Positions 1-64,000 of a stretch of DNA of 64,000 nt are shown piece by piece. Position numbers and translations under genes: made by a program. The stretch covers positions 64,001 to 128,000 of the forward strand of contig JALVYU010000031.1 in NCBI GenBank assembly GCA_027022365.1. Reading direction: 5' to 3'. This DNA comes from Desulfurococcales archaeon (GTDB taxonomy: Archaea; Thermoproteota; Thermoprotei_A; Sulfolobales; Desulfurococcaceae). The notes beneath the pieces are model-generated. The model saw only the letters and a list, made by a program, of their open reading frames with translations. It searched no databases and was not told the origin of the DNA. How positions within the stretch are numbered: the first letter of the stretch is position 1; each line of letters begins with the position of its first letter.

Positions 1-437
1 TTGATACGTCTAGCACCTACTAGGCCTAGCTTCTGCTTATACTTGTCGGCTATACGCTCTGCTTCCCTGAAAACATATCCCTTTAGATCCTTGATGTCCT
101 CGGGCCTTGTGGGTGGCTTGATCTCGTCCATAAGGATCTCTGTCAGCTTCTCGAGAACGGCCCTGTCCGTGGGTGTTAACCCGTACTCCTCGACAAAGTA
201 CATAGGTCCTTGGGGTGTTTCAGCGATAACCACCTTGACGAATGGCTTATAGACATAGTAGCTCTCCATTATCCTCCAGCTAGGATCGCGGCGTGCGACC
301 TGTATCGGCTCGGTAGGCATGATGACGTGACGTATTGCCTCCATCTCCCTCTGGCCAGCGCGGAGCCCCCTGGGCTTTTTCTTCTTTCCTTTCCCCAGCG
401 CTACTCTTCTCTGTAAAATCTCCTTAAGCGAAGGCAA
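1..437 (-). CDS. Type II/IV secretion (pilus assembly) ATPase, N-terminal part; runs off the window edge
   Basis: Not in the ORF track. Manual minus-strand translation from TTG at 437 is open to the edge: MPSLKEILQRRV...WRIMESYYVYKPFVKVVIAETPQGPMYFVEEYGLTPTDRAVLEKLTEILMDEIKPP..., resembling the N-terminal domain of archaeal VirB11/AapE/PilB ATPases. Divergent from the TadC-like gene. Walker motifs are not in the window. Confidence 0.75.
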   Translation of the reverse strand, partial: MPSLKEILQRRVALGKGKKKKPRGLRAGQREMEAIRHVIMPTEPIQVARRDPSWRIMESYYVYKPFVKVVIAETPQGPMYFVEEYGLTPTDRAVLEKLTEILMDEIKPPTRPEDIKDLKGYVFREAERIADKYKQKLGLVGARRI

Positions 438-628
438 TAGTAGACGCCCCACTCCAAACACGTAAATGGGCTAAACTCATAATACTACCTTATAGGTTAT
501 AGGTCTTAAACATATAGCTAAATAAGGCTATTGCCTTTGCGGGTTCTTTTAATAATACTTGAATAGGGGGTATGCTAAAATATATGTTGGCACGACAATA
601 ATAACCTAAAGATACACGGACGGATGCG

Positions 629-2425
629 GTGTTTGCGTTGGGTTTCTGGGACTGGGTTTATATGGTTTTTGAAAAGCCCGGCAAGAAGATCTTAGAGATA
701 TATCCGCATCTCCCAGAACAGATAAGAAAAAGCGGTATGCACATGTATCCAGAAGTCTACGCGTCATTTGTAGCCTTTATGACATTGGTTCTTACTGGTT
801 TTTCCGCGGTTCTTGCCGCTATTTTTATCGTGGTTAGACTACAATATCTCATATTTATACCGATCTTATTACCTGTTTTCGGCTTTGTTTTTCTTGTTTA
901 CTTCCCATCAATGCTGGCCAGTAGCCGTGCGGGAGGAATAGAGGGTGAATTTCCATATACTGTGGCTTACCTTAGCATGATGGTAATGAGCGGCCTCTCA
1001 CCATATAGTGCCTTTGAGAGAATCACGAGAAGCAAAAGAGTCTTCATTAAAAGTAGCGAGCTAAGTCAGCGCTTCATACTCCTAGTTAGGGTTCTGGGCC
1101 GCGACCCCTTATCGGCTTTCGCAATGCTAAGTGCCCGTACCCCCAGCGCGACTGTACGTGATCTATTGATGGGCTATGTTACCACCGTACGTGCCGGTGG
1201 TGATGTAGCGGATTATTTGACGAAAAAAGCTAGGCTCCTGTTTTCAGAGATAATAGTTAAGATGAAGATTATCGCTGATAAGCTGGCCAGTATATTGGAG
1301 GCATATCTTGCCTTAGCCTTATTATCAATGATAAGCCTTACAGTCATGTACTTTGTAACGGTATCATTCGTATCAGTTGTTCCATTCGGCCTAAGTCCGG
1401 GCGGGATGTTCCTGTTCCTCTACGTGATGATGCCGATGATGTCCGCTATGATAATCTATCTCGCCGACCTCATACAGTACAAGGAGCCGTGGGTCGACTA
1501 CCGCCCATACATGGTTTTCGCGGGGCTATCACTACCCATTGCCGCTTACCTCTCGGTTTTCGGTATCTTCCTGCCAGGAGTGCTTCCACCTGGGAATAAG
1601 CTCAGGGAAAGTTTTCTTGTAAAGGGACTACACGATCTCTTGGCGCTCCCCGCCTCTATAACTCATGCACCAGGCTATGTTGTATCAAGTATACAGTTCG
1701 CCCTCGTCCTCCTTATCGCGACTTTCCCAGCAATGATTTATTACGAGTATGTTTCACGGGAGTACAAGGTGGTTAACGGGATAACGCTCTTCCTAAGAGA
1801 CCTCGTAGAGGTTAGAAAAACCGGTTTGTCGCCGGAGAGATCGATTATTGAGTTGTCCCGCAGAAACTATGGTGCCTTCACGAAGTATTTGAGGAAAATG
1901 GCGCTCCAGCTCAGCCTAGGAGTGCCGTTATCCAAGATAATAGATGATCTCTTCAAGAAGATCATTGTTTGGAGGGCAAAGGTACTGCTGTATGTCCTAA
2001 CCGATGCTATCGAGGTGGGAGGAGGGACGATCGAGGTCATGGAGAACCTGGCGTGGTTCGCCGAGAGCATAGACGCTATAGAGGATGAGCGTAAAAAGAA
2101 CCTCCGCACACTACTCATAGTACCCTACATGGGAGGCATACTAACAGCAGCAACAGTAGTAATGCTAACGGCATACTTAGGAAGTCTCCCGCTAAGCTTC
2201 GGGGCTTTTTCTACGGCCGCCGCAATGACCCTGCCGTCGATTATACTTAACACGTACTTCATGGGGCTAGTGGCAGGGAAAGTATCGGCGGGAAGCGTGG
2301 CTGCAGGATTCAAGCACGCGTTCCTGCTGACACTGATATCTCTGTTTCTCTTACTGGCGTCCGGAATAATAGGTTCTCACCTAATGATCATGCCTTCGAG
2401 TCACGCAGTAGTGCCTGGAGGATGA
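629..2425 (+). CDS. Type II secretion system F family / TadC-AapF-like pilus platform membrane protein (two T2SSF domains)
   Basis: Two repeats of the T2SSF pattern (EFPYTVAYLSMMVMSGLSP...; FLRDLVEVRKTGLSPERSI...AIEVGGG), multiple TM helices, C-terminal GKVSAGSVAAGFKH; followed by pilin genes. Confidence 0.92.
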   Translation: MFALGFWDWVYMVFEKPGKKILEIYPHLPEQIRKSGMHMYPEVYASFVAFMTLVLTGFSAVLAAIFIVVRLQYLIFIPILLPVFGFVFLVYFPSMLASSRAGGIEGEFPYTVAYLSMMVMSGLSPYSAFERITRSKRVFIKSSELSQRFILLVRVLGRDPLSAFAMLSARTPSATVRDLLMGYVTTVRAGGDVADYLTKKARLLFSEIIVKMKIIADKLASILEAYLALALLSMISLTVMYFVTVSFVSVVPFGLSPGGMFLFLYVMMPMMSAMIIYLADLIQYKEPWVDYRPYMVFAGLSLPIAAYLSVFGIFLPGVLPPGNKLRESFLVKGLHDLLALPASITHAPGYVVSSIQFALVLLIATFPAMIYYEYVSREYKVVNGITLFLRDLVEVRKTGLSPERSIIELSRRNYGAFTKYLRKMALQLSLGVPLSKIIDDLFKKIIVWRAKVLLYVLTDAIEVGGGTIEVMENLAWFAESIDAIEDERKKNLRTLLIVPYMGGILTAATVVMLTAYLGSLPLSFGAFSTAAAMTLPSIILNTYFMGLVAGKVSAGSVAAGFKHAFLLTLISLFLLLASGIIGSHLMIMPSSHAVVPGG

Positions 2426-2432
2426 CAGTCCT

Positions 2433-4289
2433 ATGAGGAAGAGATCTATGAGAACATGTAAGGGTGTGAGCGAAGTCATATCAACAGTTATACTCGCCGC
2501 CACCATAATCATGATATCACTAGTGGTATTCTACTATGCTATGTACGCGTTCCAGACAAGCAGTCTCGCAACACAGTTCGGCTACACAAAATCGGTTCTA
2601 CTAGATCTCGCCTCGAACCTCAACTATGTGATCTCCGGTAACCAGTACTACGCCAACATACCGTCAAAAACAGTGGGTGTAGGATACAATGAGTCCAGTA
2701 CATACACCATATCGATAGGAGTGCCAGCCTACAACATAACGATAACTATAAACAACCCGCTAACAACCCCCCTCACCAACTACCAGGTAATGGTATGGCT
2801 CAACCAGACAAACTTCGCGGGCTGGAACTACCTGAACATGACAGGTAACACCACGGACTTCATATTTGTAGACCCCTACTACCACATACTCAGCTTCTAC
2901 GTACAGGAGTTTGACCCACTCAACAAGGTTGCCAAGATATGGGTAAAGGTACCATATATTCCCGGCGGCGGCTCAACAAAGATAATAATGTTCTATGGAA
3001 CCCCGCTCCTCAAGGGCCATAGCGACTTCTACTCAGTATTCGACAGGTTCTACGACGACTTCACAACCAGCCCATATAATAATGGGAAATGGATCATATA
3101 CAAGGCGGCGGGAACAAATTACACCGCAGAATTCGTCTGGGATCCCAAGCAGGGGGTAGTTAACCTGACCCTACCATACCCGGATCTCGGGGTAATGGCC
3201 TTCGCCGCGGAAAACGGCAGGCCTATCCAGGGCCTCCCTGTACTCGCGATCATAAGGTACAAGGGCGGTAATCCGAGCGCCACACCAGCCGATGGCTTCG
3301 CTTTCGCTTTCAATAAAGACATATCGGTGTATGAGCGGTACGCGGGTACTTTTGGTGGTACGGGAGGCTCTCTCGACCTAGAGTTGCTCAGCCCCTCGGG
3401 CACGATCATATCAGATGGATACGCGTTCGTCATGGATGCGTACCAGGACACAGGCACGTACCCCGATCCTGCTCCAAACTATACAGCTATAGAACGTACA
3501 AACGTTACATACCCCTACCCAAAAATAGATAACAAGTACTACCTTACAGACGCCGTATCCGATCTTACATGGCATGTTCTGACATTATCAATAGAGCCCG
3601 ATTACTCTTATGCAAACATAAGCATAGATGGCTCTCAGGTATTGACAAACGTTGCTCTCCCAACGAAGCTACCGTATACAGGGTTCGGCATCTCGGCGTC
3701 CACCCATAGTCTATCAGCATACTACACGGTAGATTATATCGAGGTGTATTATAGGAAGTACTACGGGCTCGACCCAACAGTATATATTAACCCAGTCAAC
3801 GGCACAGGGTTCGCGCCAATCTACACTATGAACTATGTCGGAATATATACGGCGGCATACGCTGCTTTCACGACGACAAGGCAGATCATCTATGGAACCA
3901 GCAACTATACAGTCGACGACATACGGTTGATCCCCAGAGTCACACAGTTCTACCTGAACGGCTTCACTTATGCCGAACTAGATACTTTCAGATTCTTGGT
4001 TAATCCCTATGAAGTAGTCACAGCCAGTGGAATAACATACACAATAAGTATCACGGGTGCCGAACTGCATCCACAGGTAATATCGTCGTCCCCCTCTCAA
4101 CTCATAGCCTCGTATGCGGGGATAACGTATTCGAATACGTTCAATACGACAAGGGTAGCGATCATAGTATCGTTGAATGGATACCTGCAAGTGATCGATA
4201 TAACGTCATCGCTGACAGGATACAATCCAGCGACATCCCATGTACAAGTATTCATTACGATTAAGAAGGTTAATTTGGTGTTTATCTAA
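2433..4289 (+). CDS. Large minor pilin/adhesin: class III signal peptide, DUF2341-like domain and ConA/L-type lectin-like domain
   Basis: KG|VSEVISTVILAATIIMISLVV prepilin motif; LTNYQVMVWLN...FYVQEFD...AKIWVKVPYIP...IIMFYG (DUF2341 pattern); PADGFAFAF...WHVLTLSI...GFGISAST (legume-lectin-like); many N-x-S/T sequons. Confidence 0.75.
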   Translation: MRKRSMRTCKGVSEVISTVILAATIIMISLVVFYYAMYAFQTSSLATQFGYTKSVLLDLASNLNYVISGNQYYANIPSKTVGVGYNESSTYTISIGVPAYNITITINNPLTTPLTNYQVMVWLNQTNFAGWNYLNMTGNTTDFIFVDPYYHILSFYVQEFDPLNKVAKIWVKVPYIPGGGSTKIIMFYGTPLLKGHSDFYSVFDRFYDDFTTSPYNNGKWIIYKAAGTNYTAEFVWDPKQGVVNLTLPYPDLGVMAFAAENGRPIQGLPVLAIIRYKGGNPSATPADGFAFAFNKDISVYERYAGTFGGTGGSLDLELLSPSGTIISDGYAFVMDAYQDTGTYPDPAPNYTAIERTNVTYPYPKIDNKYYLTDAVSDLTWHVLTLSIEPDYSYANISIDGSQVLTNVALPTKLPYTGFGISASTHSLSAYYTVDYIEVYYRKYYGLDPTVYINPVNGTGFAPIYTMNYVGIYTAAYAAFTTTRQIIYGTSNYTVDDIRLIPRVTQFYLNGFTYAELDTFRFLVNPYEVVTASGITYTISITGAELHPQVISSSPSQLIASYAGITYSNTFNTTRVAIIVSLNGYLQVIDITSSLTGYNPATSHVQVFITIKKVNLVFI

Positions 4290-4801
4290 TGGTAGCCCCG
4301 ATCATAACCCACGTTATAGGAATTACTGCCCTCATAGCTATTATGGTGATCATAATTATATATGTCGGCTTCATGACGCAGGCGATGATGTATGAGAATG
4401 TCCAGAGAAACCTAGAGTATGTCTCTCAATCGATATCAATGCAACTGCTGTATGCGATAACATCTGACACCAACATGACGATCCAGCTAAACTATCCAAT
4501 AGTGGTTGGGAAAAACACTTTCTACAACATCTACATAGGTAACACATCGTATGTTTTACAGGTGGCCCCCTTCCTCAATGACAAGTTATCGCCGTCCACC
4601 CTCTATGTTTTAACAATGACGCCCGACAAAACCGTCTACGCGTACACCCCCGTATGCAATATAACGTATAACGGTAAGCTTATCCTCGTGGAGAACAACC
4701 TGCTGGTTATTGGTAGCGGTACAGTTACAACATTAGCGATAAACATAAACACCACTAATATTTACATATCAATATATAAGATGGAGGTCAGATATCCTTG
4801 A
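4289..4801 (+). CDS. Minor pilin-like protein
   Basis: N-terminal hydrophobic helix followed by a beta-rich extracellular domain; start overlaps the previous stop (TAATG). Confidence 0.65.
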   Translation: MVAPIITHVIGITALIAIMVIIIIYVGFMTQAMMYENVQRNLEYVSQSISMQLLYAITSDTNMTIQLNYPIVVGKNTFYNIYIGNTSYVLQVAPFLNDKLSPSTLYVLTMTPDKTVYAYTPVCNITYNGKLILVENNLLVIGSGTVTTLAININTTNIYISIYKMEVRYP

Positions 4802-6129
4802 AGGAAATCATAGAATACATTTTAGCCGCTTTAATAATAATTTCGATAATACCAGTCATAACATACGTAGAGAACACTGTCTACGCACCTAGGCCAAGGA
4901 GCGTTGAGCCGATAGTTCAAGTTCTATTTGCAAATAAAATATTTGATGAAATAAACAAGATATTTACGGCAGGTAATCTCACTTTATTTCAATCCAATAT
5001 ATTTAATACAATAATCGCTCAAGAACTATCACCATATAACAATTACGGCTACAACATAACTATTAGACCATACGCTATCAAGATCGATAGTGTTGGATGG
5101 ACGATCAACGTCACATCAATGTATAACGGAACCATTTCCCTCCTTGTAGTATCCACGGGCCTAGCTGTAAGGACGATAAACACTCCGCGCTACACGTTCC
5201 TCCTGCAGAACGGCACATACAAGTATGTATTCGCCAACCCGTTTAGCCCGACATATACGATGATGGTTATAGCGATCCTGGACATCGGTACTGCGAAATT
5301 TATTGATTATAAAATAACACAGAGCAGCGTCAACAAACTCACCCTAGTTAATATAAACGGAAAAGTATATCTTCTAGCACCGACATCCCTCAGCACGCCG
5401 CTGACATCATCTCCGGGCCAGGCGATAGTATGCTATTATGATCCTGCGACGAATAACTACTATTATTACGGCAGTATAAATTACAACTACATAAAAAGCA
5501 TAAGCTATTACAGGGCACCAAACTATTTCTTCGGGACATTATACAATAGTACAACAAGATACACTGAATACAGCAAGATAAGATACGATGTATCTTATGC
5601 AGGAGTTATAACGCTTTATGGAAATACATACAATATGTTCGGACTCTACTCCTACACAAACCAGTCCACCGGGTACTTTCACGGCAACTATTATTTCACA
5701 GGAACAGTCGTTACCAATACTGTTTCAACATCTACAACCACCGTTATCAACACAATAACCTATACTTCTCGTTGGTGGTGGTGGATAACAATAACAGGCA
5801 CATATACGACGACGCTGCCCGTAGAAGCGAACATCACCGCTACATACCCCAAAATAACAAGCACTACCCTCACAGCGAGCTCGACGACCTCGTACATAAC
5901 ATCCTCGGCAACGGCAACATATCCAATATACTATCCACTATTAAATGTCGTTGCGATAATTGTCGTGGATTCTAGCGGTAACATATATGTGGCGCTACCC
6001 TACTTCAACTATCTGACCGCTGGCTCCACTATACCTGCGAACTGGCCCGTCAGCCATGAAGCCTACTGGTTCAGGATAGGAATGTTCACTTATTATGTAC
6101 AGATAACTATTTGGAGGAAATCGATATGA
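4798..6129 (+). CDS. Pilin-like surface protein with Thr/Tyr-rich insertion
   Basis: MKEIIEYILAALIIISII hydrophobic N-terminus; overlaps neighbouring genes by 4 nt; Thr-rich segment containing SRWWWW. Confidence 0.6.
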   Translation: MKEIIEYILAALIIISIIPVITYVENTVYAPRPRSVEPIVQVLFANKIFDEINKIFTAGNLTLFQSNIFNTIIAQELSPYNNYGYNITIRPYAIKIDSVGWTINVTSMYNGTISLLVVSTGLAVRTINTPRYTFLLQNGTYKYVFANPFSPTYTMMVIAILDIGTAKFIDYKITQSSVNKLTLVNINGKVYLLAPTSLSTPLTSSPGQAIVCYYDPATNNYYYYGSINYNYIKSISYYRAPNYFFGTLYNSTTRYTEYSKIRYDVSYAGVITLYGNTYNMFGLYSYTNQSTGYFHGNYYFTGTVVTNTVSTSTTTVINTITYTSRWWWWITITGTYTTTLPVEANITATYPKITSTTLTASSTTSYITSSATATYPIYYPLLNVVAIIVVDSSGNIYVALPYFNYLTAGSTIPANWPVSHEAYWFRIGMFTYYVQITIWRKSI

Positions 6130-6509
6130 GGTCACAGTCGGTTATCATCTCGGCGTACATGGCTGTAGCGTTGCTGGTAATTGCTATGGCGACCATTTAT
6201 GTATATGTGTTGCCACATACACAATCGTACTTATCCTCATATTCGTCACTGGATGTGAGAAGCATTGTTTATAGCAGGTACTCGTGGACCGCGAAAATCC
6301 TTGCAAACGAGCTTTACAGAGAGCTCAACCTGAAATACGTCTATGTGAACATAACGACATACAATATCACCACGGGCAGAATAATCAGTACCGACTACTA
6401 TATAATACGTCCCGCCAGAAACACTAGCCTCATCTATATCACATATAACCTCACCAGCTTCAATCCCGACGGGATTATGTATATCTACAACATAAAGGTG
6501 GGAAGATGA
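6126..6509 (+). CDS. Minor pilin-like protein
   Basis: MRS|QSVIISAYMAVALLVIAM class III-like signal; ATG at 6126 couples to the upstream stop (ATGA). Confidence 0.65.
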   Translation: MRSQSVIISAYMAVALLVIAMATIYVYVLPHTQSYLSSYSSLDVRSIVYSRYSWTAKILANELYRELNLKYVYVNITTYNITTGRIISTDYYIIRPARNTSLIYITYNLTSFNPDGIMYIYNIKVGR

Positions 6510-7858
6510 AGGGACAGCTACCGATAATTATTGCCTTCACAATAATAATGGCTATTGTAATCTCCACTGCAATATATATTTCAACAATCCCTGTAAACGT
6601 GAAGTTCAGCTATACCGGCAAACAATATAGTGACTGGGAAATATATGATCAGGAACTGACCCAGCTAATACTCTACATGCTTAAACAAGGGGTCACGGCC
6701 GCAACCCCTCTCATCGAAAATTACATTAAATCGAACATATTTACCCAGAGCATCACCTACACGCGTGTCTACGCACCCCTAACAGCCTATCTCACCTATG
6801 GATTCTGGTATTCCGAGTACTTCAACGTATATGTGCCGACGGGAAGAGAATATGTTTCGATCACACCATCATACTATACAGGAACCGTTCTTTCAGAAGT
6901 GAGTGTCTTAGCGACAAAAACACTGAACTCCACGGCATACAAGATCCTGACGAGCTGGATAAACAGCATGAAGAAGCTAGGTCTAAGAATAATTATAGAC
7001 AATTTCATAACAGCCTATAATCTAAGCCTAACATCAACGGGAACAACAGCCATTGGCATGGCTAACGCCTCGGTAAACTTCACCATAACTATATTCAACT
7101 CTCTAGGCGAATACAGGGTTTACACGAAGACATCACTGTTGCACTGCCAAGTCAATTTCACACACGGATACTACTCGGGCGCAGACTCAATCAGTGGAGG
7201 ATTTGTCCTACCCCTCGTCATACAGACATATATAATGATCGACGGGACACGCTACTATTATGTCCTCTCGCCCAGAGACGTGACCACGTACTACTACTCA
7301 CAATTATTCTCCACACTACCATCCTTTGCCGCGAAATACGGTGGCTCACCCCTCGCCAAAGCCTACGTGATAAACAATGGGCAGGCGGCGTTCTACAGGG
7401 GAAACGGATTAACGAATGTAACATTGATTATAAGGTACAATACTTACGACGAATTCCTCGTCGACTGGATCAAATACGTTCATTTCTCCTCTATAATAGG
7501 GCTCATAAAATCAACAGACCTAGACTGGAACAACGTATTCTATGTATTCAACTATATGACATGGGATCTAAGCTACTGGGGCACCACAAATGTTACGACC
7601 TTAGTGTCAGAAGATAGCATTAACCTGACAGACATAACAGGCAATAACGTCGAAGTATCGTATTACACCCAGTCTATATCACCATACGTTAACTACACGA
7701 AAGTTCTCACCTTCTATGTACCGGGATATTCGAGAATAGATGTTAACGGAGTACCGGTTATCGTGCCGACACAGTTCTACATCTACTACTCCGGAGAATA
7801 TCTAGCATACTCCTTCCTATATGCATACTCCTTCGACATTAATATTAGGGGTAGATAA
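6506..7858 (+). CDS. Large minor pilin-like protein
   Basis: MKG|QLPIIIAFTIIMAIVIS class III signal peptide; ATGA coupling; sequon-rich. Confidence 0.7.
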   Translation: MKGQLPIIIAFTIIMAIVISTAIYISTIPVNVKFSYTGKQYSDWEIYDQELTQLILYMLKQGVTAATPLIENYIKSNIFTQSITYTRVYAPLTAYLTYGFWYSEYFNVYVPTGREYVSITPSYYTGTVLSEVSVLATKTLNSTAYKILTSWINSMKKLGLRIIIDNFITAYNLSLTSTGTTAIGMANASVNFTITIFNSLGEYRVYTKTSLLHCQVNFTHGYYSGADSISGGFVLPLVIQTYIMIDGTRYYYVLSPRDVTTYYYSQLFSTLPSFAAKYGGSPLAKAYVINNGQAAFYRGNGLTNVTLIIRYNTYDEFLVDWIKYVHFSSIIGLIKSTDLDWNNVFYVFNYMTWDLSYWGTTNVTTLVSEDSINLTDITGNNVEVSYYTQSISPYVNYTKVLTFYVPGYSRIDVNGVPVIVPTQFYIYYSGEYLAYSFLYAYSFDINIRGR

Positions 7859-8061
7859 GCCAGCACATAATCCACTGATCATTGGCATGAGCTTCCCTCA
7901 GTAAATATAGGGCGTTTTTCCCTTATTTTTATACCTAAAAACTCGATCATAAAATGCAACCAATGATTATACGTTGAGCAACGCAGATAAAATGTTGCCT
8001 ATATCAAGACATAAGCTTTTAATTTCCTATGTCACTATCATATTGTAAGAGGTGAACAAGT

Positions 8062-8493
8062 ATGCGTGCAATATCCCCAGTAATAGCAACAGTAATAATA
8101 GTATCAGTCGCTATTGCCATTAGCATCGCAGTAGCCCTATGGCTGACTGGTGTTACCAGCGGATTTACTCAGACTGAGAATCTGCAAATAGTATCAAGTT
8201 ACGCCACAGCTGTTGATACCCCGGTTAAGGGATGGAACATTACTATAGTGTTAAAGAATACAGGTACTGTTGCAGCGACCATTGATAACATATTCATAAA
8301 CGGCATTCCTGCTCAGAACAATACTAACGGTGTCTACTGGCTCAATGGTACCGGTACAACAATCGAACCCGGCAAGAGTATAAGGATAATAATAGTGTTA
8401 AAACAAGGACAATTCTCATCAGGCCAGATGGTGAATATCAAGATACATACTGCTAGCGGTAGGGACTACCCGACAACAGTTACTCTGCCATAA
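8062..8493 (+). CDS. Major type IV pilin (archaeal pilin family)
   Basis: MRA|ISPVIATVIIVSVAIAISIAVALW canonical archaeal pilin N-terminus; LKNTG...IDNIFING...IKIHTASG; strong RBS GAGGTGA; own upstream intergenic region. Confidence 0.9.
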   Translation: MRAISPVIATVIIVSVAIAISIAVALWLTGVTSGFTQTENLQIVSSYATAVDTPVKGWNITIVLKNTGTVAATIDNIFINGIPAQNNTNGVYWLNGTGTTIEPGKSIRIIIVLKQGQFSSGQMVNIKIHTASGRDYPTTVTLP

Positions 8494-9517
8494 GGTTTTG
8501 CTTTCTTGCTTTAACTATAACTATTTTTTCTCCTTTCTCGGCTTTTCTCTGGGGCGGTGGTAATATCGTTATTGCGGTTTTTGTTTTTACTGCGATGATC
8601 TTGTATGTGTGGTTCGGATCTTGCTTGTTTAGTTCATGTTCTATTTCTGCTAGGGTTTTCTCTGCCAGGTTCTCTGTTATTGTTTCTTCTATGAGGTCTG
8701 CTTGTCCTTGGCGTGTTGTTAGTTCTTTGATTACTTCTAGGACTGCGGGCTCGAACACTGAGCTTGCTATTGTTCTTCCTAGGAGGCGCGTTGATAGGGT
8801 GTAGTGTGCTCCTGCTTGCCTTAGTAGTTCTTCTGTCTCGGCGTTCTTTGCTATTGCTGAGATCCTTGTCTCGGGGTTTATTTTGCGTACTAGTAGTGTT
8901 AGGTGTATTGCTTGGCTGTCTTCACGGGTGCATATTATTACGTGTTGGGCGCCCCCTACTCCTGCTTTGCGGAGTGTTTCCTCGTCGGCTAGTTCTCCCA
9001 CCATGTAGTCTATCCCGGGGTCTCTCTTGGGCTGTGATGCCGTGATCCATCCCGTCTCCTTGTCTAGCTCGTTCAGACGTAGCTCGTCTATTATCTCGTA
9101 GCAGGACTCATCATCACCTATAACCAGGATCTTCTTTTTCTTCAAGGGTGCCAGCCCCAGTAGTTTCTTCATGCTTGCTTGTAGGAAGGCATCAGCTATA
9201 ACTGATACTGTGAGGGTGTAGGCCAGGATACCCATTACTGCGGTGAATCCCGCGACGAGCCATCCCGCCCCTCTCGTCGGGACTATGTCGCCGTAACCTA
9301 TTGTTGCCATAGTTATGATGCTCCAGTAGAGGCTGGCCCAGATGTCTATGTCTCTCCTCCCGGCGACGACGTGCTCGGAGTAATAGAATAGCAGTGCGCA
9401 CACTACCCACATGGTGAGGAAGAAGCCCGCTACAAAAAACAGCCTGGATCTCATGATCTTCTTTGCCCGTCTACGCATCAGCTTCCTCAGTAACCTATGG
9501 ATAATGCTTATCGCCAA
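8480..9517 (-). CDS. Potassium channel protein (MthK-like, 2TM plus RCK/TrkA domains)
   Basis: Selectivity filter TMATIGYGD; RCK Rossmann-like domain (ILVIG...AGVGGA...). Confidence 0.93.
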   Translation of the reverse strand: MAISIIHRLLRKLMRRRAKKIMRSRLFFVAGFFLTMWVVCALLFYYSEHVVAGRRDIDIWASLYWSIITMATIGYGDIVPTRGAGWLVAGFTAVMGILAYTLTVSVIADAFLQASMKKLLGLAPLKKKKILVIGDDESCYEIIDELRLNELDKETGWITASQPKRDPGIDYMVGELADEETLRKAGVGGAQHVIICTREDSQAIHLTLLVRKINPETRISAIAKNAETEELLRQAGAHYTLSTRLLGRTIASSVFEPAVLEVIKELTTRQGQADLIEETITENLAEKTLAEIEHELNKQDPNHTYKIIAVKTKTAITILPPPQRKAEKGEKIVIVKARKQNLMAE

Positions 9518-9680
9518 TTATCAGTCACCGTTCTAGCCTATTACCTGGGAGAAGGAGACAAGCCTTTCTATTCATGGTAAGGGTGTTGGGTGGCGTATTT
9601 CAACTTGTCGGATCAAATTTAATAACCCATAACGGATCATCATATTATTTGGATCAGAGTAGTCGGGTAGGTGGATAAGT

Positions 9681-9878
9681 ATGAGCAGCAAGAAAACAGC
9701 CAAGGAGATAATCCTTGAGGTACTCAAGAAGGAGAAAAGACCCCTCACCCCCAAGGAGATACAGAAGCTTACCGGGCTAAACTACAACACCATACGCGGC
9801 AGACTACAGGATCTCAAGAACGCAGGGCTAGTGGTGCGAACAGAGCAGGGCTGGATATACAAGGAGTACGCCAAGTAA
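9681..9878 (+). CDS. Small winged helix-turn-helix DNA-binding protein
   Basis: ILEVLKKEKRPLTPKEIQKLTGLNYNTIRGRLQDLKNAGLV; 65 aa, basic. Confidence 0.85.
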   Translation: MSSKKTAKEIILEVLKKEKRPLTPKEIQKLTGLNYNTIRGRLQDLKNAGLVVRTEQGWIYKEYAK

Positions 9879-9967
9879 ACACTAGCCGTTTGTTTTTACA
9901 AACAGGGCCCGTAGAGGCAATGGGGGTAAACCACATATCTTTTTCACCTAAAAACAATTGCTTTATG

Positions 9968-10330
9968 CTATCCTAGTACCAGAGAAGATAACGCAATAAT
10001 GGCTACAGTATAAGCGGTGCTCACAACAACGTCTATAACCAGGGTCTTCCTACTCGGAGGCTTAACGCTGAAATGCATCATGATCATCCCGAGGAAATTC
10101 GTGGCGAGATATGCTCCGCCGAAAAGCCATGGAAAACTAGTTGTTGGAAATAAGCGTGAGGCAATCCACGCGATCAAGTATGCGAGGGGGATATTGACAA
10201 ATGCATCATTCCACCACGAAGCCGGGCTCAAAATATAGCCTAGTACGAAGACAATTGAGCGGGCCACCCCACGGGGGGTTGTCAATACTGACAATATCCT
10301 TGAAAACCTTGTAGAACCGCGTAGAGCCAA
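9968..10330 (-). CDS. Hypothetical membrane protein
   Basis: Several hydrophobic helices; GYILSPASWWND.FVNIPLAY segment looks like a conserved motif. Confidence 0.7.
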   Translation of the reverse strand: MALRGSTRFSRILSVLTTPRGVARSIVFVLGYILSPASWWNDAFVNIPLAYLIAWIASRLFPTTSFPWLFGGAYLATNFLGMIMMHFSVKPPSRKTLVIDVVVSTAYTVAIIALSSLVLG

Positions 10331-10428
10331 GAAGTACTACACCGGCTAACCGTATCAACACGGTATTACCTTAAAAAGTATGGGGCCCAATAAATCCTCT
10401 AAGAAGGAACACAGCCAATATATTATCT

Positions 10429-10491
10429 GGTGGATGAGGGGGACGGCAGTCTCACTGAAGACCGTGATGATTTGGCCCCCTCCCCGACACC
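10429..10491 (+). ncRNA. Candidate box C/D guide sRNA
   Basis: C-like box TGGATGA (10431-37), D' CTGA (10455-58), C' GTGATGA (10464-70), D-like CCGA (10484-87); terminal stem GGTG/CACC; GC-rich guides; intergenic. Confidence 0.65.
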
Positions 10492-10579
10492 GCTCTTCTG
10501 ATCGATAACGGTTCTGTTTAAATAGTAATACTAATAAGGGAGGAGGAGATCAACTTTTACATAGTCGATTAAAAGGTGT

Positions 10580-12154
10580 ATGGGAATGACAGAAGCAGTA
10601 GAGACGACGATGCGGTACAGGAACAAGTTCACATGGAAAGAAATAAGTGACCCCATCTACGGCTACGCCTACTTCAACAAGGAGATAGAGGAGGAGATAA
10701 TCAACAGCCTCCTCATACAGAGGCTACGCTATATCCTCCAGCTCCAAACAGCTCATCTAGTCTATCCAGGAGCAGTGCATACCAGGTTCCAGCACAGCAT
10801 AGGCACGATGCACCTGGCAGGCCTAATGGCCGAGGATACCATACTAAAGCTTAAGAGCTTCTACGACGACAACGTGTTCCAGGGCTACAAGCCGGAGACA
10901 CTGATACAGGCGGTTAGGCTGGCGGGCCTACTACACGATGCCGGGCACGCCGCGTTCGGCCACGCGTTCGAGGAATCCCTCCTGTGGACTAGGAACGATA
11001 TACCCGATCCCGTCGCCAACCATGAGAAGATAGGCTCTATGCTGGTCGAGATACTGTTGGAGGACAAGATAAGGAGCTACGAGGCACACTATGGGCTGGA
11101 CGGCCTATATGATGTGCTAAAAGCAATCCTGGGCCCCGAAACCCCTAAGGAGCCGATCCTACAGGTCATGAGGTGGCTCGTCAAGGACAGCCTCTATCCC
11201 AGCGACATACTGGACTTCCTCAGACGGGACAGCTACTACACTGGGACAAGCGAATACGGCTACATCAATCACGAGCGGCTCGTGAGGAACACATACCCCT
11301 ACTTCGAGGACGGGAAAGCACTACTGCTCCTAGACAGGAATAGCTGGGGGGAATTCAGGCGATACCTCTACGCAAAAGCCAGCATGTTCGAACACGTGTA
11401 CTATCACAGCGTAAACCGGGCGTTTGACCGACTCCTCAAAGAAATACTCGGGCTACTCGACGAGGAACTAGGCCTAGTAGATGCTGTGAAGAAGGTAGCG
11501 GAGCTAGACCCCTACCCATACCTCATGATAACAGATGTGAAACTATATAATGCAATGCTAGAGCACGCGGTCGCCAAGAAGGATAGGCTGGGGAGGCTAT
11601 GCCACAAACTCCTGGTTGAGCGTAAGCCCGAGTGGAAGCGTGTTGGGCGCGAATACATACTGACAAGCTACAAGGGACCACAAGTACTCAAGCCAATGCT
11701 CCGCCTAATCTTCGACCAGGAGGAGAGGAAGAGAATAGCGTCAATCCTCGAGGAAAGCCTCTACGAGAGACTATCACCGAAAGGCGTGTCGAGAAACGAT
11801 GTATGGGTGGATGTCCTAACCATAAGCCCCATACCCAAGAGCACACTCATACCTGGCAAGGAGACAAGGGGGCGGGGACTACTCACGCTCTTCATGGGTA
11901 AGAGGACGCGCCACGGAATAGTGAAGGATAGGGACATAAACCTTATCGAAGAAGGGATACCGTTAATGGTTATCTTCAGAGCCTACATCAGGAGAGGACT
12001 ACATAGGCCGGGATACGAAGGACTAGTCACCGAGATCCTCAAAGAAACAATCGAGGCAGAACTAGACATTAAGGACGAGTTCACGGAGACGGCGAGGAAA
12101 ATATACGAGACAATAAAGTCCGAGGAACTCGAAAAACAGAGAATAACAATGTAG
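10580..12154 (+). CDS. HD-domain phosphohydrolase (dNTP triphosphohydrolase, SAMHD1/YwfO-like), paralog 1
   Basis: DPIYG, QRLRYILQL, HTRFQHSIG, LLHDAGH, HE, DILDFLRRD, VYYH motifs. Confidence 0.88.
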   Translation: MGMTEAVETTMRYRNKFTWKEISDPIYGYAYFNKEIEEEIINSLLIQRLRYILQLQTAHLVYPGAVHTRFQHSIGTMHLAGLMAEDTILKLKSFYDDNVFQGYKPETLIQAVRLAGLLHDAGHAAFGHAFEESLLWTRNDIPDPVANHEKIGSMLVEILLEDKIRSYEAHYGLDGLYDVLKAILGPETPKEPILQVMRWLVKDSLYPSDILDFLRRDSYYTGTSEYGYINHERLVRNTYPYFEDGKALLLLDRNSWGEFRRYLYAKASMFEHVYYHSVNRAFDRLLKEILGLLDEELGLVDAVKKVAELDPYPYLMITDVKLYNAMLEHAVAKKDRLGRLCHKLLVERKPEWKRVGREYILTSYKGPQVLKPMLRLIFDQEERKRIASILEESLYERLSPKGVSRNDVWVDVLTISPIPKSTLIPGKETRGRGLLTLFMGKRTRHGIVKDRDINLIEEGIPLMVIFRAYIRRGLHRPGYEGLVTEILKETIEAELDIKDEFTETARKIYETIKSEELEKQRITM

Positions 12155-12330
12155 ACACCGCTTCTCCCCGCCACATACATAGTCCTCTTTCCTTACACAG
12201 GCATCCCCTATCATGGCACCGTACACGGTTCTAGATCAGTATTTATGTTTACCCGGTACATACATTAGCTACATGGGAGGAAAACTCTCTGTAAATACCC
12301 GGCAATCCACGGCCTAGGGGATGAAAAGTC

Positions 12331-12873
12331 TTGGAGAATGTTCCCTCGTGGTGGTACAAGCTCTTGCATCCTAGGCCCGTCTATATTATTGCCGCCGCAC
12401 ACGGGGATAAGCGATCCGTCATGGCGGCCTCATGGGTTATGCCTGTCTCCGAGGAGCCGCCGAGGCTGGCTCTAGCTATAGACACGGAGTCCTACACGTA
12501 TGGTTTGATCAGGGAGAGCAGGTATTTCAGCGTAAACATATTGTTTGCCGACGCGCTCGACATGATATGGCGGGCGGGAACAATATCAGGACATGATGTC
12601 GAGGATAAACCCAGCGCTGTAGGCCTCGATCTCATCATGAGTGATTATGCCCCAATAGTAAGAGGGGCTGCAGCCGCAATAGTATCGAGGGTCTGGAAGA
12701 CAATAAGTCTTGGTGACACGGACCTAGTCATAGGAGATGTTCTAAAAGCGGAGCTTTTCAGGGAAGACGTGTTCGATAAACGATATGGTTGGAGGCCCGG
12801 CAAAGCAACTATACCGATGCATTTAGCGGCGAAAGGATTCGTGCTACCCGGTAAACTAGTCATAGCGAAGTAG
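12331..12873 (+). CDS. Flavin reductase family (FMN-binding split barrel) protein
   Basis: LLHPRPVYII...MAASWVMPVSEEPP...FSVNI...GTISG...GD. Confidence 0.85.
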   Translation: MENVPSWWYKLLHPRPVYIIAAAHGDKRSVMAASWVMPVSEEPPRLALAIDTESYTYGLIRESRYFSVNILFADALDMIWRAGTISGHDVEDKPSAVGLDLIMSDYAPIVRGAAAAIVSRVWKTISLGDTDLVIGDVLKAELFREDVFDKRYGWRPGKATIPMHLAAKGFVLPGKLVIAK

Positions 12874-13123
12874 AGCCTCTGGCCGGGACTACGAGTTCGC
12901 CCCTAACAACAACCTTACCCATCAACGATAAAAGACCCAGAGCAGCATCAACCTCGGGGCTACGGGGATACTCGCCGAGCCATACCCATGAATGACGGGG
13001 CAACACCCCTTTTTTCTCCAGCTCATAGACCTTTCTATGGAGGCTCCAAATATTTGCCGGTGCGCAATCACTGATAAGCCTCAATATATATGCAAGCCAT
13101 TCGTCGTCAAAAACCTCCACCAC
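12860..13123 (-). CDS. Small hypothetical protein, YwgA/SocA-like winged-helix pattern
   Basis: LHRKVYELEKKG...W...YPRSPEVDAALGLLSLMGKV; RBS GGTG upstream; family assignment by eye only. Confidence 0.5.
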   Translation of the reverse strand: MVEVFDDEWLAYILRLISDCAPANIWSLHRKVYELEKKGVLPRHSWVWLGEYPRSPEVDAALGLLSLMGKVVVRGELVVPARGSTSL

Positions 13124-13244
13124 AGTTCACCACCCCACATATTTATTGAAAATAGGGATTTAAGCCGCACCCCCGATCCTGTGGAGGACCATTTATTATT
13201 AGTCTCGCCCATACATGAAATGGGCAGTGGAGTAGAGGGTGCGG

Positions 13245-13493
13245 ATGAAATTGAAGATCTTTGTAAGCCTAAAGCATAAGCCGGAAGAATATATTGTCAA
13301 GCTGAGGATATACGACGATCAGGGCAAACTAGTGAATTCCAGAGAGTATGAAGGCGTGAAACAGCTCGTCATAAGGGCCCGGGAGACAAGGATATCCAGA
13401 CAACTAGCCCCCGAACCATATACTTTGGTCATAGATGTTGAGGAGCCGAGGATAGAGCTGAAGGAAAACACCCTCCTATATATAGAGGGATGA
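13245..13493 (+). CDS. Hypothetical protein
   Basis: Coding-like composition, RBS GAGGGTG, first gene of a coupled operon. Confidence 0.7.
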   Translation: MKLKIFVSLKHKPEEYIVKLRIYDDQGKLVNSREYEGVKQLVIRARETRISRQLAPEPYTLVIDVEEPRIELKENTLLYIEG

Positions 13494-13933
13494 GCTTGCC
13501 AGAGATCATAAGCGGCCTCAGGATAGAGTCCTCGAAGAGCAGGACAGGCAAGCATGTCCTCAAAAGCACAGTCCTAATCTACAAGAAGGACAAGGGGTTA
13601 CTAAGCATCAATAAGCACCAGGAAGCAGTCGTTGGCGAGGAACAGGTGAAACCAACATATAGGAGGGGCTGGTCAAAGAAAATAGATGTAAAGCTAGATC
13701 ACGGCGACTACTTAATCCATATCTGGTTCGTCAAAAACCTATGGGGGAAGGTCAAGGGATACATATCAATATACAACCACAGAGGAGAACTCGTATACCG
13801 CGCAAAATACGTTGACGGCGACCTAAGGAGGAGTACAGGAGACCCCATATATGCATGGCTAGTAAGACTCGTCGCCCAACAGCTCAAAATCCCGGTTAAA
13901 AGGACAAGGCTAGGGGATGAGAAGAATGAGTGA
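13490..13933 (+). CDS. Hypothetical basic beta-rich protein
   Basis: ATGA coupling; Lys/Arg-rich; SKSRTGKH segment. Confidence 0.75.
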   Translation: MSLPEIISGLRIESSKSRTGKHVLKSTVLIYKKDKGLLSINKHQEAVVGEEQVKPTYRRGWSKKIDVKLDHGDYLIHIWFVKNLWGKVKGYISIYNHRGELVYRAKYVDGDLRRSTGDPIYAWLVRLVAQQLKIPVKRTRLGDEKNE

Positions 13934-14351
13934 GGAGGAAAAGATCACGGAGTACATAGAGAGAATGATCAAGGCCCTGAAGCACTTCGATTGTTACGTG
14001 TTCGAGAAAGAAGACCTTGAAATAGTGAGCAAGATAGCCGAGCTCGCCGGGATAAGGAGGATGGTCACTATCAGGAGAGCCGATCCGAGATACGAGTACA
14101 TATATGTCCTTGCTCCGCGGAACATAGACCTAGAGGACGAATGCAGGTTAAAGGCACGGCAATTGCTGGCTGAAGGCAAGATAGACAGGCTCCAGTACAA
14201 GAAGTACTTCGATTACTTCGTAGTACAGTGCATAAGACATAAAGAGAGGGAACGTGTAAAGGAAATAATATCAAGACTGGAGCATTACATACGTGGTGTA
14301 AAGGGTGGAGCACCGTCCAGAATTGAAAGAATTTCCTTCGGCTTTACGTAA
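13926..14351 (+). CDS. Hypothetical protein
   Basis: Overlaps neighbouring genes; charged helical protein. Confidence 0.7.
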   Translation: MSEEEKITEYIERMIKALKHFDCYVFEKEDLEIVSKIAELAGIRRMVTIRRADPRYEYIYVLAPRNIDLEDECRLKARQLLAEGKIDRLQYKKYFDYFVVQCIRHKERERVKEIISRLEHYIRGVKGGAPSRIERISFGFT

Positions 14352-15135
14352 GGTATTCATGCTCGGATACATCATCAGAATAATACCTCTCGTACAATTC
14401 ATTGGTGCCTTCCTGACAGGGATGTCATGGTATCTCCTAGGGAAGAAATGGGGAAAGAACAAGGCGTACATTGTAGCAGCGGTGGGCAGCTTCATAGTAT
14501 TCGCAGGCTTCATACTCTCTATAGTCCAGGGCTTGATATCGCCTAAAATAGTTGCTCCCTGGCAAGAGCTCTTAGCAAACACCACCAGTCCAAGTATGAA
14601 TGCAACGCTCAGTGGATCTGCCCTAGCCTCCTATCTCGAGAAAATAGCCGAGCAGGATGGCTCTCCCCTTAATTATCTCTCGCCACTACTTATAGCCGTG
14701 GGGTTATTCATAGAATCAATAGGGTTCAAGAGGCTCAGCATAGACACTGATCAGGCGATGCCGAGATATCTCTACATGCTGTTCATAGTGCTGGGGATTT
14801 TCAGTATACTCCAGCTACCCGCGATATGGTTTACCGTTGCCAGCTTGAAACATTACGCGGCTATATTTAGTACAAAGACTTCTATCACGTTGAAGGAAAT
14901 ATTCACAACGCTCATAACTATCTCGGCGCCTTTAACGATTGTCGGACTACTAGTATTTGTGATGGGGCTGATCATATACATTATAGCGGTCTATAAGTTC
15001 TATAAACTCGGCAAGATAATCGAGGAGGAGATAATCCTGGAAGAAGCACAGGAGGTTAAAGGAACAGGTACTGAGGGAGAAGAAAAGGAGCTAGATATAG
15101 AGTTCGAGGAGGAAAACGGGGAAGAAGAAATATAG
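14305..15135 (+). CDS. Hypothetical multi-pass membrane protein with acidic C-terminal tail
   Basis: Several TM helices; Glu-rich tail. Confidence 0.75.
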   Translation: MEHRPELKEFPSALRKVFMLGYIIRIIPLVQFIGAFLTGMSWYLLGKKWGKNKAYIVAAVGSFIVFAGFILSIVQGLISPKIVAPWQELLANTTSPSMNATLSGSALASYLEKIAEQDGSPLNYLSPLLIAVGLFIESIGFKRLSIDTDQAMPRYLYMLFIVLGIFSILQLPAIWFTVASLKHYAAIFSTKTSITLKEIFTTLITISAPLTIVGLLVFVMGLIIYIIAVYKFYKLGKIIEEEIILEEAQEVKGTGTEGEEKELDIEFEEENGEEEI

Positions 15136-15542
15136 CCTGTATTAAAACGGCAAGCATATGAGAACAAAACATGATATCTGCGTCCATTGACAACTACGGA
15201 TATATAACCGATGCCGGGATCACAGGTCTTGTTTAAGGGTACATAAATAACCATAGACTCCCCGGAGAGAAGGGTCTTATTCACATACACCCTATTCTCC
15301 TTATTCTCCCCGGTCTCGACAAACTCGATCAAGATTGTTCTATTCATAAGATTAGTTATGTTTAAGACAAGACCACGACCGTTATGATTTGCCGAGACAT
15401 ACACATCAGGAAATACTACGGGAGTAATTACACCGCCCGGCACAGGATGGATGATCCCCGGGAGGTTAACGGCTAGAAAGAAGAATAATGCCATTACAGA
15501 GAGGATAACATAAGGTTTAGCTAGTACATCCTTGCCGGCCAA
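15000..15542 (-). CDS. Hypothetical membrane-anchored extracellular protein
   Basis: N-terminal TM helix, beta-rich domain with sequons; last ~45 codons overlap the convergent gene. Confidence 0.65.
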   Translation of the reverse strand: MAGKDVLAKPYVILSVMALFFFLAVNLPGIIHPVPGGVITPVVFPDVYVSANHNGRGLVLNITNLMNRTILIEFVETGENKENRVYVNKTLLSGESMVIYVPLNKTCDPGIGYISVVVNGRRYHVLFSYACRFNTGYISSSPFSSSNSISSSFSSPSVPVPLTSCASSRIISSSIILPSL

Positions 15543-15570
15543 TCCATGACCCCATAACTATAGGGGAGGT

Positions 15571-16221
15571 TTAAAACATGTGGAATGCCCCAATATAGAG
15601 GATTATGCCCGCTGCAACTATCATTATGATCCAAATAAGGGGTTTCCACGCTATTATTTTGCTGCCATCTAGAGGCGGTATCGGGAGTAGATTGAATATC
15701 GCTACCCAGCCATTGATCTGGGTATTAACTACCAAGAACCACGCAAGCACGATTATCCAGTAGGATAGGCCATCCATATGGATAAGCCATGGTATTAGGA
15801 AATGATAAGCCAAAATACTGGCAACACCGAGAACAATATTGACTAGAGGACCCGCATAGCTCACTATACCGTTAACTCTCTTATTTATAACGGGGTCATA
15901 GTACGGGCTCGAGACAACAACGTAGCCTGGCATGAGAAATCTTATGGGTAGGTATGGTATGGCTGAAACAAGCGTTATCAATAGACCAACGGGTGACAAG
16001 ATATATCTTGCATAGCATCCCAGCCGTACAGCGCTATACTTATGTGCCAGCTCATGGGGGATACTAGCAAGGAAAGCGGCGATCCCAACTATAGCGAATA
16101 CCTCAATCTCACCTCGTATGAGATACGATGATCCAAATGCAAGCATAATGGCCGCCCCACCTATAAGGAGGCTTACTGGCTCGCTGATCTTGAATACATC
16201 CAATGCCCACACCTTTCCCAA
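15571..16221 (-). CDS. Site-2 protease (peptidase M50) family
   Basis: HELAH, AGPLVN and FNLLPIPPLDG motifs. Confidence 0.93.
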   Translation of the reverse strand: MGKVWALDVFKISEPVSLLIGGAAIMLAFGSSYLIRGEIEVFAIVGIAAFLASIPHELAHKYSAVRLGCYARYILSPVGLLITLVSAIPYLPIRFLMPGYVVVSSPYYDPVINKRVNGIVSYAGPLVNIVLGVASILAYHFLIPWLIHMDGLSYWIIVLAWFLVVNTQINGWVAIFNLLPIPPLDGSKIIAWKPLIWIIMIVAAGIILYIGAFHMF

Positions 16222-16293
16222 ACAATATTATATTCTCTATAAAGCATAGATTCAAGACAAGAATAGGGCTTCAAGCCCTAAATTAATTGTTGG

Positions 16294-16857
16294 GTGCAGG
16301 GATTGCTTGGCCCTGATGACCGGTGTATGATGATCGCGAGGTTCCAGCCACTACACTACGGTCACTTCAACGCGATCAAGTACTGCTACAAGCGCTTCGA
16401 AGAAGTAATAGTAGTCATAGGTATGGCGAGCCAGAGCCATACACCGGAAAACCCGTTCACTGCTGGCGAGAGATTATTGATGATCAGGGAGACGCTTAGA
16501 TGGGCTGGCCTACCACTGGACAAGCTTGTCACAGTAACACTGCCTACCATGGAGGTCAGCAAAGTAGCTGTCCACTACGTCAAATTATATTCTCCGCCAT
16601 TCACACACGTCATAACACTGAACCCGATTATCCAGAGAATATTCATGGAGGAAGGATATAACGTAATAACACCCGAGGTACTTCAAAGAGACAACTATAG
16701 GGGCTCCGTTGTTAGGAGGCTCATGGCCGAAGGAAACGATGATTGGAGAAAACTGGTTCCTCCACCTGTCGAGAAGATTATCGATGAGATAGACGGTGTA
16801 CGGAGAGTACAGATGCTGTACCGCGAGAAGATACCGGGATACTATGTGACGGCCTAA
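16294..16857 (+). CDS. nadM: Nicotinamide-nucleotide adenylyltransferase
   Basis: RFQPLHYGH, SHTPENPFTAGER, WRKLVP. Confidence 0.93.
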   Translation: MQGLLGPDDRCMMIARFQPLHYGHFNAIKYCYKRFEEVIVVIGMASQSHTPENPFTAGERLLMIRETLRWAGLPLDKLVTVTLPTMEVSKVAVHYVKLYSPPFTHVITLNPIIQRIFMEEGYNVITPEVLQRDNYRGSVVRRLMAEGNDDWRKLVPPPVEKIIDEIDGVRRVQMLYREKIPGYYVTA

Positions 16858-16880
16858 ACATTGATCCGGTAGGCGGTAGC

Positions 16881-17543
16881 GTGTTGAAGACGTTCCAGTG
16901 CACGCTGTGTGGTCTGTGCTGCAGGTCATCGCCCATATCGATCCTCCCACACGAAGACTATATTCTCCGTATTCTTGCCAGACATCTAGGCGTAAAGTAC
17001 AGGTCAAGGCCTGGATACAGGGTCTTCGATAAGAGGACAGGCAGAGATATAGCGTTGTCTTATGTGATGGAGCTCGTTGATGGGAGGTGCCCCTTCCTAC
17101 GGCAAGACGATCTCTGTATGATCCAGGACGTATATAAGCCGCTGATCTGTCGGAGCTTCCCCTACGTACCAAAACAAGTAAGGTATATCATCAGCAATGA
17201 GCTGAAACTAGTATTCACCAAGGTAGAATACGGCATCAGCAGTGCCTGCCCAGTTATCAGGCAGGACAAGGATATAATAATGGGGCTCATGGCCGCCACG
17301 CCGTTGTGGCATAGACTCTATTTTCCACGAGAATATGTAGCGGCTATGGAGATGGAGGAAAAGAGGACATTAATGCTTCGATTGCTATCGAAGCTATGGT
17401 CGTCAGGAATAGTTGAAATCGACTCCGATCATGGAGGAAAACATAACATTATCAATTTATATGAGCTCCTCAGAACATATTTCCCGAACCTACCATATAT
17501 TATGGGGCTGGGTGAAACCATAAATAAGATCAGGGGAAGGTGA
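16881..17543 (+). CDS. YkgJ-family cysteine-cluster (Fe-S/Zn) protein
   Basis: FQCTLCGLCC...CPFL...CMI...KPLICRSFP. Confidence 0.88.
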   Translation: MLKTFQCTLCGLCCRSSPISILPHEDYILRILARHLGVKYRSRPGYRVFDKRTGRDIALSYVMELVDGRCPFLRQDDLCMIQDVYKPLICRSFPYVPKQVRYIISNELKLVFTKVEYGISSACPVIRQDKDIIMGLMAATPLWHRLYFPREYVAAMEMEEKRTLMLRLLSKLWSSGIVEIDSDHGGKHNIINLYELLRTYFPNLPYIMGLGETINKIRGR

Positions 17544-17550
17544 GTATGGA

Positions 17551-18450
17551 GTGATCGATTTAAAGACTGCGGTCAAGATCCTAGCCCTATATAAGCTCAT
17601 CAAGAACAATGACTGGTTGATAAGGGATCTTGCATGGGAGATAGGAGTTAAGGAGAAAATACTTGTTGAGGCGGTGGAAGAGCTCTCTAAGAACTACTTG
17701 ATAACAATCGATGAATCCCACATTATCTGGAACCCTGCAGATATCCCCTCAATGCTTAAACCATGGGGATGGGAACTAGTACACGAGCCCATCCTAGGCT
17801 CCACGCAGGAGGCGGCCAGAGGCCTGGGTCCTTGGAGCATAGTGGTTGCTGAGTACATGCTGATGGGGAGAGGTAGGCACGGAAAAACATGGAAGACGGG
17901 GCTCGGGGGCCTATGGGTAACGTTTAAGATAAGCACGAACCCTGAGACCGCGGCACTTATGCCGATTATTGTCCCCGTTATTCTGACGAGGATCTTGAGG
18001 ACGAGCCTGGACATCAATGCTCGGATAAAGTGGCCCAACGACATAGTGGTAAACGGCAGGAAATTAGCTGGAATACTTATCGAGGCCGAAGCATTCAGGA
18101 ACAAAATGATCATCTACATCGGCATAGGCTTGAACGTCAATAACGAGCCACCGATCGAGAAAGCAGTATCCATCAAGCAGATAAGAGGGATGACCCCGAG
18201 GAACAAGATCCTATCCATGATGATAGGATGGATATCAAGAGCCAAGAAACTCGCAGAGGAGCCCGAGAAACTCAGGGAGCAGTACCTAGAGTACCTGGAT
18301 ACTCTCGATAAGATTGTGACTGCGAAGACGAGGGAAGGAATAGTTCAGGGCTTAGCTGTGGATGTCAATGATTTAGGGTATCTCGTGTTGGAGACCGAGA
18401 ATGGGAGAAAAATACTTGACCCAACAATCACCTACGAGGTACGATACTAG
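17551..18450 (+). CDS. birA: Biotin--protein ligase with N-terminal HTH-like region
   Basis: GSTQ, GRGRHGKTW, IKWPND, KLAGILIE, GIGLNV. Confidence 0.9.
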   Translation: MIDLKTAVKILALYKLIKNNDWLIRDLAWEIGVKEKILVEAVEELSKNYLITIDESHIIWNPADIPSMLKPWGWELVHEPILGSTQEAARGLGPWSIVVAEYMLMGRGRHGKTWKTGLGGLWVTFKISTNPETAALMPIIVPVILTRILRTSLDINARIKWPNDIVVNGRKLAGILIEAEAFRNKMIIYIGIGLNVNNEPPIEKAVSIKQIRGMTPRNKILSMMIGWISRAKKLAEEPEKLREQYLEYLDTLDKIVTAKTREGIVQGLAVDVNDLGYLVLETENGRKILDPTITYEVRY

Positions 18451-18454
18451 CTCT

Positions 18455-19831
18455 TCATCTTCCCGCAACATCTACGTTTCTTATAAGCACGGCTGGAGCA
18501 TGCACATCGCCCAGCGGAACCACTTTATCCCCTACACCTATTAGATCCCTCCCCAACCACTCATAGATATTGCCTCCTATGACGACGCCTTTTATGGGGC
18601 CCTTGACTTCGCCGTCTTCTACTAGTAAGCCGTGGGTTACGGTTGCCTGCGTACCCCCGTTCACGAAGTTGCTTGTCCAATAGCCTATGACGCCATACAC
18701 TATGATGCCCTTCTTTATCTCGCCTATCAGTTCCTCCCACTCCATCGTGTTCCTGCCCGCTACATACATGTTCGTGAAGCCGGGAGACGGTGGGCTAGAC
18801 ACAGACCTTCTGAATCCATTGCCTGTAGAGTACCTGTTTTCGCGTCTGGCAGTATAGTGGTCGTAGAGATATGTCTCCAGTACTCCACGGCTCACAACAT
18901 ATTTTCTCGAGGTAGGTATTCCTTCATCGTCAAAACTACACGAACCAACAGCCCAATTTATGGATGGATCATCAAGAATATCGATGTTCTCGCTCAGAAC
19001 CTGTTTATCGATCTTATCCTTCAAGGGGCTCCTACCACGCTGGACGTGAAGCGCTGAGAACGCCGGAGCGAGAACAGTCGCCAAGAACTTGGCTGTCACA
19101 TGCGGGTGGAGGAGTACCTCGTACTTGCCTGACTCGACGGGTTTCCCTCCCACGAAGCGTGTCGACAGCTTTGCAGCCTCGACTGTTTCTCTCAGAATCT
19201 CGTCCTCATCGAGCCGCCTAGAGCCATACTCCAGATAGAATGTTGATTCACTGCCGTCTCTCCTACTCTTTATCTCCAGCCATGCCGACATCATCGTGTT
19301 CTCTTCATAAAGATGTTCACCAAAGCTATTAACGACTAGTTTTCCACCATCAATTACCTCTAGTCCTCCCTGCGTCACTATTGTTTCGTCAGCACCAGCT
19401 CCTCTTCCCGCATCCCCCGCTGTATCGACCACGTTTTTCAAAAGACCAGCAATACCCTCGGGATCTAGCTCGGCTATTTTTTCATCATATGTGCTGGATA
19501 GCACTCCACGGGAATAGTTTGTGGCGAACCCTGGAAAGTCCCTGTCTTCAGGTGCGTTCCGCGCGATCTTGACAAGGGTCTCCGCCAACTTATCAATATC
19601 CGGCGATAGATCGCTCAAGCCTATGCTGGCCAATCGCTTACCAACAGCTACTCTGATCCCATACTTACCAGCGTCAGATACACTTATTCTCTTGATCCTA
19701 CCGTCGGATATCTCGGCAGCCCTTACCCTGGCCCATGAGCCAAAGAACTCTGCTTCGCTAGCTCCTTTTTCAAGTAGTTTATCAATGAAGCGCTTAGCCA
19801 GGTCTAGAAGAACATCTCTCACGGTGATCAC
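18455..19831 (-). CDS. tldE: TldE/PmbA family protein
   Basis: FDDEG, STGNG motifs, no HExxH; coupled to tldD. Confidence 0.88.
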   Translation of the reverse strand: MITVRDVLLDLAKRFIDKLLEKGASEAEFFGSWARVRAAEISDGRIKRISVSDAGKYGIRVAVGKRLASIGLSDLSPDIDKLAETLVKIARNAPEDRDFPGFATNYSRGVLSSTYDEKIAELDPEGIAGLLKNVVDTAGDAGRGAGADETIVTQGGLEVIDGGKLVVNSFGEHLYEENTMMSAWLEIKSRRDGSESTFYLEYGSRRLDEDEILRETVEAAKLSTRFVGGKPVESGKYEVLLHPHVTAKFLATVLAPAFSALHVQRGRSPLKDKIDKQVLSENIDILDDPSINWAVGSCSFDDEGIPTSRKYVVSRGVLETYLYDHYTARRENRYSTGNGFRRSVSSPPSPGFTNMYVAGRNTMEWEELIGEIKKGIIVYGVIGYWTSNFVNGGTQATVTHGLLVEDGEVKGPIKGVVIGGNIYEWLGRDLIGVGDKVVPLGDVHAPAVLIRNVDVAGR

Positions 19832-21246
19832 CTCCCGCCTCCAATCGTTATCCTGGATACACGGACATGTGGGCCCCCATCTCCTACCCGCACCATCTGG
19901 CCTCCTTTGCCACAGCCTCCGAAAACGGATGTCTTGACTTTGAGATCGTTCGCCACCATGTCGACGTTCTTTAGCGTCTCGAGAATCATTCCTGAGAGCA
20001 TTACTCCTCTGACCATGTTCTTGATCTCGCCGTCCTCAATGATATAGCTTGGACCAGCTATGAAGGTGAAGGTACCCATGGCAGGGTTGACTTCTCCGCC
20101 AAGGGCCCCCCTACCCCTAATGTATACTCCGTGCTTGACATCCTCGAACAACTCTTCAGGCTTAGCCTCACCAGGAAGCATGAAAGTGTTGGTCTGTCTG
20201 ACGAGGACAGGGTAGCTATAAGACATTGCGCGCGCATTGCCTGTTGGTTCCCCGCCGACACTCTTGGCCGTCGTGAGGCTGTGGAGGAATCCCTTGAGGA
20301 CTCCCTTCTCCACGGTTGCCACCCGCTTCTTCGGTGTCCCCTCGTCATCATATGGTATCCAGAAGCCTCTCTCGACCAGTCCATCATCAACTATTGTTAC
20401 GAGGGAGCTTGCCACCTGCTGGCCTATCCTCCCCTTCAATATGCTTCCATTAGCTTCTACCTCGTCTGCCTCGGTTGCATGGCCGAACGCCTCGTGCAGC
20501 ATGAGGCCGACCATCTCGTTGTCGAGGATAGCCGTGTATACGCCGGGCTTTATCGCCGGGGCTTTACTGGCCTCTGAAGCTAGCTTCCCTACTTCTTCGG
20601 CGAAGATCCCCCAGTCTCTAGACTCTATGAATTCCCAGCCAGCCACGGCTGAGTCGGCATCGTATACTCGCTCCATGACCTCTCCATGTCTCCCTATGGC
20701 GAGTACACCTATACCGATCAGCCTCGTCTCCACTCGGACATCGTCGCCCCAGCTCGAGACATAGTGTCTCTTGTCGTGCTCATAGCCATACCTGATCAGG
20801 GCAGATACTATGCCTTCAACGCTCCTGCACCTCTTATAGGCTTCCACGACAATGTTTATCTTCATCGACGGGTCCACGTTTTCGGCTGAGATCTTATACG
20901 CACTTGTCCTAGAGTCCTTGTTGGTCTTCCTCTCATACAGCTCCTGCTTCTTTCCGGTGAGACGCATGGCTTTAGCAGCGCGTAGCGCATCCTCTACGGT
21001 CTTCTTAACTGATTCCCAGTCTGGCTTATTAGTTGAGGCGAACCCCATGTATCCGTCAAGATAAATTCTTACACCAACACCGTAAGTCTTATCAATACTG
21101 TATTCTCTGAGAACACCATTGTCCAAGTGTATTGTCTCGTAGAGCCTGCGTTGAACCCTTACATCAGCGAAGTCCACGCCTAGTTTCTCCGCGTAAGAGA
21201 GTATAGCGTAGGGGTCGAAGGGGTCAGGCATAATCTTGTACACCAC
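19828..21246 (-). CDS. tldD: TldD family metalloprotease
   Basis: HEAFGH, YDDEG, TGNARA, CGKGGQ...GGPH. Confidence 0.93.
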   Translation of the reverse strand: MVYKIMPDPFDPYAILSYAEKLGVDFADVRVQRRLYETIHLDNGVLREYSIDKTYGVGVRIYLDGYMGFASTNKPDWESVKKTVEDALRAAKAMRLTGKKQELYERKTNKDSRTSAYKISAENVDPSMKINIVVEAYKRCRSVEGIVSALIRYGYEHDKRHYVSSWGDDVRVETRLIGIGVLAIGRHGEVMERVYDADSAVAGWEFIESRDWGIFAEEVGKLASEASKAPAIKPGVYTAILDNEMVGLMLHEAFGHATEADEVEANGSILKGRIGQQVASSLVTIVDDGLVERGFWIPYDDEGTPKKRVATVEKGVLKGFLHSLTTAKSVGGEPTGNARAMSYSYPVLVRQTNTFMLPGEAKPEELFEDVKHGVYIRGRGALGGEVNPAMGTFTFIAGPSYIIEDGEIKNMVRGVMLSGMILETLKNVDMVANDLKVKTSVFGGCGKGGQMVRVGDGGPHVRVSRITIGGGR

Positions 21247-21377
21247 GCAATATTATCCACTATAGGTTATAGTATTGACCCGGAATAACAATCTTCTCCT
21301 ACGAGACAGGCCAGCATAAGCCTTGGTGGTGAACATATTATTGATACGGCCACATAGTATATTCTGGGTGTACAAGA

Positions 21378-21608
21378 TTGGCCGAGAAAACCTGTAGTGT
21401 TGAGGGCTGTGGGAAAACGGCCGCTCGAGAACTAAGTTATCCTGACGCCAAGGTATTAGAGGAGAAGGCTGGAATCAAGCTCAAAGTATATCATGCAAGG
21501 CCCCCGCGCAGGCCGGGAGTAGTCTATCTCTGCGAGGAACACTATAAGCTATGGAAGAGACTGAGCAGAGAAGAACGCAAGATCAGGGATATGGTTCTCA
21601 AGTCCTAG
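21378..21608 (+). CDS. Small putative zinc-finger protein
   Basis: CSVEGC...YLCEEH (C2-CH ligand set); upstream of the helicase. Confidence 0.7.
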   Translation: MAEKTCSVEGCGKTAARELSYPDAKVLEEKAGIKLKVYHARPPRRPGVVYLCEEHYKLWKRLSREERKIRDMVLKS

Positions 21609-21632
21609 TCTCCTCCGGCTGTGTGGAGCAAT

Positions 21633-23912
21633 ATGTATGAACCGTTGCTGGAAGAACTATCAGTTCTCATCAGGAGGACATGGGGGCAGGCAGGAGCCGG
21701 TATACGTCATGTATATGTAGAAGAAACTAGTGAGCCCGAGCTAGGCCCGTATATAGAGGATATAGGGCTACCACAGCCAGTCGTTAATGCTCTGAAGAGC
21801 AGGGGCATAGAGAGACTATATAGGTTCCAGTACGAGGCAATAAAGAAGATCATGAATGGATATAACGTGGTCATAGTTGCGGGCACAGGCACGGGTAAAA
21901 CCGAGGCTTTCCTAATACCTCTGATCAAATTGGGCCTCGAGGAGAAGGCGAGGCCGGTATCACTCCTGCTTTATCCAACAAAAGCACTTGCCAGAGACCA
22001 GCTCGCAAGGATCCATGGAGTACTTGGCTTCGGCGGTGTAACTGCCGCAGTATATGATGGTGATACACCGGCTAGGGATAGGAGGAGGATAAGCGCTAGT
22101 CCTCCGCATATACTGGTGACGAACCCGGACATGATACATGTAGGCCTAGTACTGAGTCCCGCGATTAGATCATTTGTTCGTTCGGCCAAGATAATGGTTT
22201 TCGACGAGCTCCACGTATACGAGGGGGTACTCGGCGCTCATGTCAGAGCTATAGTTGAGAGGATTAGGAGGCATAGAAGAGGGAAGAGGCCCCAGTTCAT
22301 AGGGGTCTCGGCAACCATAGGTAATCCAAAGGAGCACGCCGAGACATTATTTGATGCCCCTGTTGAGGTTGTTGAGGGGCCGAGGAGGAGGAAGGGGACG
22401 GCCTACCATGTACTGGTTTCGGCGGGAAAGCTTAGCAGGTGGACAGTCGCGGCGGGCCTAGCATCCATGCTTATAGACTTGGGCTTAAGAGTGCTAGTCT
22501 TCACGGATTCTCAGCAGATGGCTGAGCTCGTATCTAGGATCGCTAGGAGCTATGGCAAGCAATTGCTTGTTCACCGAGCAGGCCTAAAGCCTGAAGATAG
22601 GAGAATGGTTGAGCAAAAGCTTAGGACGGGCGAAGCTCGGGGTGTGGTTGCAACCCCGACCCTTGAGCTAGGCATAGATATTGGTTATCTGGACGCCGTG
22701 ATAATGGTGGCGCCTCCTCCCAGCTACGCGAAATACCTGCAGAGAGCAGGTAGAGCTGGGAGGAGGGGGCGTAAAGGCTATGTTTTCACAATCCTCGGCG
22801 ACGATCCGATCGATGCCTATTATGAGCGTAACCCGGAGCGGTTCTATGGGCAAGAAATACCTCCTAGCTACTTGGAGCCCGACAACGAGGAAGTGCTCAA
22901 GATACATGCTCTTGCACTCCTCCTGCAGGAGAAGCGGGTATTGGCAAAATATCTTAGAGATCCTTGGAGAAGAGCTCTGGATAGCCTCGTCTACGAGAGG
23001 CTCGCCGTTAAAATTGTTGATAGGTACGTGGTGAACTGGAGGCCGGCCTTCAAGGTCTTCCGTGAAAACTATGTATCGATAAGGGGTGCAGGGCCGCAGG
23101 TCAGGATAATAGATAGAGATACTGGCGAAGTGATCGGATACCGTGAGCTCCCACAAGCGATTCTCGACCTCCACAAAGAGGCAATATACCTGTGCTCAGG
23201 CAAGATCTATGAGAGCCTGGAAATAGATCCTAAGAATAGAGTCGCGTATGTCCGGAGACTACCGGACGACACACCATATTATACGAGGCCCCTCTACAGC
23301 GTGGACGTCGTGGACTACGACACGATCATGGAGCGTACAACCGATAGGGGTATACCACTGGCCTATGCGAGGGCTGTATTAAAGATAATTGTCGAGGGAT
23401 ACGTACTGAGAAACTACTATGATACCGGGAAGAAAGGCTACAAGAACTGGCTAGACGAACCAGTATCCTACAGCTACGTGACAAGAGCCGTTTTCGCCAA
23501 GTACCCGGTCAACGGGGAATGGGACTGGATTAGCAATGCGGAGGCCTTCCATGCAATCGAGCATGCAGTGATCAGCGCTGCCCGGCCAGTCTGCGGCGCA
23601 GGACTGGGAGATATGGGCGGGATAAGCTATCCCAGCGGCGACATCGTCTTCTACGATGCAGCTCCAGGAGGCTCCGGTCTCGCCAGGCTATTGTATGATA
23701 GATACGAGAAGGCCGAGGACATAGCATACGAGATCATGGCTCGATGCGACTGCCTGGACGGGTGCCCAAGATGCATATACAGCCCTTACTGTGGCAACAA
23801 CAACCAGGTCCTCTCGAGAACAAAGGCTCTCCATGTACTGGGCCTTGTCAGGAAGAACAGGTATAAGCTTCCAGCTCCCCTCGTGGATAAGTATGGTAAG
23901 GGGATCGTGTAG
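21633..23912 (+). CDS. DEAD/DEAH-box helicase with C-terminal DUF1998 (Hrq1/MrfA/SftH-like)
   Basis: GTGTGKT, DELH, SAT, QRAGRAGR; HAIEH...CDCLDGCPRC...CG zinc motif. Confidence 0.92.
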   Translation: MYEPLLEELSVLIRRTWGQAGAGIRHVYVEETSEPELGPYIEDIGLPQPVVNALKSRGIERLYRFQYEAIKKIMNGYNVVIVAGTGTGKTEAFLIPLIKLGLEEKARPVSLLLYPTKALARDQLARIHGVLGFGGVTAAVYDGDTPARDRRRISASPPHILVTNPDMIHVGLVLSPAIRSFVRSAKIMVFDELHVYEGVLGAHVRAIVERIRRHRRGKRPQFIGVSATIGNPKEHAETLFDAPVEVVEGPRRRKGTAYHVLVSAGKLSRWTVAAGLASMLIDLGLRVLVFTDSQQMAELVSRIARSYGKQLLVHRAGLKPEDRRMVEQKLRTGEARGVVATPTLELGIDIGYLDAVIMVAPPPSYAKYLQRAGRAGRRGRKGYVFTILGDDPIDAYYERNPERFYGQEIPPSYLEPDNEEVLKIHALALLLQEKRVLAKYLRDPWRRALDSLVYERLAVKIVDRYVVNWRPAFKVFRENYVSIRGAGPQVRIIDRDTGEVIGYRELPQAILDLHKEAIYLCSGKIYESLEIDPKNRVAYVRRLPDDTPYYTRPLYSVDVVDYDTIMERTTDRGIPLAYARAVLKIIVEGYVLRNYYDTGKKGYKNWLDEPVSYSYVTRAVFAKYPVNGEWDWISNAEAFHAIEHAVISAARPVCGAGLGDMGGISYPSGDIVFYDAAPGGSGLARLLYDRYEKAEDIAYEIMARCDCLDGCPRCIYSPYCGNNNQVLSRTKALHVLGLVRKNRYKLPAPLVDKYGKGIV

Positions 23913-23964
23913 ATGATCCTGTAGGATTACGTTATATTATAGTGGAGCACAATATTTCTTCCAT

Positions 23965-24024
23965 GCGGGATGACCGGGGCCTCTACTAGCTGAGCAATGA
24001 TGTATTCACGGACCGGGGGACCGT
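23965..24024 (+). ncRNA. Possible box C/D guide sRNA
   Basis: GGGATGA (23967-73), D' CTGA (23990-93), C'-like ATGATGT (23997-24003), degenerate D box; short GCGG/CCGT stem; TATA-like TTATATTA at 23931-38. Confidence 0.45.
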
Positions 24025-24032
24025 TGAATAAT

Positions 24033-24503
24033 TCATTTCTCGCCCTGATAGTAGCCATTATAGGTCTTCTTAGTCTCGCCCGTCATCCTGAACAGGACGA
24101 GCTGGGCTATCTGAGCCCCTTTATCAATGATTATGCCGTGGGGATTATGCACTACCAGGAGCCCGGATCCCCTTCCTCTATACCCTGGATCCCATACCGC
24201 GGTGTAGAGGGTTGCCCCCATCCTTATGAGGCTGGATCTCTGTATCGCCAAGCCCATATAGCCGTTCGGTATCTCGATCCACTCCTTGTACTTGACATAG
24301 TATGGGCCGGGATCGAGCTTGAACGAACCGTTATCCGGGGTGATTTCACGGTACTCTGGGAGAACACGTTCTTCCATTCCTAAACGACCATGTGTTTCTA
24401 GGACGTATACCCTGTCTAGATGTAGTTTAAGGCCCGCACAGTCGGTCTCCTCATAACTAGCTCCAAGAAGTTCAACTAGATCCTCGGGCCTCAGCACCAC
24501 CAT
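24033..24503 (-). CDS. dUTPase / dCTP deaminase family protein
   Basis: QRSSLIRMG, AVWDPGYRGR, IAQL, YNGYYQGE. Confidence 0.9.
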   Translation of the reverse strand: MVVLRPEDLVELLGASYEETDCAGLKLHLDRVYVLETHGRLGMEERVLPEYREITPDNGSFKLDPGPYYVKYKEWIEIPNGYMGLAIQRSSLIRMGATLYTAVWDPGYRGRGSGLLVVHNPHGIIIDKGAQIAQLVLFRMTGETKKTYNGYYQGEK

Positions 24504-24564
24504 TCTTTTCTCACCATTCCTATTGATTGGATGGGATTAGGTTTAATAGTATGGAACCAAATAC

Positions 24565-24578
24565 TGTGCAATAGCACA
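24565..24578. promoter_or_regulatory. Palindrome TGTGC-AATA-GCACA downstream of a TATA-like box (TTTAATAG, 24542-49); candidate operator
   Basis: Perfect 5-bp inverted repeat near the expected start site of the NifX/DUF134 operon; same motif recurs at 33778 and 33803. Confidence 0.6.
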
Positions 24579-24603
24579 TAAAACAAAGAGAGGTGCATAG
24601 CGC

Positions 24604-25089
24604 ATGGCATGGAACGGTTACAGCCAGCCGAGAGGACAGGGAAGAGGAGGCTACGGCTACGGTAGAGGAGGCATGGGCAGAGGAGCCGGATGGAGAGGCC
24701 AGGGGGGAGGCCCGCCACTGATAAACCTTCCACCCATAAAGCCCCCGGCACCGGGAGCAATAAGGATAGCCGCAATGGTCAATACTCCCCACGGCCTAGA
24801 AGCAACACTAGCACCCCACTATAGGAGAGCACCATATATAGTACTGGTTGACATAGCAGGCGGAAAACCCGTCTGGGTAACCAGTATCCCGAACCCAGCC
24901 GCTACAACGCATGGTGGTGGAGGGATTCTTGCCCAGTGGCTCGCATCCATAGGGGTTAAGTATGTTGTCTCAGGCCATATAGGGCCATCAGCTGCAAGAA
25001 CACTGGTATCGCTAGGAGTGACTATAAGGGTACTACCGCCGGGGACGAGGCTAGTTGACGCACTTAGACAACTAGGATTGCTGGCCTAG
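24604..25089 (+). CDS. NifB/NifX (FeMo-co binding fold) family protein with Gly/Arg-rich N-terminus
   Basis: HYRRAPYIVLVD...NP...GGG...VVSGHIGPSA; N-terminal GRGGYGYGRGGMGRG. Confidence 0.85.
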   Translation: MAWNGYSQPRGQGRGGYGYGRGGMGRGAGWRGQGGGPPLINLPPIKPPAPGAIRIAAMVNTPHGLEATLAPHYRRAPYIVLVDIAGGKPVWVTSIPNPAATTHGGGGILAQWLASIGVKYVVSGHIGPSAARTLVSLGVTIRVLPPGTRLVDALRQLGLLA

Positions 25090-25162
25090 TAGATCATCGG
25101 GTAATAGAATCAATAATTAATCATTGTTTTTCCAAATAATATTCCCTGGAGGTTATATAGAG

Positions 25163-25519
25163 ATGAACATGATGGGTCCTAGGAGATGGAGATGGGGCCG
25201 CCGAGGCCCGGGCAGACCGCCGAAGCCCAGGTGGATATGGGGATTTCCTGGGAGACTGAGCTTCATACCGTTCGATGAGACAGGCCAGCCCATCAATGCA
25301 GAACCAGTTATTCTCAGGCCGGACGAGGTAGAGGCTCTGAGGCTAGTCTACTATGAGGGCCTCAACCAGGAAGAAGCAGCAAAGAAAATGGGTGTCTCGA
25401 GGGGAACCCTCTGGCGTGCACTGGCGAGTGGTAGGAAGAAAGTCGTCCAGGCCCTTATTGAGAGAAGACCCCTGGTTATAGGCTACTGGGGGGACAGAAT
25501 AGAGCAACAGCCCGAATAG
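25163..25519 (+). CDS. DUF134 family HTH protein
   Basis: GRPPKPR...DEVEALRLVYYEGLNQEEAAKKMGVSRGTLWRALASGRKKVVQAL; RBS GGAGG before the ATG at 25163. Confidence 0.9.
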   Translation: MNMMGPRRWRWGRRGPGRPPKPRWIWGFPGRLSFIPFDETGQPINAEPVILRPDEVEALRLVYYEGLNQEEAAKKMGVSRGTLWRALASGRKKVVQALIERRPLVIGYWGDRIEQQPE

Positions 25520-25602
25520 CATTATGAGTAAACACGAGTAATGTATTATTTTGTCAAAAATGAATTTACAGGTTATTTGATGTATAGGAAAACATGATTG
25601 TT

Positions 25603-26889
25603 TTATCGCTTATTTAGACCTACGAGGCTGAGTATTCTCGGCAGTAACAGCCATCCATGCTCTATGATCCCCAGCCTGCCCTTAACGCATTTCTTTTCAA
25701 CAAGCTGATCCACGTCGTCGGGCTCTATCCCTGGGGCATAGACCGCCACCGGCACAGGATCGTCCGTGTGCGCTCCAACGCTCGGCGGTGTGGCATGGTC
25801 TGCCGTTACTAGGATCGCCGTATCGCTGGGCATTCTCTCGAGGAATGGCCGGACGAAATACTCGTCTATCTCCTCTATCCTCTTCTTCTTCAGCTCCATA
25901 TCCTTATCGTGTCCCGGCTCGTCGGGGCCCTTTAGGTGAACGTAGACAATGTTGTATGTTTTTAGGAGCTCGAGTGTTTTCTCAAGCCTTATACTGTAGA
26001 TCTCCTTTGGATCCCCTATTGGTGGTTCGAGGGCGACAGTGTCCGCACCAAAGATCCTTCCTATACCGATCTCCACGGGCATTTCTGCTAAAACGGCGAA
26101 TTTGAGACCGTATTTCTCGGGTAAGGGTGTTGCACGCGGTATTTTTCCGCCAGCGTCCCTGAGAAGTATGGCATTTGCTGGTAGTAGCCCCTTCTTCCTC
26201 CTAGCCTCATTTACCGGATGTTTATCTAGTATCTGGATGGCTTTCTCAGTGAATATGTTTGCTAGCTCAGCAGTTATCCTAGCCTCAATCGTGTCTTCAA
26301 GAGGCTCGATCTTCTTTACGTATGGCTCGAACTCCTTTACTGCTACACTGAGAAGACCTTTACGGGTGTACGCCGGATCACTATTGCCTACATATGGGCT
26401 GAGCCTATGTGTCCTACTACCTATTATGACTACCGCACGATGCCCAACAGTAGCCTTCACTCTTGCGTAGCCATCATATTTTCCGAGCTCCATACCGTCC
26501 AGCGCTTTTGCAAGTTCTCGGGCTTCCTCCGTCTCAAGGTTTCTGCCTACACGCCTATCAATCAACTTCTTGGTACTCGGATCTATTGTCGCGAAATTAG
26601 CTCTGAAAGCTATCTCGTAGCCCTCCTTAATGGTCATTCCCGCACCAACAGCCTCGATCGGCCCTCTCCCGGTATAGACTTCATGAGGATTATATCCTAT
26701 TATCGATATAACCGCCTCATCGCTCTCCGGCGCGATCCCTTTCTCAACAGTATACATGGCTCCACAAACACCGTCCCTAGCGATCCTGTCAAGACCCGGT
26801 TTATAGGCCTTCTCAAGAGTCGTCACAGGATCAGATAATCTATCAGCCATGCCGTCCAGAACTAGGTACAGAAGCCTCTTAACAACCAT
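25603..26889 (-). CDS. apgM: 2,3-bisphosphoglycerate-independent phosphoglycerate mutase family (paralog 1)
   Basis: LDGMAD, PESD, GRGPIEA, DRR, KGPDEPGHD, TADHATP, H..DPVP. Confidence 0.85.
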   Translation of the reverse strand: MVVKRLLYLVLDGMADRLSDPVTTLEKAYKPGLDRIARDGVCGAMYTVEKGIAPESDEAVISIIGYNPHEVYTGRGPIEAVGAGMTIKEGYEIAFRANFATIDPSTKKLIDRRVGRNLETEEARELAKALDGMELGKYDGYARVKATVGHRAVVIIGSRTHRLSPYVGNSDPAYTRKGLLSVAVKEFEPYVKKIEPLEDTIEARITAELANIFTEKAIQILDKHPVNEARRKKGLLPANAILLRDAGGKIPRATPLPEKYGLKFAVLAEMPVEIGIGRIFGADTVALEPPIGDPKEIYSIRLEKTLELLKTYNIVYVHLKGPDEPGHDKDMELKKKRIEEIDEYFVRPFLERMPSDTAILVTADHATPPSVGAHTDDPVPVAVYAPGIEPDDVDQLVEKKCVKGRLGIIEHGWLLLPRILSLVGLNKR

Positions 26890-26989
26890 AGCCGCAACAC
26901 CACATGATCATGTTTCTGGTCAAAGCTATATAGAATGGTGCTAATAACATTAATTCCTGTTTCCTAAAGAAAATATTGTAAGTAGTAAG

Positions 26990-27673
26990 CTAATCTAGAC
27001 ATCTCTGCATAATTTCGTGGAGAGGTCTAGACTGAGACACTATCATGTAATCATATCTTTTCTCGCCCGCAACCTCATAAATTATTGTTATCTCATCACA
27101 CGAGATCAGGATAGATGGTGTATCTATTATTTTCAAAGTCTTGATATGATCTTTGTAAAGGTCGAGGAAATCCCTTATTTCTGGATAATCTACGGCTTTT
27201 CTTGTATAATATATTGTGAAGTTATCTCTACCGGTCAAGAACCTCTTAAGATAGTTTAGAATGACGTGTCTTCCCCGTAGACAAATTGTTTTTTCACGGG
27301 GTACGAATCCCTTCTTATATTTCGATAATAGGTCCCGGATTCTCGCTATGTTTTCCTCTAGTTCTCTGAGTTTTGAGACAAGTTCTTCTCTTAGTTTGGC
27401 TATATAGTTTGAGAGCGCTATTCCTGGATCTAGGGCCTCGAATTTTAGGGGTCGACCCGGTATACTGGCTACGAAGCCCTTTTCCTCAAGCTGGTTCAGT
27501 ACATCGTATACCCTGGTATAAGGTATGCCGCTGAGATCGCTTATCTCGCTGGCCGTTGCGGTTCCTCTTATGAGTAATGTAAAGTATACTTTTGCCTCGT
27601 AGAGGGATAACCCTATTCTCTGTAATTCTTCTATAATAGTCTTTTCAGTACTCTTGACCAATCTCCGTGGCAC
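26990..27673 (-). CDS. TrmB family transcriptional regulator
   Basis: GLSLYEAKVYFTLL...TASEISDLSGIPYTRVYDVLNQLEEKG...GRP; short C-terminal domain. Confidence 0.92.
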   Translation of the reverse strand: MPRRLVKSTEKTIIEELQRIGLSLYEAKVYFTLLIRGTATASEISDLSGIPYTRVYDVLNQLEEKGFVASIPGRPLKFEALDPGIALSNYIAKLREELVSKLRELEENIARIRDLLSKYKKGFVPREKTICLRGRHVILNYLKRFLTGRDNFTIYYTRKAVDYPEIRDFLDLYKDHIKTLKIIDTPSILISCDEITIIYEVAGEKRYDYMIVSQSRPLHEIMQRCLD

Positions 27674-27685
27674 CCCCCTGCGTGT

Positions 27686-28429
27686 CTAGTATACGAGCTT
27701 CTCTGGCTTCTCGACGACGATACCGTTTCTTGTTAAGTGGTATTTGAACGGGTTCCTTGGATACCTTGTCTTGATACACCTTGTGATCTCGAAGTACCTA
27801 ATCGTCTGATCCAGATCTGATATCCTGTGGAGGGTGATGACCACGTCGGGCAACTGCTTCATAAAAGTCTCCGTATACTTGTCTTTGACTCCTTCTGTAT
27901 AGACCAGCATGTATATTCCATTGTATTTCCGGGCCTCAGCATGTAATCTCTCTATGAAGTATGGTATTTTCTCCTTCGGCGCCGTGAAGAATATAGTTGA
28001 AACATGGCTGAATACGAGCCGTGCTTTCTCTGCGTCCTCGAATACTTCTCTTTCCGCCATCACTATTGTCCTGATCACTTCGTCTAGGTCGAAGGGGTTT
28101 TCGAGAAGGTACTGGGCGCTGCTCTCAACACCCACTCTTGGAGAGAACCCATCTATAAATACTAGTTTATCCTCGTAGAAGAACTTCCGGGCATCCCATC
28201 CATACTTAGCCATGTTATCTAATAGGTCGTCGGGGAAAGCATCAACTGTAATGTATATTGCTTTCTCCCCGTGTTTTAGACCGTGATACATTATCTGTTG
28301 TGCGAACGTATTCTTATTAGTGCCTATGTCGCCTGTGATGAGCACAGAGGACGGTCTTGGGAACCCGCCTTCGAGGATCTCGTCTAGGGCGGGGATCCCT
28401 GTAGATGCACGATCTATGGTTTTGGCCAT
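27686..28429 (-). CDS. KaiC/RAD55-like ATPase with degenerate catalytic motifs
   Basis: STGIPALDEILEGGFP...; Walker A reads GDIGTNKNT; ITVDA where EE is usual; RLVFSH where Walker B is usual. Confidence 0.85.
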   Translation of the reverse strand: MAKTIDRASTGIPALDEILEGGFPRPSSVLITGDIGTNKNTFAQQIMYHGLKHGEKAIYITVDAFPDDLLDNMAKYGWDARKFFYEDKLVFIDGFSPRVGVESSAQYLLENPFDLDEVIRTIVMAEREVFEDAEKARLVFSHVSTIFFTAPKEKIPYFIERLHAEARKYNGIYMLVYTEGVKDKYTETFMKQLPDVVITLHRISDLDQTIRYFEITRCIKTRYPRNPFKYHLTRNGIVVEKPEKLVY

Positions 28430-28500
28430 GACCTACTACCATACCTTATATTTTAAATAATATTTTAAATATCCCTGTATTAATGCTGTGCTGTTTTTGT

Positions 28501-28520
28501 TTTTCACTCAATAGTGAAAA
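28501..28520. promoter_or_regulatory. Palindrome TTTTCACT-CAAT-AGTGAAAA, candidate TrmB operator 1
   Basis: Perfect 8-bp inverted repeat immediately upstream of TATA-like TTATATAT (28523-30). Confidence 0.7.
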
Positions 28521-28563
28521 TCTTATATATTGAAGGAATACAGATCATAATATAATAGAGCTA

Positions 28564-28583
28564 TTTTCACTACAGGGTGAAAA
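28564..28583. promoter_or_regulatory. Palindrome TTTTCAC-TACAGG-GTGAAAA, candidate TrmB operator 2
   Basis: Second copy of TTTTCAC-N6-GTGAAAA, overlapping the RBS/start region of the DASS gene. Confidence 0.7.
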
Positions 28584-30067
28584 GTGTCTTGTCGATAGCC
28601 AAGGACAAGCCTAAGAGCGAGAAAATCCTAAACATGATCGGGTTCCCGATAGCACTAATAGTGTTCGTCGCCATTCTTCTCATGCCAACGCCTGCAGGCC
28701 TCACGGCCCAGGGTCAACGAGCACTGGCGGTGTTCTGGCTGGCCTTCGTCCTATGGCTGACAACACCCATACCAGTCTGGCTTACATCGATGTTAGCAAT
28801 AGTTCTTCTAGCACTGACTGGTGGATGGGACTACAAGCAAGCATTCTACCAGTTCGGACAAGAAGTCATATGGCTAATGGTCGCCGCATTCATAATCGCG
28901 AGTGCTCTCGAGAGGAGCGGTATTGGTAAAAGAATCGCTTATAGCATGGCATTATGGTTCGGTCGTTCAGCAAAAATGACTCTATTGGGCTTCATAATAC
29001 TAAACATAGTCCTAGCATTCGTTGTCCCAAGCACTACAGCACGTGCAGCCATAGTTTTACCAATAGCTCTTCTCATGGCTCAGGCGTATGGCGCCAAGCC
29101 CGGTGAGAGCAAGTTCGGCAAACTCCTCATGCTACAGCAGCCGATAGCGAACAACCTAGCCACGGCGATGATATTAACAGCTACAGCTCCACAGATAATT
29201 GCATGGGGCTTCATATCGACTCTGGCCGGCGTAGAGGTCCCATGGATCACATGGCTCATTGCTCAGGCACCAATAGTATTGATAACATTATTCCTGATGT
29301 GGCTCGTCGGCCTCAAACTATGGAAGCCTGAGGTCGATAAGCCTCTAGGGGGAATCGATAAGATAAGGGAGGAGCTAAGAAAGCTTGGGCCTATGACCAG
29401 AGAAGAGAAGACAGCGCTAGCGATATTCGCCCTAGTAGTATTCCTATGGGCTACCGACAAGATACAGCCACTCATGTTCTGCGGCCTCAAGATACCTTAT
29501 AGCGTGGCAGCAGTGATAGGTGCGATACTATTGTTCATGCCGAAAATAGGGCCTCTCAAGAGTTGGAAAGACGCCAAGATACCGTGGGACCTAATGGTGT
29601 TCAGTGCCGGAGCATATGCTGTAGGCATGGCGTTAGAGGATACTGGCGCGGCCAAGTGGATGGCCACCGCTCTGATCAACGCCACAGGGCTCTCACAGGG
29701 CGTACACCCGTATGTCGCGTACGTTATCCTAGTAGGCATAATGATGTACAGCCACATAATATTCAGTAGCAAGACGGTTAGAACGGTAATATTTATACCG
29801 TTGTACATCATACTTGCCGAGAGCCTCGGCATACCTCCAGTAATGATAGCGCTGCCTGCTGCATTCACTATTGCCTGGACCATAAGCCTGCCGTTCAACT
29901 GTAAGCCTAACCTAATATACTATGGTACCGGATACTTCAATGTCACAGACGAGTTCCTATACGGTATCATAACGTGTACGATCGGCTATATACTGTACCT
30001 GACGATTGGCTGGGCATGGTTCAACTTCCTAGGAGGAATAGGAATGATACCTGGCTGGACAGGGTGA
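28577..30067 (+). CDS. DASS/SLC13 family sodium-coupled anion symporter
   Basis: Many TM helices; VPSTTARAAI, LTATAPQ, IPWDL, KPN.IYYGTGY; true start may be TTG at 28589. Confidence 0.9.
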   Translation: MKSVLSIAKDKPKSEKILNMIGFPIALIVFVAILLMPTPAGLTAQGQRALAVFWLAFVLWLTTPIPVWLTSMLAIVLLALTGGWDYKQAFYQFGQEVIWLMVAAFIIASALERSGIGKRIAYSMALWFGRSAKMTLLGFIILNIVLAFVVPSTTARAAIVLPIALLMAQAYGAKPGESKFGKLLMLQQPIANNLATAMILTATAPQIIAWGFISTLAGVEVPWITWLIAQAPIVLITLFLMWLVGLKLWKPEVDKPLGGIDKIREELRKLGPMTREEKTALAIFALVVFLWATDKIQPLMFCGLKIPYSVAAVIGAILLFMPKIGPLKSWKDAKIPWDLMVFSAGAYAVGMALEDTGAAKWMATALINATGLSQGVHPYVAYVILVGIMMYSHIIFSSKTVRTVIFIPLYIILAESLGIPPVMIALPAAFTIAWTISLPFNCKPNLIYYGTGYFNVTDEFLYGIITCTIGYILYLTIGWAWFNFLGGIGMIPGWTG

Positions 30068-30073
30068 TAAGCC

Positions 30074-30997
30074 ATGAGGAACCTGATAATAGCCTACATA
30101 CTCCTCGTCGCAGTAATATTCTCGATGATATTGCCCCTGGCATCATCGGGAACAGTGATAAGAGGAGTACTGTATAGGTTCGACGTACAAAAGATCGTTA
30201 AACTAACGCATAGTGGAAAGAGCTATGGAGGAATAGTCTTCTACCTCACCGTAACCTTCAGGATAGCGAACTATACTGATACAAACCTAGTAGTACCGCT
30301 AGGAATACCGTTCGTGACATCCTCCAAGTACAAAGGAGCAGTTGATCCGAAACTCGTGTCATACCAGGTGATCTATGAGGGCAAGAACATAGCGGAGTCA
30401 GCAACATTCATCTACAAACCACTCTCAAGAGTTGAGATTAAGCTATCCAAGCCTATAACAGGGCAGGACTACGCTATTGTAAACATAACAGTACTAGGAA
30501 CAGTAAAGTCGACCTCTAAGCTATATGTGACAAAGGATTATAAGTATTATAAAGACTACAAGCCAGCCTCCAACAAGATCATGGCCCTGGACATCATTAA
30601 CTTCTGGTACAGCACAACATGGTGCACAGACACGATCAATGGAGAGAAGGTCCCCGGTATAAGAGTAGTAGTTCTAGCACCCAAGGGTTGGCAGATACTC
30701 TACGCAAGAACATCATTATCTTCCAAGCTAAGATACATGGACATACACAAGATATATGAGAAGGACGATAGACAAGTAGTAGAGCTATGGTATCTCAGCT
30801 CAAAAACGATCAAGCCTACTAGCTTCAAGCCAGGTTCAGTATTCACTATCGAGATAGGCTTCACACCATTCTCAGACTACCGCAGCCCCGTAACACTAGC
30901 AGTATCAATAATCCTACTGATCCTAGCCGGGTTCTTCGCATGGTACTATAGAGACATATGGAAATACACGACACGCAAGACTAGTCTACAAAAATAA
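30074..30997 (+). CDS. Hypothetical secreted protein with C-terminal membrane anchor
   Basis: Signal peptide, beta-rich ectodomain, C-terminal TM helix with basic tail; 6 nt after the DASS gene. Confidence 0.8.
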   Translation: MRNLIIAYILLVAVIFSMILPLASSGTVIRGVLYRFDVQKIVKLTHSGKSYGGIVFYLTVTFRIANYTDTNLVVPLGIPFVTSSKYKGAVDPKLVSYQVIYEGKNIAESATFIYKPLSRVEIKLSKPITGQDYAIVNITVLGTVKSTSKLYVTKDYKYYKDYKPASNKIMALDIINFWYSTTWCTDTINGEKVPGIRVVVLAPKGWQILYARTSLSSKLRYMDIHKIYEKDDRQVVELWYLSSKTIKPTSFKPGSVFTIEIGFTPFSDYRSPVTLAVSIILLILAGFFAWYYRDIWKYTTRKTSLQK

Positions 30998-31046
30998 TTT
31001 TTTCCTTCATAGAGCACTTTATCACCGCGATGGAGGTGCCTGAGGC

Positions 31047-32348
31047 ACGGAGCTCACATTTCTCGGAGGATACCGTGAACAGGGGCGCTCCTCTCTCCTA
31101 ATATCTACCAGGAGGACAAACGTTCTCTTAGATGCTGGTATTAAGAAGGAGTATAGCGGTAATTACTACGGCGTCCCCCCGTACCTGGACATGGTTGATC
31201 CCGAGAATCTCGACGCGGTATTTGTGTCGCATCTACATGAAGACCATATGGCTATGATCCCCTACCTGGTTAGGAGAGGATATAGTGAACCAATATACAT
31301 GACAAGGCCAACCCGAGAACTAGGCGTCAAACAATGGGTTAAATGGGCAAGGATACTCGAGGAGGATGGACGCAGTCTATACAGCGTAACCGACGCCGTT
31401 AATGCTGAGAGGCTGATCAGGGAGGTAAGGTATGGCGATGTAATAGAAATAGGGGATCTAAGGATCACTATAGGCCTCGCAGGACATGCTCTAGGTTCAG
31501 CCCACTTCCTGGTAGAGGAAAAGAAGGGAAAGAAACTCCTATACCTCGCAGATGTGAATAAGGGATCCCATGTTCTCCGAGACTTTGAAGAACCCAAGAC
31601 CAGACCTGACGCAATGATCATTAATGCTTCTTATGGAGACAATATCATAGACATGGAGGCGACTAAGAGGAAGCTCGCCGAGATACTGGGTCATACTCTC
31701 CTTGAGGGCTCTGTCCTGTTCCCGGTAACTCCGACTGGTAGGGCCCAGGAAACACTTATGATCCTATATAGTATCAGAGATAAGATCAAGGACACAACGA
31801 TAATAGCTACAGAAAAGATCAGGAAAGCCACCGAAACCCTTAACAAATACCAGGGCGAGCTGAAGGAGACATATATGGAACAAATAAGAGAGGTTCTTGA
31901 AGACATTGTCTTTGCTAAGGAGGAGGAAATACTCGAAGCCGCTGGAAAGCCTGGCTACATTATCTTGGCGGAAGACCTCATGATGATGGGGTTCTCCCGC
32001 CGTATATTCATGGAGATAAAGGATGACCCGAGATCAGCGGTCATACACACTGGCTACAAGGCCCCGGGCACGTTCGCAAGACAACTAGTAATGGCTAGGA
32101 ATACAATGTGCTTCACATGGAATAGTGAACCACTAGTCTTTAGAACAAGGGTTTACGACATACCGATCAAGATGCACTTCGATCTGCATGACAACATATC
32201 CCTGGTTGAAAGTATGGGTAGGCCTCTCCTAATCCTCCATCACGGTGAAGAGCCACGTAGCCTGAGATTGGCCCTAGCCCTCTCAAACTATGTGGAACCC
32301 AAGCGTATCCTGCTTCCAAGTACCCCCTCAAAAACATTCTTGGGGTGA
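31047..32348 (+). CDS. MBL-fold beta-CASP family metallo-hydrolase
   Basis: HLHEDH, AGHALGS, GRAQE, TGY.APGT, HHGE. The frame is open upstream of the track's Met (31191) back to ACG at 31047, giving [M]ELTFLGGYREQGRSSLLI...VLLDAG (MBL motif 1). Confidence 0.85.
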   Translation, partial: TELTFLGGYREQGRSSLLISTRRTNVLLDAGIKKEYSGNYYGVPPYLDMVDPENLDAVFVSHLHEDHMAMIPYLVRRGYSEPIYMTRPTRELGVKQWVKWARILEEDGRSLYSVTDAVNAERLIREVRYGDVIEIGDLRITIGLAGHALGSAHFLVEEKKGKKLLYLADVNKGSHVLRDFEEPKTRPDAMIINASYGDNIIDMEATKRKLAEILGHTLLEGSVLFPVTPTGRAQETLMILYSIRDKIKDTTIIATEKIRKATETLNKYQGELKETYMEQIREVLEDIVFAKEEEILEAAGKPGYIILAEDLMMMGFSRRIFMEIKDDPRSAVIHTGYKAPGTFARQLVMARNTMCFTWNSEPLVFRTRVYDIPIKMHFDLHDNISLVESMGRPLLILHHGEEPRSLRLALALSNYVEPKRILLPSTPSKTFLG

Positions 32349-32354
32349 CCTGCT

Positions 32355-33647
32355 TTGCCCAAGCCCAAATGGGAGGCCAAGAAAACATATAGAGCCATAA
32401 TCCTCATCCAGGACGGAGTAGGAGATAGACCTGTCCCAGAGCTAGGCGGCCGCACGCCCCTCGAGGTCGCCCGGAAACCACACATGGACACAATAGCATT
32501 GCTCGGAGCAACCGGCCTCATGGACTTGATTGAACCCGGTGTACGGCCCGGCACCGATACCGGACACCTAGCTTTGTTCGGCTACGACCCATACAAGTAC
32601 TATCCGGGAAGAGGACCGCTCGAGGCCGCTGGTATAGGTGTACCCCTTAGGCCCGGCGATGTCGCGCTGAGATGCAATATAGCAACAGTAGAGGAGAGGA
32701 ATGGAGAACTAATAGTAATTGATAGACGTGCGGGCAGGATCAGGGGCGATCATGTCAAAATACTTGTCGAGGCACTAAACAAGGCGATAAAAGAAGTAGA
32801 TGGTGTGAAGATAGAGTTCTACCCCGCCACCGAACACCGCGTAGTAATGGTTCTCCGCGGAGAAGGCCTTTCACCCAAGATATCTGACAGCGACCCTGGC
32901 ACGGCTATGGAGGGACACCCGATAAGAAAGGTCGTACCCCTCGACGACACCGAGGAGGCCAGGAGAACCGCAGAGATAGTCAATAAGGTGGTAAGACTGG
33001 CACATCAGGTACTCAGAAACCATCCGCTCAACAAGGAGCGCGTTGAGAAGGGCTTGCTCCCCGGCAACGCCATAATAACTCGTGGAGCTGGAATGATTCC
33101 GAGAGACCTGAAGCCATACCACGAGGTATTCAAGACTAAAGCCTATGTCGTTGCCGAGGAGGCAACCATAGTTGGGATCGCGAGGATCCTCGGCATGGAT
33201 GCAGAGATACCGCCCGGCGCCACAGCGACTCTAGATACGGATCTAGACTCAATACTGGAGTCAGCTCTCAAAGCATGGAAGCAGGGCTACGAGATAGTAT
33301 ACATACATGTAAAAGGCCCAGACATAGCCGGGCATGATGCAGACCCTCACGGCAAGATAAAGATAATCGAGAGGACAGACCAGATGCTGGGAAAACTAAT
33401 GAAGCAGATAGACTTGAGAAACACCGTGATAGCCCTAGCAGCAGACCACTCGACACCATGTACAGTGAGAGACCACAGTGGGGATCCAGTTCCAGTAGCA
33501 ATATATGCGCCAACAATACGCAGAGACCACACAAGAAAATACGACGAATACACATGTAGCCAGGGAATGCTGGGAAGAATAAGGGGAACGGATCTCTTAA
33601 AGATAATACTAGACCAGATGAACAAACCCCTAAAATGGGGTGCGTAA
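32355..33647 (+). CDS. apgM: Phosphoglycerate mutase (ApgM) family, paralog 2
   Basis: QDGVGDRP, TPLE, PGTDTGHLALFGY, GRGPLEA, DRRAGRI, KGPDIAGHD, ADHSTP, HSGDPVP. Confidence 0.85.
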   Translation: MPKPKWEAKKTYRAIILIQDGVGDRPVPELGGRTPLEVARKPHMDTIALLGATGLMDLIEPGVRPGTDTGHLALFGYDPYKYYPGRGPLEAAGIGVPLRPGDVALRCNIATVEERNGELIVIDRRAGRIRGDHVKILVEALNKAIKEVDGVKIEFYPATEHRVVMVLRGEGLSPKISDSDPGTAMEGHPIRKVVPLDDTEEARRTAEIVNKVVRLAHQVLRNHPLNKERVEKGLLPGNAIITRGAGMIPRDLKPYHEVFKTKAYVVAEEATIVGIARILGMDAEIPPGATATLDTDLDSILESALKAWKQGYEIVYIHVKGPDIAGHDADPHGKIKIIERTDQMLGKLMKQIDLRNTVIALAADHSTPCTVRDHSGDPVPVAIYAPTIRRDHTRKYDEYTCSQGMLGRIRGTDLLKIILDQMNKPLKWGA

Positions 33648-33777
33648 ATACCATGATTTTTTAACATTTCCAGCCAGATAGTTCGATTCTGCGTGACATT
33701 CTATTTATGTTATATAAAGAACTGGATGTGAGATCAGGCGGGTTCTTTGTCCTATTAGTGTGTTTCTGTGATAATTT

Positions 33778-33816
33778 TGTGCGTTTGCGCAAAATTTAAT
33801 AGTGTGCTATAGCTCA
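33778..33816. promoter_or_regulatory. Two TGTGC-N4-GCNCA palindromes flanking a TTTAATAG TATA-like box
   Basis: TGTGC-GTTT-GCGCA (33778-91, extended by AATTT/AAATT flanks) and TGTGC-TATA-GCTCA (33803-16); TATA-like box at 33795-33802. Confidence 0.65.
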
Positions 33817-33837
33817 AAATACTTATGGGTGATAGAA

Positions 33838-34092
33838 ATGGCCTGGTTCCCTGGTTATGGTTGGAGAGGAGGCTGGGGCTGGAGAAGAGGCTGGAGAGGC
33901 CCATGGCCTGGTAATGGGCCATTCAGCTATCTACCGCCATGGCAGAGACCTGGATGGCTATTTGGAAGAGGATCGTGCTGGTGGCTATTCGGCGGCCCAT
34001 GGGGATACTGGGCTAGGACTTGGTACCCCTACCCAGTACCCTATCCGTATGTCCCTCCAGCATACTACCCGTACTATCCATGGGGATGGTGA
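33838..34092 (+). CDS. Small Trp/Gly/Arg/Pro/Tyr-rich low-complexity protein
   Basis: RBS GGGTGA; MAWFPGYGWRGGWGWRRGWRGPWPGNGPFSYLPPWQRPGW... Confidence 0.75.
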   Translation: MAWFPGYGWRGGWGWRRGWRGPWPGNGPFSYLPPWQRPGWLFGRGSCWWLFGGPWGYWARTWYPYPVPYPYVPPAYYPYYPWGW

Positions 34093-34100
34093 TAGGTACA

Positions 34101-34301
34101 ATGTACTGGTGGTATTACCCACCAGTATACACACCGTACTACATGTATGATCCCATGGCCATGATGGCATACATGATGCAGTGGATGACTATACCATATT
34201 ATTATGCACTATACATGGAGATGTTTAGGGCAACTCTAGATGCATGGAGGAAAGCCATAGAGGCAATATCAGCTAGTATATCGCAGAAAGCAAAACAGTA
34301 A
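34101..34301 (+). CDS. Small Tyr/Met-rich protein
   Basis: RBS GGTGA; MYWWYYPPVYTPYYMYDPMAMMAYMMQWM...; followed by an amphipathic helix. Confidence 0.65.
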   Translation: MYWWYYPPVYTPYYMYDPMAMMAYMMQWMTIPYYYALYMEMFRATLDAWRKAIEAISASISQKAKQ

Positions 34302-34451
34302 TGCTCCGCCAAAAACAACTCATTGCGTAGGCCTCAGACGAAAAGATCTTGTCGTTAAATCATTTTTTATCAAGTAAACATAATGTAATACATGTGTATA
34401 TCAATAAGGACCTATATGATCGGAGATCAAAAACAAGGAGGGAGACCGGCT

Positions 34452-34775
34452 TTGTCCTGGTGGTATAGGTTTATGAGGAGAATGTATTATTGGATGCCGC
34501 CACCCTACCCCATATATCCTGCACCATCACCGACCCCCTACCAACCATACACTAGCCAGCCAAGCGGACAGGCACAGATGCAACAACCAGTAACCCCGCC
34601 ATACATGCCGCCCTATTTCCCCCCGCCACCCTACCCGCTGCGTCCGGAAGACGAGCTAGCAATGCTCGAGGACTATAAAAGGATTCTCGAGGAGGATCTT
34701 AGGGAGATACAGGAGGAGCTCAAGAGTGTAGAGGAAAGGATCAAAGAGCTTAAGAGAATGCTCGGCCGGGAATGA
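34452..34775 (+). CDS. DUF5320-like protein: Pro/Tyr/Gln-rich region plus C-terminal coiled coil
   Basis: RBS GGAGGG before TTG; PEDELAMLEDYKRILEEDLREIQEELKSVEERIKELK. Confidence 0.75.
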   Translation: MSWWYRFMRRMYYWMPPPYPIYPAPSPTPYQPYTSQPSGQAQMQQPVTPPYMPPYFPPPPYPLRPEDELAMLEDYKRILEEDLREIQEELKSVEERIKELKRMLGRE

Positions 34776-34882
34776 TGCAATCATAGATACTACTTTATAT
34801 TCATCAATCTTTTTTAATTGAATAAATGAGAAGAACATAATTTTCTCAAACTATTTCTTTTATGCATTGGTGCGAATAGGAA

Positions 34883-36130
34883 ATGGATAATATTTATGAA
34901 AAACTATACAAGTATGTTGAACCCTTTGAAGCTGTATCGACATTAATAGAAGGGTTTAAAAGGAAGACAATAAGGTTAAGGCCGGAGAAAAGCATAGGTT
35001 ATATTCTCGCGGAGCCTGTTTATGCAGAGATAGATAGGCCTTATGCTAATCTATCTCATGTTGACGGATGGGCTGTTAGATCAATAGATACATTGAGTGC
35101 TTCTTCAGAGAGCCCTGTCAAGCTTAGAGTAAGAGATAATGTGGATTCCCGGAGAGCAGATCAGGTTGAGCTTCGGCCCGGTGAAACTGTTTTAGTAGAG
35201 ACAGGGTTTCCTATACCCGTTAACGCGGATGCAGTCATACCGGTAGAGTCAGCCCGTAAAATCGGAAACAATGTCTACATCTACGCACCGGTAGCCCGAG
35301 GATACAACGTCTTCCCTAGATCCAGTGATTTCAGGAAAGGAGAAAAACTACTAGATAGAGGCACGAGGATCACTTATTATGCCGTGAAATTATTAATGGA
35401 TGCCGGTGTTTGGAGGATAAAGGTCTATGATAAACCTAAAATAGCAGTTTATAGCACGGGCGTCGAGCTCAAAGAAGAACCAGCAATGTCTGGGCAATCC
35501 TACATACCTGACTCATCCAGGCTATTCATAAACCATGTGATCGAAGAACTCGGAGGAAAAATAATCGACACAGCCAATATACCCGATTCTCACGAATCAA
35601 TAGCCGAAGTGGTAGAGGGGATCATGGATGATGCCGACCTCGTGGTAACGATAGGAGGTGTATCCATGGGCCCACGTGATATGACGTGGACAGGGATAAA
35701 GAAAAGGATAAGGTACAGCAGGGTCTTTAGAGGAGTAAAAATGCATCCAGGAAGGTCAACAAGCGGTTTCAAGACAAACACGGCATCTATACTCAATCTT
35801 CCAGGACTACCGCAGTCAACCATAGCCGCGACGATACTAGTACTAGCTCCAGTCATAAGATACATGTCCGGAGCCGAGCCAATAATTGATAAGCCGAAAC
35901 TGTACGCTAAGCTTGCCGAGGACTACCGGAGCGATAAATATCTAGGTTTCTACAGGATGAGATATGTTGAGATCATTAATGGAGAAGCAGTCATATGGGA
36001 AGATAATCCTTCCTATAACGTCTTCACACCACTGAAAAGCAGTGGCATAACAATAATACCCCCAGGTAAAAAACCATTAAAAGGCGAATCGATACCGATC
36101 TATAGACCCAGCTCTATCTATCCCGAGTAA
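34883..36130 (+). CDS. moeA: Molybdopterin molybdotransferase
   Basis: SHVDGWAVRS, TGFPIP.NADAVIPVE, STGVEL, GGVSMGPRD, HPGR, LPGLP. Confidence 0.88.
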   Translation: MDNIYEKLYKYVEPFEAVSTLIEGFKRKTIRLRPEKSIGYILAEPVYAEIDRPYANLSHVDGWAVRSIDTLSASSESPVKLRVRDNVDSRRADQVELRPGETVLVETGFPIPVNADAVIPVESARKIGNNVYIYAPVARGYNVFPRSSDFRKGEKLLDRGTRITYYAVKLLMDAGVWRIKVYDKPKIAVYSTGVELKEEPAMSGQSYIPDSSRLFINHVIEELGGKIIDTANIPDSHESIAEVVEGIMDDADLVVTIGGVSMGPRDMTWTGIKKRIRYSRVFRGVKMHPGRSTSGFKTNTASILNLPGLPQSTIAATILVLAPVIRYMSGAEPIIDKPKLYAKLAEDYRSDKYLGFYRMRYVEIINGEAVIWEDNPSYNVFTPLKSSGITIIPPGKKPLKGESIPIYRPSSIYPE

Positions 36131-36200
36131 ACCTAGACCTCAAAATTAATTAAGTCCCTAAGCACAAGTGTATATCAAAGTAAATTATCCTTGATAGATT

Positions 36201-36689
36201 ATGGAGGAGAACACTTTGAAACTCGGGTTTTTCACAGAACGGCAGATAAAGATCCTATATCTCCGGAATAAAGGACTCTTACTAAGAGATGTTGCGGAGA
36301 TCATGAAGACGAGCTACCAAAACATATCATTGATCGAGAAACGTGTCTACAGGAACGTTAAATTAGCCAAAGACACGATCCTCATATACAAGATCATAAC
36401 ATCGCCTGTAAAGATATTGCTTCCGGTAGGCTCACATCTGGCAGAGATCCCAAGAAAGGTTATACTAGAGTGCGATAAGAAAGGAGTGAAGCTCAAAGCG
36501 GACTTCACGCTCATCTACAAGCTCATAAGGTTTAGGACATCCGAGAACATAAGGGGACAATACATAATCAAGCCCATACTCCTTTTAGTCGATCTCCAGG
36601 GACAACCATACGTCTATGACTACGAGAGTGTAGAACCCTACATTAGGGAGATAGAGAGGATCATAGGAGAAAAGATAATAGAGCAGTAA
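36201..36689 (+). CDS. Tfx family DNA-binding protein
   Basis: FTERQIKILYLRNKG...VAEIMKTSYQNISLIEKR...IPRKVILECDKKGVKL. Confidence 0.85.
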   Translation: MEENTLKLGFFTERQIKILYLRNKGLLLRDVAEIMKTSYQNISLIEKRVYRNVKLAKDTILIYKIITSPVKILLPVGSHLAEIPRKVILECDKKGVKLKADFTLIYKLIRFRTSENIRGQYIIKPILLLVDLQGQPYVYDYESVEPYIREIERIIGEKIIEQ

Positions 36690-36805
36690 AAGCCGTCGGC
36701 CTCCGGCTTCTCCACATCCTCGGACGAGCTTCGGAGACTCCCTTGCTCCCCATTCACAATGAATGATCTATCCTATAGAAAATAATGTTAACGGGAGAAA
36801 TAGAA

Positions 36806-37123
36806 CTATCTGTTACGCCTGGTTTTATAGGTCTTCATGGCCTCAATTACTGCTTTGTAGGGCTGGGAAGCCGCGTCTGTACACTCCCCGGTTGTCAGGC
36901 TCGAGTCCCTACAAACCCTTACCAGACCCTTCTCAATCAGCGTCGAAACTATGTCCTCGATCTCTGGGCAATACATCCCCGTGTAGGTGAGCCTCCAATC
37001 ACAATCCTCGAAACAAGGAGTTAAACCATACTTAAAGGTATACAAGTAGATCAGATTATGGAGAGTTATCCTCGATGGCTTATAGATCTCTATAAGCTCC
37101 AATATTATCTTCGTCTGCAACAT
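36806..37123 (-). CDS. Small hypothetical protein, YwgA/SocA-like winged-helix pattern
   Basis: RITLHNLIYL...F...W...GMYCPEIEDIVSTLIEKGLV; RBS GGAGGG. Confidence 0.55.
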   Translation of the reverse strand: MLQTKIILELIEIYKPSRITLHNLIYLYTFKYGLTPCFEDCDWRLTYTGMYCPEIEDIVSTLIEKGLVRVCRDSSLTTGECTDAASQPYKAVIEAMKTYKTRRNR

Positions 37124-37414
37124 CTATTCCCTCCCTGTATATAGGAGGGTCTAGTCTTAAAAAAGAGGAGCTGGCAAAAATACCTTCTAAAACCTCGGAA
37201 GTAAGAAAAGCGAGAATTAAATATCAACTACTGGTACTGACTATATGATCATATGCTTAGGGTGCATTATGATTTCTTGAATAATTTATTTATATCCTAA
37301 TGGTAGAGTTATACATATGATATGCGAATAGAGCAATATTGTATTATTCATTACTATATTATTCATTGTATCTACGCGGCAATAACGTGACTACATAGTT
37401 GTGGGTGCGGTTTA

Positions 37415-37867
37415 ATGCGGTACCGAGTATTATTCGATCTTCTTCTTTCGTGTTTCTCCCTCAGCTCAATAGCTGTCCTATTGTATCTTCTCGTATCATT
37501 TCCAGCGACCCTTGCCCGCCTATTTTTCTATCTTATCTTAATGTTTGTTCTCGCTCTGATCGCATATGATCTATTTATTGATGCTTTTAGAACAATGAGA
37601 AGATTGTATAGGGATAGTTATCTGGAATACTTTCTGGCCACGATACTAGTCGTACTTCCTTTACTAGTTATGCCTAGTGTTTACATGTACTTATGGGCCC
37701 CGAAGATTCTTTCAGGCTGGAAGCAGTTGGGGGATTTTTATCCAACAGATATTTATGCGTTGTACTTGATGGGCCTCAATGCGGCTGTGTACATTACGTA
37801 TTATTATCTTGATAAATTAGTATTGTCAAGAACTGGTGTTATTGCTAAGAGAATAAATGAACGGTAA
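37415..37867 (+). CDS. Hypothetical 4-TM membrane protein (AT-rich)
   Basis: Four hydrophobic segments; visibly lower GC than flanking genes. Confidence 0.6.
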   Translation: MRYRVLFDLLLSCFSLSSIAVLLYLLVSFPATLARLFFYLILMFVLALIAYDLFIDAFRTMRRLYRDSYLEYFLATILVVLPLLVMPSVYMYLWAPKILSGWKQLGDFYPTDIYALYLMGLNAAVYITYYYLDKLVLSRTGVIAKRINER

Positions 37868-37892
37868 ATGAACGGGTAGACGCCTTCCATAA

Positions 37893-39560
37893 TTAGCTTG
37901 TCTCGGGTGGTTTCTCCTCGGCACTCCTACCTATAGCTTCATCAATGATCTCCTTGGCCAGCCCTGTTGCAGCAGCTATTTCGCTGCTGGAGAGCTCCTT
38001 GTATTTCTCCCTATTGATATAGATAAGGAATATTGCTTCGGGGATTATTCCGTGTTCTTTAGCAAACTTGTCGAGCGGTATCTCATAGCGGTCCACTATT
38101 TTTCCCGCCACGGTCTTCGCTACTAGGATGTAGCTGAATAGATCTTCGGCGGCCGAGGGAAACACGTCTATAGATATTATGGTAACCTTTATGTCTTCAA
38201 CACGGAAACCTTTCTCACCGAGGAGAGCCGAGAGCTCCGTGCTTATCTGCTTGTTTATCGCTGCTTGTATGACTTCCTTGAAGCGCCTGGAGAATATGTG
38301 GCGTGCGTCATTCTTGTTTATAGTGTATTTCGCGAGAAGCTTCCATGCTGGTTTTCTTATGTAGAGAAGGTTTTTGAGGGCCTGGCGTCCAAGCTCCCTG
38401 TAGGTTTCACCACAGACAGCGCCTATGTCCCCTCTCGCCATGATGTTTTGTAGTAGCCCATATATGCTGTAATCTGTAAGGGCCATGTAGGCTTCTAGTT
38501 CGCCGTCAACAACCCTGTCGATTATCCCCGCGATGTAGTGTTTGAGGCATCCGAGCAGTATGCCTATGGTCTCGATGAAGGCAAGGTTGACATGGTGTAG
38601 ATAGACGTTCTTGTACATGAATTTCCTTGCATTCAGGAGCCTTACAAGGTCATCAACAGCCTTCGCCTCGATCCCGGGTATTAAGAGATTCTCGTAGGGG
38701 ATTAGGTAGGTGTTGAGTATGAGCCAATCAATATTGATCTCGCCGATAGGAAGTCCCGTGTAGTAGCTGTCCCGCTTAAGATAATCGAGTATGTCGGCGG
38801 GGTAGAAGAAGTCTCTGACGGCTAGTCTAACAACCATGTGAGGGGCGAGATCGGGGCTTGGCTGGAAATAGTCTTCACGGCCGAGGAGACCCTTCTTGCC
38901 GAGATCAGTGTATTTAGCCATGCTGTACGGAGGCTTCATAGCTACATCCAATAACTCTATGACAGTATCAGCGTCGATACCCTTGTTACTCTCCTTCACA
39001 ACGCGGTGGATAATACGGCGTAGATAATCCCTGTAGATCAGGTACCCCATGACCTCGTGATTCCCGAACCTATAGCCGAGGAACCCGGGGTTGCCGAGAA
39101 CGTACTTGTCGAAAGCATGGCTGAAGGGGCCGTGCCCCACATCATGGAGGAGCCCGGTGATACGTGCTGCAAGCATTAGTTCACGAGCGTGGCGGATCAT
39201 GTACTTGCCGGTATCGCCCAGATGAGCATCCAGTAGCTCGAGGCTCCTGAGGAGTTGATCCATGAACCTATAGGCGATATGCATCACGCCGAGACTGTGG
39301 TTGAAACGCGTATGGGTTGCCGATGGATAGACGAAATGCGCAGCCTGTAGCTGGAGAATATATCGTAATCTCTGCAAAGGCCAGGTATCAATAATCCTAT
39401 CCTCCAAACCCTTGACATACCTTATATAGTTGTAAACCACATCCCTTATCTGCGCATCAAAAGGCATTAACCAGAGCAGGCTAACCTCTCTACCACTACT
39501 TTCCTCTTGCTTTGTAGCCCTAACATGTCGCTGTGCTGTCACAGTATTACCACCGATCAA
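37893..39560 (-). CDS. HD-domain phosphohydrolase (dNTP triphosphohydrolase-like), paralog 2
   Basis: QRLRYILQL, HTRFNHSLG, LLHDVGHGPFSH, HE, DILDYLKRD, VYLH. Confidence 0.88.
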   Translation of the reverse strand: MIGGNTVTAQRHVRATKQEESSGREVSLLWLMPFDAQIRDVVYNYIRYVKGLEDRIIDTWPLQRLRYILQLQAAHFVYPSATHTRFNHSLGVMHIAYRFMDQLLRSLELLDAHLGDTGKYMIRHARELMLAARITGLLHDVGHGPFSHAFDKYVLGNPGFLGYRFGNHEVMGYLIYRDYLRRIIHRVVKESNKGIDADTVIELLDVAMKPPYSMAKYTDLGKKGLLGREDYFQPSPDLAPHMVVRLAVRDFFYPADILDYLKRDSYYTGLPIGEINIDWLILNTYLIPYENLLIPGIEAKAVDDLVRLLNARKFMYKNVYLHHVNLAFIETIGILLGCLKHYIAGIIDRVVDGELEAYMALTDYSIYGLLQNIMARGDIGAVCGETYRELGRQALKNLLYIRKPAWKLLAKYTINKNDARHIFSRRFKEVIQAAINKQISTELSALLGEKGFRVEDIKVTIISIDVFPSAAEDLFSYILVAKTVAGKIVDRYEIPLDKFAKEHGIIPEAIFLIYINREKYKELSSSEIAAATGLAKEIIDEAIGRSAEEKPPETS

Positions 39561-39807
39561 TTATTGGTTTGAGATCATTATAAAGTTTTCATAGATATAA
39601 CCACGAGTCTATATCTATAGGGCGTTAAGGCCTCATGGATAATTCTACCTATGGATTGCGGGACTTATTTTACATGATAAAATATTCAATATAGGGTGCA
39701 GGAATAACATTATTAGTCCGTATCGGTCTTCTGAGAGATAATTCTTTTAGGACTATATCGGCTATTTATTGCATACATAACACGTGATGTTTGCCTGGGT
39801 GTGGTTC

Positions 39808-41442
39808 ATGGCGAATAAGCACTGGATTGATGAACTTGCCGACATCCTCGAGGAAAAGCTAAGGAGCAGGAGTAAAGATGTCCTAGTATTTAATGGGGGT
39901 CTCAGTGTTTCGGGTCTACAGCATGTCGGCCGCCTACGCGGCGAGATCATTATCCCAGAGACTTTAAGGAGAATTCTATCGCGCAGGGGATTCAAGATTA
40001 AACAGTACTTGACGCTCTACACGCAGGATGCATGGAAGGGTAAGGAGAGCCAACGCAGGGCCTTCAGGGATCCTGGTGAGGCCGAGAAGTATACAGGATG
40101 GCCATTGATAAGGGTTCCTGATCCTAAGGGGTGCCATGCTAACTGGGTGGAGCATTTCTGGGAGGACTTCGGCCCCTATATCAAGGAATTCACGGATGGA
40201 AATATAGAGGTCGTAACTACGACTGACCTCTACGCCGGGAAGCTCAGGGAATTTACTAAGAAGACATTCGAACTGAGAGACAAGGTCAGAGAGATTATCA
40301 ACAAGTACAGGGGGAGGAAGAAGTATCCCGAGACATGGATACCGTTCGAGCCAATATGCGATGGATGTGGTAGGATCGATAGTACTGAGGCAACCAGGGT
40401 AATCAATAGCGAGAAAGTAGAGTATAGGTGTAAGAAATGCGGTCATAGCGGAGAGACCAGTATTGTTAACGGGAAATTAAACTGGAGAATAGAGTGGGTT
40501 GGTGTTTGGTGGGCTTTAGGCGTTGATTTCGAGCCATATGGAAAAGACCATGCAACCCCCGGGGGGAGCAGGGACAGCTGTGTTGACCTGGCCATTAATG
40601 CTTATGGAATAATTCCTCCCGAGGGAATACCCTATGAATGGGTAGCAATGAGGACCAGGGACAAGAGAATAGTGGACATGTCGAGCAGTGACTTCACAGG
40701 GTTCACGCCAAGGGAGTGGTACGATGTCGCGCATCCCCATATATATAGGTTCCTCGTCCTAAAGACGCCTCCCATGAAGAAGCTTGTTGTAAGCCTTTAT
40801 GAGATACCACAGTATTATAGCCAGTACTACCAGGCGGAGCGGATATACTATGGTGTCGAGGATCCTGGTGACGAGGAAAAAAGGGTATTGCTGTCAAGGA
40901 GCTATGAGCTAAGCTACCCCGATGGGGAACCACCGGAGAAAATGCCGGAGCAGGTGCCGTATACTCATTTAGCCGTGCTCGTCCAGCTGGTTCCCCGCGA
41001 GCTATGGGGTACGGAGGGGCTGAGGAGGCTCAGGAACAGCGGCCACCTGCCCGAAAAGCCCACCGAGTATGGTGTCAAAAGGATACTCGAGACCATGGAG
41101 AGGGCAAGCAGATGGGTTGAAAAATACGCTCCCGACTATCTGAAGATAAAACTTCTAGAAGAGCCCGACCCGAGGATAATCGGGGAGATACCATGGGAGC
41201 ACCGCGAGATACTGTATAGAATGGGTGAAATGCTCGAAGAACTTGAGGAGTGGAGTGAAGACTCGATAAAGAACGTTATGATCGAGGCTACCAAAGACCT
41301 TAGCCCGAAGGAGAGGCGCGCCCTATACCATAGCTTCTACAAGTTATTCCTAGGAAGGCCAAGCGGGCCACGCGCGGCTCCATTAATAGCGTTGATAGGT
41401 AGAGAGACGAGCGTGAAGTTCCTGAAAGCGGTTAAAAAATAG
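39808..41442 (+). CDS. lysS: Lysine--tRNA ligase, class I
   Basis: HWID, SVSGLQHVG, KLNWRIEW, EPYGKDH, MSSS, GPR. Confidence 0.96.
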   Translation: MANKHWIDELADILEEKLRSRSKDVLVFNGGLSVSGLQHVGRLRGEIIIPETLRRILSRRGFKIKQYLTLYTQDAWKGKESQRRAFRDPGEAEKYTGWPLIRVPDPKGCHANWVEHFWEDFGPYIKEFTDGNIEVVTTTDLYAGKLREFTKKTFELRDKVREIINKYRGRKKYPETWIPFEPICDGCGRIDSTEATRVINSEKVEYRCKKCGHSGETSIVNGKLNWRIEWVGVWWALGVDFEPYGKDHATPGGSRDSCVDLAINAYGIIPPEGIPYEWVAMRTRDKRIVDMSSSDFTGFTPREWYDVAHPHIYRFLVLKTPPMKKLVVSLYEIPQYYSQYYQAERIYYGVEDPGDEEKRVLLSRSYELSYPDGEPPEKMPEQVPYTHLAVLVQLVPRELWGTEGLRRLRNSGHLPEKPTEYGVKRILETMERASRWVEKYAPDYLKIKLLEEPDPRIIGEIPWEHREILYRMGEMLEELEEWSEDSIKNVMIEATKDLSPKERRALYHSFYKLFLGRPSGPRAAPLIALIGRETSVKFLKAVKK

Positions 41443-41478
41443 CTTGTTTTTGGAGTATTCAACACTCATTCATTGTGC

Positions 41479-44400
41479 TCATTTCTTCTTGACAAGACCC
41501 AGAACTATCACTGCCGCTAGGACTATAGCTGACAAAGCTATTCCCGCTTCACTATAGAGAGTCGTCGTTGATAGTTTATCCTCTAGGCTTGTGATGTTCT
41601 GGCTTAGCGAGGCAATACCGTTCATTACGGCTTGTTTAGCGCTCCCTATGTCGCTCATTATCCTGCCTGTATTGGACTTTATCGTCTCCACTGTTGGTAC
41701 GAGTTTGTCGAGTGTTGTGTTCACCTGTCTTAGCCCCGACTTGAGGTCTGCGAGAACTGATTCGATGCTGGAAAGCCTTGACCTGACCTCCTTGATCTCT
41801 TCGCCATTAGTCTTTATCGCGTCTAAGACGCTGGTCTTTAACATGGTCGATAGGCTCGTGAAGTTTTCGCCTACACTATATGCAAGGCTATGTAGCTCGC
41901 CATAGACGTTCTGGAACCCATTGTATAGCGATGTAACTGCAACTACGGAGAAGCTCGTGTAACCTCTCAGAAATAAGAAGCTGTTGTTTCTCGTAGCCTC
42001 CACGTATATCGTGTAGCGCCCCGGATTTGTAGCGTTAAATGATATGATATAGGCTCCATTGCCTAGGCTCTTTATCCCCGGTTTTATTGTCCCCGTAGGC
42101 CCTGTCACATTGATTTTTAACATAGCTTCAACCGGCTCGCCCTTGTAGTAGGTGCGGAGAAATATGCTGACCTTTCTCCCGGTCTCCACGACTGGCGGCG
42201 CATTACTTGTTATCGTGAGACTGTTTCTACCGATAATGCTTATCCGGGCCTTCATGAATGGCTCTACCGCCGTTAATACATCGGGCGAAACATAGCTTGT
42301 TGGGAGCACGGTAACATTATATGCTCCCGGAGCCAAGTAGGGTAGCGCCAGCCTCCATGATGTTGAGCCGTAGGTTAGCTGCAGGTTCTGAACCAGTAGT
42401 CTGCCGGCAACATAGATGTTCACAGTCCTTGCCCCCACAAGATCCATGCCGTACGCCTTAATGATTATCGGTTCTCCGGGGCCCGTGGCAGACGGCTGTA
42501 CAAGTACCCCGATGGCGCCGAGAAATACCCTTACTTCACCCCAGCCGTACAGGCTGAACTTAACGAGTACTAGGCCGTTAACCCGGTCGTTGAACCTCAT
42601 CGTGTAGTTGTATTCTCCTGTGGCTGGCAGAGCTATGTTTGTCTTATTAACGACGTACAGTCCATATAGGAAGCCGTAGCTATTGACAAGCTTGACATTG
42701 GTGACCGTGGCAGTGTTCTGGCCCCCGACTACATATATCCAGGCCTTCTGGGATACACCATAAAGTGGGAGGTATCCCCGCGCAAAATATGATGTTATCT
42801 CGGCGGGTAGTTTGGAGACATAGTTTCCGAGCCTAGCGACACTGATTCCAGTTTTCTCGGCCGGGCTACTCCAGACGGGTAGTATGAGGTTGGAGTCTCC
42901 GAGCAGTGTTAGCTTGAATACTTCGCCGAGAACATAGGGGTCGGTGCCTGGAACGCTTGCAAGATAATCGGTTATTCCCTGCGCCACTACGTAGCCGAGG
43001 CTCGTCTCGTTCGTTCTGCCCATTAGCGAGCTGTATGCCGCCAGTATGTTATAGTGGAGATAAGTTGCCCCGTAATAGAAGGTGTACTCAATACCGTCCA
43101 TTAGATAGAACATTACGCCTAGCTCCGCGGCCACTCTTGCACTACCAATATACGCTATTCCTCCGGCAGGCGACATTAGTGTCGCTTCTCCAAAGCTCGG
43201 TGGGCGGAAGTATGGCGAGGGTATGTTGTCGTCCCACGCAGCGTTCATACAGGCAACGCTCGATACTATCGGTACGCTCGGATTGTTTTTCATAGCCATT
43301 AGATCCGATACTGACGCTAGTATTTCGAACGCCATAACAGTCTGGCCGTTTTCCTGGAGCAATAACCTATCAGCCAAAGCATTGCCTGAGCCATGGCATA
43401 ATGCGAAATACCATAGTGCGCCGCTGTCGCCGCTCAGTATCTTTAATACGGCGTTTCTATCATAGTTCATACTCGTCCTTGTAAGCATATGTACTCTGAA
43501 CATTGATAGTTGTCCCTTCATGTTCATCATCGATAGTGCTGACTCGCCGAACATTAGGGTTAGGCCGAACGGGTAGCCACCGGTCATGTATAGGTCTCTG
43601 CTACTGCTTGCCTCCGAGCCGTACCAGGCTATGATCTTGTTTATTACGTACTCTACGATTGACGGGTTGCTGAAAGGTATTCTCCCGACATATATGTTGG
43701 GGGCTAGGTCAAGGTCTGGGCTGGCGTAGAAGAAGTCTGTTGGAACCCAATCATTGTAGGAATCGTAGATCTTGTAGTGGTAGTAGAAGCTTGGAGGTAT
43801 GTCGCTGGCATTCCCTATGATCAAGAGGTTACTGTATTCTCCGAGAGTCTTGTTGAGATAATCTATTATTTTGAGGGCTAGCGTCCAGTTATAGGTCTTC
43901 GCAATAATCCCGTAGTAGGTGTCATTGAATAACGGGTTGTAGAATCCGGGGTACTGGGTGATATTGTTTATAGGCTTATAGTTCTTCCATATATAGCTCG
44001 TAGTGACAATAGTGACATTATAGCCTTTATTCTTGTAGAAGTCGGCAAGCCTCGTAACGTTTCCCACTAGCTTATCTGTTGTGAGAATAAGGAGTGATTT
44101 ATCAGCATATGTTACGGGGATGGGGCTCGGGTAATCAATATACACCGACGCCTTGTCAATGTAGAATAGCGTATTGGTTACGGGATCATATTGTGCCGGA
44201 TAGTATCTTACGATAATTATTGTTTTTCCATGCATGCCATGCCATACATTGACGTCTAAGAGTTTTCCGGGATAGTATTTATCTGTCGAATATATTTCTT
44301 TGTCCACAATATAACGCAGTGTCTGGTTGCCTAGCCCATATAGGAGAGGCTGAGGTGCTGGGACCACGGGGTCAACGAGATATTTTACACCTACTTGTTT

Positions 44401-44754
44401 GATGTAGACATATGCGTGAACCTTATCGGCGGGAACGTAGCCGTTAACCTCGATCTTATAGGTGTACACGGGCAGCATTGGGTGTCCAGGCGTCACTATG
44501 TATGAGCGTGCGCCATCGGCTACGATGAATGTATAGTTTCTCAGCACAGCCGTGAAACTGTATTTATAGTCGGCGGTAAAGCCTAAGGGCGTGTTTAACG
44601 GGTGATCAACATATGGTCCAATGATTCCATGTCGGCTCAGCACATGGTATGGTTGTGGAGGAGCATATCCTACCGCCTGTAGAGGTGCTACGATCATTGT
44701 TATAACTAGAAGTGATATGAGTAGATATTTGGACAATGCATTCATTTGTTTCAC
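41479..44754 (-). CDS. Surface-anchored C25 (gingipain-like) cysteine peptidase
   Basis: Signal peptide; propeptide-like PGHPMLPV; LLIIG, TDFFYA, VGRIP, catalytic-like HG (LCHGSG) and SVAC; SFGE, LLGD; coiled-coil stalk and C-terminal TM helix. Confidence 0.85.
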   Translation of the reverse strand: MKQMNALSKYLLISLLVITMIVAPLQAVGYAPPQPYHVLSRHGIIGPYVDHPLNTPLGFTADYKYSFTAVLRNYTFIVADGARSYIVTPGHPMLPVYTYKIEVNGYVPADKVHAYVYIKQVGVKYLVDPVVPAPQPLLYGLGNQTLRYIVDKEIYSTDKYYPGKLLDVNVWHGMHGKTIIIVRYYPAQYDPVTNTLFYIDKASVYIDYPSPIPVTYADKSLLILTTDKLVGNVTRLADFYKNKGYNVTIVTTSYIWKNYKPINNITQYPGFYNPLFNDTYYGIIAKTYNWTLALKIIDYLNKTLGEYSNLLIIGNASDIPPSFYYHYKIYDSYNDWVPTDFFYASPDLDLAPNIYVGRIPFSNPSIVEYVINKIIAWYGSEASSSRDLYMTGGYPFGLTLMFGESALSMMNMKGQLSMFRVHMLTRTSMNYDRNAVLKILSGDSGALWYFALCHGSGNALADRLLLQENGQTVMAFEILASVSDLMAMKNNPSVPIVSSVACMNAAWDDNIPSPYFRPPSFGEATLMSPAGGIAYIGSARVAAELGVMFYLMDGIEYTFYYGATYLHYNILAAYSSLMGRTNETSLGYVVAQGITDYLASVPGTDPYVLGEVFKLTLLGDSNLILPVWSSPAEKTGISVARLGNYVSKLPAEITSYFARGYLPLYGVSQKAWIYVVGGQNTATVTNVKLVNSYGFLYGLYVVNKTNIALPATGEYNYTMRFNDRVNGLVLVKFSLYGWGEVRVFLGAIGVLVQPSATGPGEPIIIKAYGMDLVGARTVNIYVAGRLLVQNLQLTYGSTSWRLALPYLAPGAYNVTVLPTSYVSPDVLTAVEPFMKARISIIGRNSLTITSNAPPVVETGRKVSIFLRTYYKGEPVEAMLKINVTGPTGTIKPGIKSLGNGAYIISFNATNPGRYTIYVEATRNNSFLFLRGYTSFSVVAVTSLYNGFQNVYGELHSLAYSVGENFTSLSTMLKTSVLDAIKTNGEEIKEVRSRLSSIESVLADLKSGLRQVNTTLDKLVPTVETIKSNTGRIMSDIGSAKQAVMNGIASLSQNITSLEDKLSTTTLYSEAGIALSAIVLAAVIVLGLVKKK

Positions 44755-44887
44755 TCTGCCTCAATTGTTTGGAAATATTAATGAATTCGTAGACATTTAA
44801 ATTTTCCCATAAAATCAGCGCATCAACAATCACGTATTACATTGATATAATACTACAACTATACAGTCTATAGGAGGGACAGGTAAA

Positions 44888-46051
44888 ATGCTCGAGAAAT
44901 TCACCGTTTATAACGGCGGGGTCAAATTATACTTCGGCCCAGAAGTCATAGGGAACCTCAAGAAGCATCTGAGAAACCACAAAAAGCTCCTCATAGTCTC
45001 GGGGAAAAGATCAGCCGATATATCGGGGGCTTTCCCCGAGCTCAAAAAGATCCTTGATGAACAGGGAATAGAGTATGTTAGATATACAGATGTGAAGCCT
45101 AATCCTACCGATAATATCGTAGAGACTATTAGGCGGGTCTACCTCGATGAGAACTGTGACGGCATAGTGGCCATAGGGGGCGGAAGCCCGATAGACTCTG
45201 CTAAAGCCGCCCGCGTGCTGATCGCTGGAGGCGGAAGTATAAAAGAGTATCTATACGGGCTAAGAAAACCACCGGCACAACAGCCTCCACTCTACGCCAT
45301 AAACCTCACACATGGAACGGGAACGGAGATCGATAGGTACTCCGTCGTCACAATAACTGAAACACGCGAGAAAATAGGTTTCGGGCCCGGATACCCTACA
45401 GCATCAATAGATGATCCTAGGTACCTAGTGACACTACCCACGAACCAGACAAGATACACCGCCCTGGACGCATTCGCGCACGCGGTCGAGTCCAGTACCT
45501 CGTCGCTAAGCAGCCCGTACTCCAGATTATTATCGAGGGAAGCGGTAGCCCTGATCGTCAAATACCTCCCAGTAGCAGTAGAGAAGCCCGATGATCTCGA
45601 GGCGAGGTACTGGCTACTATACGCTTCGATGCTCGCAGGCATAGCAATAGATCATGGCGTAACACAGCTTGGCCACGGACTAGAACACGTGTTATCAGGC
45701 CTGAAGCCGGAGCTACCCCACGGTGCAGGACTGGCGATACTGTACCGGGAGCTTATAAGGCATTTCTACCGCGAGAGACCATTGGAGATGAAATATGTTC
45801 TTGAACCACTCGAGCCAAGCCTAAAACCAGTCCCCGAAGATGCCGACAAGGCTCAGGAAGCATTCAATAAGTTCCTCGAGAAAATAGGGTTTACCGAGAC
45901 GCTATCAACCTACGGATTCACGAGAGAAGATGTCGATGAAATAATAAGGCTACTCTACGAGACAAACCTGCGTAAACGCTACGAGCCCCTAACTCCGTAT
46001 GGTCTGCCGGATAAGGACTACCTGAAGCAACTCATCATCAAACTCCTTTAG
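44888..46051 (+). CDS. Iron-containing alcohol dehydrogenase
   Basis: GGGSPIDSAK, THGTGTE, DAFAHAVE, GHGLEH, HGAGLA. Confidence 0.93.
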   Translation: MLEKFTVYNGGVKLYFGPEVIGNLKKHLRNHKKLLIVSGKRSADISGAFPELKKILDEQGIEYVRYTDVKPNPTDNIVETIRRVYLDENCDGIVAIGGGSPIDSAKAARVLIAGGGSIKEYLYGLRKPPAQQPPLYAINLTHGTGTEIDRYSVVTITETREKIGFGPGYPTASIDDPRYLVTLPTNQTRYTALDAFAHAVESSTSSLSSPYSRLLSREAVALIVKYLPVAVEKPDDLEARYWLLYASMLAGIAIDHGVTQLGHGLEHVLSGLKPELPHGAGLAILYRELIRHFYRERPLEMKYVLEPLEPSLKPVPEDADKAQEAFNKFLEKIGFTETLSTYGFTREDVDEIIRLLYETNLRKRYEPLTPYGLPDKDYLKQLIIKLL

Positions 46052-46158
46052 TCCTCCAGCCATTGAACGTGTTGGGGCCGGGCATAAAAGCAATTATTTA
46101 TTTTTCCGCATAATTCAAGACCAAAACAACGAGGGTATCGGGCGAGGGAGAAACTGTT

Positions 46159-49065
46159 TTGCACCGAGCAGATTTCCTAGAACATCTAAGGATGATCGAG
46201 GCTAAATGGCAGAAGAGATGGACGGAGGACCGTGTATTCGAGCCTCGGCCCGAGGAGGGCAAGGAGAAATACTTCATCACGGTTCCCTACCCATATACTA
46301 ATGGCCCACTGCACATTGGTCATGGGAGAACCTATACCATAGGAGATATTGTGGCTAGGTATAAGAGGCTCAGAGGATATAATGTCCTGTTCCCTATGGC
46401 TTTCCATATCACGGGCACCCCGATCATAGCTATATCTGAGAGGATAAGCCGGGGCGATGAAAAGGTAATCCAGATGTACAAGCACTATGTAGGTGTATAC
46501 GTTAGTGATGAGGAGAAAATAGATGAAATAGTCAAGGAGTTCAAGGATCCCCTAAGACTAGCCACTTTCTTCGCTGAGAGAATACATAGCGACTTCTCAG
46601 CACTAGGATATAGCATTGATTGGAGACGGAAATTCCACACCGGTGAACCAATATATAACGCTTTCGTCACATGGCAGTTCCTAAGACTAAGAGACTTGGG
46701 CCTAATTACTCAGGGAGACCACGTGGTAACATACTGTCTGCTCCACAGACAACCCGAGGGAGAAGACGATATCAAAGACGCCGACACTAATCCCGTCGAG
46801 ATCCTCGAGTTCACGGCCATAAAGTTCGAGCTAGCGGATGAGCCGAGGACTTATCTTGTGGCCGCTACCCTCAGGCCTGAAACGATATTCGGTGCCACGA
46901 ACTTGTGGGTGAACCCTGATGCCATGTATGTGGTTGTGGAGTGGAGGGGTGAAAAGATAATATTATCGGATGAGGCTCTCGTCAAGCTACGGCACCAGCA
47001 CCCCGAGGACGAGATCAAGGAGCTGAAAAAGCTCAGGGGAAGAGAGCTGGTAGGTAAGATTGTCTACTCGCCTCTCGGGACAAAGCTCTATGTACTCCCG
47101 GCCAGGTTTGTTGACCCGGATAACGCGACTGGAGTGGTCTACTCCGAGCCGAGCGATGCCCCATACGACTATGTAGCGCTTATGGAGCTCAAGAAGAACA
47201 AGGAGATCCTGAGAGAATATGGTCTCGACCCTGCGATAATGGATTCAATAGAGCCCATAAAGATCATTGATGTCCCGGGAATAGAGGGTCACCATGCCGC
47301 TAAAGTTGTTGAGGAAATGGGTATAAGCAGACAGGATGATGCCAGGCTGGAGGAAGCGACGAAGAAGGTGTATAGGGAGCAGTACTATCGCGGCAAGATG
47401 ATCGTTGAGCATCCCGAGTTCCGTGGAATGCCTGTTAAAGAGGCAAAGGACAAGGTAAGATCATGGCTGATCAGGAACGGCTTTGCCTTCATATTCTATG
47501 AGCTAAACAGGAAGGCAGTATGCAGGGCTGGCGGAAAGATAATCGTTGCCAAGATAAAGGGGCAGTGGTTCATAGACTACAGTGTGCCGTGGTGGAAGGA
47601 AAGAGCGAGAAAATACCTCACGGAAATAGTCAAGATACTGCCCGAGAAATACAGGAAGGCTTTCCTAGACATAGTTGACTGGATAGAGAAGAGGCCATGT
47701 GCACGTAGGAGAGGCTTAGGGACAAGACTACCATTTGACCCGGAATGGATTATCGAGAGCTTATCGGACTCAACTATCTACATGGCGTTCTACACGATCG
47801 CCCACATAATTAGGCGGGAGAACATAAAGCCTGAACAACTCAAACCAGAGTTCTTCGACTACGTCTTCCTAGGCAAGGGAGAACCAGAGAGGGTAGCTGC
47901 CGAGACAAGGATATCGAGGGAGACAATAGAGGAGATGAGGAGAGAATTCACCTACTGGTACCCTGTGGATCAGAGGCACACGGGAATAGCGCATATAAGT
48001 AATCATCTCACGTTCTTCATATTTCATCACCTCGCATTATTCCCTGAACACCACTGGCCACGCATGATATCCCTGAACGAGATGGTGATACGTGAAGGAG
48101 TAAAGATGAGTAAGAGTAAGGGCAACGTAATACTTCTGAGAGACATCGTGACCAAGTACAGTGCCGACCTCTTCCGCCTTTATATAGCTGGAACGGCTAA
48201 TCTAGACTCAATACTAGACTGGCGCGAAGCAGAAGTATCAATGACAATAGATGCGTTGAGGAGGTTCTACAGCCTCTGCCTCAAAGCAGTAGAGGCCGAG
48301 CCCCTGGACAAGAGAGACAGGCTTATCGATAGATGGTTCTTCTCGAGATTCAACAAGATAATAGATGAAGCGGCAAAGCACCTAGACAAGATGGAGATCA
48401 GGGACTACGTCCAGACCATCTTCTACAAGGCCATGTCCATCATAGAGCACTACAGGGAGAGGACAAGCCAAGAAGAAGCCGTTAGAGCGGTAAGGGCGGT
48501 GCTCAACAAGTGGCTGGTAGCACTCAACCCTGTAATACCTCATCTCACCGAGGAGATAGGCGAGAAGCTCGGCTATAAACAGTACGTGTCCCTGATGAAG
48601 TGGCCTGAGCCGAGCAGTGAGGAATACGACGATGTAGCTGAGCTCATCGAGGACAGCATAGTGTCCTTCATTGACGATGTTAAGAACGTGCTTAACGTGA
48701 TAAAGGAGAAGCCAACAAAGATAACTATCGTCATAGCTGATCAGTGGAAGCGCGAACTAGCAAGGCTCGTGGAGGAAAACAAGTCTCTGAGAGAGACAAT
48801 ACGGATTCTGAGGGATAAGTACGGGCTACGTGGTAAGGAGAAAGAGATTGTTGCTGCCTACAATATGCTTAAGAAGAACAAGATACCGGGCTCGTGGCGT
48901 ATAGGGTTAGAGGAGGAGATGAAAGGCTATATGGAAGCTGCTAGCTATATTGCGAGGAAGACAGGGCTCGAGGTAGAGATACTGAGCGAGCAGGAGGCCA
49001 GGGCTAACGCTGTACCTAAGGCGGATAAAGCTCTTCCATTGAGGCCGGCCTTCTATATAAAGTAA
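46159..49065 (+). CDS. leuS: Leucine--tRNA ligase (archaeal type)
   Basis: HIGH and KMSKS; ATLRPET editing-domain motif; ESLSDSTIY; C-terminal KALPLRPAFY. Confidence 0.96.
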   Translation: MHRADFLEHLRMIEAKWQKRWTEDRVFEPRPEEGKEKYFITVPYPYTNGPLHIGHGRTYTIGDIVARYKRLRGYNVLFPMAFHITGTPIIAISERISRGDEKVIQMYKHYVGVYVSDEEKIDEIVKEFKDPLRLATFFAERIHSDFSALGYSIDWRRKFHTGEPIYNAFVTWQFLRLRDLGLITQGDHVVTYCLLHRQPEGEDDIKDADTNPVEILEFTAIKFELADEPRTYLVAATLRPETIFGATNLWVNPDAMYVVVEWRGEKIILSDEALVKLRHQHPEDEIKELKKLRGRELVGKIVYSPLGTKLYVLPARFVDPDNATGVVYSEPSDAPYDYVALMELKKNKEILREYGLDPAIMDSIEPIKIIDVPGIEGHHAAKVVEEMGISRQDDARLEEATKKVYREQYYRGKMIVEHPEFRGMPVKEAKDKVRSWLIRNGFAFIFYELNRKAVCRAGGKIIVAKIKGQWFIDYSVPWWKERARKYLTEIVKILPEKYRKAFLDIVDWIEKRPCARRRGLGTRLPFDPEWIIESLSDSTIYMAFYTIAHIIRRENIKPEQLKPEFFDYVFLGKGEPERVAAETRISRETIEEMRREFTYWYPVDQRHTGIAHISNHLTFFIFHHLALFPEHHWPRMISLNEMVIREGVKMSKSKGNVILLRDIVTKYSADLFRLYIAGTANLDSILDWREAEVSMTIDALRRFYSLCLKAVEAEPLDKRDRLIDRWFFSRFNKIIDEAAKHLDKMEIRDYVQTIFYKAMSIIEHYRERTSQEEAVRAVRAVLNKWLVALNPVIPHLTEEIGEKLGYKQYVSLMKWPEPSSEEYDDVAELIEDSIVSFIDDVKNVLNVIKEKPTKITIVIADQWKRELARLVEENKSLRETIRILRDKYGLRGKEKEIVAAYNMLKKNKIPGSWRIGLEEEMKGYMEAASYIARKTGLEVEILSEQEARANAVPKADKALPLRPAFYIK

Positions 49066-49193
49066 CATATTTTGTTAAAGAATTTTATACAGATTACCAG
49101 TTTCTTTATCCCATTTCTTTCCCACATCACAGAATTTAATACCTCCTTAAAAAATTATAGATACACGAACAGTAGCTGGGAGGCTGAGCTGAA

Positions 49194-50423
49194 ATGATAA
49201 GGATGATCAGGCTCCGCCGGCTACTGGTGAGAAGAGCAGACATATTGACCTTTGTCGTAGGATTCGCTATTGGAGCAGGCATACTGGGACTACCAGTAAA
49301 ATTCGGTACAAGCGGGGCAGGCTTCCTGCCCAGCGTAGCCATGCTTATACTGGCGCTGACATTCCAGATAATAACGGCCGTATACGTTGTCGAGGGACTA
49401 GACGTTCTCGGCCCTTCAGAGTATCCTAAGCTCATGGAGAAAGGGCTCGGGAAATGGGCGGCTATAACGGCCTATATAACTATAGCAATAGACCTCATAG
49501 GAGCTATGACTGCATACATAATATTCGGCGGGGAGGCAATCTATACTCTCAGTCACGCCTGGATAGCTGTATGGCTCGGCATGATAATCTACTGGATAAT
49601 AGGTGTAGCGATCACGATAGGTGGGGCGAAAATAATAGCCAGAGCGGAAGAAACGATGGTCGCTATAATAATCCTACTACTATTCATAAACGTGTTTCTA
49701 TGCCTATCAACACCCTATGTGAACATAAACAATCTGCTCTGGGGAGACTGGAGCAAGATGTTTAGCGTCTTCGGCATAGTGTTGTTCGCCTACGCAATAC
49801 ATTCTGCAATACCAACGGCTTACAGGACTTTCGGAATGGATGAACGCTACGACAGGCTCTTATCCCTCGGCCTAACGATATCGGCGGTAGTCTATATTAT
49901 ATGGTCGGCGGCATACATGTCTATACTAACACCACAGGACTATACGAGGACATTTGTCGGCGCACTCACAGGGAAAGTACACCATGGCCTCTACGGATTA
50001 CCAGCACCAATAGCTGTTGCTGAGCTAGGCAAACTCAAGGTGGCGGCACTACTAGGCTATATCTTCGGATTCTTCACAACACTTACAAGCTTCATCGCGG
50101 CAGCGCATGCGTTGACGCAGATAAATCTCGAACTAACAAAAGCTGGGTCGAGACGTAATATGAATTTAGTATTACTACTAACCTGTATCATACCATTGGT
50201 TCTCGCACTTCTCAGGCTGGGAAGCTTCATACAGTGGCTTAACTTCGCTGGAGCGATCGGAGCGGGAATATTCACGGGGATACTACCATGTCTACTGGCG
50301 CTGAAATTCAGGATAAAGAAGCCGGAAGGCTTCAAACCACTTATGCCGGGAGGAATACCGGTCGTGATCATTACTCTGCTGTTCTACGCCTACGGCATAG
50401 CCTGGTTCCTTATCCACGGCTAA
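49194..50423 (+). CDS. Aromatic amino acid transporter family (HAAAP/APC) protein
   Basis: GFAIGAGILGLP, FAYAIHSAIP, TSFI; about 11 TM helices. Confidence 0.88.
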   Translation: MIRMIRLRRLLVRRADILTFVVGFAIGAGILGLPVKFGTSGAGFLPSVAMLILALTFQIITAVYVVEGLDVLGPSEYPKLMEKGLGKWAAITAYITIAIDLIGAMTAYIIFGGEAIYTLSHAWIAVWLGMIIYWIIGVAITIGGAKIIARAEETMVAIIILLLFINVFLCLSTPYVNINNLLWGDWSKMFSVFGIVLFAYAIHSAIPTAYRTFGMDERYDRLLSLGLTISAVVYIIWSAAYMSILTPQDYTRTFVGALTGKVHHGLYGLPAPIAVAELGKLKVAALLGYIFGFFTTLTSFIAAAHALTQINLELTKAGSRRNMNLVLLLTCIIPLVLALLRLGSFIQWLNFAGAIGAGIFTGILPCLLALKFRIKKPEGFKPLMPGGIPVVIITLLFYAYGIAWFLIHG

Positions 50424-51634
50424 AGGATGCTCGCACCGATCATAATGATTATGAGGCTAGTGATGATCTGTATTGACCGGAGAAGTCTTGCCGGGATTTT
50501 TTCCATTAATCCCCTCCTGCCCAGGACACCCAGGACAACGTACGTAATGATCAGTGGAAGCAAAAATATCGCTACATAAATTGGTAGAAGAAGATATGCT
50601 AGGCCGGGCATATTTGTCTTCAGTACAGCTATAAAGGCCACGAGAGGCCCGCTCGTACACGGGAGGAGGACAGACACGCTTATCAGCGAGAGTATGAGAG
50701 CCATAACGTACGGATTACCCATAGCCTTGCCGAGGCCCGATAATTTGTCGCAGACCCTGCACTTGTACTCCTCACCGCCTCTTACAACGTCGAGTATATT
50801 GTATGCGCCGAGAATAATCGCGAGCAGGCCAAGTATTTTCTGCGGAATATACATTGAAAGATAGAATAGGCCAAGACCGATGACAAGGTAGCCAGAATAA
50901 ACAATGGCGAGGAATAGGAGGCCCGGCCCGACCACTCTCTTCTTCATCGAGAGCTCTCCAAGGAGGAACAAGCCGTAGATGGTCAATGTACATGGATTGA
51001 CGCTGTCGAGTAGTGCGAGGAAAACCATTAGACCCAGGAGCTCTGGCAAACCTATGGTAGCGGCCCTACCAGCTGCTCCAGCGGGAGACCATTCTATCGA
51101 TGCATTGCTGGATGAAATAGTTGCTGGGCAAACGGTAGCTGCTCCTAATGGATGGTATGGTGCATAGTATGATACAAAGCCGTGCTGGCCCAGCCTAGAA
51201 GCATTGATATAGCCTATAATCATTCCACCCGTATATACTGGTATCTTGTCCGAGGGATTAGTGTGTAAGAGGCTATCAAAGAAGGTCTTGTTCTCGTACT
51301 CGCCGATAACTATGGCGGAAGCCGTGTCGTTGTACACGACGATGATGAATGGGACGCCTAGAACGAGGCCCGTATTGGAGAAATCCTCGAGTTTCCTGAA
51401 ACAAGGATTATCCATTGTTTCCGGTAGGATGTTGCAGAAAACAACGTGGTCCTCGCCATAAGTCTTGGACAGGAATTCATGCATAGCTATGCAGTGCGGG
51501 CAGGTGTTCTCACCATAGATATAGAAGTAGTAGAGCGGGGTTCTCGATGCCCCAAAGACTAGGGTTATTGAGGGGATCAGAATTAAGAGGAGAAGAGGAA
51601 TAAACAGTATTGTTCTTCTCGGCATTGTCTTCAA
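50420..51634 (-). CDS. Thioredoxin-fold (CPHC) plus CcdA/DsbD-like membrane protein
   Basis: Signal/TM, CPHC, DSVNPC and LPCTSGP membrane cysteine pair. Confidence 0.85.
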   Translation of the reverse strand: MKTMPRRTILFIPLLLLILIPSITLVFGASRTPLYYFYIYGENTCPHCIAMHEFLSKTYGEDHVVFCNILPETMDNPCFRKLEDFSNTGLVLGVPFIIVVYNDTASAIVIGEYENKTFFDSLLHTNPSDKIPVYTGGMIIGYINASRLGQHGFVSYYAPYHPLGAATVCPATISSSNASIEWSPAGAAGRAATIGLPELLGLMVFLALLDSVNPCTLTIYGLFLLGELSMKKRVVGPGLLFLAIVYSGYLVIGLGLFYLSMYIPQKILGLLAIILGAYNILDVVRGGEEYKCRVCDKLSGLGKAMGNPYVMALILSLISVSVLLPCTSGPLVAFIAVLKTNMPGLAYLLLPIYVAIFLLPLIITYVVLGVLGRRGLMEKIPARLLRSIQIITSLIIIMIGASIL

Positions 51635-51649
51635 GTATTATTCACCGGT

Positions 51650-52651
51650 TTAGGCGTAGAGGTAGATCATGGCCAGTATTAGCGCCACTATTGCAGGTAT
51701 TAGCGCGTACTTGAATATAGTATTGAGTGCCTGCTCTATCCTATACCTACCGAAAGCGTTCTTGATAATGGTAGCCACAGTTACTACCGCCATATATTTT
51801 ATGATCAGCAGTACTATGCCTGGAACGCTTAGGTGAGGGAATGGATAGGGGCCTCCAAGGATCAAGTACGTTATAGCTATCGCTGTTACCGCGATGTCCA
51901 TGTCGTGCATGAGGCTTGCGAGTCCTAGTAGGGGGCCGGAGAACTCGGTCTCATAACCAGCAATTATCTCCTGCTCGGCCTCCGGGATGTTGAATGGCTG
52001 GAACATCGCCTTGGCCTGTAGCACGACTATTGCTGCTACTAGGCTCAGAACCATAACCGGTAATAACACTGGGTTGGCCCAGCAGTATATTACGTTCTTG
52101 CTCGCTTCAAGCACACTGTAGGGGATCCCCGTCCTAGCGGAGGCGAGTGCTACAGGGGCTAAGAGGGCTGCGAAGAAGCTAGGCTCTATCAACGTTATAA
52201 ATGTTAACAGCCTCGACACACCAGTGCTCGTGTATGGGCCTGGCATTGACAGGCTCATTATGAGCATACTCAGCGGGACCCAGAGGCTCACAAGATATAT
52301 GAATACCAGGAAGTCATAGGGGCCGGTCACATGGTACGGGCTCAGCGGAAACAATAGTAGACTGACGACTAGAGCGGATATTCCCAGCAATCCGAAGAAC
52401 TGCGCGAGGCTCGGCAAGCTATACTTGTTCACAGCCATCTCCTTAACATGTATTAGCTTCCATAGATCCATGAGGGGCTGCAGCAAGCCCGCCGGCCCAA
52501 CATAAGTCGGGCCCATACGGTTCTGTAGCCTCCCACTGAGCTTACGGTAATACCACTGGGTGAACAGCGATAGGCTTATCAAGAACAATATGCCCGGGAA
52601 TACGAGTATGCTTACTGCGAGCATTATCCATTCGATCATGGCTATCACCAT
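51650..52651 (-). CDS. Membrane-bound hydrogenase subunit, NuoH/MbhM-like
   Basis: RLQNRMGP, LQPLMDLWKL, PFNIPEAEQEI.AGYETEFSG. Confidence 0.92.
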   Translation of the reverse strand: MVIAMIEWIMLAVSILVFPGILFLISLSLFTQWYYRKLSGRLQNRMGPTYVGPAGLLQPLMDLWKLIHVKEMAVNKYSLPSLAQFFGLLGISALVVSLLLFPLSPYHVTGPYDFLVFIYLVSLWVPLSMLIMSLSMPGPYTSTGVSRLLTFITLIEPSFFAALLAPVALASARTGIPYSVLEASKNVIYCWANPVLLPVMVLSLVAAIVVLQAKAMFQPFNIPEAEQEIIAGYETEFSGPLLGLASLMHDMDIAVTAIAITYLILGGPYPFPHLSVPGIVLLIIKYMAVVTVATIIKNAFGRYRIEQALNTIFKYALIPAIVALILAMIYLYA

Positions 52652-53001
52652 TTCAACAAGTATATTATCCCGACTATGATCGCTATAATGAGGAGCAAGC
52701 CATACCAGCCCGCCATGAAGTTAACCCAGTCCTGTAGATTACCGGTGTGGACCTTGTCTCTCAACTGCTTGTATAATCCGTAGGCAAACTTCTTCAGGAA
52801 CCCCCAATAGAGATTGGCGGGGCTCGGGCTTGGCTTGTTGACAATACTCTCCGGCTCACCGGACAGGTAGACATCCGTCCTTCTGACACGATTGTTTCTA
52901 ACGGCAAGATATATGAGTGCAAGCACTCCGAAGACAACCCACATGAGCAGGCTCAGGACCAGGGCAACTGTACCGGGATCACCCGCCATTAGCCCATACA
53001 C
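52645..53001 (-). CDS. MbhI-like small membrane subunit
   Basis: YLSGE...LYWGF...HTGNLQDWV. Confidence 0.75.
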   Translation of the reverse strand: MYGLMAGDPGTVALVLSLLMWVVFGVLALIYLAVRNNRVRRTDVYLSGEPESIVNKPSPSPANLYWGFLKKFAYGLYKQLRDKVHTGNLQDWVNFMAGWYGLLLIIAIIVGIIYLLKW

Positions 53002-53007
53002 GGATTA

Positions 53008-54615
53008 TCACCTCCCAAGCAATGCATGGAAAGCCCTTACGAAGGCCTCCTGGTACTCCCTCACACCAGGGCCTATGAGAGAGGAGTTAGCCACATGTAT
53101 AAGGCCCTGGCTGATCCACGGGTAGAGGACTCCGAGTAGTATTAGGCCGACAGCCATTAGGGCTAGCATGTAGTGGATGCCGTGGAGCTTTATCTCACGA
53201 TGCTCCCTTGTTGGTGTAGCGAATACCACACTGTACATCGCCTTAGCGTATCCCAGGACACTAATGGCGGATACAACGATCACCGCTAGGGCTGGAACTA
53301 GCATGCCAGCATCCATGAAGGCCTGGTAAAGCATAAGCTTGCTGAAGAACCCTCCAAGAGGCAGAAGACCCATCAGGCTCAGGAAGCCGATTATGAAGGA
53401 GGCACTGACCAACGGGTACTTCCTGCCAACACCGGCTAGTCCATCGAGATCCCTCGTCCCCGCACTATCGATAAATACCCCGCTCGACATGAAGAGCAAC
53501 GCTTTGCCCAGCCCATGGGTAAGCACATGATACGTCATCGCGGCAAGACCCAGAGCCACGGCCGCCTGTGGCACACCGCTCATACCTATGGCTAGAGCCA
53601 TGTACAAGAGCCCGGTATGGCTTACAGTGCTGTATGCAAGCAGTCTCTTCAAGTCTTTCTGCGCCATCATCATTATAGCTCCTATGAAGGCGCCCGCAAA
53701 CCCCATAATGAATAATGCTGTAAGCACTGCGTCGCGATAATATGGTGCAATCATGCTGGCCGGCCCGAATATCGTGTACATGAACCTGGCAACAGCATAA
53801 ACACCGATATTAACAACAAGACCTGAAAGAGCTGCAGAGACAGGTGTCGGGGCCTCCGGGTGTGCGTCGGGGAGCCAGAAGTGATTGGGGAACAACGCCG
53901 ACTTATATGTAAACACCCATAAGGCGAGGCTAACGGCTAGGAGGGTTGCAACCCCTATGCTGGCAATGAGGTCTGGTCTGCGATAATATATTTCGGCATT
54001 CAGTAGTGATAGCTGGCCCATGTTCAGTGTGCCGTATACACCGTAGATGATAACTAGGCCGATGAAGTATAGTGTGGTAGCAGTTGCTCCGATGATACCA
54101 TATTTTATCGCTGCCTCTATCGCTTCTCCCCTGTTCTTATGGTACGCTACCAGCGCGTAGGCAGATATGCCTAGAACCTCTATCATTACGAACAAGTTGA
54201 AGGCATCACCAGTGTATAGGCATCCCAGCATTCCTGCTTCTAGGCCTATTAATAGTATGTAGTACCATTCTGGCTCGTCGAAGTGCCTATTATACCATAG
54301 GCTATAGATTGTTATCAGGACCATTATCCATGCAGTGAACACGGCTATTACAGCATTGAACGGGTCAACTTCATAGCTTATACCTATTGGGGGCGGCCAG
54401 CCGCCGAAACCGTAGACTATATCCTTACCTGTGCTCCATACCACCGTGAAAATATAGGTAGACATGACCGCAGCGACAACGCTTGCTATGAGCGCCCATA
54501 TACCTGGGAACTTCTTCTCGCCGAAAACCTTTGCTAGCAATGGAAGCGTGAAAGCGAATACTGCCAGTAGAGGTACGACCGCGCCCGTTATGAGCTCAGG
54601 GATATTCCACGCCAT
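53008..54615 (-). CDS. MrpD/MbhH-like antiporter subunit
   Basis: GGWPPPIGI, DAFNLFVMIE, WLPDAHPEAP, KRLLAYS, GFFSK. Confidence 0.92.
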   Translation of the reverse strand: MAWNIPELITGAVVPLLAVFAFTLPLLAKVFGEKKFPGIWALIASVVAAVMSTYIFTVVWSTGKDIVYGFGGWPPPIGISYEVDPFNAVIAVFTAWIMVLITIYSLWYNRHFDEPEWYYILLIGLEAGMLGCLYTGDAFNLFVMIEVLGISAYALVAYHKNRGEAIEAAIKYGIIGATATTLYFIGLVIIYGVYGTLNMGQLSLLNAEIYYRRPDLIASIGVATLLAVSLALWVFTYKSALFPNHFWLPDAHPEAPTPVSAALSGLVVNIGVYAVARFMYTIFGPASMIAPYYRDAVLTALFIMGFAGAFIGAIMMMAQKDLKRLLAYSTVSHTGLLYMALAIGMSGVPQAAVALGLAAMTYHVLTHGLGKALLFMSSGVFIDSAGTRDLDGLAGVGRKYPLVSASFIIGFLSLMGLLPLGGFFSKLMLYQAFMDAGMLVPALAVIVVSAISVLGYAKAMYSVVFATPTREHREIKLHGIHYMLALMAVGLILLGVLYPWISQGLIHVANSSLIGPGVREYQEAFVRAFHALLGR

Positions 54616-54635
54616 AAATACTCACCCCGTCATGT

Positions 54636-55142
54636 TTAATCGAATACTTTCTTCGCGTATTCCTCGAAGGCGAGAGAGATCTTCTTTCTAGCTTCATACG
54701 GATCGGTTGTCTCAACATCGATCCAGTGAACGTAAAACATTTTCTTCTCAGGCTTAATGTCTACGACCACTGTTCCAGGAGTATTGGTTATTGAGTTGGC
54801 CACGGCGGTGACCGCATAATCGGTCTCGACATGGTACGGCACCCTAACTATTCCGGGCCTCACCGGCATTTTGGGATGCAGTATTCTATACATGACGTCC
54901 AAGTGGCTCTTGACTTCTGCTACGAAGAAATAGTATAACGCATATGCGATCAGATAAGCCCATCGAGCAGGGTTAAACACCTTGGATGGATTCTCAACAG
55001 TTACTGTAGCGAATAATCCTCCTACAACAAGGCTTACGGCTAGCCCTGTCACTATGTCATATGGTGTTACACTACCTGTGAAAACTATATACGCTATGAA
55101 CGCAAGCACTGTTACGACAAACCAGCTCAGCGGCTTGTTCAT
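54636..55142 (-). CDS. MrpE/MbhA-like subunit
   Basis: PGIVRVP...ANSITNTPGTVVVD...YVHWID. Confidence 0.92.
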   Translation of the reverse strand: MNKPLSWFVVTVLAFIAYIVFTGSVTPYDIVTGLAVSLVVGGLFATVTVENPSKVFNPARWAYLIAYALYYFFVAEVKSHLDVMYRILHPKMPVRPGIVRVPYHVETDYAVTAVANSITNTPGTVVVDIKPEKKMFYVHWIDVETTDPYEARKKISLAFEEYAKKVFD

Positions 55143-55149
55143 ACTATGA

Positions 55150-55557
55150 TCACCCCTTCAATTTCCTAATATCCCTCATATCGACGGACCTGTAGATCTT
55201 CCAAGCCTGTAGTGTCAGGAAAACAAGGAAAAGAGTGACAGCTAATCCTATAACGATAGCTGTGAGCACTAGCGCCTGTGGTAGGGGGTCGACAGCAGTC
55301 TTAGTAAATACAAGCAATAGTAATGGATTGTTGCTTCTCCACTCGGTGAAGACCGGCGGCCTCGACGGTACTCCCGCCACCCACATCCTATATCCTATGA
55401 TTAATGCGAATGTATTCGCAGTATCTCCCAGTATCGTCAACGCTATTATCTTCTTTATTAGATTCGGCTTGAAAAACACGCCATAGAGTGCGAGGCCTAG
55501 GTTTACTATCATACATGTTATTAGTATTGTCATGAAGTATTCGGACAACGTGATCAT
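55150..55557 (-). CDS. MrpC/MbhG-like subunit
   Basis: NLIKKIIAL, DPLPQALVLTAIVIG. Confidence 0.92.
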   Translation of the reverse strand: MITLSEYFMTILITCMIVNLGLALYGVFFKPNLIKKIIALTILGDTANTFALIIGYRMWVAGVPSRPPVFTEWRSNNPLLLLVFTKTAVDPLPQALVLTAIVIGLAVTLFLVFLTLQAWKIYRSVDMRDIRKLKG

Positions 55558-56381
55558 TTTTCTCCACCCTCCGCTGCGCGTTTTTCTTCCTTAGTCTCCG
55601 CCAGTTTCTCAGGAAGCGTTATCAGGAGGAAAACTATTGTGAAGCCAGCCGCTACAGCTAGGAACTCGAAGAAGTTGAAGAACCAGAGGCTGCCACTGAT
55701 GAGTTGGCCTCCCACGAATGCTGGCAAGGAAATGTTTGGGGCTAAGGGTTTTGGCTGGTTTTGTAGCACGAATGCATAGTGTCCTGTCGCCAATCCTATT
55801 AGTACCGCGGCGAAAGCTGTTATGCCTATACCTGTTAAGCCTATGCTTCTCAGAAGTAGCATCGAGTTCTTGTTGACGCCTCTCTTGAGGAGGTAGAACT
55901 GGCTGAAAACAACGAGTATGAGGACTGGTGCAACAGCTGCTGTTGCGCCTCCCTGGAATCCTCCACCAGGCGTTAGGTGTCCGTGGAGCGCTATGCTCCC
56001 GGCAACGGCTATGATTAGAACGGGCGCTATCTTCGTCACTGTTTTGACGATGAGACTAAGACCCGGTTCTCCCTTTATCTCCTTAGGTGGTTTTAACGGG
56101 ACTCCCCTGGCTAGGGCTATCGCCCCGATGATGGCTAGGTAGAACACCATTGTCTCGAACACTGTGTCGAGGCCACGGAAATCCCATACTATACTGGTAC
56201 ATGCCTCGGGAGACATTGCCGTGAAGTACTTATCCCACGGATAGTAGGTGTACTTCAAATATATCTCGGCTAGAGTCCTAACATTAGTTGATGGTAAAAG
56301 TACGTTGATATTAGCAGCTACCACGAATGATATGGCCAGTATTGTTAGTATGAGTACGCATATGCCTATCCAGTGCTTCAT
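55554..56381 (-). CDS. MrpB-like (fused MbhE/MbhF) subunit
   Basis: TSIVWDFRGLDTVFE and HGHLTPGGGFQGG. Confidence 0.9.
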   Translation of the reverse strand: MKHWIGICVLILTILAISFVVAANINVLLPSTNVRTLAEIYLKYTYYPWDKYFTAMSPEACTSIVWDFRGLDTVFETMVFYLAIIGAIALARGVPLKPPKEIKGEPGLSLIVKTVTKIAPVLIIAVAGSIALHGHLTPGGGFQGGATAAVAPVLILVVFSQFYLLKRGVNKNSMLLLRSIGLTGIGITAFAAVLIGLATGHYAFVLQNQPKPLAPNISLPAFVGGQLISGSLWFFNFFEFLAVAAGFTIVFLLITLPEKLAETKEEKRAAEGGEK

Positions 56382-56641
56382 GGTTTCTCCTCCCTCGTGG
56401 TCTTCTTGATCAAAGCAATAATTACGGCAGGGTATAGGCCGACGGCCACAGGTATATAGACAAGATCTATGTCTGGGGCCATGAGCATGTAGTAGATGAA
56501 AGCATAGATTGTGCTCTGAATAGCGCTGAAGATCACTGCTTTGAGCAGGTCTCTCTCCATTATAGCCATGTAAGTCGCTATAGTGGAGAATATAGCCGCC
56601 AACGCCGTTATTCCTAGGAGGAATGCTTCACCATAGCTCAT
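56378..56641 (-). CDS. MbhD-like (DUF4040) subunit
   Basis: DLLKAVI...LMAPD...AVG. Confidence 0.85.
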   Translation of the reverse strand: MSYGEAFLLGITALAAIFSTIATYMAIMERDLLKAVIFSAIQSTIYAFIYYMLMAPDIDLVYIPVAVGLYPAVIIALIKKTTREEKP

Positions 56642-57060
56642 TGGCTCTCACCCCCTTCTTCTCCTATTTCTTGTTTCTCTTGAGAAGTGGGCATGGATTC
56701 GTCTTCTTCAAGATGATCAACGACTTTAGGTTCCACCGGAACTATTCCTGAACGATGGGTTCCCCTTGCAAGAGCATGTGATCCGGCCGGGCCGAGTATA
56801 AGTATTATGAATGCTGTGATCAGAGCGCCGCCAGCCATGAACCATCTATATTCTCCTAAACACTCGCATCCAGCTGCGACGAAAGCTGCTCCTATTAACG
56901 GGAGGAAGGCCCCCCATATAGTGCCTATGGTAGCAGCATGTAATCTGAGGTAGAAGTTGGGGAACCTATTAATTCCTATGGCTGCTATCAAGTCTGCTAG
57001 TGCACCTATGCCTATCATGATCTCCCCGATAACGATAAGCACGATATCGAGTAGAGTCAT
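56638..57060 (-). CDS. MrpG/MbhC-like subunit
   Basis: RFPNFYLRLHAAT...P.GSHALAR. Confidence 0.92.
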   Translation of the reverse strand: MTLLDIVLIVIGEIMIGIGALADLIAAIGINRFPNFYLRLHAATIGTIWGAFLPLIGAAFVAAGCECLGEYRWFMAGGALITAFIILILGPAGSHALARGTHRSGIVPVEPKVVDHLEEDESMPTSQEKQEIGEEGGESQ

Positions 57061-57062
57061 GG

Positions 57063-57347
57063 CTACTCACCCAGCTCTTTTCCTTCGAGATACTTGGAAA
57101 CATATATGTCTAGGCTATAGATCCAGAGGGCGAGCGCTATCGCCACGGGTATAAGTATGGGTTGTTTGAAGTAAATGGCCAGGATGACAAGGAAAGCCGC
57201 AAGGTCATAGCTCATAGCGTCTATGGCTAGAACCATGTCGCTAATGCTTGGGCCGCGGAGAGCTCTGAGGGTGTACAGTACGAATGCTACTACGTAGATA
57301 GGCAGTATTGCGAGAATGAACATCTGTATCTCGGTCATCCCCGTCAC
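57063..57347 (-). CDS. MrpF/MbhB-like subunit
   Basis: RALRGPSISDMVLAID...KYLE. Confidence 0.9.
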   Translation of the reverse strand: MTGMTEIQMFILAILPIYVVAFVLYTLRALRGPSISDMVLAIDAMSYDLAAFLVILAIYFKQPILIPVAIALALWIYSLDIYVSKYLEGKELGE

Positions 57348-57356
57348 TGGGACGCC

Positions 57357-57758
57357 TCACCCCTCGGCTTTCTTCTTGAGCGTGGATAAGCTGAGCTCCT
57401 CACTGGTTATGTGCTGAGTATCCGCCAGCTCAAAATAGTTCGTGGTTGTGAAAGCACGTACGGGGCAGACGGTCACGCACCTATAGCAGTACACGCACTT
57501 CATATAGTCAATGACAGGGAAGAGGCGCCTAGCATTTTTCTTCGGAACCTCGTACTCGCCCGGTATTTTCTTCATAGCTATTGCGTCGGCCGGGCACTCG
57601 ATCCTACAGAGGCCGCAGCCGATGCATTTCTGTAAGTCACTGTATTGGCGGCCGCGGAAATCAGGCTCTACCCAGGGCTTCTCCCGGGGATACTGTATAG
57701 TGGCTGGCTTACTGATCAGGTTTCTCAATATCAGAGAGAGTATCTTGGATTTACCCAT
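57357..57758 (-). CDS. 2x[4Fe-4S] ferredoxin-like subunit (NuoI/MbhN-like)
   Basis: TIQYP, FRG, CIGCGLCRIECP, CVYCYRCVTVCP. Confidence 0.92.
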   Translation of the reverse strand: MGKSKILSLILRNLISKPATIQYPREKPWVEPDFRGRQYSDLQKCIGCGLCRIECPADAIAMKKIPGEYEVPKKNARRLFPVIDYMKCVYCYRCVTVCPVRAFTTTNYFELADTQHITSEELSLSTLKKKAEG

Positions 57759-58951
57759 TTCTTGCCCCCTCCCGCGAGTTCTTTCATGGGGACTTTTCTA
57801 CGTTCCCCGGTCCTGAGATCAATTATGGTTAGTCTTTCCATACAGGATATGCATGGATCCCAGCTGGTCAGGATCACTGGAAGGTCTGCTATGCTGTACC
57901 CGATATAGAATTTCGCGGTATTCAATATGTTGTGGACGCTCGGAGTCCTTATCTTGACGCGGTAGGGCATAGGCTTGCCGTCGCTCATGACATAGTATAT
58001 GAGCTCGCCTCGTGGAGCCTCAACACGGGTATACGCTTCGCCCGGCGGGAATCTCCTGGGGAGCCTCCTCTCATCGGGGACGGCTTTCCCGTCTTGCGGC
58101 AGGTGGTCGAGAACATATTTTATTATCTTAGCGCTCTCAAGGGCCTCGTCCCAACGCACCATCATCCTAGCCCATGCATCGCACTCGTTCCTCACAATCA
58201 CATTGAATGGTATTTCGCCGTAAGCATCATACTTATCGCTCGCCCTAGCGTCTATTTTTACCCCGCTCGCCCTCGCTACTGGCCCTAATAGTCCGTATAA
58301 TGTCGCCTCACTAGGCTTTACAACACCTACATCCACGAGTCGTTTGAGAATCGTTTCGTCCTCCATGAATAGCTTCTTGTAGTACTTGATCCTAGGTATG
58401 ACGCGGTCTATGAGTTTTCTAAGCTTGTCTATTTTATCGGAGCTGAGATCACGTCTTACACCACCAAATATCATGTAGTCGGCTGAGACCCTGTTCCCCG
58501 TGACTATCTCCTTGGACTTCATGATGTATTCTCTATCACGCATAATGTTCATGAACAAGCTATCAAATCCTATTATCTCGGCCATCACGGCATTGATAAG
58601 CATGTGGCTATGCATACGTTCCAGCTCCATGGCGAGAACTCTGAGGTACTTCGCCCGAGGACTGGGCTCGATGCCGAGTATCTGTTCTACAGCCCTTACA
58701 AAGCAGTTGGCGTGGACACCATTACAGATACCACAGACCCTGCTCACGATGAATATGTCTCGATAAAAGCTGTTCTTCTCAGCCAGCTTCTCGATACCTC
58801 TATGATTATAGCCGGTATGCACCTCGACCTTGACGACCTCTTCGCCATCAGCATACGCCTTGAGTAGGATCGGCTCATGGAGGGCTGGATGCTGCGGACC
58901 TACAGGTATTTCGAGAGCATATGGGACCTCTATCACCTTATCGATCGCCAC
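57731..58951 (-). CDS. Group 4 [NiFe] hydrogenase large subunit (MbhL-like)
   Basis: GPQHP, HRGIEK, RVCGIC and DPCISCMER (both CxxC present) plus a C-terminal extension; likely GTG start at 58951. Confidence 0.92.
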   Translation of the reverse strand: MAIDKVIEVPYALEIPVGPQHPALHEPILLKAYADGEEVVKVEVHTGYNHRGIEKLAEKNSFYRDIFIVSRVCGICNGVHANCFVRAVEQILGIEPSPRAKYLRVLAMELERMHSHMLINAVMAEIIGFDSLFMNIMRDREYIMKSKEIVTGNRVSADYMIFGGVRRDLSSDKIDKLRKLIDRVIPRIKYYKKLFMEDETILKRLVDVGVVKPSEATLYGLLGPVARASGVKIDARASDKYDAYGEIPFNVIVRNECDAWARMMVRWDEALESAKIIKYVLDHLPQDGKAVPDERRLPRRFPPGEAYTRVEAPRGELIYYVMSDGKPMPYRVKIRTPSVHNILNTAKFYIGYSIADLPVILTSWDPCISCMERLTIIDLRTGERRKVPMKELAGGGKKWVNPRYSL

Positions 58952-58955
58952 GGCT

Positions 58956-59405
58956 CTACACCCTTGCATCCTTCCTCAATGGATAGATGCCTTTCTCCAC
59001 TAGTTCCTCCGGGACGAAGAACGGCCTACGCAGCGCTGGGTTGCCTTTGAAAACAACGCCTAACAGGTCATGTATTTCGCACTCCGGTGCCAGGGCCGCA
59101 GGGATAAGGTCCAGAATACTATTTATCTCTGGGTTGTCCCTGTCAACATATGTTCTCAACACAATAGTCGTTTCTTCAGGCAACACCACGACATAATAAT
59201 CTAGCCTTATCTTCTTGTCTTTCAGAATGTCTGTACCAACAATTGTTGCTAGATAGAATCCTTTCTCTCCAAGACGCTCGAGTAATTGTTTAAAGATCTC
59301 TCTAATTCTTTCATGGCTGAACTCGTATAATTCTCTATTAGGCTTAATGGTTCCCACTTCTTTTAGCAATCCTTCTTTAACCAGTTCATTTATTTCTTCG
59401 ATCAA
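58956..59405 (-). CDS. NuoC/MbhK-like subunit
   Basis: ECEIHDLLGVVFKGNP...YPLRKD. Confidence 0.9.
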   Translation of the reverse strand: MIEEINELVKEGLLKEVGTIKPNRELYEFSHERIREIFKQLLERLGEKGFYLATIVGTDILKDKKIRLDYYVVVLPEETTIVLRTYVDRDNPEINSILDLIPAALAPECEIHDLLGVVFKGNPALRRPFFVPEELVEKGIYPLRKDARV

Positions 59406-59425
59406 GAAAGCACACCTCCAGCAGA

Positions 59426-59866
59426 TTATGATTGTTCCAGTTTTTTCAGAAGCTTAGCTATACCATCGATAATTGCCTCAGGCCTTGGCGGACACCCAGG
59501 AATATACATGTCTACGGGAACGACCTTGTCAGCACCCGCGTAAACGCTATAGCTCTTGGCGAAAACTCCTCCAGTACAGGCACAAGTGCCAACGGCAATG
59601 ACGAATTTCGGGCCAGGCATTTGCTCGTATAGTCTCTTCAATCTTTCCCCGGCCTTCTTCGTCACAGCACCTGTTACTAGAAGTATGTCTCCATGTCTTA
59701 TGCTGGGGGCCAGCTTTATCCCAAATCGCTCTACGTCGTAAAACGGGGTTAAAGCGGCTAAAACCTCTATGTCACAGCCATTACATGCACCAGTATTAAA
59801 ATGGACGAGCCACGGGGTATACCTTATTATCTTGGCTTTCCCGTCGCTCTTATTTTCTTTTTCCAT
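59426..59866 (-). CDS. Hydrogenase small subunit (NuoB/MbhJ-like)
   Basis: GACNGCDIE, TGAVT, GTCACTGG, IPGCPPRP. Confidence 0.94.
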   Translation of the reverse strand: MEKENKSDGKAKIIRYTPWLVHFNTGACNGCDIEVLAALTPFYDVERFGIKLAPSIRHGDILLVTGAVTKKAGERLKRLYEQMPGPKFVIAVGTCACTGGVFAKSYSVYAGADKVVPVDMYIPGCPPRPEAIIDGIAKLLKKLEQS

Positions 59867-59960
59867 GAAAATCTTCCCCGGTTAAGGCTTATTCCTTCAA
59901 TGAATATAAAATCATAATGTTAGGACAGCCTAATAGGAACGATATTTTGTTATAAAAGCT

Positions 59961-62309
59961 TTAATCTCGTTGTAAAAGCTTCTTCGAGGAAACGATAAGA
60001 TCAGCGGCTATGACCTGTCCGAAAGCTATACCTCCATCTCCTAGCGGTGTCTTCCTGGGCAGGAATACCCTGTCGGCCGCGCTGCGTATGCCCCTAACGA
60101 TCAACGAGTTTACTCCCGCACCTCCAGACACGACTATTCCGTCACACCCATACTTCTCACAAATAATCATGGCTGCTTCGCCGAGCGCGTGTCCGAGAAC
60201 ATACTGTACCGTGTATGCTATTCTCCCGCGGCTATAGCTATGATTATACAGGAGATCAATAGCGGACTCTATGATTGGATCTGTGTCAATTATGATCTTA
60301 CCATTATCAGAGATGATCTCCGCACTTACGTCTTTAATTGGAGGGGGCTTGGAATTATTCTCGAGCATGATCGCTGGTTCTCCCTCATATGTCCTTTCCC
60401 AGCATATTCTAAGCAATGAGCTTACAGCGTCCAGAAACCTACCAGTACTCGTTGTAAAGATACTGTGCCCCATCTCGATGAGTCGAGAGACTGCCTTATA
60501 TTCTTTCAGCCCCCCTGATACAAGGTCTTCTAGGCCAAGCCTCTTAACTATTGTATTTGCCTCTACACCGTATATGTCGAGAAGAATGCTGTAGAGGTAT
60601 CTCGCCGGATACACCACGTCTCTTTCGCCAGTGATCCTGTGTGGTTTTAGATGTCCCGCTCTCTCATACCATGGGCTACGCGTGTCGAACACTATGATCT
60701 CCCCTCCCCATATGCCCCCATCATCACCATAGCCTGTCCCATCAATAGCTATCCCAACAATAATTCCCTCTAACCCGACATCATAAGCCGCACCAAGAAC
60801 ATGTGCGTAGTGGTGCTGGACAGGGATAGCATCTAGATCTTCCTCCTCAGCATAGCGCTTGGCTAGCCCACTGCTAAGGTAGCCGGGATGCTTATCATAC
60901 GCTATAACGGGTCTCTCTACCCTATAGGCTCTCCTTAGAAAACCTATCTCGTACAGGAGATCCTCCTGCGCCCTTGGATGATCCATGTCCCCGATATAGG
61001 GTGTTAGAACTATTTTGTCCTCGAAACCAATCGCTGCAGCATTGGACTGGTCTGCACCGAAGCCAATTATCTCGCGTGAAAGACTCCTTTTAATCCTTAT
61101 CCAGAGGGGTGCATAGCCCCTGCTCCTCCTGATAAATACTGGTTCCCCATCAGTGAATCTCATCACACTATCATCGACACGATGAACTATCTCTCTGTCA
61201 TGGACGAGAAAATAATCGGCTATTCCTGAGAGCTTTTCCTTCACGCATTCTTCGTCTCTGCACATGGGTTCTCCATGGATGTTACCGCTCGTCATTATAG
61301 CGAACCGGTCCCGGGTTTCCATGAGGAATAGATAATGGAGACCAGTATAGGCGCGGAATACTCCCTCGTATGCCATCCCTGGGCTTACGAGCTTGCTTAC
61401 GGGCGTATCTTTTCTCTTAGGAAGCAATAGTATTGGGGCCTGAGGTGATTCTAGAAGCCTCCGGGCCTTCTCGTCTAGATAAACGAGTTTCTCAGCTATA
61501 ACAGTATCAAGCACCATTACGGCGAATGGTTTGTGAGGCCTCTTTTTCCTCTCACGAAGCCTCCTAACTATGTCGTCATCACTTGCTAGTGCAGCTAGGT
61601 GATAGCCTCCAAGCCCCTTGATCGCGACAATGTATCCGTCGTCTAGGATTTTTGCTGCTTCTCTTATCGGATCCTGTGCCCTTACTTCGTCCCAATTACT
61701 ATCGTAGAGTTTGAGTCTGGGGCCGTCCACTGGACAGCTGATTCCCTGGGCATGATATCTTCGAGTGTTTCCTAGATCACTGTATTCTTTCAAGCACTCA
61801 GGGCAGAGCCTGTATTTCTTCATGCTCGTGTTTACGCGATCATACGGTATATCATACATCATCGAGTATCTTGGGCCGCACCAAGCACAGCTGTTGAAAG
61901 CGTATCTATACCTCCTGTTGCCCGGGTCGAGTATTTCTCTTAGACAATCGCTACATATTGCAAAGTCTGGTGGAATGTTGCTTCTTCTGATGAGCTTCCT
62001 CCTGCTCGGCATTATGTTGAAGCTGGTATAGCCTGCTGGCTCATGTATTTCGACGCGTTTCTCCTCAATAATCGCTGGCGGGGGCTTCTCCTCTTCTAGA
62101 AGCTCGATGAACTTTGAGACCTTCTTATCTGGGCCTTCAACCCATATCTCGACCTCACTGCCCCCGGTATTTACAACGTATCCCCTCAAGCCGAGCCTAG
62201 AGGCTAGTCTATGGACGAATGGCCTAAACCCTACGCCCTGTACGAGGCCGACAACGATTATCCTAGCTGCTATCGTGCCCACATAATCCACCCAGTTGTT
62301 CTGACCCAA
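59961..62309 (-). CDS. hypF: Hydrogenase maturation carbamoyltransferase
   Basis: GLVQGVGFRPF acylphosphatase domain, zinc fingers, KGLGGYHL, QHHYAH, DGTGYG, GDGGIAFGQ. Confidence 0.96.
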   Translation of the reverse strand: MGQNNWVDYVGTIAARIIVVGLVQGVGFRPFVHRLASRLGLRGYVVNTGGSEVEIWVEGPDKKVSKFIELLEEEKPPPAIIEEKRVEIHEPAGYTSFNIMPSRRKLIRRSNIPPDFAICSDCLREILDPGNRRYRYAFNSCAWCGPRYSMMYDIPYDRVNTSMKKYRLCPECLKEYSDLGNTRRYHAQGISCPVDGPRLKLYDSNWDEVRAQDPIREAAKILDDGYIVAIKGLGGYHLAALASDDDIVRRLRERKKRPHKPFAVMVLDTVIAEKLVYLDEKARRLLESPQAPILLLPKRKDTPVSKLVSPGMAYEGVFRAYTGLHYLFLMETRDRFAIMTSGNIHGEPMCRDEECVKEKLSGIADYFLVHDREIVHRVDDSVMRFTDGEPVFIRRSRGYAPLWIRIKRSLSREIIGFGADQSNAAAIGFEDKIVLTPYIGDMDHPRAQEDLLYEIGFLRRAYRVERPVIAYDKHPGYLSSGLAKRYAEEEDLDAIPVQHHYAHVLGAAYDVGLEGIIVGIAIDGTGYGDDGGIWGGEIIVFDTRSPWYERAGHLKPHRITGERDVVYPARYLYSILLDIYGVEANTIVKRLGLEDLVSGGLKEYKAVSRLIEMGHSIFTTSTGRFLDAVSSLLRICWERTYEGEPAIMLENNSKPPPIKDVSAEIISDNGKIIIDTDPIIESAIDLLYNHSYSRGRIAYTVQYVLGHALGEAAMIICEKYGCDGIVVSGGAGVNSLIVRGIRSAADRVFLPRKTPLGDGGIAFGQVIAADLIVSSKKLLQRD

Positions 62310-62408
62310 TTAGGTTCCATGGATTAACGGGGTATTAACGATATGCTGGGTGCTACGCCGTCTTTTTATTCAATTATCAATAATAACAAGTATCGTGGGG
62401 ACCCTGTA

Positions 62409-62618
62409 TTGGTTCGCTACAAGGTGTTTATCAACAAGAAGCTCTGTAAGGGATGCGGTATCTGTATAGAGATCTGTCCTAGGAACGCCCTGAGGTTCAA
62501 CGGGATAAATCCCGAGACAGGTTATAGGAATCCGGAACAGGCCGGCGAGTGTATAGGCTGTAGACAATGTATGTGGTACTGTCCAGACCAAGCAATAGTG
62601 GTGGTGGGTGAGCGGTGA
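62409..62618 (+). CDS. 4Fe-4S dicluster ferredoxin (oxidoreductase delta subunit)
   Basis: CKGCGICIEICP, CIGCRQCMWYCP; likely TTG start at 62409. Confidence 0.9.
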   Translation: MVRYKVFINKKLCKGCGICIEICPRNALRFNGINPETGYRNPEQAGECIGCRQCMWYCPDQAIVVVGER

Positions 62619-63718
62619 CTGAGAGATTATTTCTGAGCGGCAACGAGGCGGTCGTGTACGGGGCGCTAGATGCGGGCTGTAGATTCTATGCTGGTTACCC
62701 GATAACGCCTAGCAGTGAGATAATGCATCTAATGGCGAAGGAACTACCGCGTGTGGGAGGAGTGTTTATACAGGCTGAGGATGAGCTGGCAGCGATCAAT
62801 ATGATCATAGGCGCCTCATGGGCGGGGCTAAAATCAATGACAGCCACCAGTGGGCCTGGATTCAGCCTAATGCAAGAGGGCATAGGATACGCTGTAATGA
62901 CCGAGACACCGCTAGTCATCGTGGATGTGATGAGAGCTGGGCCGGCCACAGGACAAGCAACAAAATCTGCTCAGGGCGACCTCATGCAGGCCAGGTGGGG
63001 TAGGCACGGAGACCAGTACCTGGTCGTGATCGCTCCTATGACGCTCCAGGAGGCATATGATCTAGTCATAGAGGCCTTCAATATAGCTGAGGCCTACAGA
63101 GTACCCGTTGTATTCCTAATGGATGAATTCATCGGTCATGGAAGAGAGATAGTTGTGAGGAGGGATGCTGATAAACTAGTTGAGCGGAGGAGGCCGAGCG
63201 ATCACGAGCCGCCTTTCGGCAGCAAGGATCCAAGGATACCGCCTCCCATGCCGAGGCTCGGTGAAGGCTACTACGTGCTGGTGACAGGCTCGACCCATAA
63301 TGAATGGGGATATAGGGATGTACACGGGTTCGAGACGCACTACAAGCTTGTCACGAGGCTTAAGGAGAAGATCTGGGGCAATATAGACAAGATATTCAAA
63401 TACAAGGTGTATGGGGACCCTGATGCACGGAGAACAATAGTTTGTTTCGGATCAACTTGTAGGCCAGCAATAGATGCTGCCAAGAGAGTAGGGGGGACAA
63501 AGGTTCTCCGACTAATAACGCTGTGGCCGCTAGATTACGGCAAACTAGCCGAGGAGCTCAGCGATGCCGAGAAGGTTGTAGTGCCGGAGCTAAACCTAGG
63601 ACAACTGGTATACGATGTAGCCCAAGTATACCCGCGGAACAAGATACGCGTTGTCAATAAGGTGGGAGGAGGCATACCGATCTATCCATCCGAGATAATA
63701 AAAGCCCTGGAGGCGTGA
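62615..63718 (+). CDS. 2-oxoacid:ferredoxin oxidoreductase alpha subunit
   Basis: GNEA, YPITPSSE, EDE, TATSGPGFSLMQE, RAGPATG. Confidence 0.94.
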   Translation: MTERLFLSGNEAVVYGALDAGCRFYAGYPITPSSEIMHLMAKELPRVGGVFIQAEDELAAINMIIGASWAGLKSMTATSGPGFSLMQEGIGYAVMTETPLVIVDVMRAGPATGQATKSAQGDLMQARWGRHGDQYLVVIAPMTLQEAYDLVIEAFNIAEAYRVPVVFLMDEFIGHGREIVVRRDADKLVERRRPSDHEPPFGSKDPRIPPPMPRLGEGYYVLVTGSTHNEWGYRDVHGFETHYKLVTRLKEKIWGNIDKIFKYKVYGDPDARRTIVCFGSTCRPAIDAAKRVGGTKVLRLITLWPLDYGKLAEELSDAEKVVVPELNLGQLVYDVAQVYPRNKIRVVNKVGGGIPIYPSEIIKALEA

Positions 63719-63722
63719 CATA

Positions 63723-64000
63723 ATGGCTGAGCACTTCGGCCTCAAATACCTCAGGAGAGAAGTCCTACCAACAGCTTTCTGCCCAGGATGCTATAACGGG
63801 ATACTCATGAATGCATTATTCCAAGCATTCATGGAACTAGGCATAGAGGATCTAAAGAGATTCGTGTTTGTCAGCGGGATAGGGTGTTCTTCATGGATAC
63901 CCAGCCCGTTCATAAAAGCCGATAGCCTCCACACACTGCATGGAAGAGCAATACCAGTAGCTACTGGCGTCAAGCTCGCAAATCCCGAGCTCAACGTTAT
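63723..64000 (+). CDS. 2-oxoacid:ferredoxin oxidoreductase beta subunit, partial (runs off the window)
   Basis: Manual translation: MAEHFGLKYLRREVLPTAFCPGCYNG...VSGIGCSSW...HTLHGRAIPVATGVKLANP. Confidence 0.93.
   Translation, partial: MAEHFGLKYLRREVLPTAFCPGCYNGILMNALFQAFMELGIEDLKRFVFVSGIGCSSWIPSPFIKADSLHTLHGRAIPVATGVKLANPELNV

Follow-up and report, generated by a model that had tools for sequence, protein, structure and literature searches.

Archaeal repressors such as MDR1, Phr, TrmB and LrpA place their operators over the BRE/TATA elements or over the transcription start, and they often regulate their own genes. These repressors come from the DtxR, winged-helix, TrmB and Lrp families, whereas DUF134 carries a helix-turn-helix (HTH) of the sigma-70 region 4 type. 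The mode that we propose for DUF134 is nevertheless the same: a dimer on a core-promoter palindrome that would block TFB/TBP or RNA polymerase. In the literature searched, no published function for DUF134 was found.

The closest solved relative of the DUF134 HTH is Bacillus subtilis DeoR, a SorC-family protein whose DNA-binding domain has been solved with the left operator half (PDB 7bhy and 8r7y). A PDB profile search matched this domain to DUF134 positions 55-93 (E 5.5e-5), and NCBIfam returned a weak DeoR match. In the cited portion of the DeoR report, two domains bind the 15-bp palindrome TTGAACAAAATTCAA with 5-nt arms, an operator of the same size class as TGTGC-N4-GCACA (PMC11229326). 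However, the half-site sequences differ, and DeoR is a bacterial protein that acts at sigma-A promoters, forms tetramers and has a large sugar-phosphate effector domain, which DUF134 lacks. Unlike DeoR, DUF134 has a conserved Arg/Pro-rich arm and, in the model, dimerises through a beta-strand.

Two further systems resemble the putative targets. Pyrococcus furiosus IssA, an iron-sulfur/thioferrate storage protein, shares its globular domain family with the NifX-like protein described below, whose best PDB matches were MTH1175 (1eo1, E 1.3e-8) and the orange protein (2wfb, E 1.2e-5). According to the excerpted IssA study, MTH1175 falls in the IssA clade and served as its structural model, and the IssA tail (70 aa, pI 10.7) has a Pro-rich part followed by a cationic, aromatic and Gly-rich one (PMC5524996). 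The orange protein (ORP) set of Desulfovibrio vulgaris, as outlined in the sections cited, combines the NifX-family Orp8 with small metal-binding partners, is clustered in anaerobes, and is controlled by sigma-54, OrpR and IHF (PMC6345978), not by DUF134 as we propose here.

Gene content of the two loci

The window is a 64,000-nucleotide stretch of a contig assigned to a Desulfurococcales archaeon. Its relevant genes are as follows:

24604..25089, + strand: NifX-like protein (PF02579, 49.8 bits)
25163..25519, + strand: DUF134 (UPF0251) HTH protein, proposed dimeric repressor (PF02001, 77.9 bits)
26957..33746, no strand assigned: variable 6.8-kb block with TrmB-like, KaiC-like, DASS transporter, 307-aa, beta-CASP and apgM2 products (Pfam)
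33838..34092, + strand: lc1, 84 aa, W/G/R/P/Y-rich, apparent N-terminal half of single-chain DUF5320
34101..34301, + strand: lc2, 66 aa, Y/M/W-rich, with a C-terminal helix-like segment
34416..34775, + strand: lc3, Pro/Tyr-rich, with a C-terminal coiled-coil segment, apparent C-terminal half of DUF5320

The gene identities of the original prediction (NifX-like, DUF134 and DUF5320) agree with Pfam, the last as a weak match. The NifX-like protein begins with a cationic Gly/Arg/Pro/aromatic tail of 62 residues (G 17, R+K 7, P 9, aromatic 5, pI 11.7). This tail resembles that of IssA in chemistry but is N-terminal and without cysteine, whereas that of IssA is C-terminal. A further difference from IssA is that lc1 is a separate gene here; no NifX-lc1 fusion was found among longer proteins, the one match being a 156-aa protein without a Pfam domain.

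The original prediction speaks of aromatic-rich small proteins, and this required correction. The lc1 protein (G 16, R+K 7, P 16, aromatic 30, one Cys, pI 9.9), with the conserved core WPGxGPFSYLPPWQRPGWxFGRGSCWW, aligns to residues ~2-63 of five single-chain DUF5320 proteins (E 1e-27 to 1e-34), and residues 70-116 of lc3 align to residues 55-95 of such proteins. The lc3 reading frame opens at 34392, and its start at 34416 was placed where homology begins; the product of 34392-34775 matched Pfam DUF5320 with E 5e-4 and 21.6 bits, under the cut-off of 27. Judged by these alignments, the lc genes are a split DUF5320 gene trio. Its middle member, lc2, comes from an archaeal family for which Pfam has no model; an Atlas search placed it in an archaeal hypothetical-protein cluster (score 0.91), and homologues occur at two loci of relatives (L014, L020) while none was found in the congeners G004 and G005.

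DUF134 is a single-copy protein of 118 aa that matches HTH domains of the sigma-70 region 4 type. It is predicted to form a homodimer, with a model score, not a measurement, of 0.83 against 0.00 for the best control; three runs shared at least 69% of contacts and partner pLDDT was at least 71. The tool's mark was reached by 20 of 30 solved one-chain pairs and 1 of 23 solved single chains, a calibration that is only roughly valid because our own alignment was used.

Palindromes on the core promoters

Both loci carry the same promoter elements:

24542..24550, + strand: TATA-like box TTTAATAGT of the nifX-like/DUF134 promoter, seen in the sequence
24565..24578, no strand assigned: candidate operator O(nifX), perfect palindrome TGTGCAATAGCACA, upstream of the ATG at 24604
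33778..33791, no strand assigned: candidate operator O1, TGTGCGTTTGCGCA, directly upstream of the TATA box
33795..33803, + strand: TATA-like box TTTAATAGT of the lc1-lc2-lc3 promoter, seen in the sequence
33803..33816, no strand assigned: candidate operator O2, TGTGCTATAGCTCA, directly downstream of the TATA box and before the expected transcription start

The original prediction had reported the motif TGTGC-N4-GCNCA at 24565-78, 33778-91 and 33803-16 and one shared TATA-like box; every element was found, and each of the three palindromes is accompanied by the box (24542-24550 and 33795-33803). In the lc promoter, the A-rich flank of O1 overlaps the BRE position, and the lc1 ATG at 33838 lies downstream of O1, the TATA box and O2. 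In the nifX promoter, O(nifX) has its centre ~26 nt beyond that of the TATA box on the downstream side, which is where transcription would be expected to begin in an archaeon. A gap of 15 nt separates operator and box, which do not abut; this counts against our preferred interpretation and makes the true start site matter. Read on the opposite strand, the TATA-like box at 24542..24550 could also serve the divergent dcd gene.

We considered whether the palindromes are RNA or DNA hairpins (leader structures or terminators) rather than protein sites. As RNA, O(nifX) can fold at -6 kcal/mol (z -2.6) and O1 at -10 kcal/mol (z -2.9), but O2, at -1.3 kcal/mol, is equalled by 142 of 200 shuffles and thus folds no better than these, and O1, like all sites in which the operator precedes the TATA box, would not be transcribed. 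Additionally, the variants seen in nature alter one half-site and not the other, which disrupts the pairing, and the stem is just 5 bp long in an organism that carries the label Desulfurococcales. Archaea of this type grow at high temperature. Hairpins are thus a very improbable explanation.

Within the window, TGTGCNNNNGCNCA occurs at 3 sites (4 strand matches) against 0.27 expected, with 0 of 100 shuffles reaching 4, the palindrome pattern having been chosen after the fact; for TTTAATAGT, the expectation is 0.65 matches and the count is 3, which one shuffle in 100 attains. Genome-wide, the pattern is near background and not over-represented, with 8 distinct sites in 1,742,253 bases. The five exact sites elsewhere comprise one over a coding-sequence start on a 1.3-kb bacterial-looking contig, two inside long ORFs and two whose own spacers are G/C-rich. 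The stricter TGTGCWWWWGCACA, with at most one mismatch, has 5 sites against 3 for a backwards control, and the corresponding ratios in 40 relatives are similar. Therefore, what sets the motif apart is where it sits and how well it is conserved, not how often it occurs in the genome. A background frequency had been named in advance as refuting the idea; such a frequency is literally what the genome has, but a local regulon needs only two or three sites, and the idea is not thereby refuted. In a matrix scan of the 1.74-Mb genome, O(nifX) and O2 were the best and second-best matches, a ranking that is partly circular as both are part of the matrix. The expected sites are present ahead of the NifX-like/DUF134 and low-complexity genes but absent from the three other NifX-domain genes of this genome, in which the proposed regulon comprises only these two promoters.

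Conservation within the genus is evident at both promoters. O(nifX) is identical in four of four genomes, including G001, whose flanks differ; its TATA box is unchanged in the same number and is kept in G001, G004 and G005 despite diverging flanks. O1, the TATA box and O2 are kept in five of five genomes, in which the DNA further upstream is unrelated. In G001, the lc-promoter TATA box reads TTTATAGT and O2 is the perfect palindrome TGTGCTATAGCACA, a shift towards perfection.

The suggestion that the two loci are halves of one system split by the apgM/DASS block is supported by comparison between genomes. That 6.8-kb block is present in G001 with partly different content and missing, from trmB to apgM2, in G002, G004 and G005, where only apgM1 separates DUF134 from the low-complexity genes. 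The block (26957..33746) stands between the two loci without belonging to the system. In other genera, 58 of 77 loci have an lc1 or lc3 gene no more than 2.5 kb away from DUF134.

Sites in other genera and their link to DUF134

Among 25 DUF134 loci of relatives in other genera, 8 have TGTG[C/T/A]-N4-GCACA with at most two mismatches, abutting a TATA box ahead of DUF134, NifX-like or lc genes. The other 17 have no TGTGC-type site within two mismatches; 7 of these carry a TGAAA- or TGAGA-type site instead, and ~10 of the 25 have neither type, some of them with the same SRGTLWR helix (L012, L018, L023, L024), a point against our reading. A larger set of 77 non-congener archaeal loci (344,866 nt), chosen through a recognition-helix peptide pattern, from related lineages and hence not independent, and sharing some genomes with the 25, held 33 perfect TGTGC-N4-GCACA sites in 31 loci, whereas five control palindromes gave 0, 0, 1, 0 and 0. 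When one mismatch was allowed, there were 73 sites in 58 loci (controls 4, 3, 9, 3 and 13). Of these, 63 fell just upstream of module genes (DUF134, NifX-like, DUF5320-like), in a zone from -60 to +200 nt relative to the gene start that makes up 16.5% of the sequence (binomial P 5e-39). Own HMMs, built from few, low-complexity sequences, found lc2 in 28 of the 77 loci, and lc3 was found in 46. The fuller consensus is the 20-bp (A/T)TT-TGTGC-WWWW-GCACA-AA(A/T), which amends the shorter motif originally described.

Chance similarity of two A/T-rich promoters could be suspected from a pattern defined after the fact that occurs at background frequency in the genome. It is contradicted by sites conserved while flanks diverge, by the 77-locus counts and by the placement, and we regard it as practically negligible.

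These sites also vary with the protein. A TGTGC-type site is present at 62 of 90 loci whose recognition helix reads SRGT[LV]WR but at none of six with SK[AT]T[FT]WR; all six of the latter have TGAAA-N4-TTTCA at the same promoter position. One SRGTFWR locus has TGAGACATATCTCA. The proposal that DUF134 is the regulator therefore gains support from a palindrome found beside it in many genera and from half-sites that change with its helix. The three palindromes on the core promoters are very probably binding sites of the neighbouring DUF134, as far as comparison of sequences can indicate.

That the palindrome is bound by the product of some other part of the genome, such as a global iron or sulfur regulator with DUF134 merely among its targets, seems improbable to us. 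It would be compatible with motifs lying away from DUF134, ahead of lc1, NifX-like and (with one mismatch) feoAAB genes in G008 and ahead of transporter genes in G023. Against it stands, besides the covariation with the helix, that DUF134 is the only DNA-binding gene travelling with the site; the window's other regulators, Tfx and TrmB-like, were found in none of the 77 loci. Moreover, 13 site-gene pairs at DUF134's own gene or operon fit autoregulation, and lc1, the main operator target in other genera (48 pairs), almost always occurs with DUF134 (in 18 of the 20 relatives that have lc1; of the remaining two, one is a genome 69% complete and the other a weak match, E 4e-4). An unplanned test came from five perfect sites that lie far from DUF134 in relatives: all are intergenic, and four precede lc1, a Gly/Arg-tailed NifX-like gene or a metallo-beta-lactamase gene. 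A metallo-beta-lactamase gene of that kind follows DUF134 in L015.

A putative mechanism of repression

Overall, we consider it likely that DUF134 is a dimeric, self-regulating repressor of the tailed NifX-like gene and the split DUF5320 trio, acting through three operators. A DUF134 homodimer would put two HTH units on the TGTGC and GCACA half-sites, whose centres are 9 bp apart, and its N-terminal Arg/Pro-rich arm (GRPPKPR) may contact the A/T-rich spacer or flanks. At the nifX-DUF134 promoter, the bound site would cover the expected transcription start; at the lc1-lc2-lc3 promoter, the two sites would flank the TATA box, one of them over the BRE position. Because every site lies on a core promoter, a bound dimer should keep TFB/TBP or RNA polymerase off. 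DUF134 would thus repress its own operon and the split-DUF5320 operon until a signal releases it.

Alternatively, DUF134 could bind the sites as an activator or dual regulator, for example by recruiting TFB/TBP from upstream of the TATA box. Some archaeal activators occupy the position just upstream of the box, as O1 does, and the operator comes before the TATA box in 27 of 79 site-gene pairs. However, in 31 pairs it lies between the TATA box and the Shine-Dalgarno or start codon, typically 16-22 nt before the ATG, so that it covers the start site, where an activator is not expected. In five pairs both arrangements apply, and in all 63 of the 79 have a TATA-like hexamer no more than 16 nt from the site. 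The upstream-type sites abut the TATA box so tightly that the A-rich flank fills the BRE, and the lc promoter of the window has a site on either side of its box. We therefore infer repression and consider activation unlikely, though less so than the other alternatives.

No cysteine or histidine is conserved among the DUF134 proteins of this clade, a point against our reading as regards sensing. The putative targets of DUF134 are the NifX-like protein, whose Gly/Arg tail is cationic, and the free-standing W/G/R/P-rich proteins, in which one cysteine is conserved. In their chemistry they resemble the tail with which IssA binds thioferrate; by this analogy, the releasing signal is most likely iron-sulfur or metal-sulfide status, and the target genes look related to iron-sulfur storage. 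The two loci have no MinD/ferredoxin or Mrp/NBP35 gene by Pfam, unlike the ORP set. In G008, the operator precedes a tailed NifX-like gene and then a MinD-type ATPase with ferredoxin motifs, like Orp3/Orp4. With these results, the so far uncharacterised DUF134 family gains a probable target sequence that can be put to the test, together with a few candidate target genes.

Palindromic sites at the two loci and their neighborhood in the genus

The nifX-like/DUF134 operon and the cluster of three small low-complexity genes (lc1, lc2 and lc3) were originally predicted to share a palindromic motif and an identical TATA-like box, and we confirmed every one of these elements at both loci. The sites are of the TGTGC-N4-GCACA type and are called operators here; O(nifX) stands before the nifX-like gene, and O1 and O2 stand before lc1.

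Features of the window around the two loci
24504-24603, intergenic region holding a TATA-like box and O(nifX)
24542-50, TATA-like box TTTAATAGT
24565-78, O(nifX), perfect palindrome TGTGCAATAGCACA
24604-25089, NifX-like protein (PF02579) with a long Gly/Arg-rich N-terminal tail
25163-25519, DUF134
25603-26889, minus strand, apgM (apgM1)
Between the two loci, variable block: TrmB-like, KaiC-like, DASS, 307-aa protein, beta-CASP and a second apgM (apgM2)
33778-91, O1 TGTGCGTTTGCGCA, 5' of the start at 33838
33795-803, TATA-like box TTTAATAGT, 5' of the start at 33838
33803-16, O2 TGTGCTATAGCTCA, 5' of the start at 33838
33838-34092, lc1, small low-complexity gene
34101-34301, lc2, small low-complexity gene
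34416-34775, lc3, small low-complexity gene with a weak DUF5320 match
34883-36689, MoeA and Tfx, 3' of lc3

The originally predicted pattern occurs three times in the window, compared with 0.27 expected, and the 9-mer TATA-like box three times, compared with 0.65. O(nifX) is followed by a GAGGTG ribosome-binding site and the ATG at 24604. An inverted repeat, AGTAT-N8-ATACT, also lies between the TATA box and O(nifX) (24550-24567); its counterpart in the congener G001, AGTGTGGAAC, resembles a TGTGC half-site.

Both promoters are conserved in the genus. Three congeners (G001, G004 and G005) have the same TATA box and nifX palindrome as the window, despite diverged flanks in G001. A core of ~65 nt with O1, TATA box and O2 is kept upstream of lc1 in all five genus genomes, the DNA further upstream being unrelated, and the G001 version of O2 is the perfect palindrome TGTGCTATAGCACA. 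The gene order in G002, G004 and G005 is dcd, nifX-like, DUF134, apgM1, lc1, (lc2), lc3, moeA, tfx, and the block from trmB to apgM2 is absent. Homology of these three genomes to the window ends at ~26936-26956 on the left and restarts at ~33747-33771 on the right, just before O1; in place of the 6.8-kb block (26957-33746) they have an unrelated stretch of 140-300 nt. A block also occupies this position in G001, where we found no DASS, 307-aa or beta-CASP gene. The 307-aa protein has no Pfam match, and the two apgM paralogues that flank and end the block are only ~39% identical to each other. Since the loci adjoin in three congeners and the content of the block varies, the block is, judged from gene order, a region of insertion or deletion between two otherwise adjoining parts. 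The idea that the two loci are halves of one system is thereby borne out: they adjoin in G002, G004 and G005 and are separated only where the variable block is present.

The low-complexity cluster itself also varies. We did not find lc2 between lc1 and lc3 in G004 and G005, where the two genes are spaced by 12-18 nt, which suggests that this middle gene is dispensable or recently gained. MoeA (molybdopterin molybdenumtransferase) and a Tfx-family regulator lie 3' of lc3 in all five genus genomes, and Tfx regulates a molybdenum enzyme operon in a methanogen. An oligo-T run at 34808-34814, between lc3 and moeA, makes their co-transcription doubtful.

Distribution of the site in the host genome and in other genera

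The host assembly comprises 44 contigs, and the window corresponds to C31:64001-128000. Across this 1.74-Mb genome, the original pattern has eight distinct sites, roughly the number predicted from composition. A symmetrised matrix ranked O(nifX) and O2 first and second and O1 eighth, a ranking that is partly circular because 3 of the 14 sites in the matrix come from the window. The scan gave no further intergenic site of comparable score in the genome; two weak intergenic matches scored 12.4 and 12.2. The only other high-scoring match flagged as intergenic (C9:193, score 17.5) overlaps the start of a signal-peptide gene and was rejected. Its contig (C9, 1303 bases), which also has a GGAGG ribosome-binding site, looks bacterial, and many short contigs of the assembly (C9 and others of 1-2.5 kb) may include sequence of other organisms. 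The genome has one DUF134 gene and four NifX-domain genes. Sites were also predicted before other NifX-like or Fe-S genes, and this expectation failed: the three remaining NifX-domain genes lack both the tail and a site. Therefore, the candidate regulon in the host genome consists of two promoters.

Of the 41 relatives, 29 have DUF134. At 8 of 25 loci outside the genus, a TGTG[C/T/A]-N4-GCACA site (up to 2 mismatches) abuts a TATA-like box before DUF134, NifX-like or lc genes, and two of the eight (L014 and L020) repeat the site-TATA-site layout of the window. A variant with a CATATG core, TGTGCATATGCACA, also occurs in relatives. About 10 DUF134 loci of the relatives carry no recognisable site, several of them having the SRGTLWR recognition helix. 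KaiC-like genes adjoin DUF134 in 3 of the 25 loci by Pfam, and KaiC/RecA-type ATPase genes were seen beside DUF134 in several other genera (L017, L019, L022 and L025); the KaiC-like gene of the window (27686-28429) lies 2.2 kb from DUF134, within the variable block.

A wider set came from a scan with the DUF134 alignment, one genome per species, which gave 80 loci labeled Thermoproteota, Bathyarchaeia, Hadarchaeota, Nitrososphaerota, Methanomassiliicoccales and others; removal of three loci of the genus itself left 77 (344,866 nt). These loci are interrelated, were chosen by a recognition-helix peptide pattern and partly overlap the relatives' loci, so that the counts overstate independence: the perfect TGTGC-N4-GCACA palindrome occurs 33 times in 31 loci, compared with 0, 0, 1, 0 and 0 occurrences of five control palindromes of identical shape. 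When up to one mismatch is allowed, the count rises to 73 sites, spread over 58 loci (controls 4, 3, 9, 3 and 13). Custom HMMs built from the window and its relatives found lc1 in 51 of the 77 loci, lc3 in 46, lc2 in 28 and the NifX-like gene in 27, with at least one of them in 61. The zone from -60 to +200 nt around the start of one of these genes or of DUF134 covers 16.5% of the sequence and holds 63 of the 73 sites (P 5e-39); two of the ten outside it do precede lc1, the ORF start having been set too early. By target, the site-gene pairs comprise 48 for lc1, 13 each for DUF134 and lc3, and 4 for the NifX-like gene. The symmetrised consensus is (A/T)TT-TGTGC-WWWW-GCACA-AA(A/T), with a spacer that is 84% A/T compared with 53% across the 77 loci overall.

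Sites also occur at a distance from DUF134. Among the palindromes listed for the relatives, beyond which there are 56 further matches, five perfect ones lie far from DUF134, and all five are intergenic. They stand before lc1 and DUF5320 in G008, before a NifX-like gene with a Gly/Arg tail and a MinD/ferredoxin ATPase gene 3' of it in the same genome, before lc1 in G007, in G013 before a metallo-beta-lactamase gene of the kind found 3' of DUF134 at L015, and within a triple site between two transporter genes in G023. The triple site (L051, G023:C1:115500-118500, at ~1440-1560) has three TGTGCATATG-type sites, one of them perfect, flanked by a gene of the bile-acid/sodium symporter family and a Na+/H+ exchanger gene, and may extend the regulon to transporters. 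Of the one-mismatch sites examined among the matches listed (n=5), four lie inside genes and one stands before feoA-feoA-feoB. This operator, TGTGCAATAACACA (L054, G008:C1:1481600-1484600, at 1526-1539), lies beside a TATA-like box and 64 nt 5' of the ferrous iron transport operon, which hints at a link to iron.

DUF134 as the putative binding protein and the direction of control

The original prediction named DUF134 as the regulator, and its co-travel with the site, its co-occurrence with lc1, the covariation of its helix with the half-site, a predicted dimer and a DeoR-like helix-turn-helix (HTH) support this assignment. No other DNA-binding gene travels with the site. In tblastn searches at E 1e-5, the Tfx and TrmB-like genes of the window were found in none of the 77 loci, nor were MoeA, KaiC-like, apgM, DASS, dcd or beta-CASP, and all of these were rejected as conserved partners. 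DUF134 is present in 18 of 20 lc1-positive relatives (Fisher P 0.015, the relatives not being independent); the two exceptions are a 69%-complete genome with a contig end at the locus and a hit at E 4e-4.

The recognition helix and the half-site covary. A TGTGC-type site is present at 62 of 90 loci with an SRGT[LV]WR helix and at none of six with an SK[AT]T[FT]WR helix; all six of the latter carry TGAAA-N4-TTTCA between the TATA box and the lc1 start. One locus with an SRGTFWR helix carries TGAGACATATCTCA. The SK-type DUF134 genes at L030-L036 also have a second, TGAAAC..GTTTCA-like palindrome in their last codons (coding K-L-V-S), ~63 nt 5' of the intergenic operator, which could be a coding coincidence or a second site.

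The protein itself matches the DUF134/UPF0251 family (PF02001) at 77.9 bits against a Pfam cut-off of 27 (residues 17-106), and scores 94.5 bits with the NCBIfam equivalog PRK04217, under its cut-off of 115. Its HTH is of the sigma-70 region 4 type (Sigma70_r4_2 33.3 bits, Sigma70_r4 31.4 bits, both above their cut-offs), and its nearest solved relative is the DNA-binding domain of B. subtilis DeoR (E 5.5e-5). According to PMC11229326, two DeoR DNA-binding domains bind a 15-bp palindrome with 5-nt arms. DUF134 (118 aa) shares only the HTH with SorC/DeoR repressors, which add a C-terminal effector domain that binds sugar phosphates. Because the site is palindromic, a dimer is expected as the binder. 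The predicted DUF134 homodimer scored 0.83 compared with 0.00 for the best control; the runs had at least 69% of their contacts in common, and the partner pLDDT was 71 or higher. Its interface comprises the conserved strand 30-41 and helices 56-64 and 91-104. In calibration, the mark used was reached by 20 of 30 proteins whose structures were solved as pairs of one chain, compared with 1 of 23 solved as single chains; these counts apply only roughly here because the prediction used a custom alignment.

The sites lie on core promoter elements. Of 79 site-gene pairs, 63 have a TATA-like hexamer no more than 16 nt from the site. In one layout (31 pairs), the TATA box is followed by the operator, a GGTGA-type ribosome-binding site and, ~16-22 nt on, the ATG; in the other (27 pairs), the operator lies directly 5' of AAATTTATA. 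The former overlies the expected start site and the latter the BRE, and the lc promoter of the window has both layouts around a single TATA box. Archaeal transcription is expected to start ~26 nt 3' of the TATA center, and the center of O(nifX) lies ~26 nt 3' of the TATA center at the nifX promoter. A reading of the palindromes as RNA hairpins was rejected.

Overall, we consider it quite probable that the sites are operators of DUF134, which would act as a local repressor that also controls itself. Less certain in this reading is the direction of control; sites at such promoter positions are hard to square with activation, which makes repression the more likely mode. The palindrome at DUF134's own promoter, on core elements and conserved in relatives, fits the class of autoregulated, palindrome-binding HTH proteins. 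Dimeric HTH repressors that control their own genes from a palindrome in the promoter are well known; what would be new is DUF134 in that role, and literature searches by the family names returned no functional study of DUF134/UPF0251. Specific to the present case are the crenarchaeal TGTGC form, the two placements around the TATA box, the helix/half-site covariation, the split DUF5320 described below and the confinement of the site to those NifX-like genes that have a tail.

Target proteins and their likeness to iron-sulfur systems

Among the 189 homologues of lc1 found at E values up to 1e-3, quite a few contain PF17253, and two bear the name DUF5320 at the source. In five single-chain DUF5320 proteins, the lc1 core WPGRGPFSYLPPWQRPGWLFGRGACWW is joined through a linker to a coiled-coil tail. 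Residues ~2-63 of these five proteins are matched by lc1 (E 1e-27 to 1e-34), and residues ~55-95 by the C-terminal portion of lc3 (E 1e-8 to 1e-12 for the best two). With 21.6 bits, lc3 falls short of the PF17253 gathering score of 27, and Pfam gave no match for either lc1 or lc2. Since lc1 corresponds by alignment to the N-terminal part of the single-chain proteins and lc3 to their C-terminal part, the pair behaves as a divergent DUF5320 that has been split, with the Tyr/Met-rich lc2 as an additional gene in between. lc2 matched nothing in Pfam or NCBIfam, and an Atlas search gave only a cluster of archaeal hypothetical proteins.

The domain of the NifX-like protein (PF02579, IPR003731; 49.8 bits against a cut-off of 26.3, residues 66-156) has MTH1175 as its best PDB match (E 1.3e-8), followed by the orange protein ORP (1.2e-5). 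Sigma-54 control is not known to apply to archaea. The Desulfovibrio ORP complex, a studied relative of such gene sets, is described as being under the control of sigma-54 and OrpR (PMC6345978). The ORP cluster combines a NifX-family protein, a family also present here, with MinD-type [4Fe-4S] ATPases and Mrp/NBP35. Among the 15 window proteins scanned with Pfam, none is a MinD/ferredoxin or Mrp protein; in G008, a MinD/ferredoxin gene does lie 3' of the tailed NifX-like gene.

A parallel in composition is IssA of P. furiosus, which is described as a NifX-like (IPR003731) domain with a 70-aa tail of pI 10.7 (PMC5524996). This tail is proline-rich, then cationic, aromatic and glycine-rich, and has been proposed to wrap an anionic thioferrate (PMC5524996). 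The tail of the NifX-like protein (62 aa; G 17, R+K 7, P 9, pI 11.7), lc1 (G 16, R+K 7, aromatic 30, P 16, one conserved Cys, pI 9.9) and the first 30 residues of DUF134 (pI 12, tail-like cationic character) resemble it, a likeness of composition only. The IssA tail is C-terminal, whereas that of the NifX-like protein is N-terminal; IssA has a single cysteine in its tail, whereas the tailed NifX-like protein has none and the separate lc1 has one conserved cysteine. No lc1-NifX fusion, which would have linked lc1 directly to the IssA tail, turned up: the search among longer proteins, a weak form of evidence, gave a single hit of 156 aa without a Pfam domain.

We infer that the signal would be iron-sulfur or metal-sulfide status. 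We further speculate, as an unlikely proposal, that DUF134, the split DUF5320 and the tailed NifX-like protein form an archaeal store or buffer of iron-sulfur or metal sulfide with IssA-like chemistry, in which the polymer-binding tail would now be free-standing proteins and the Trp/Arg/Gly-rich N-terminal arm of DUF134 would sense the polyanion by competing with DNA. If this were true, the promoter would open as the iron-sulfide polymer accumulates.

For DUF134/UPF0251, an old and widespread family of unknown function, the proposed operators would bring testable gains: a DNA site, a rule linking helix to half-site (SRGTLWR with TGTGC; SK[AT]TFWR with TGAAA) and a compact regulon directed mainly at the very highly conserved DUF5320 core. 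Archaeal transcription would gain a candidate repressor of the sigma-70 region 4 type that is placed on either side of the TATA box. DUF5320 and the tailed NifX-like protein would be tied to the chemistry of IssA, the only known iron-sulfur storage protein, which suggests what these proteins may be assayed for.
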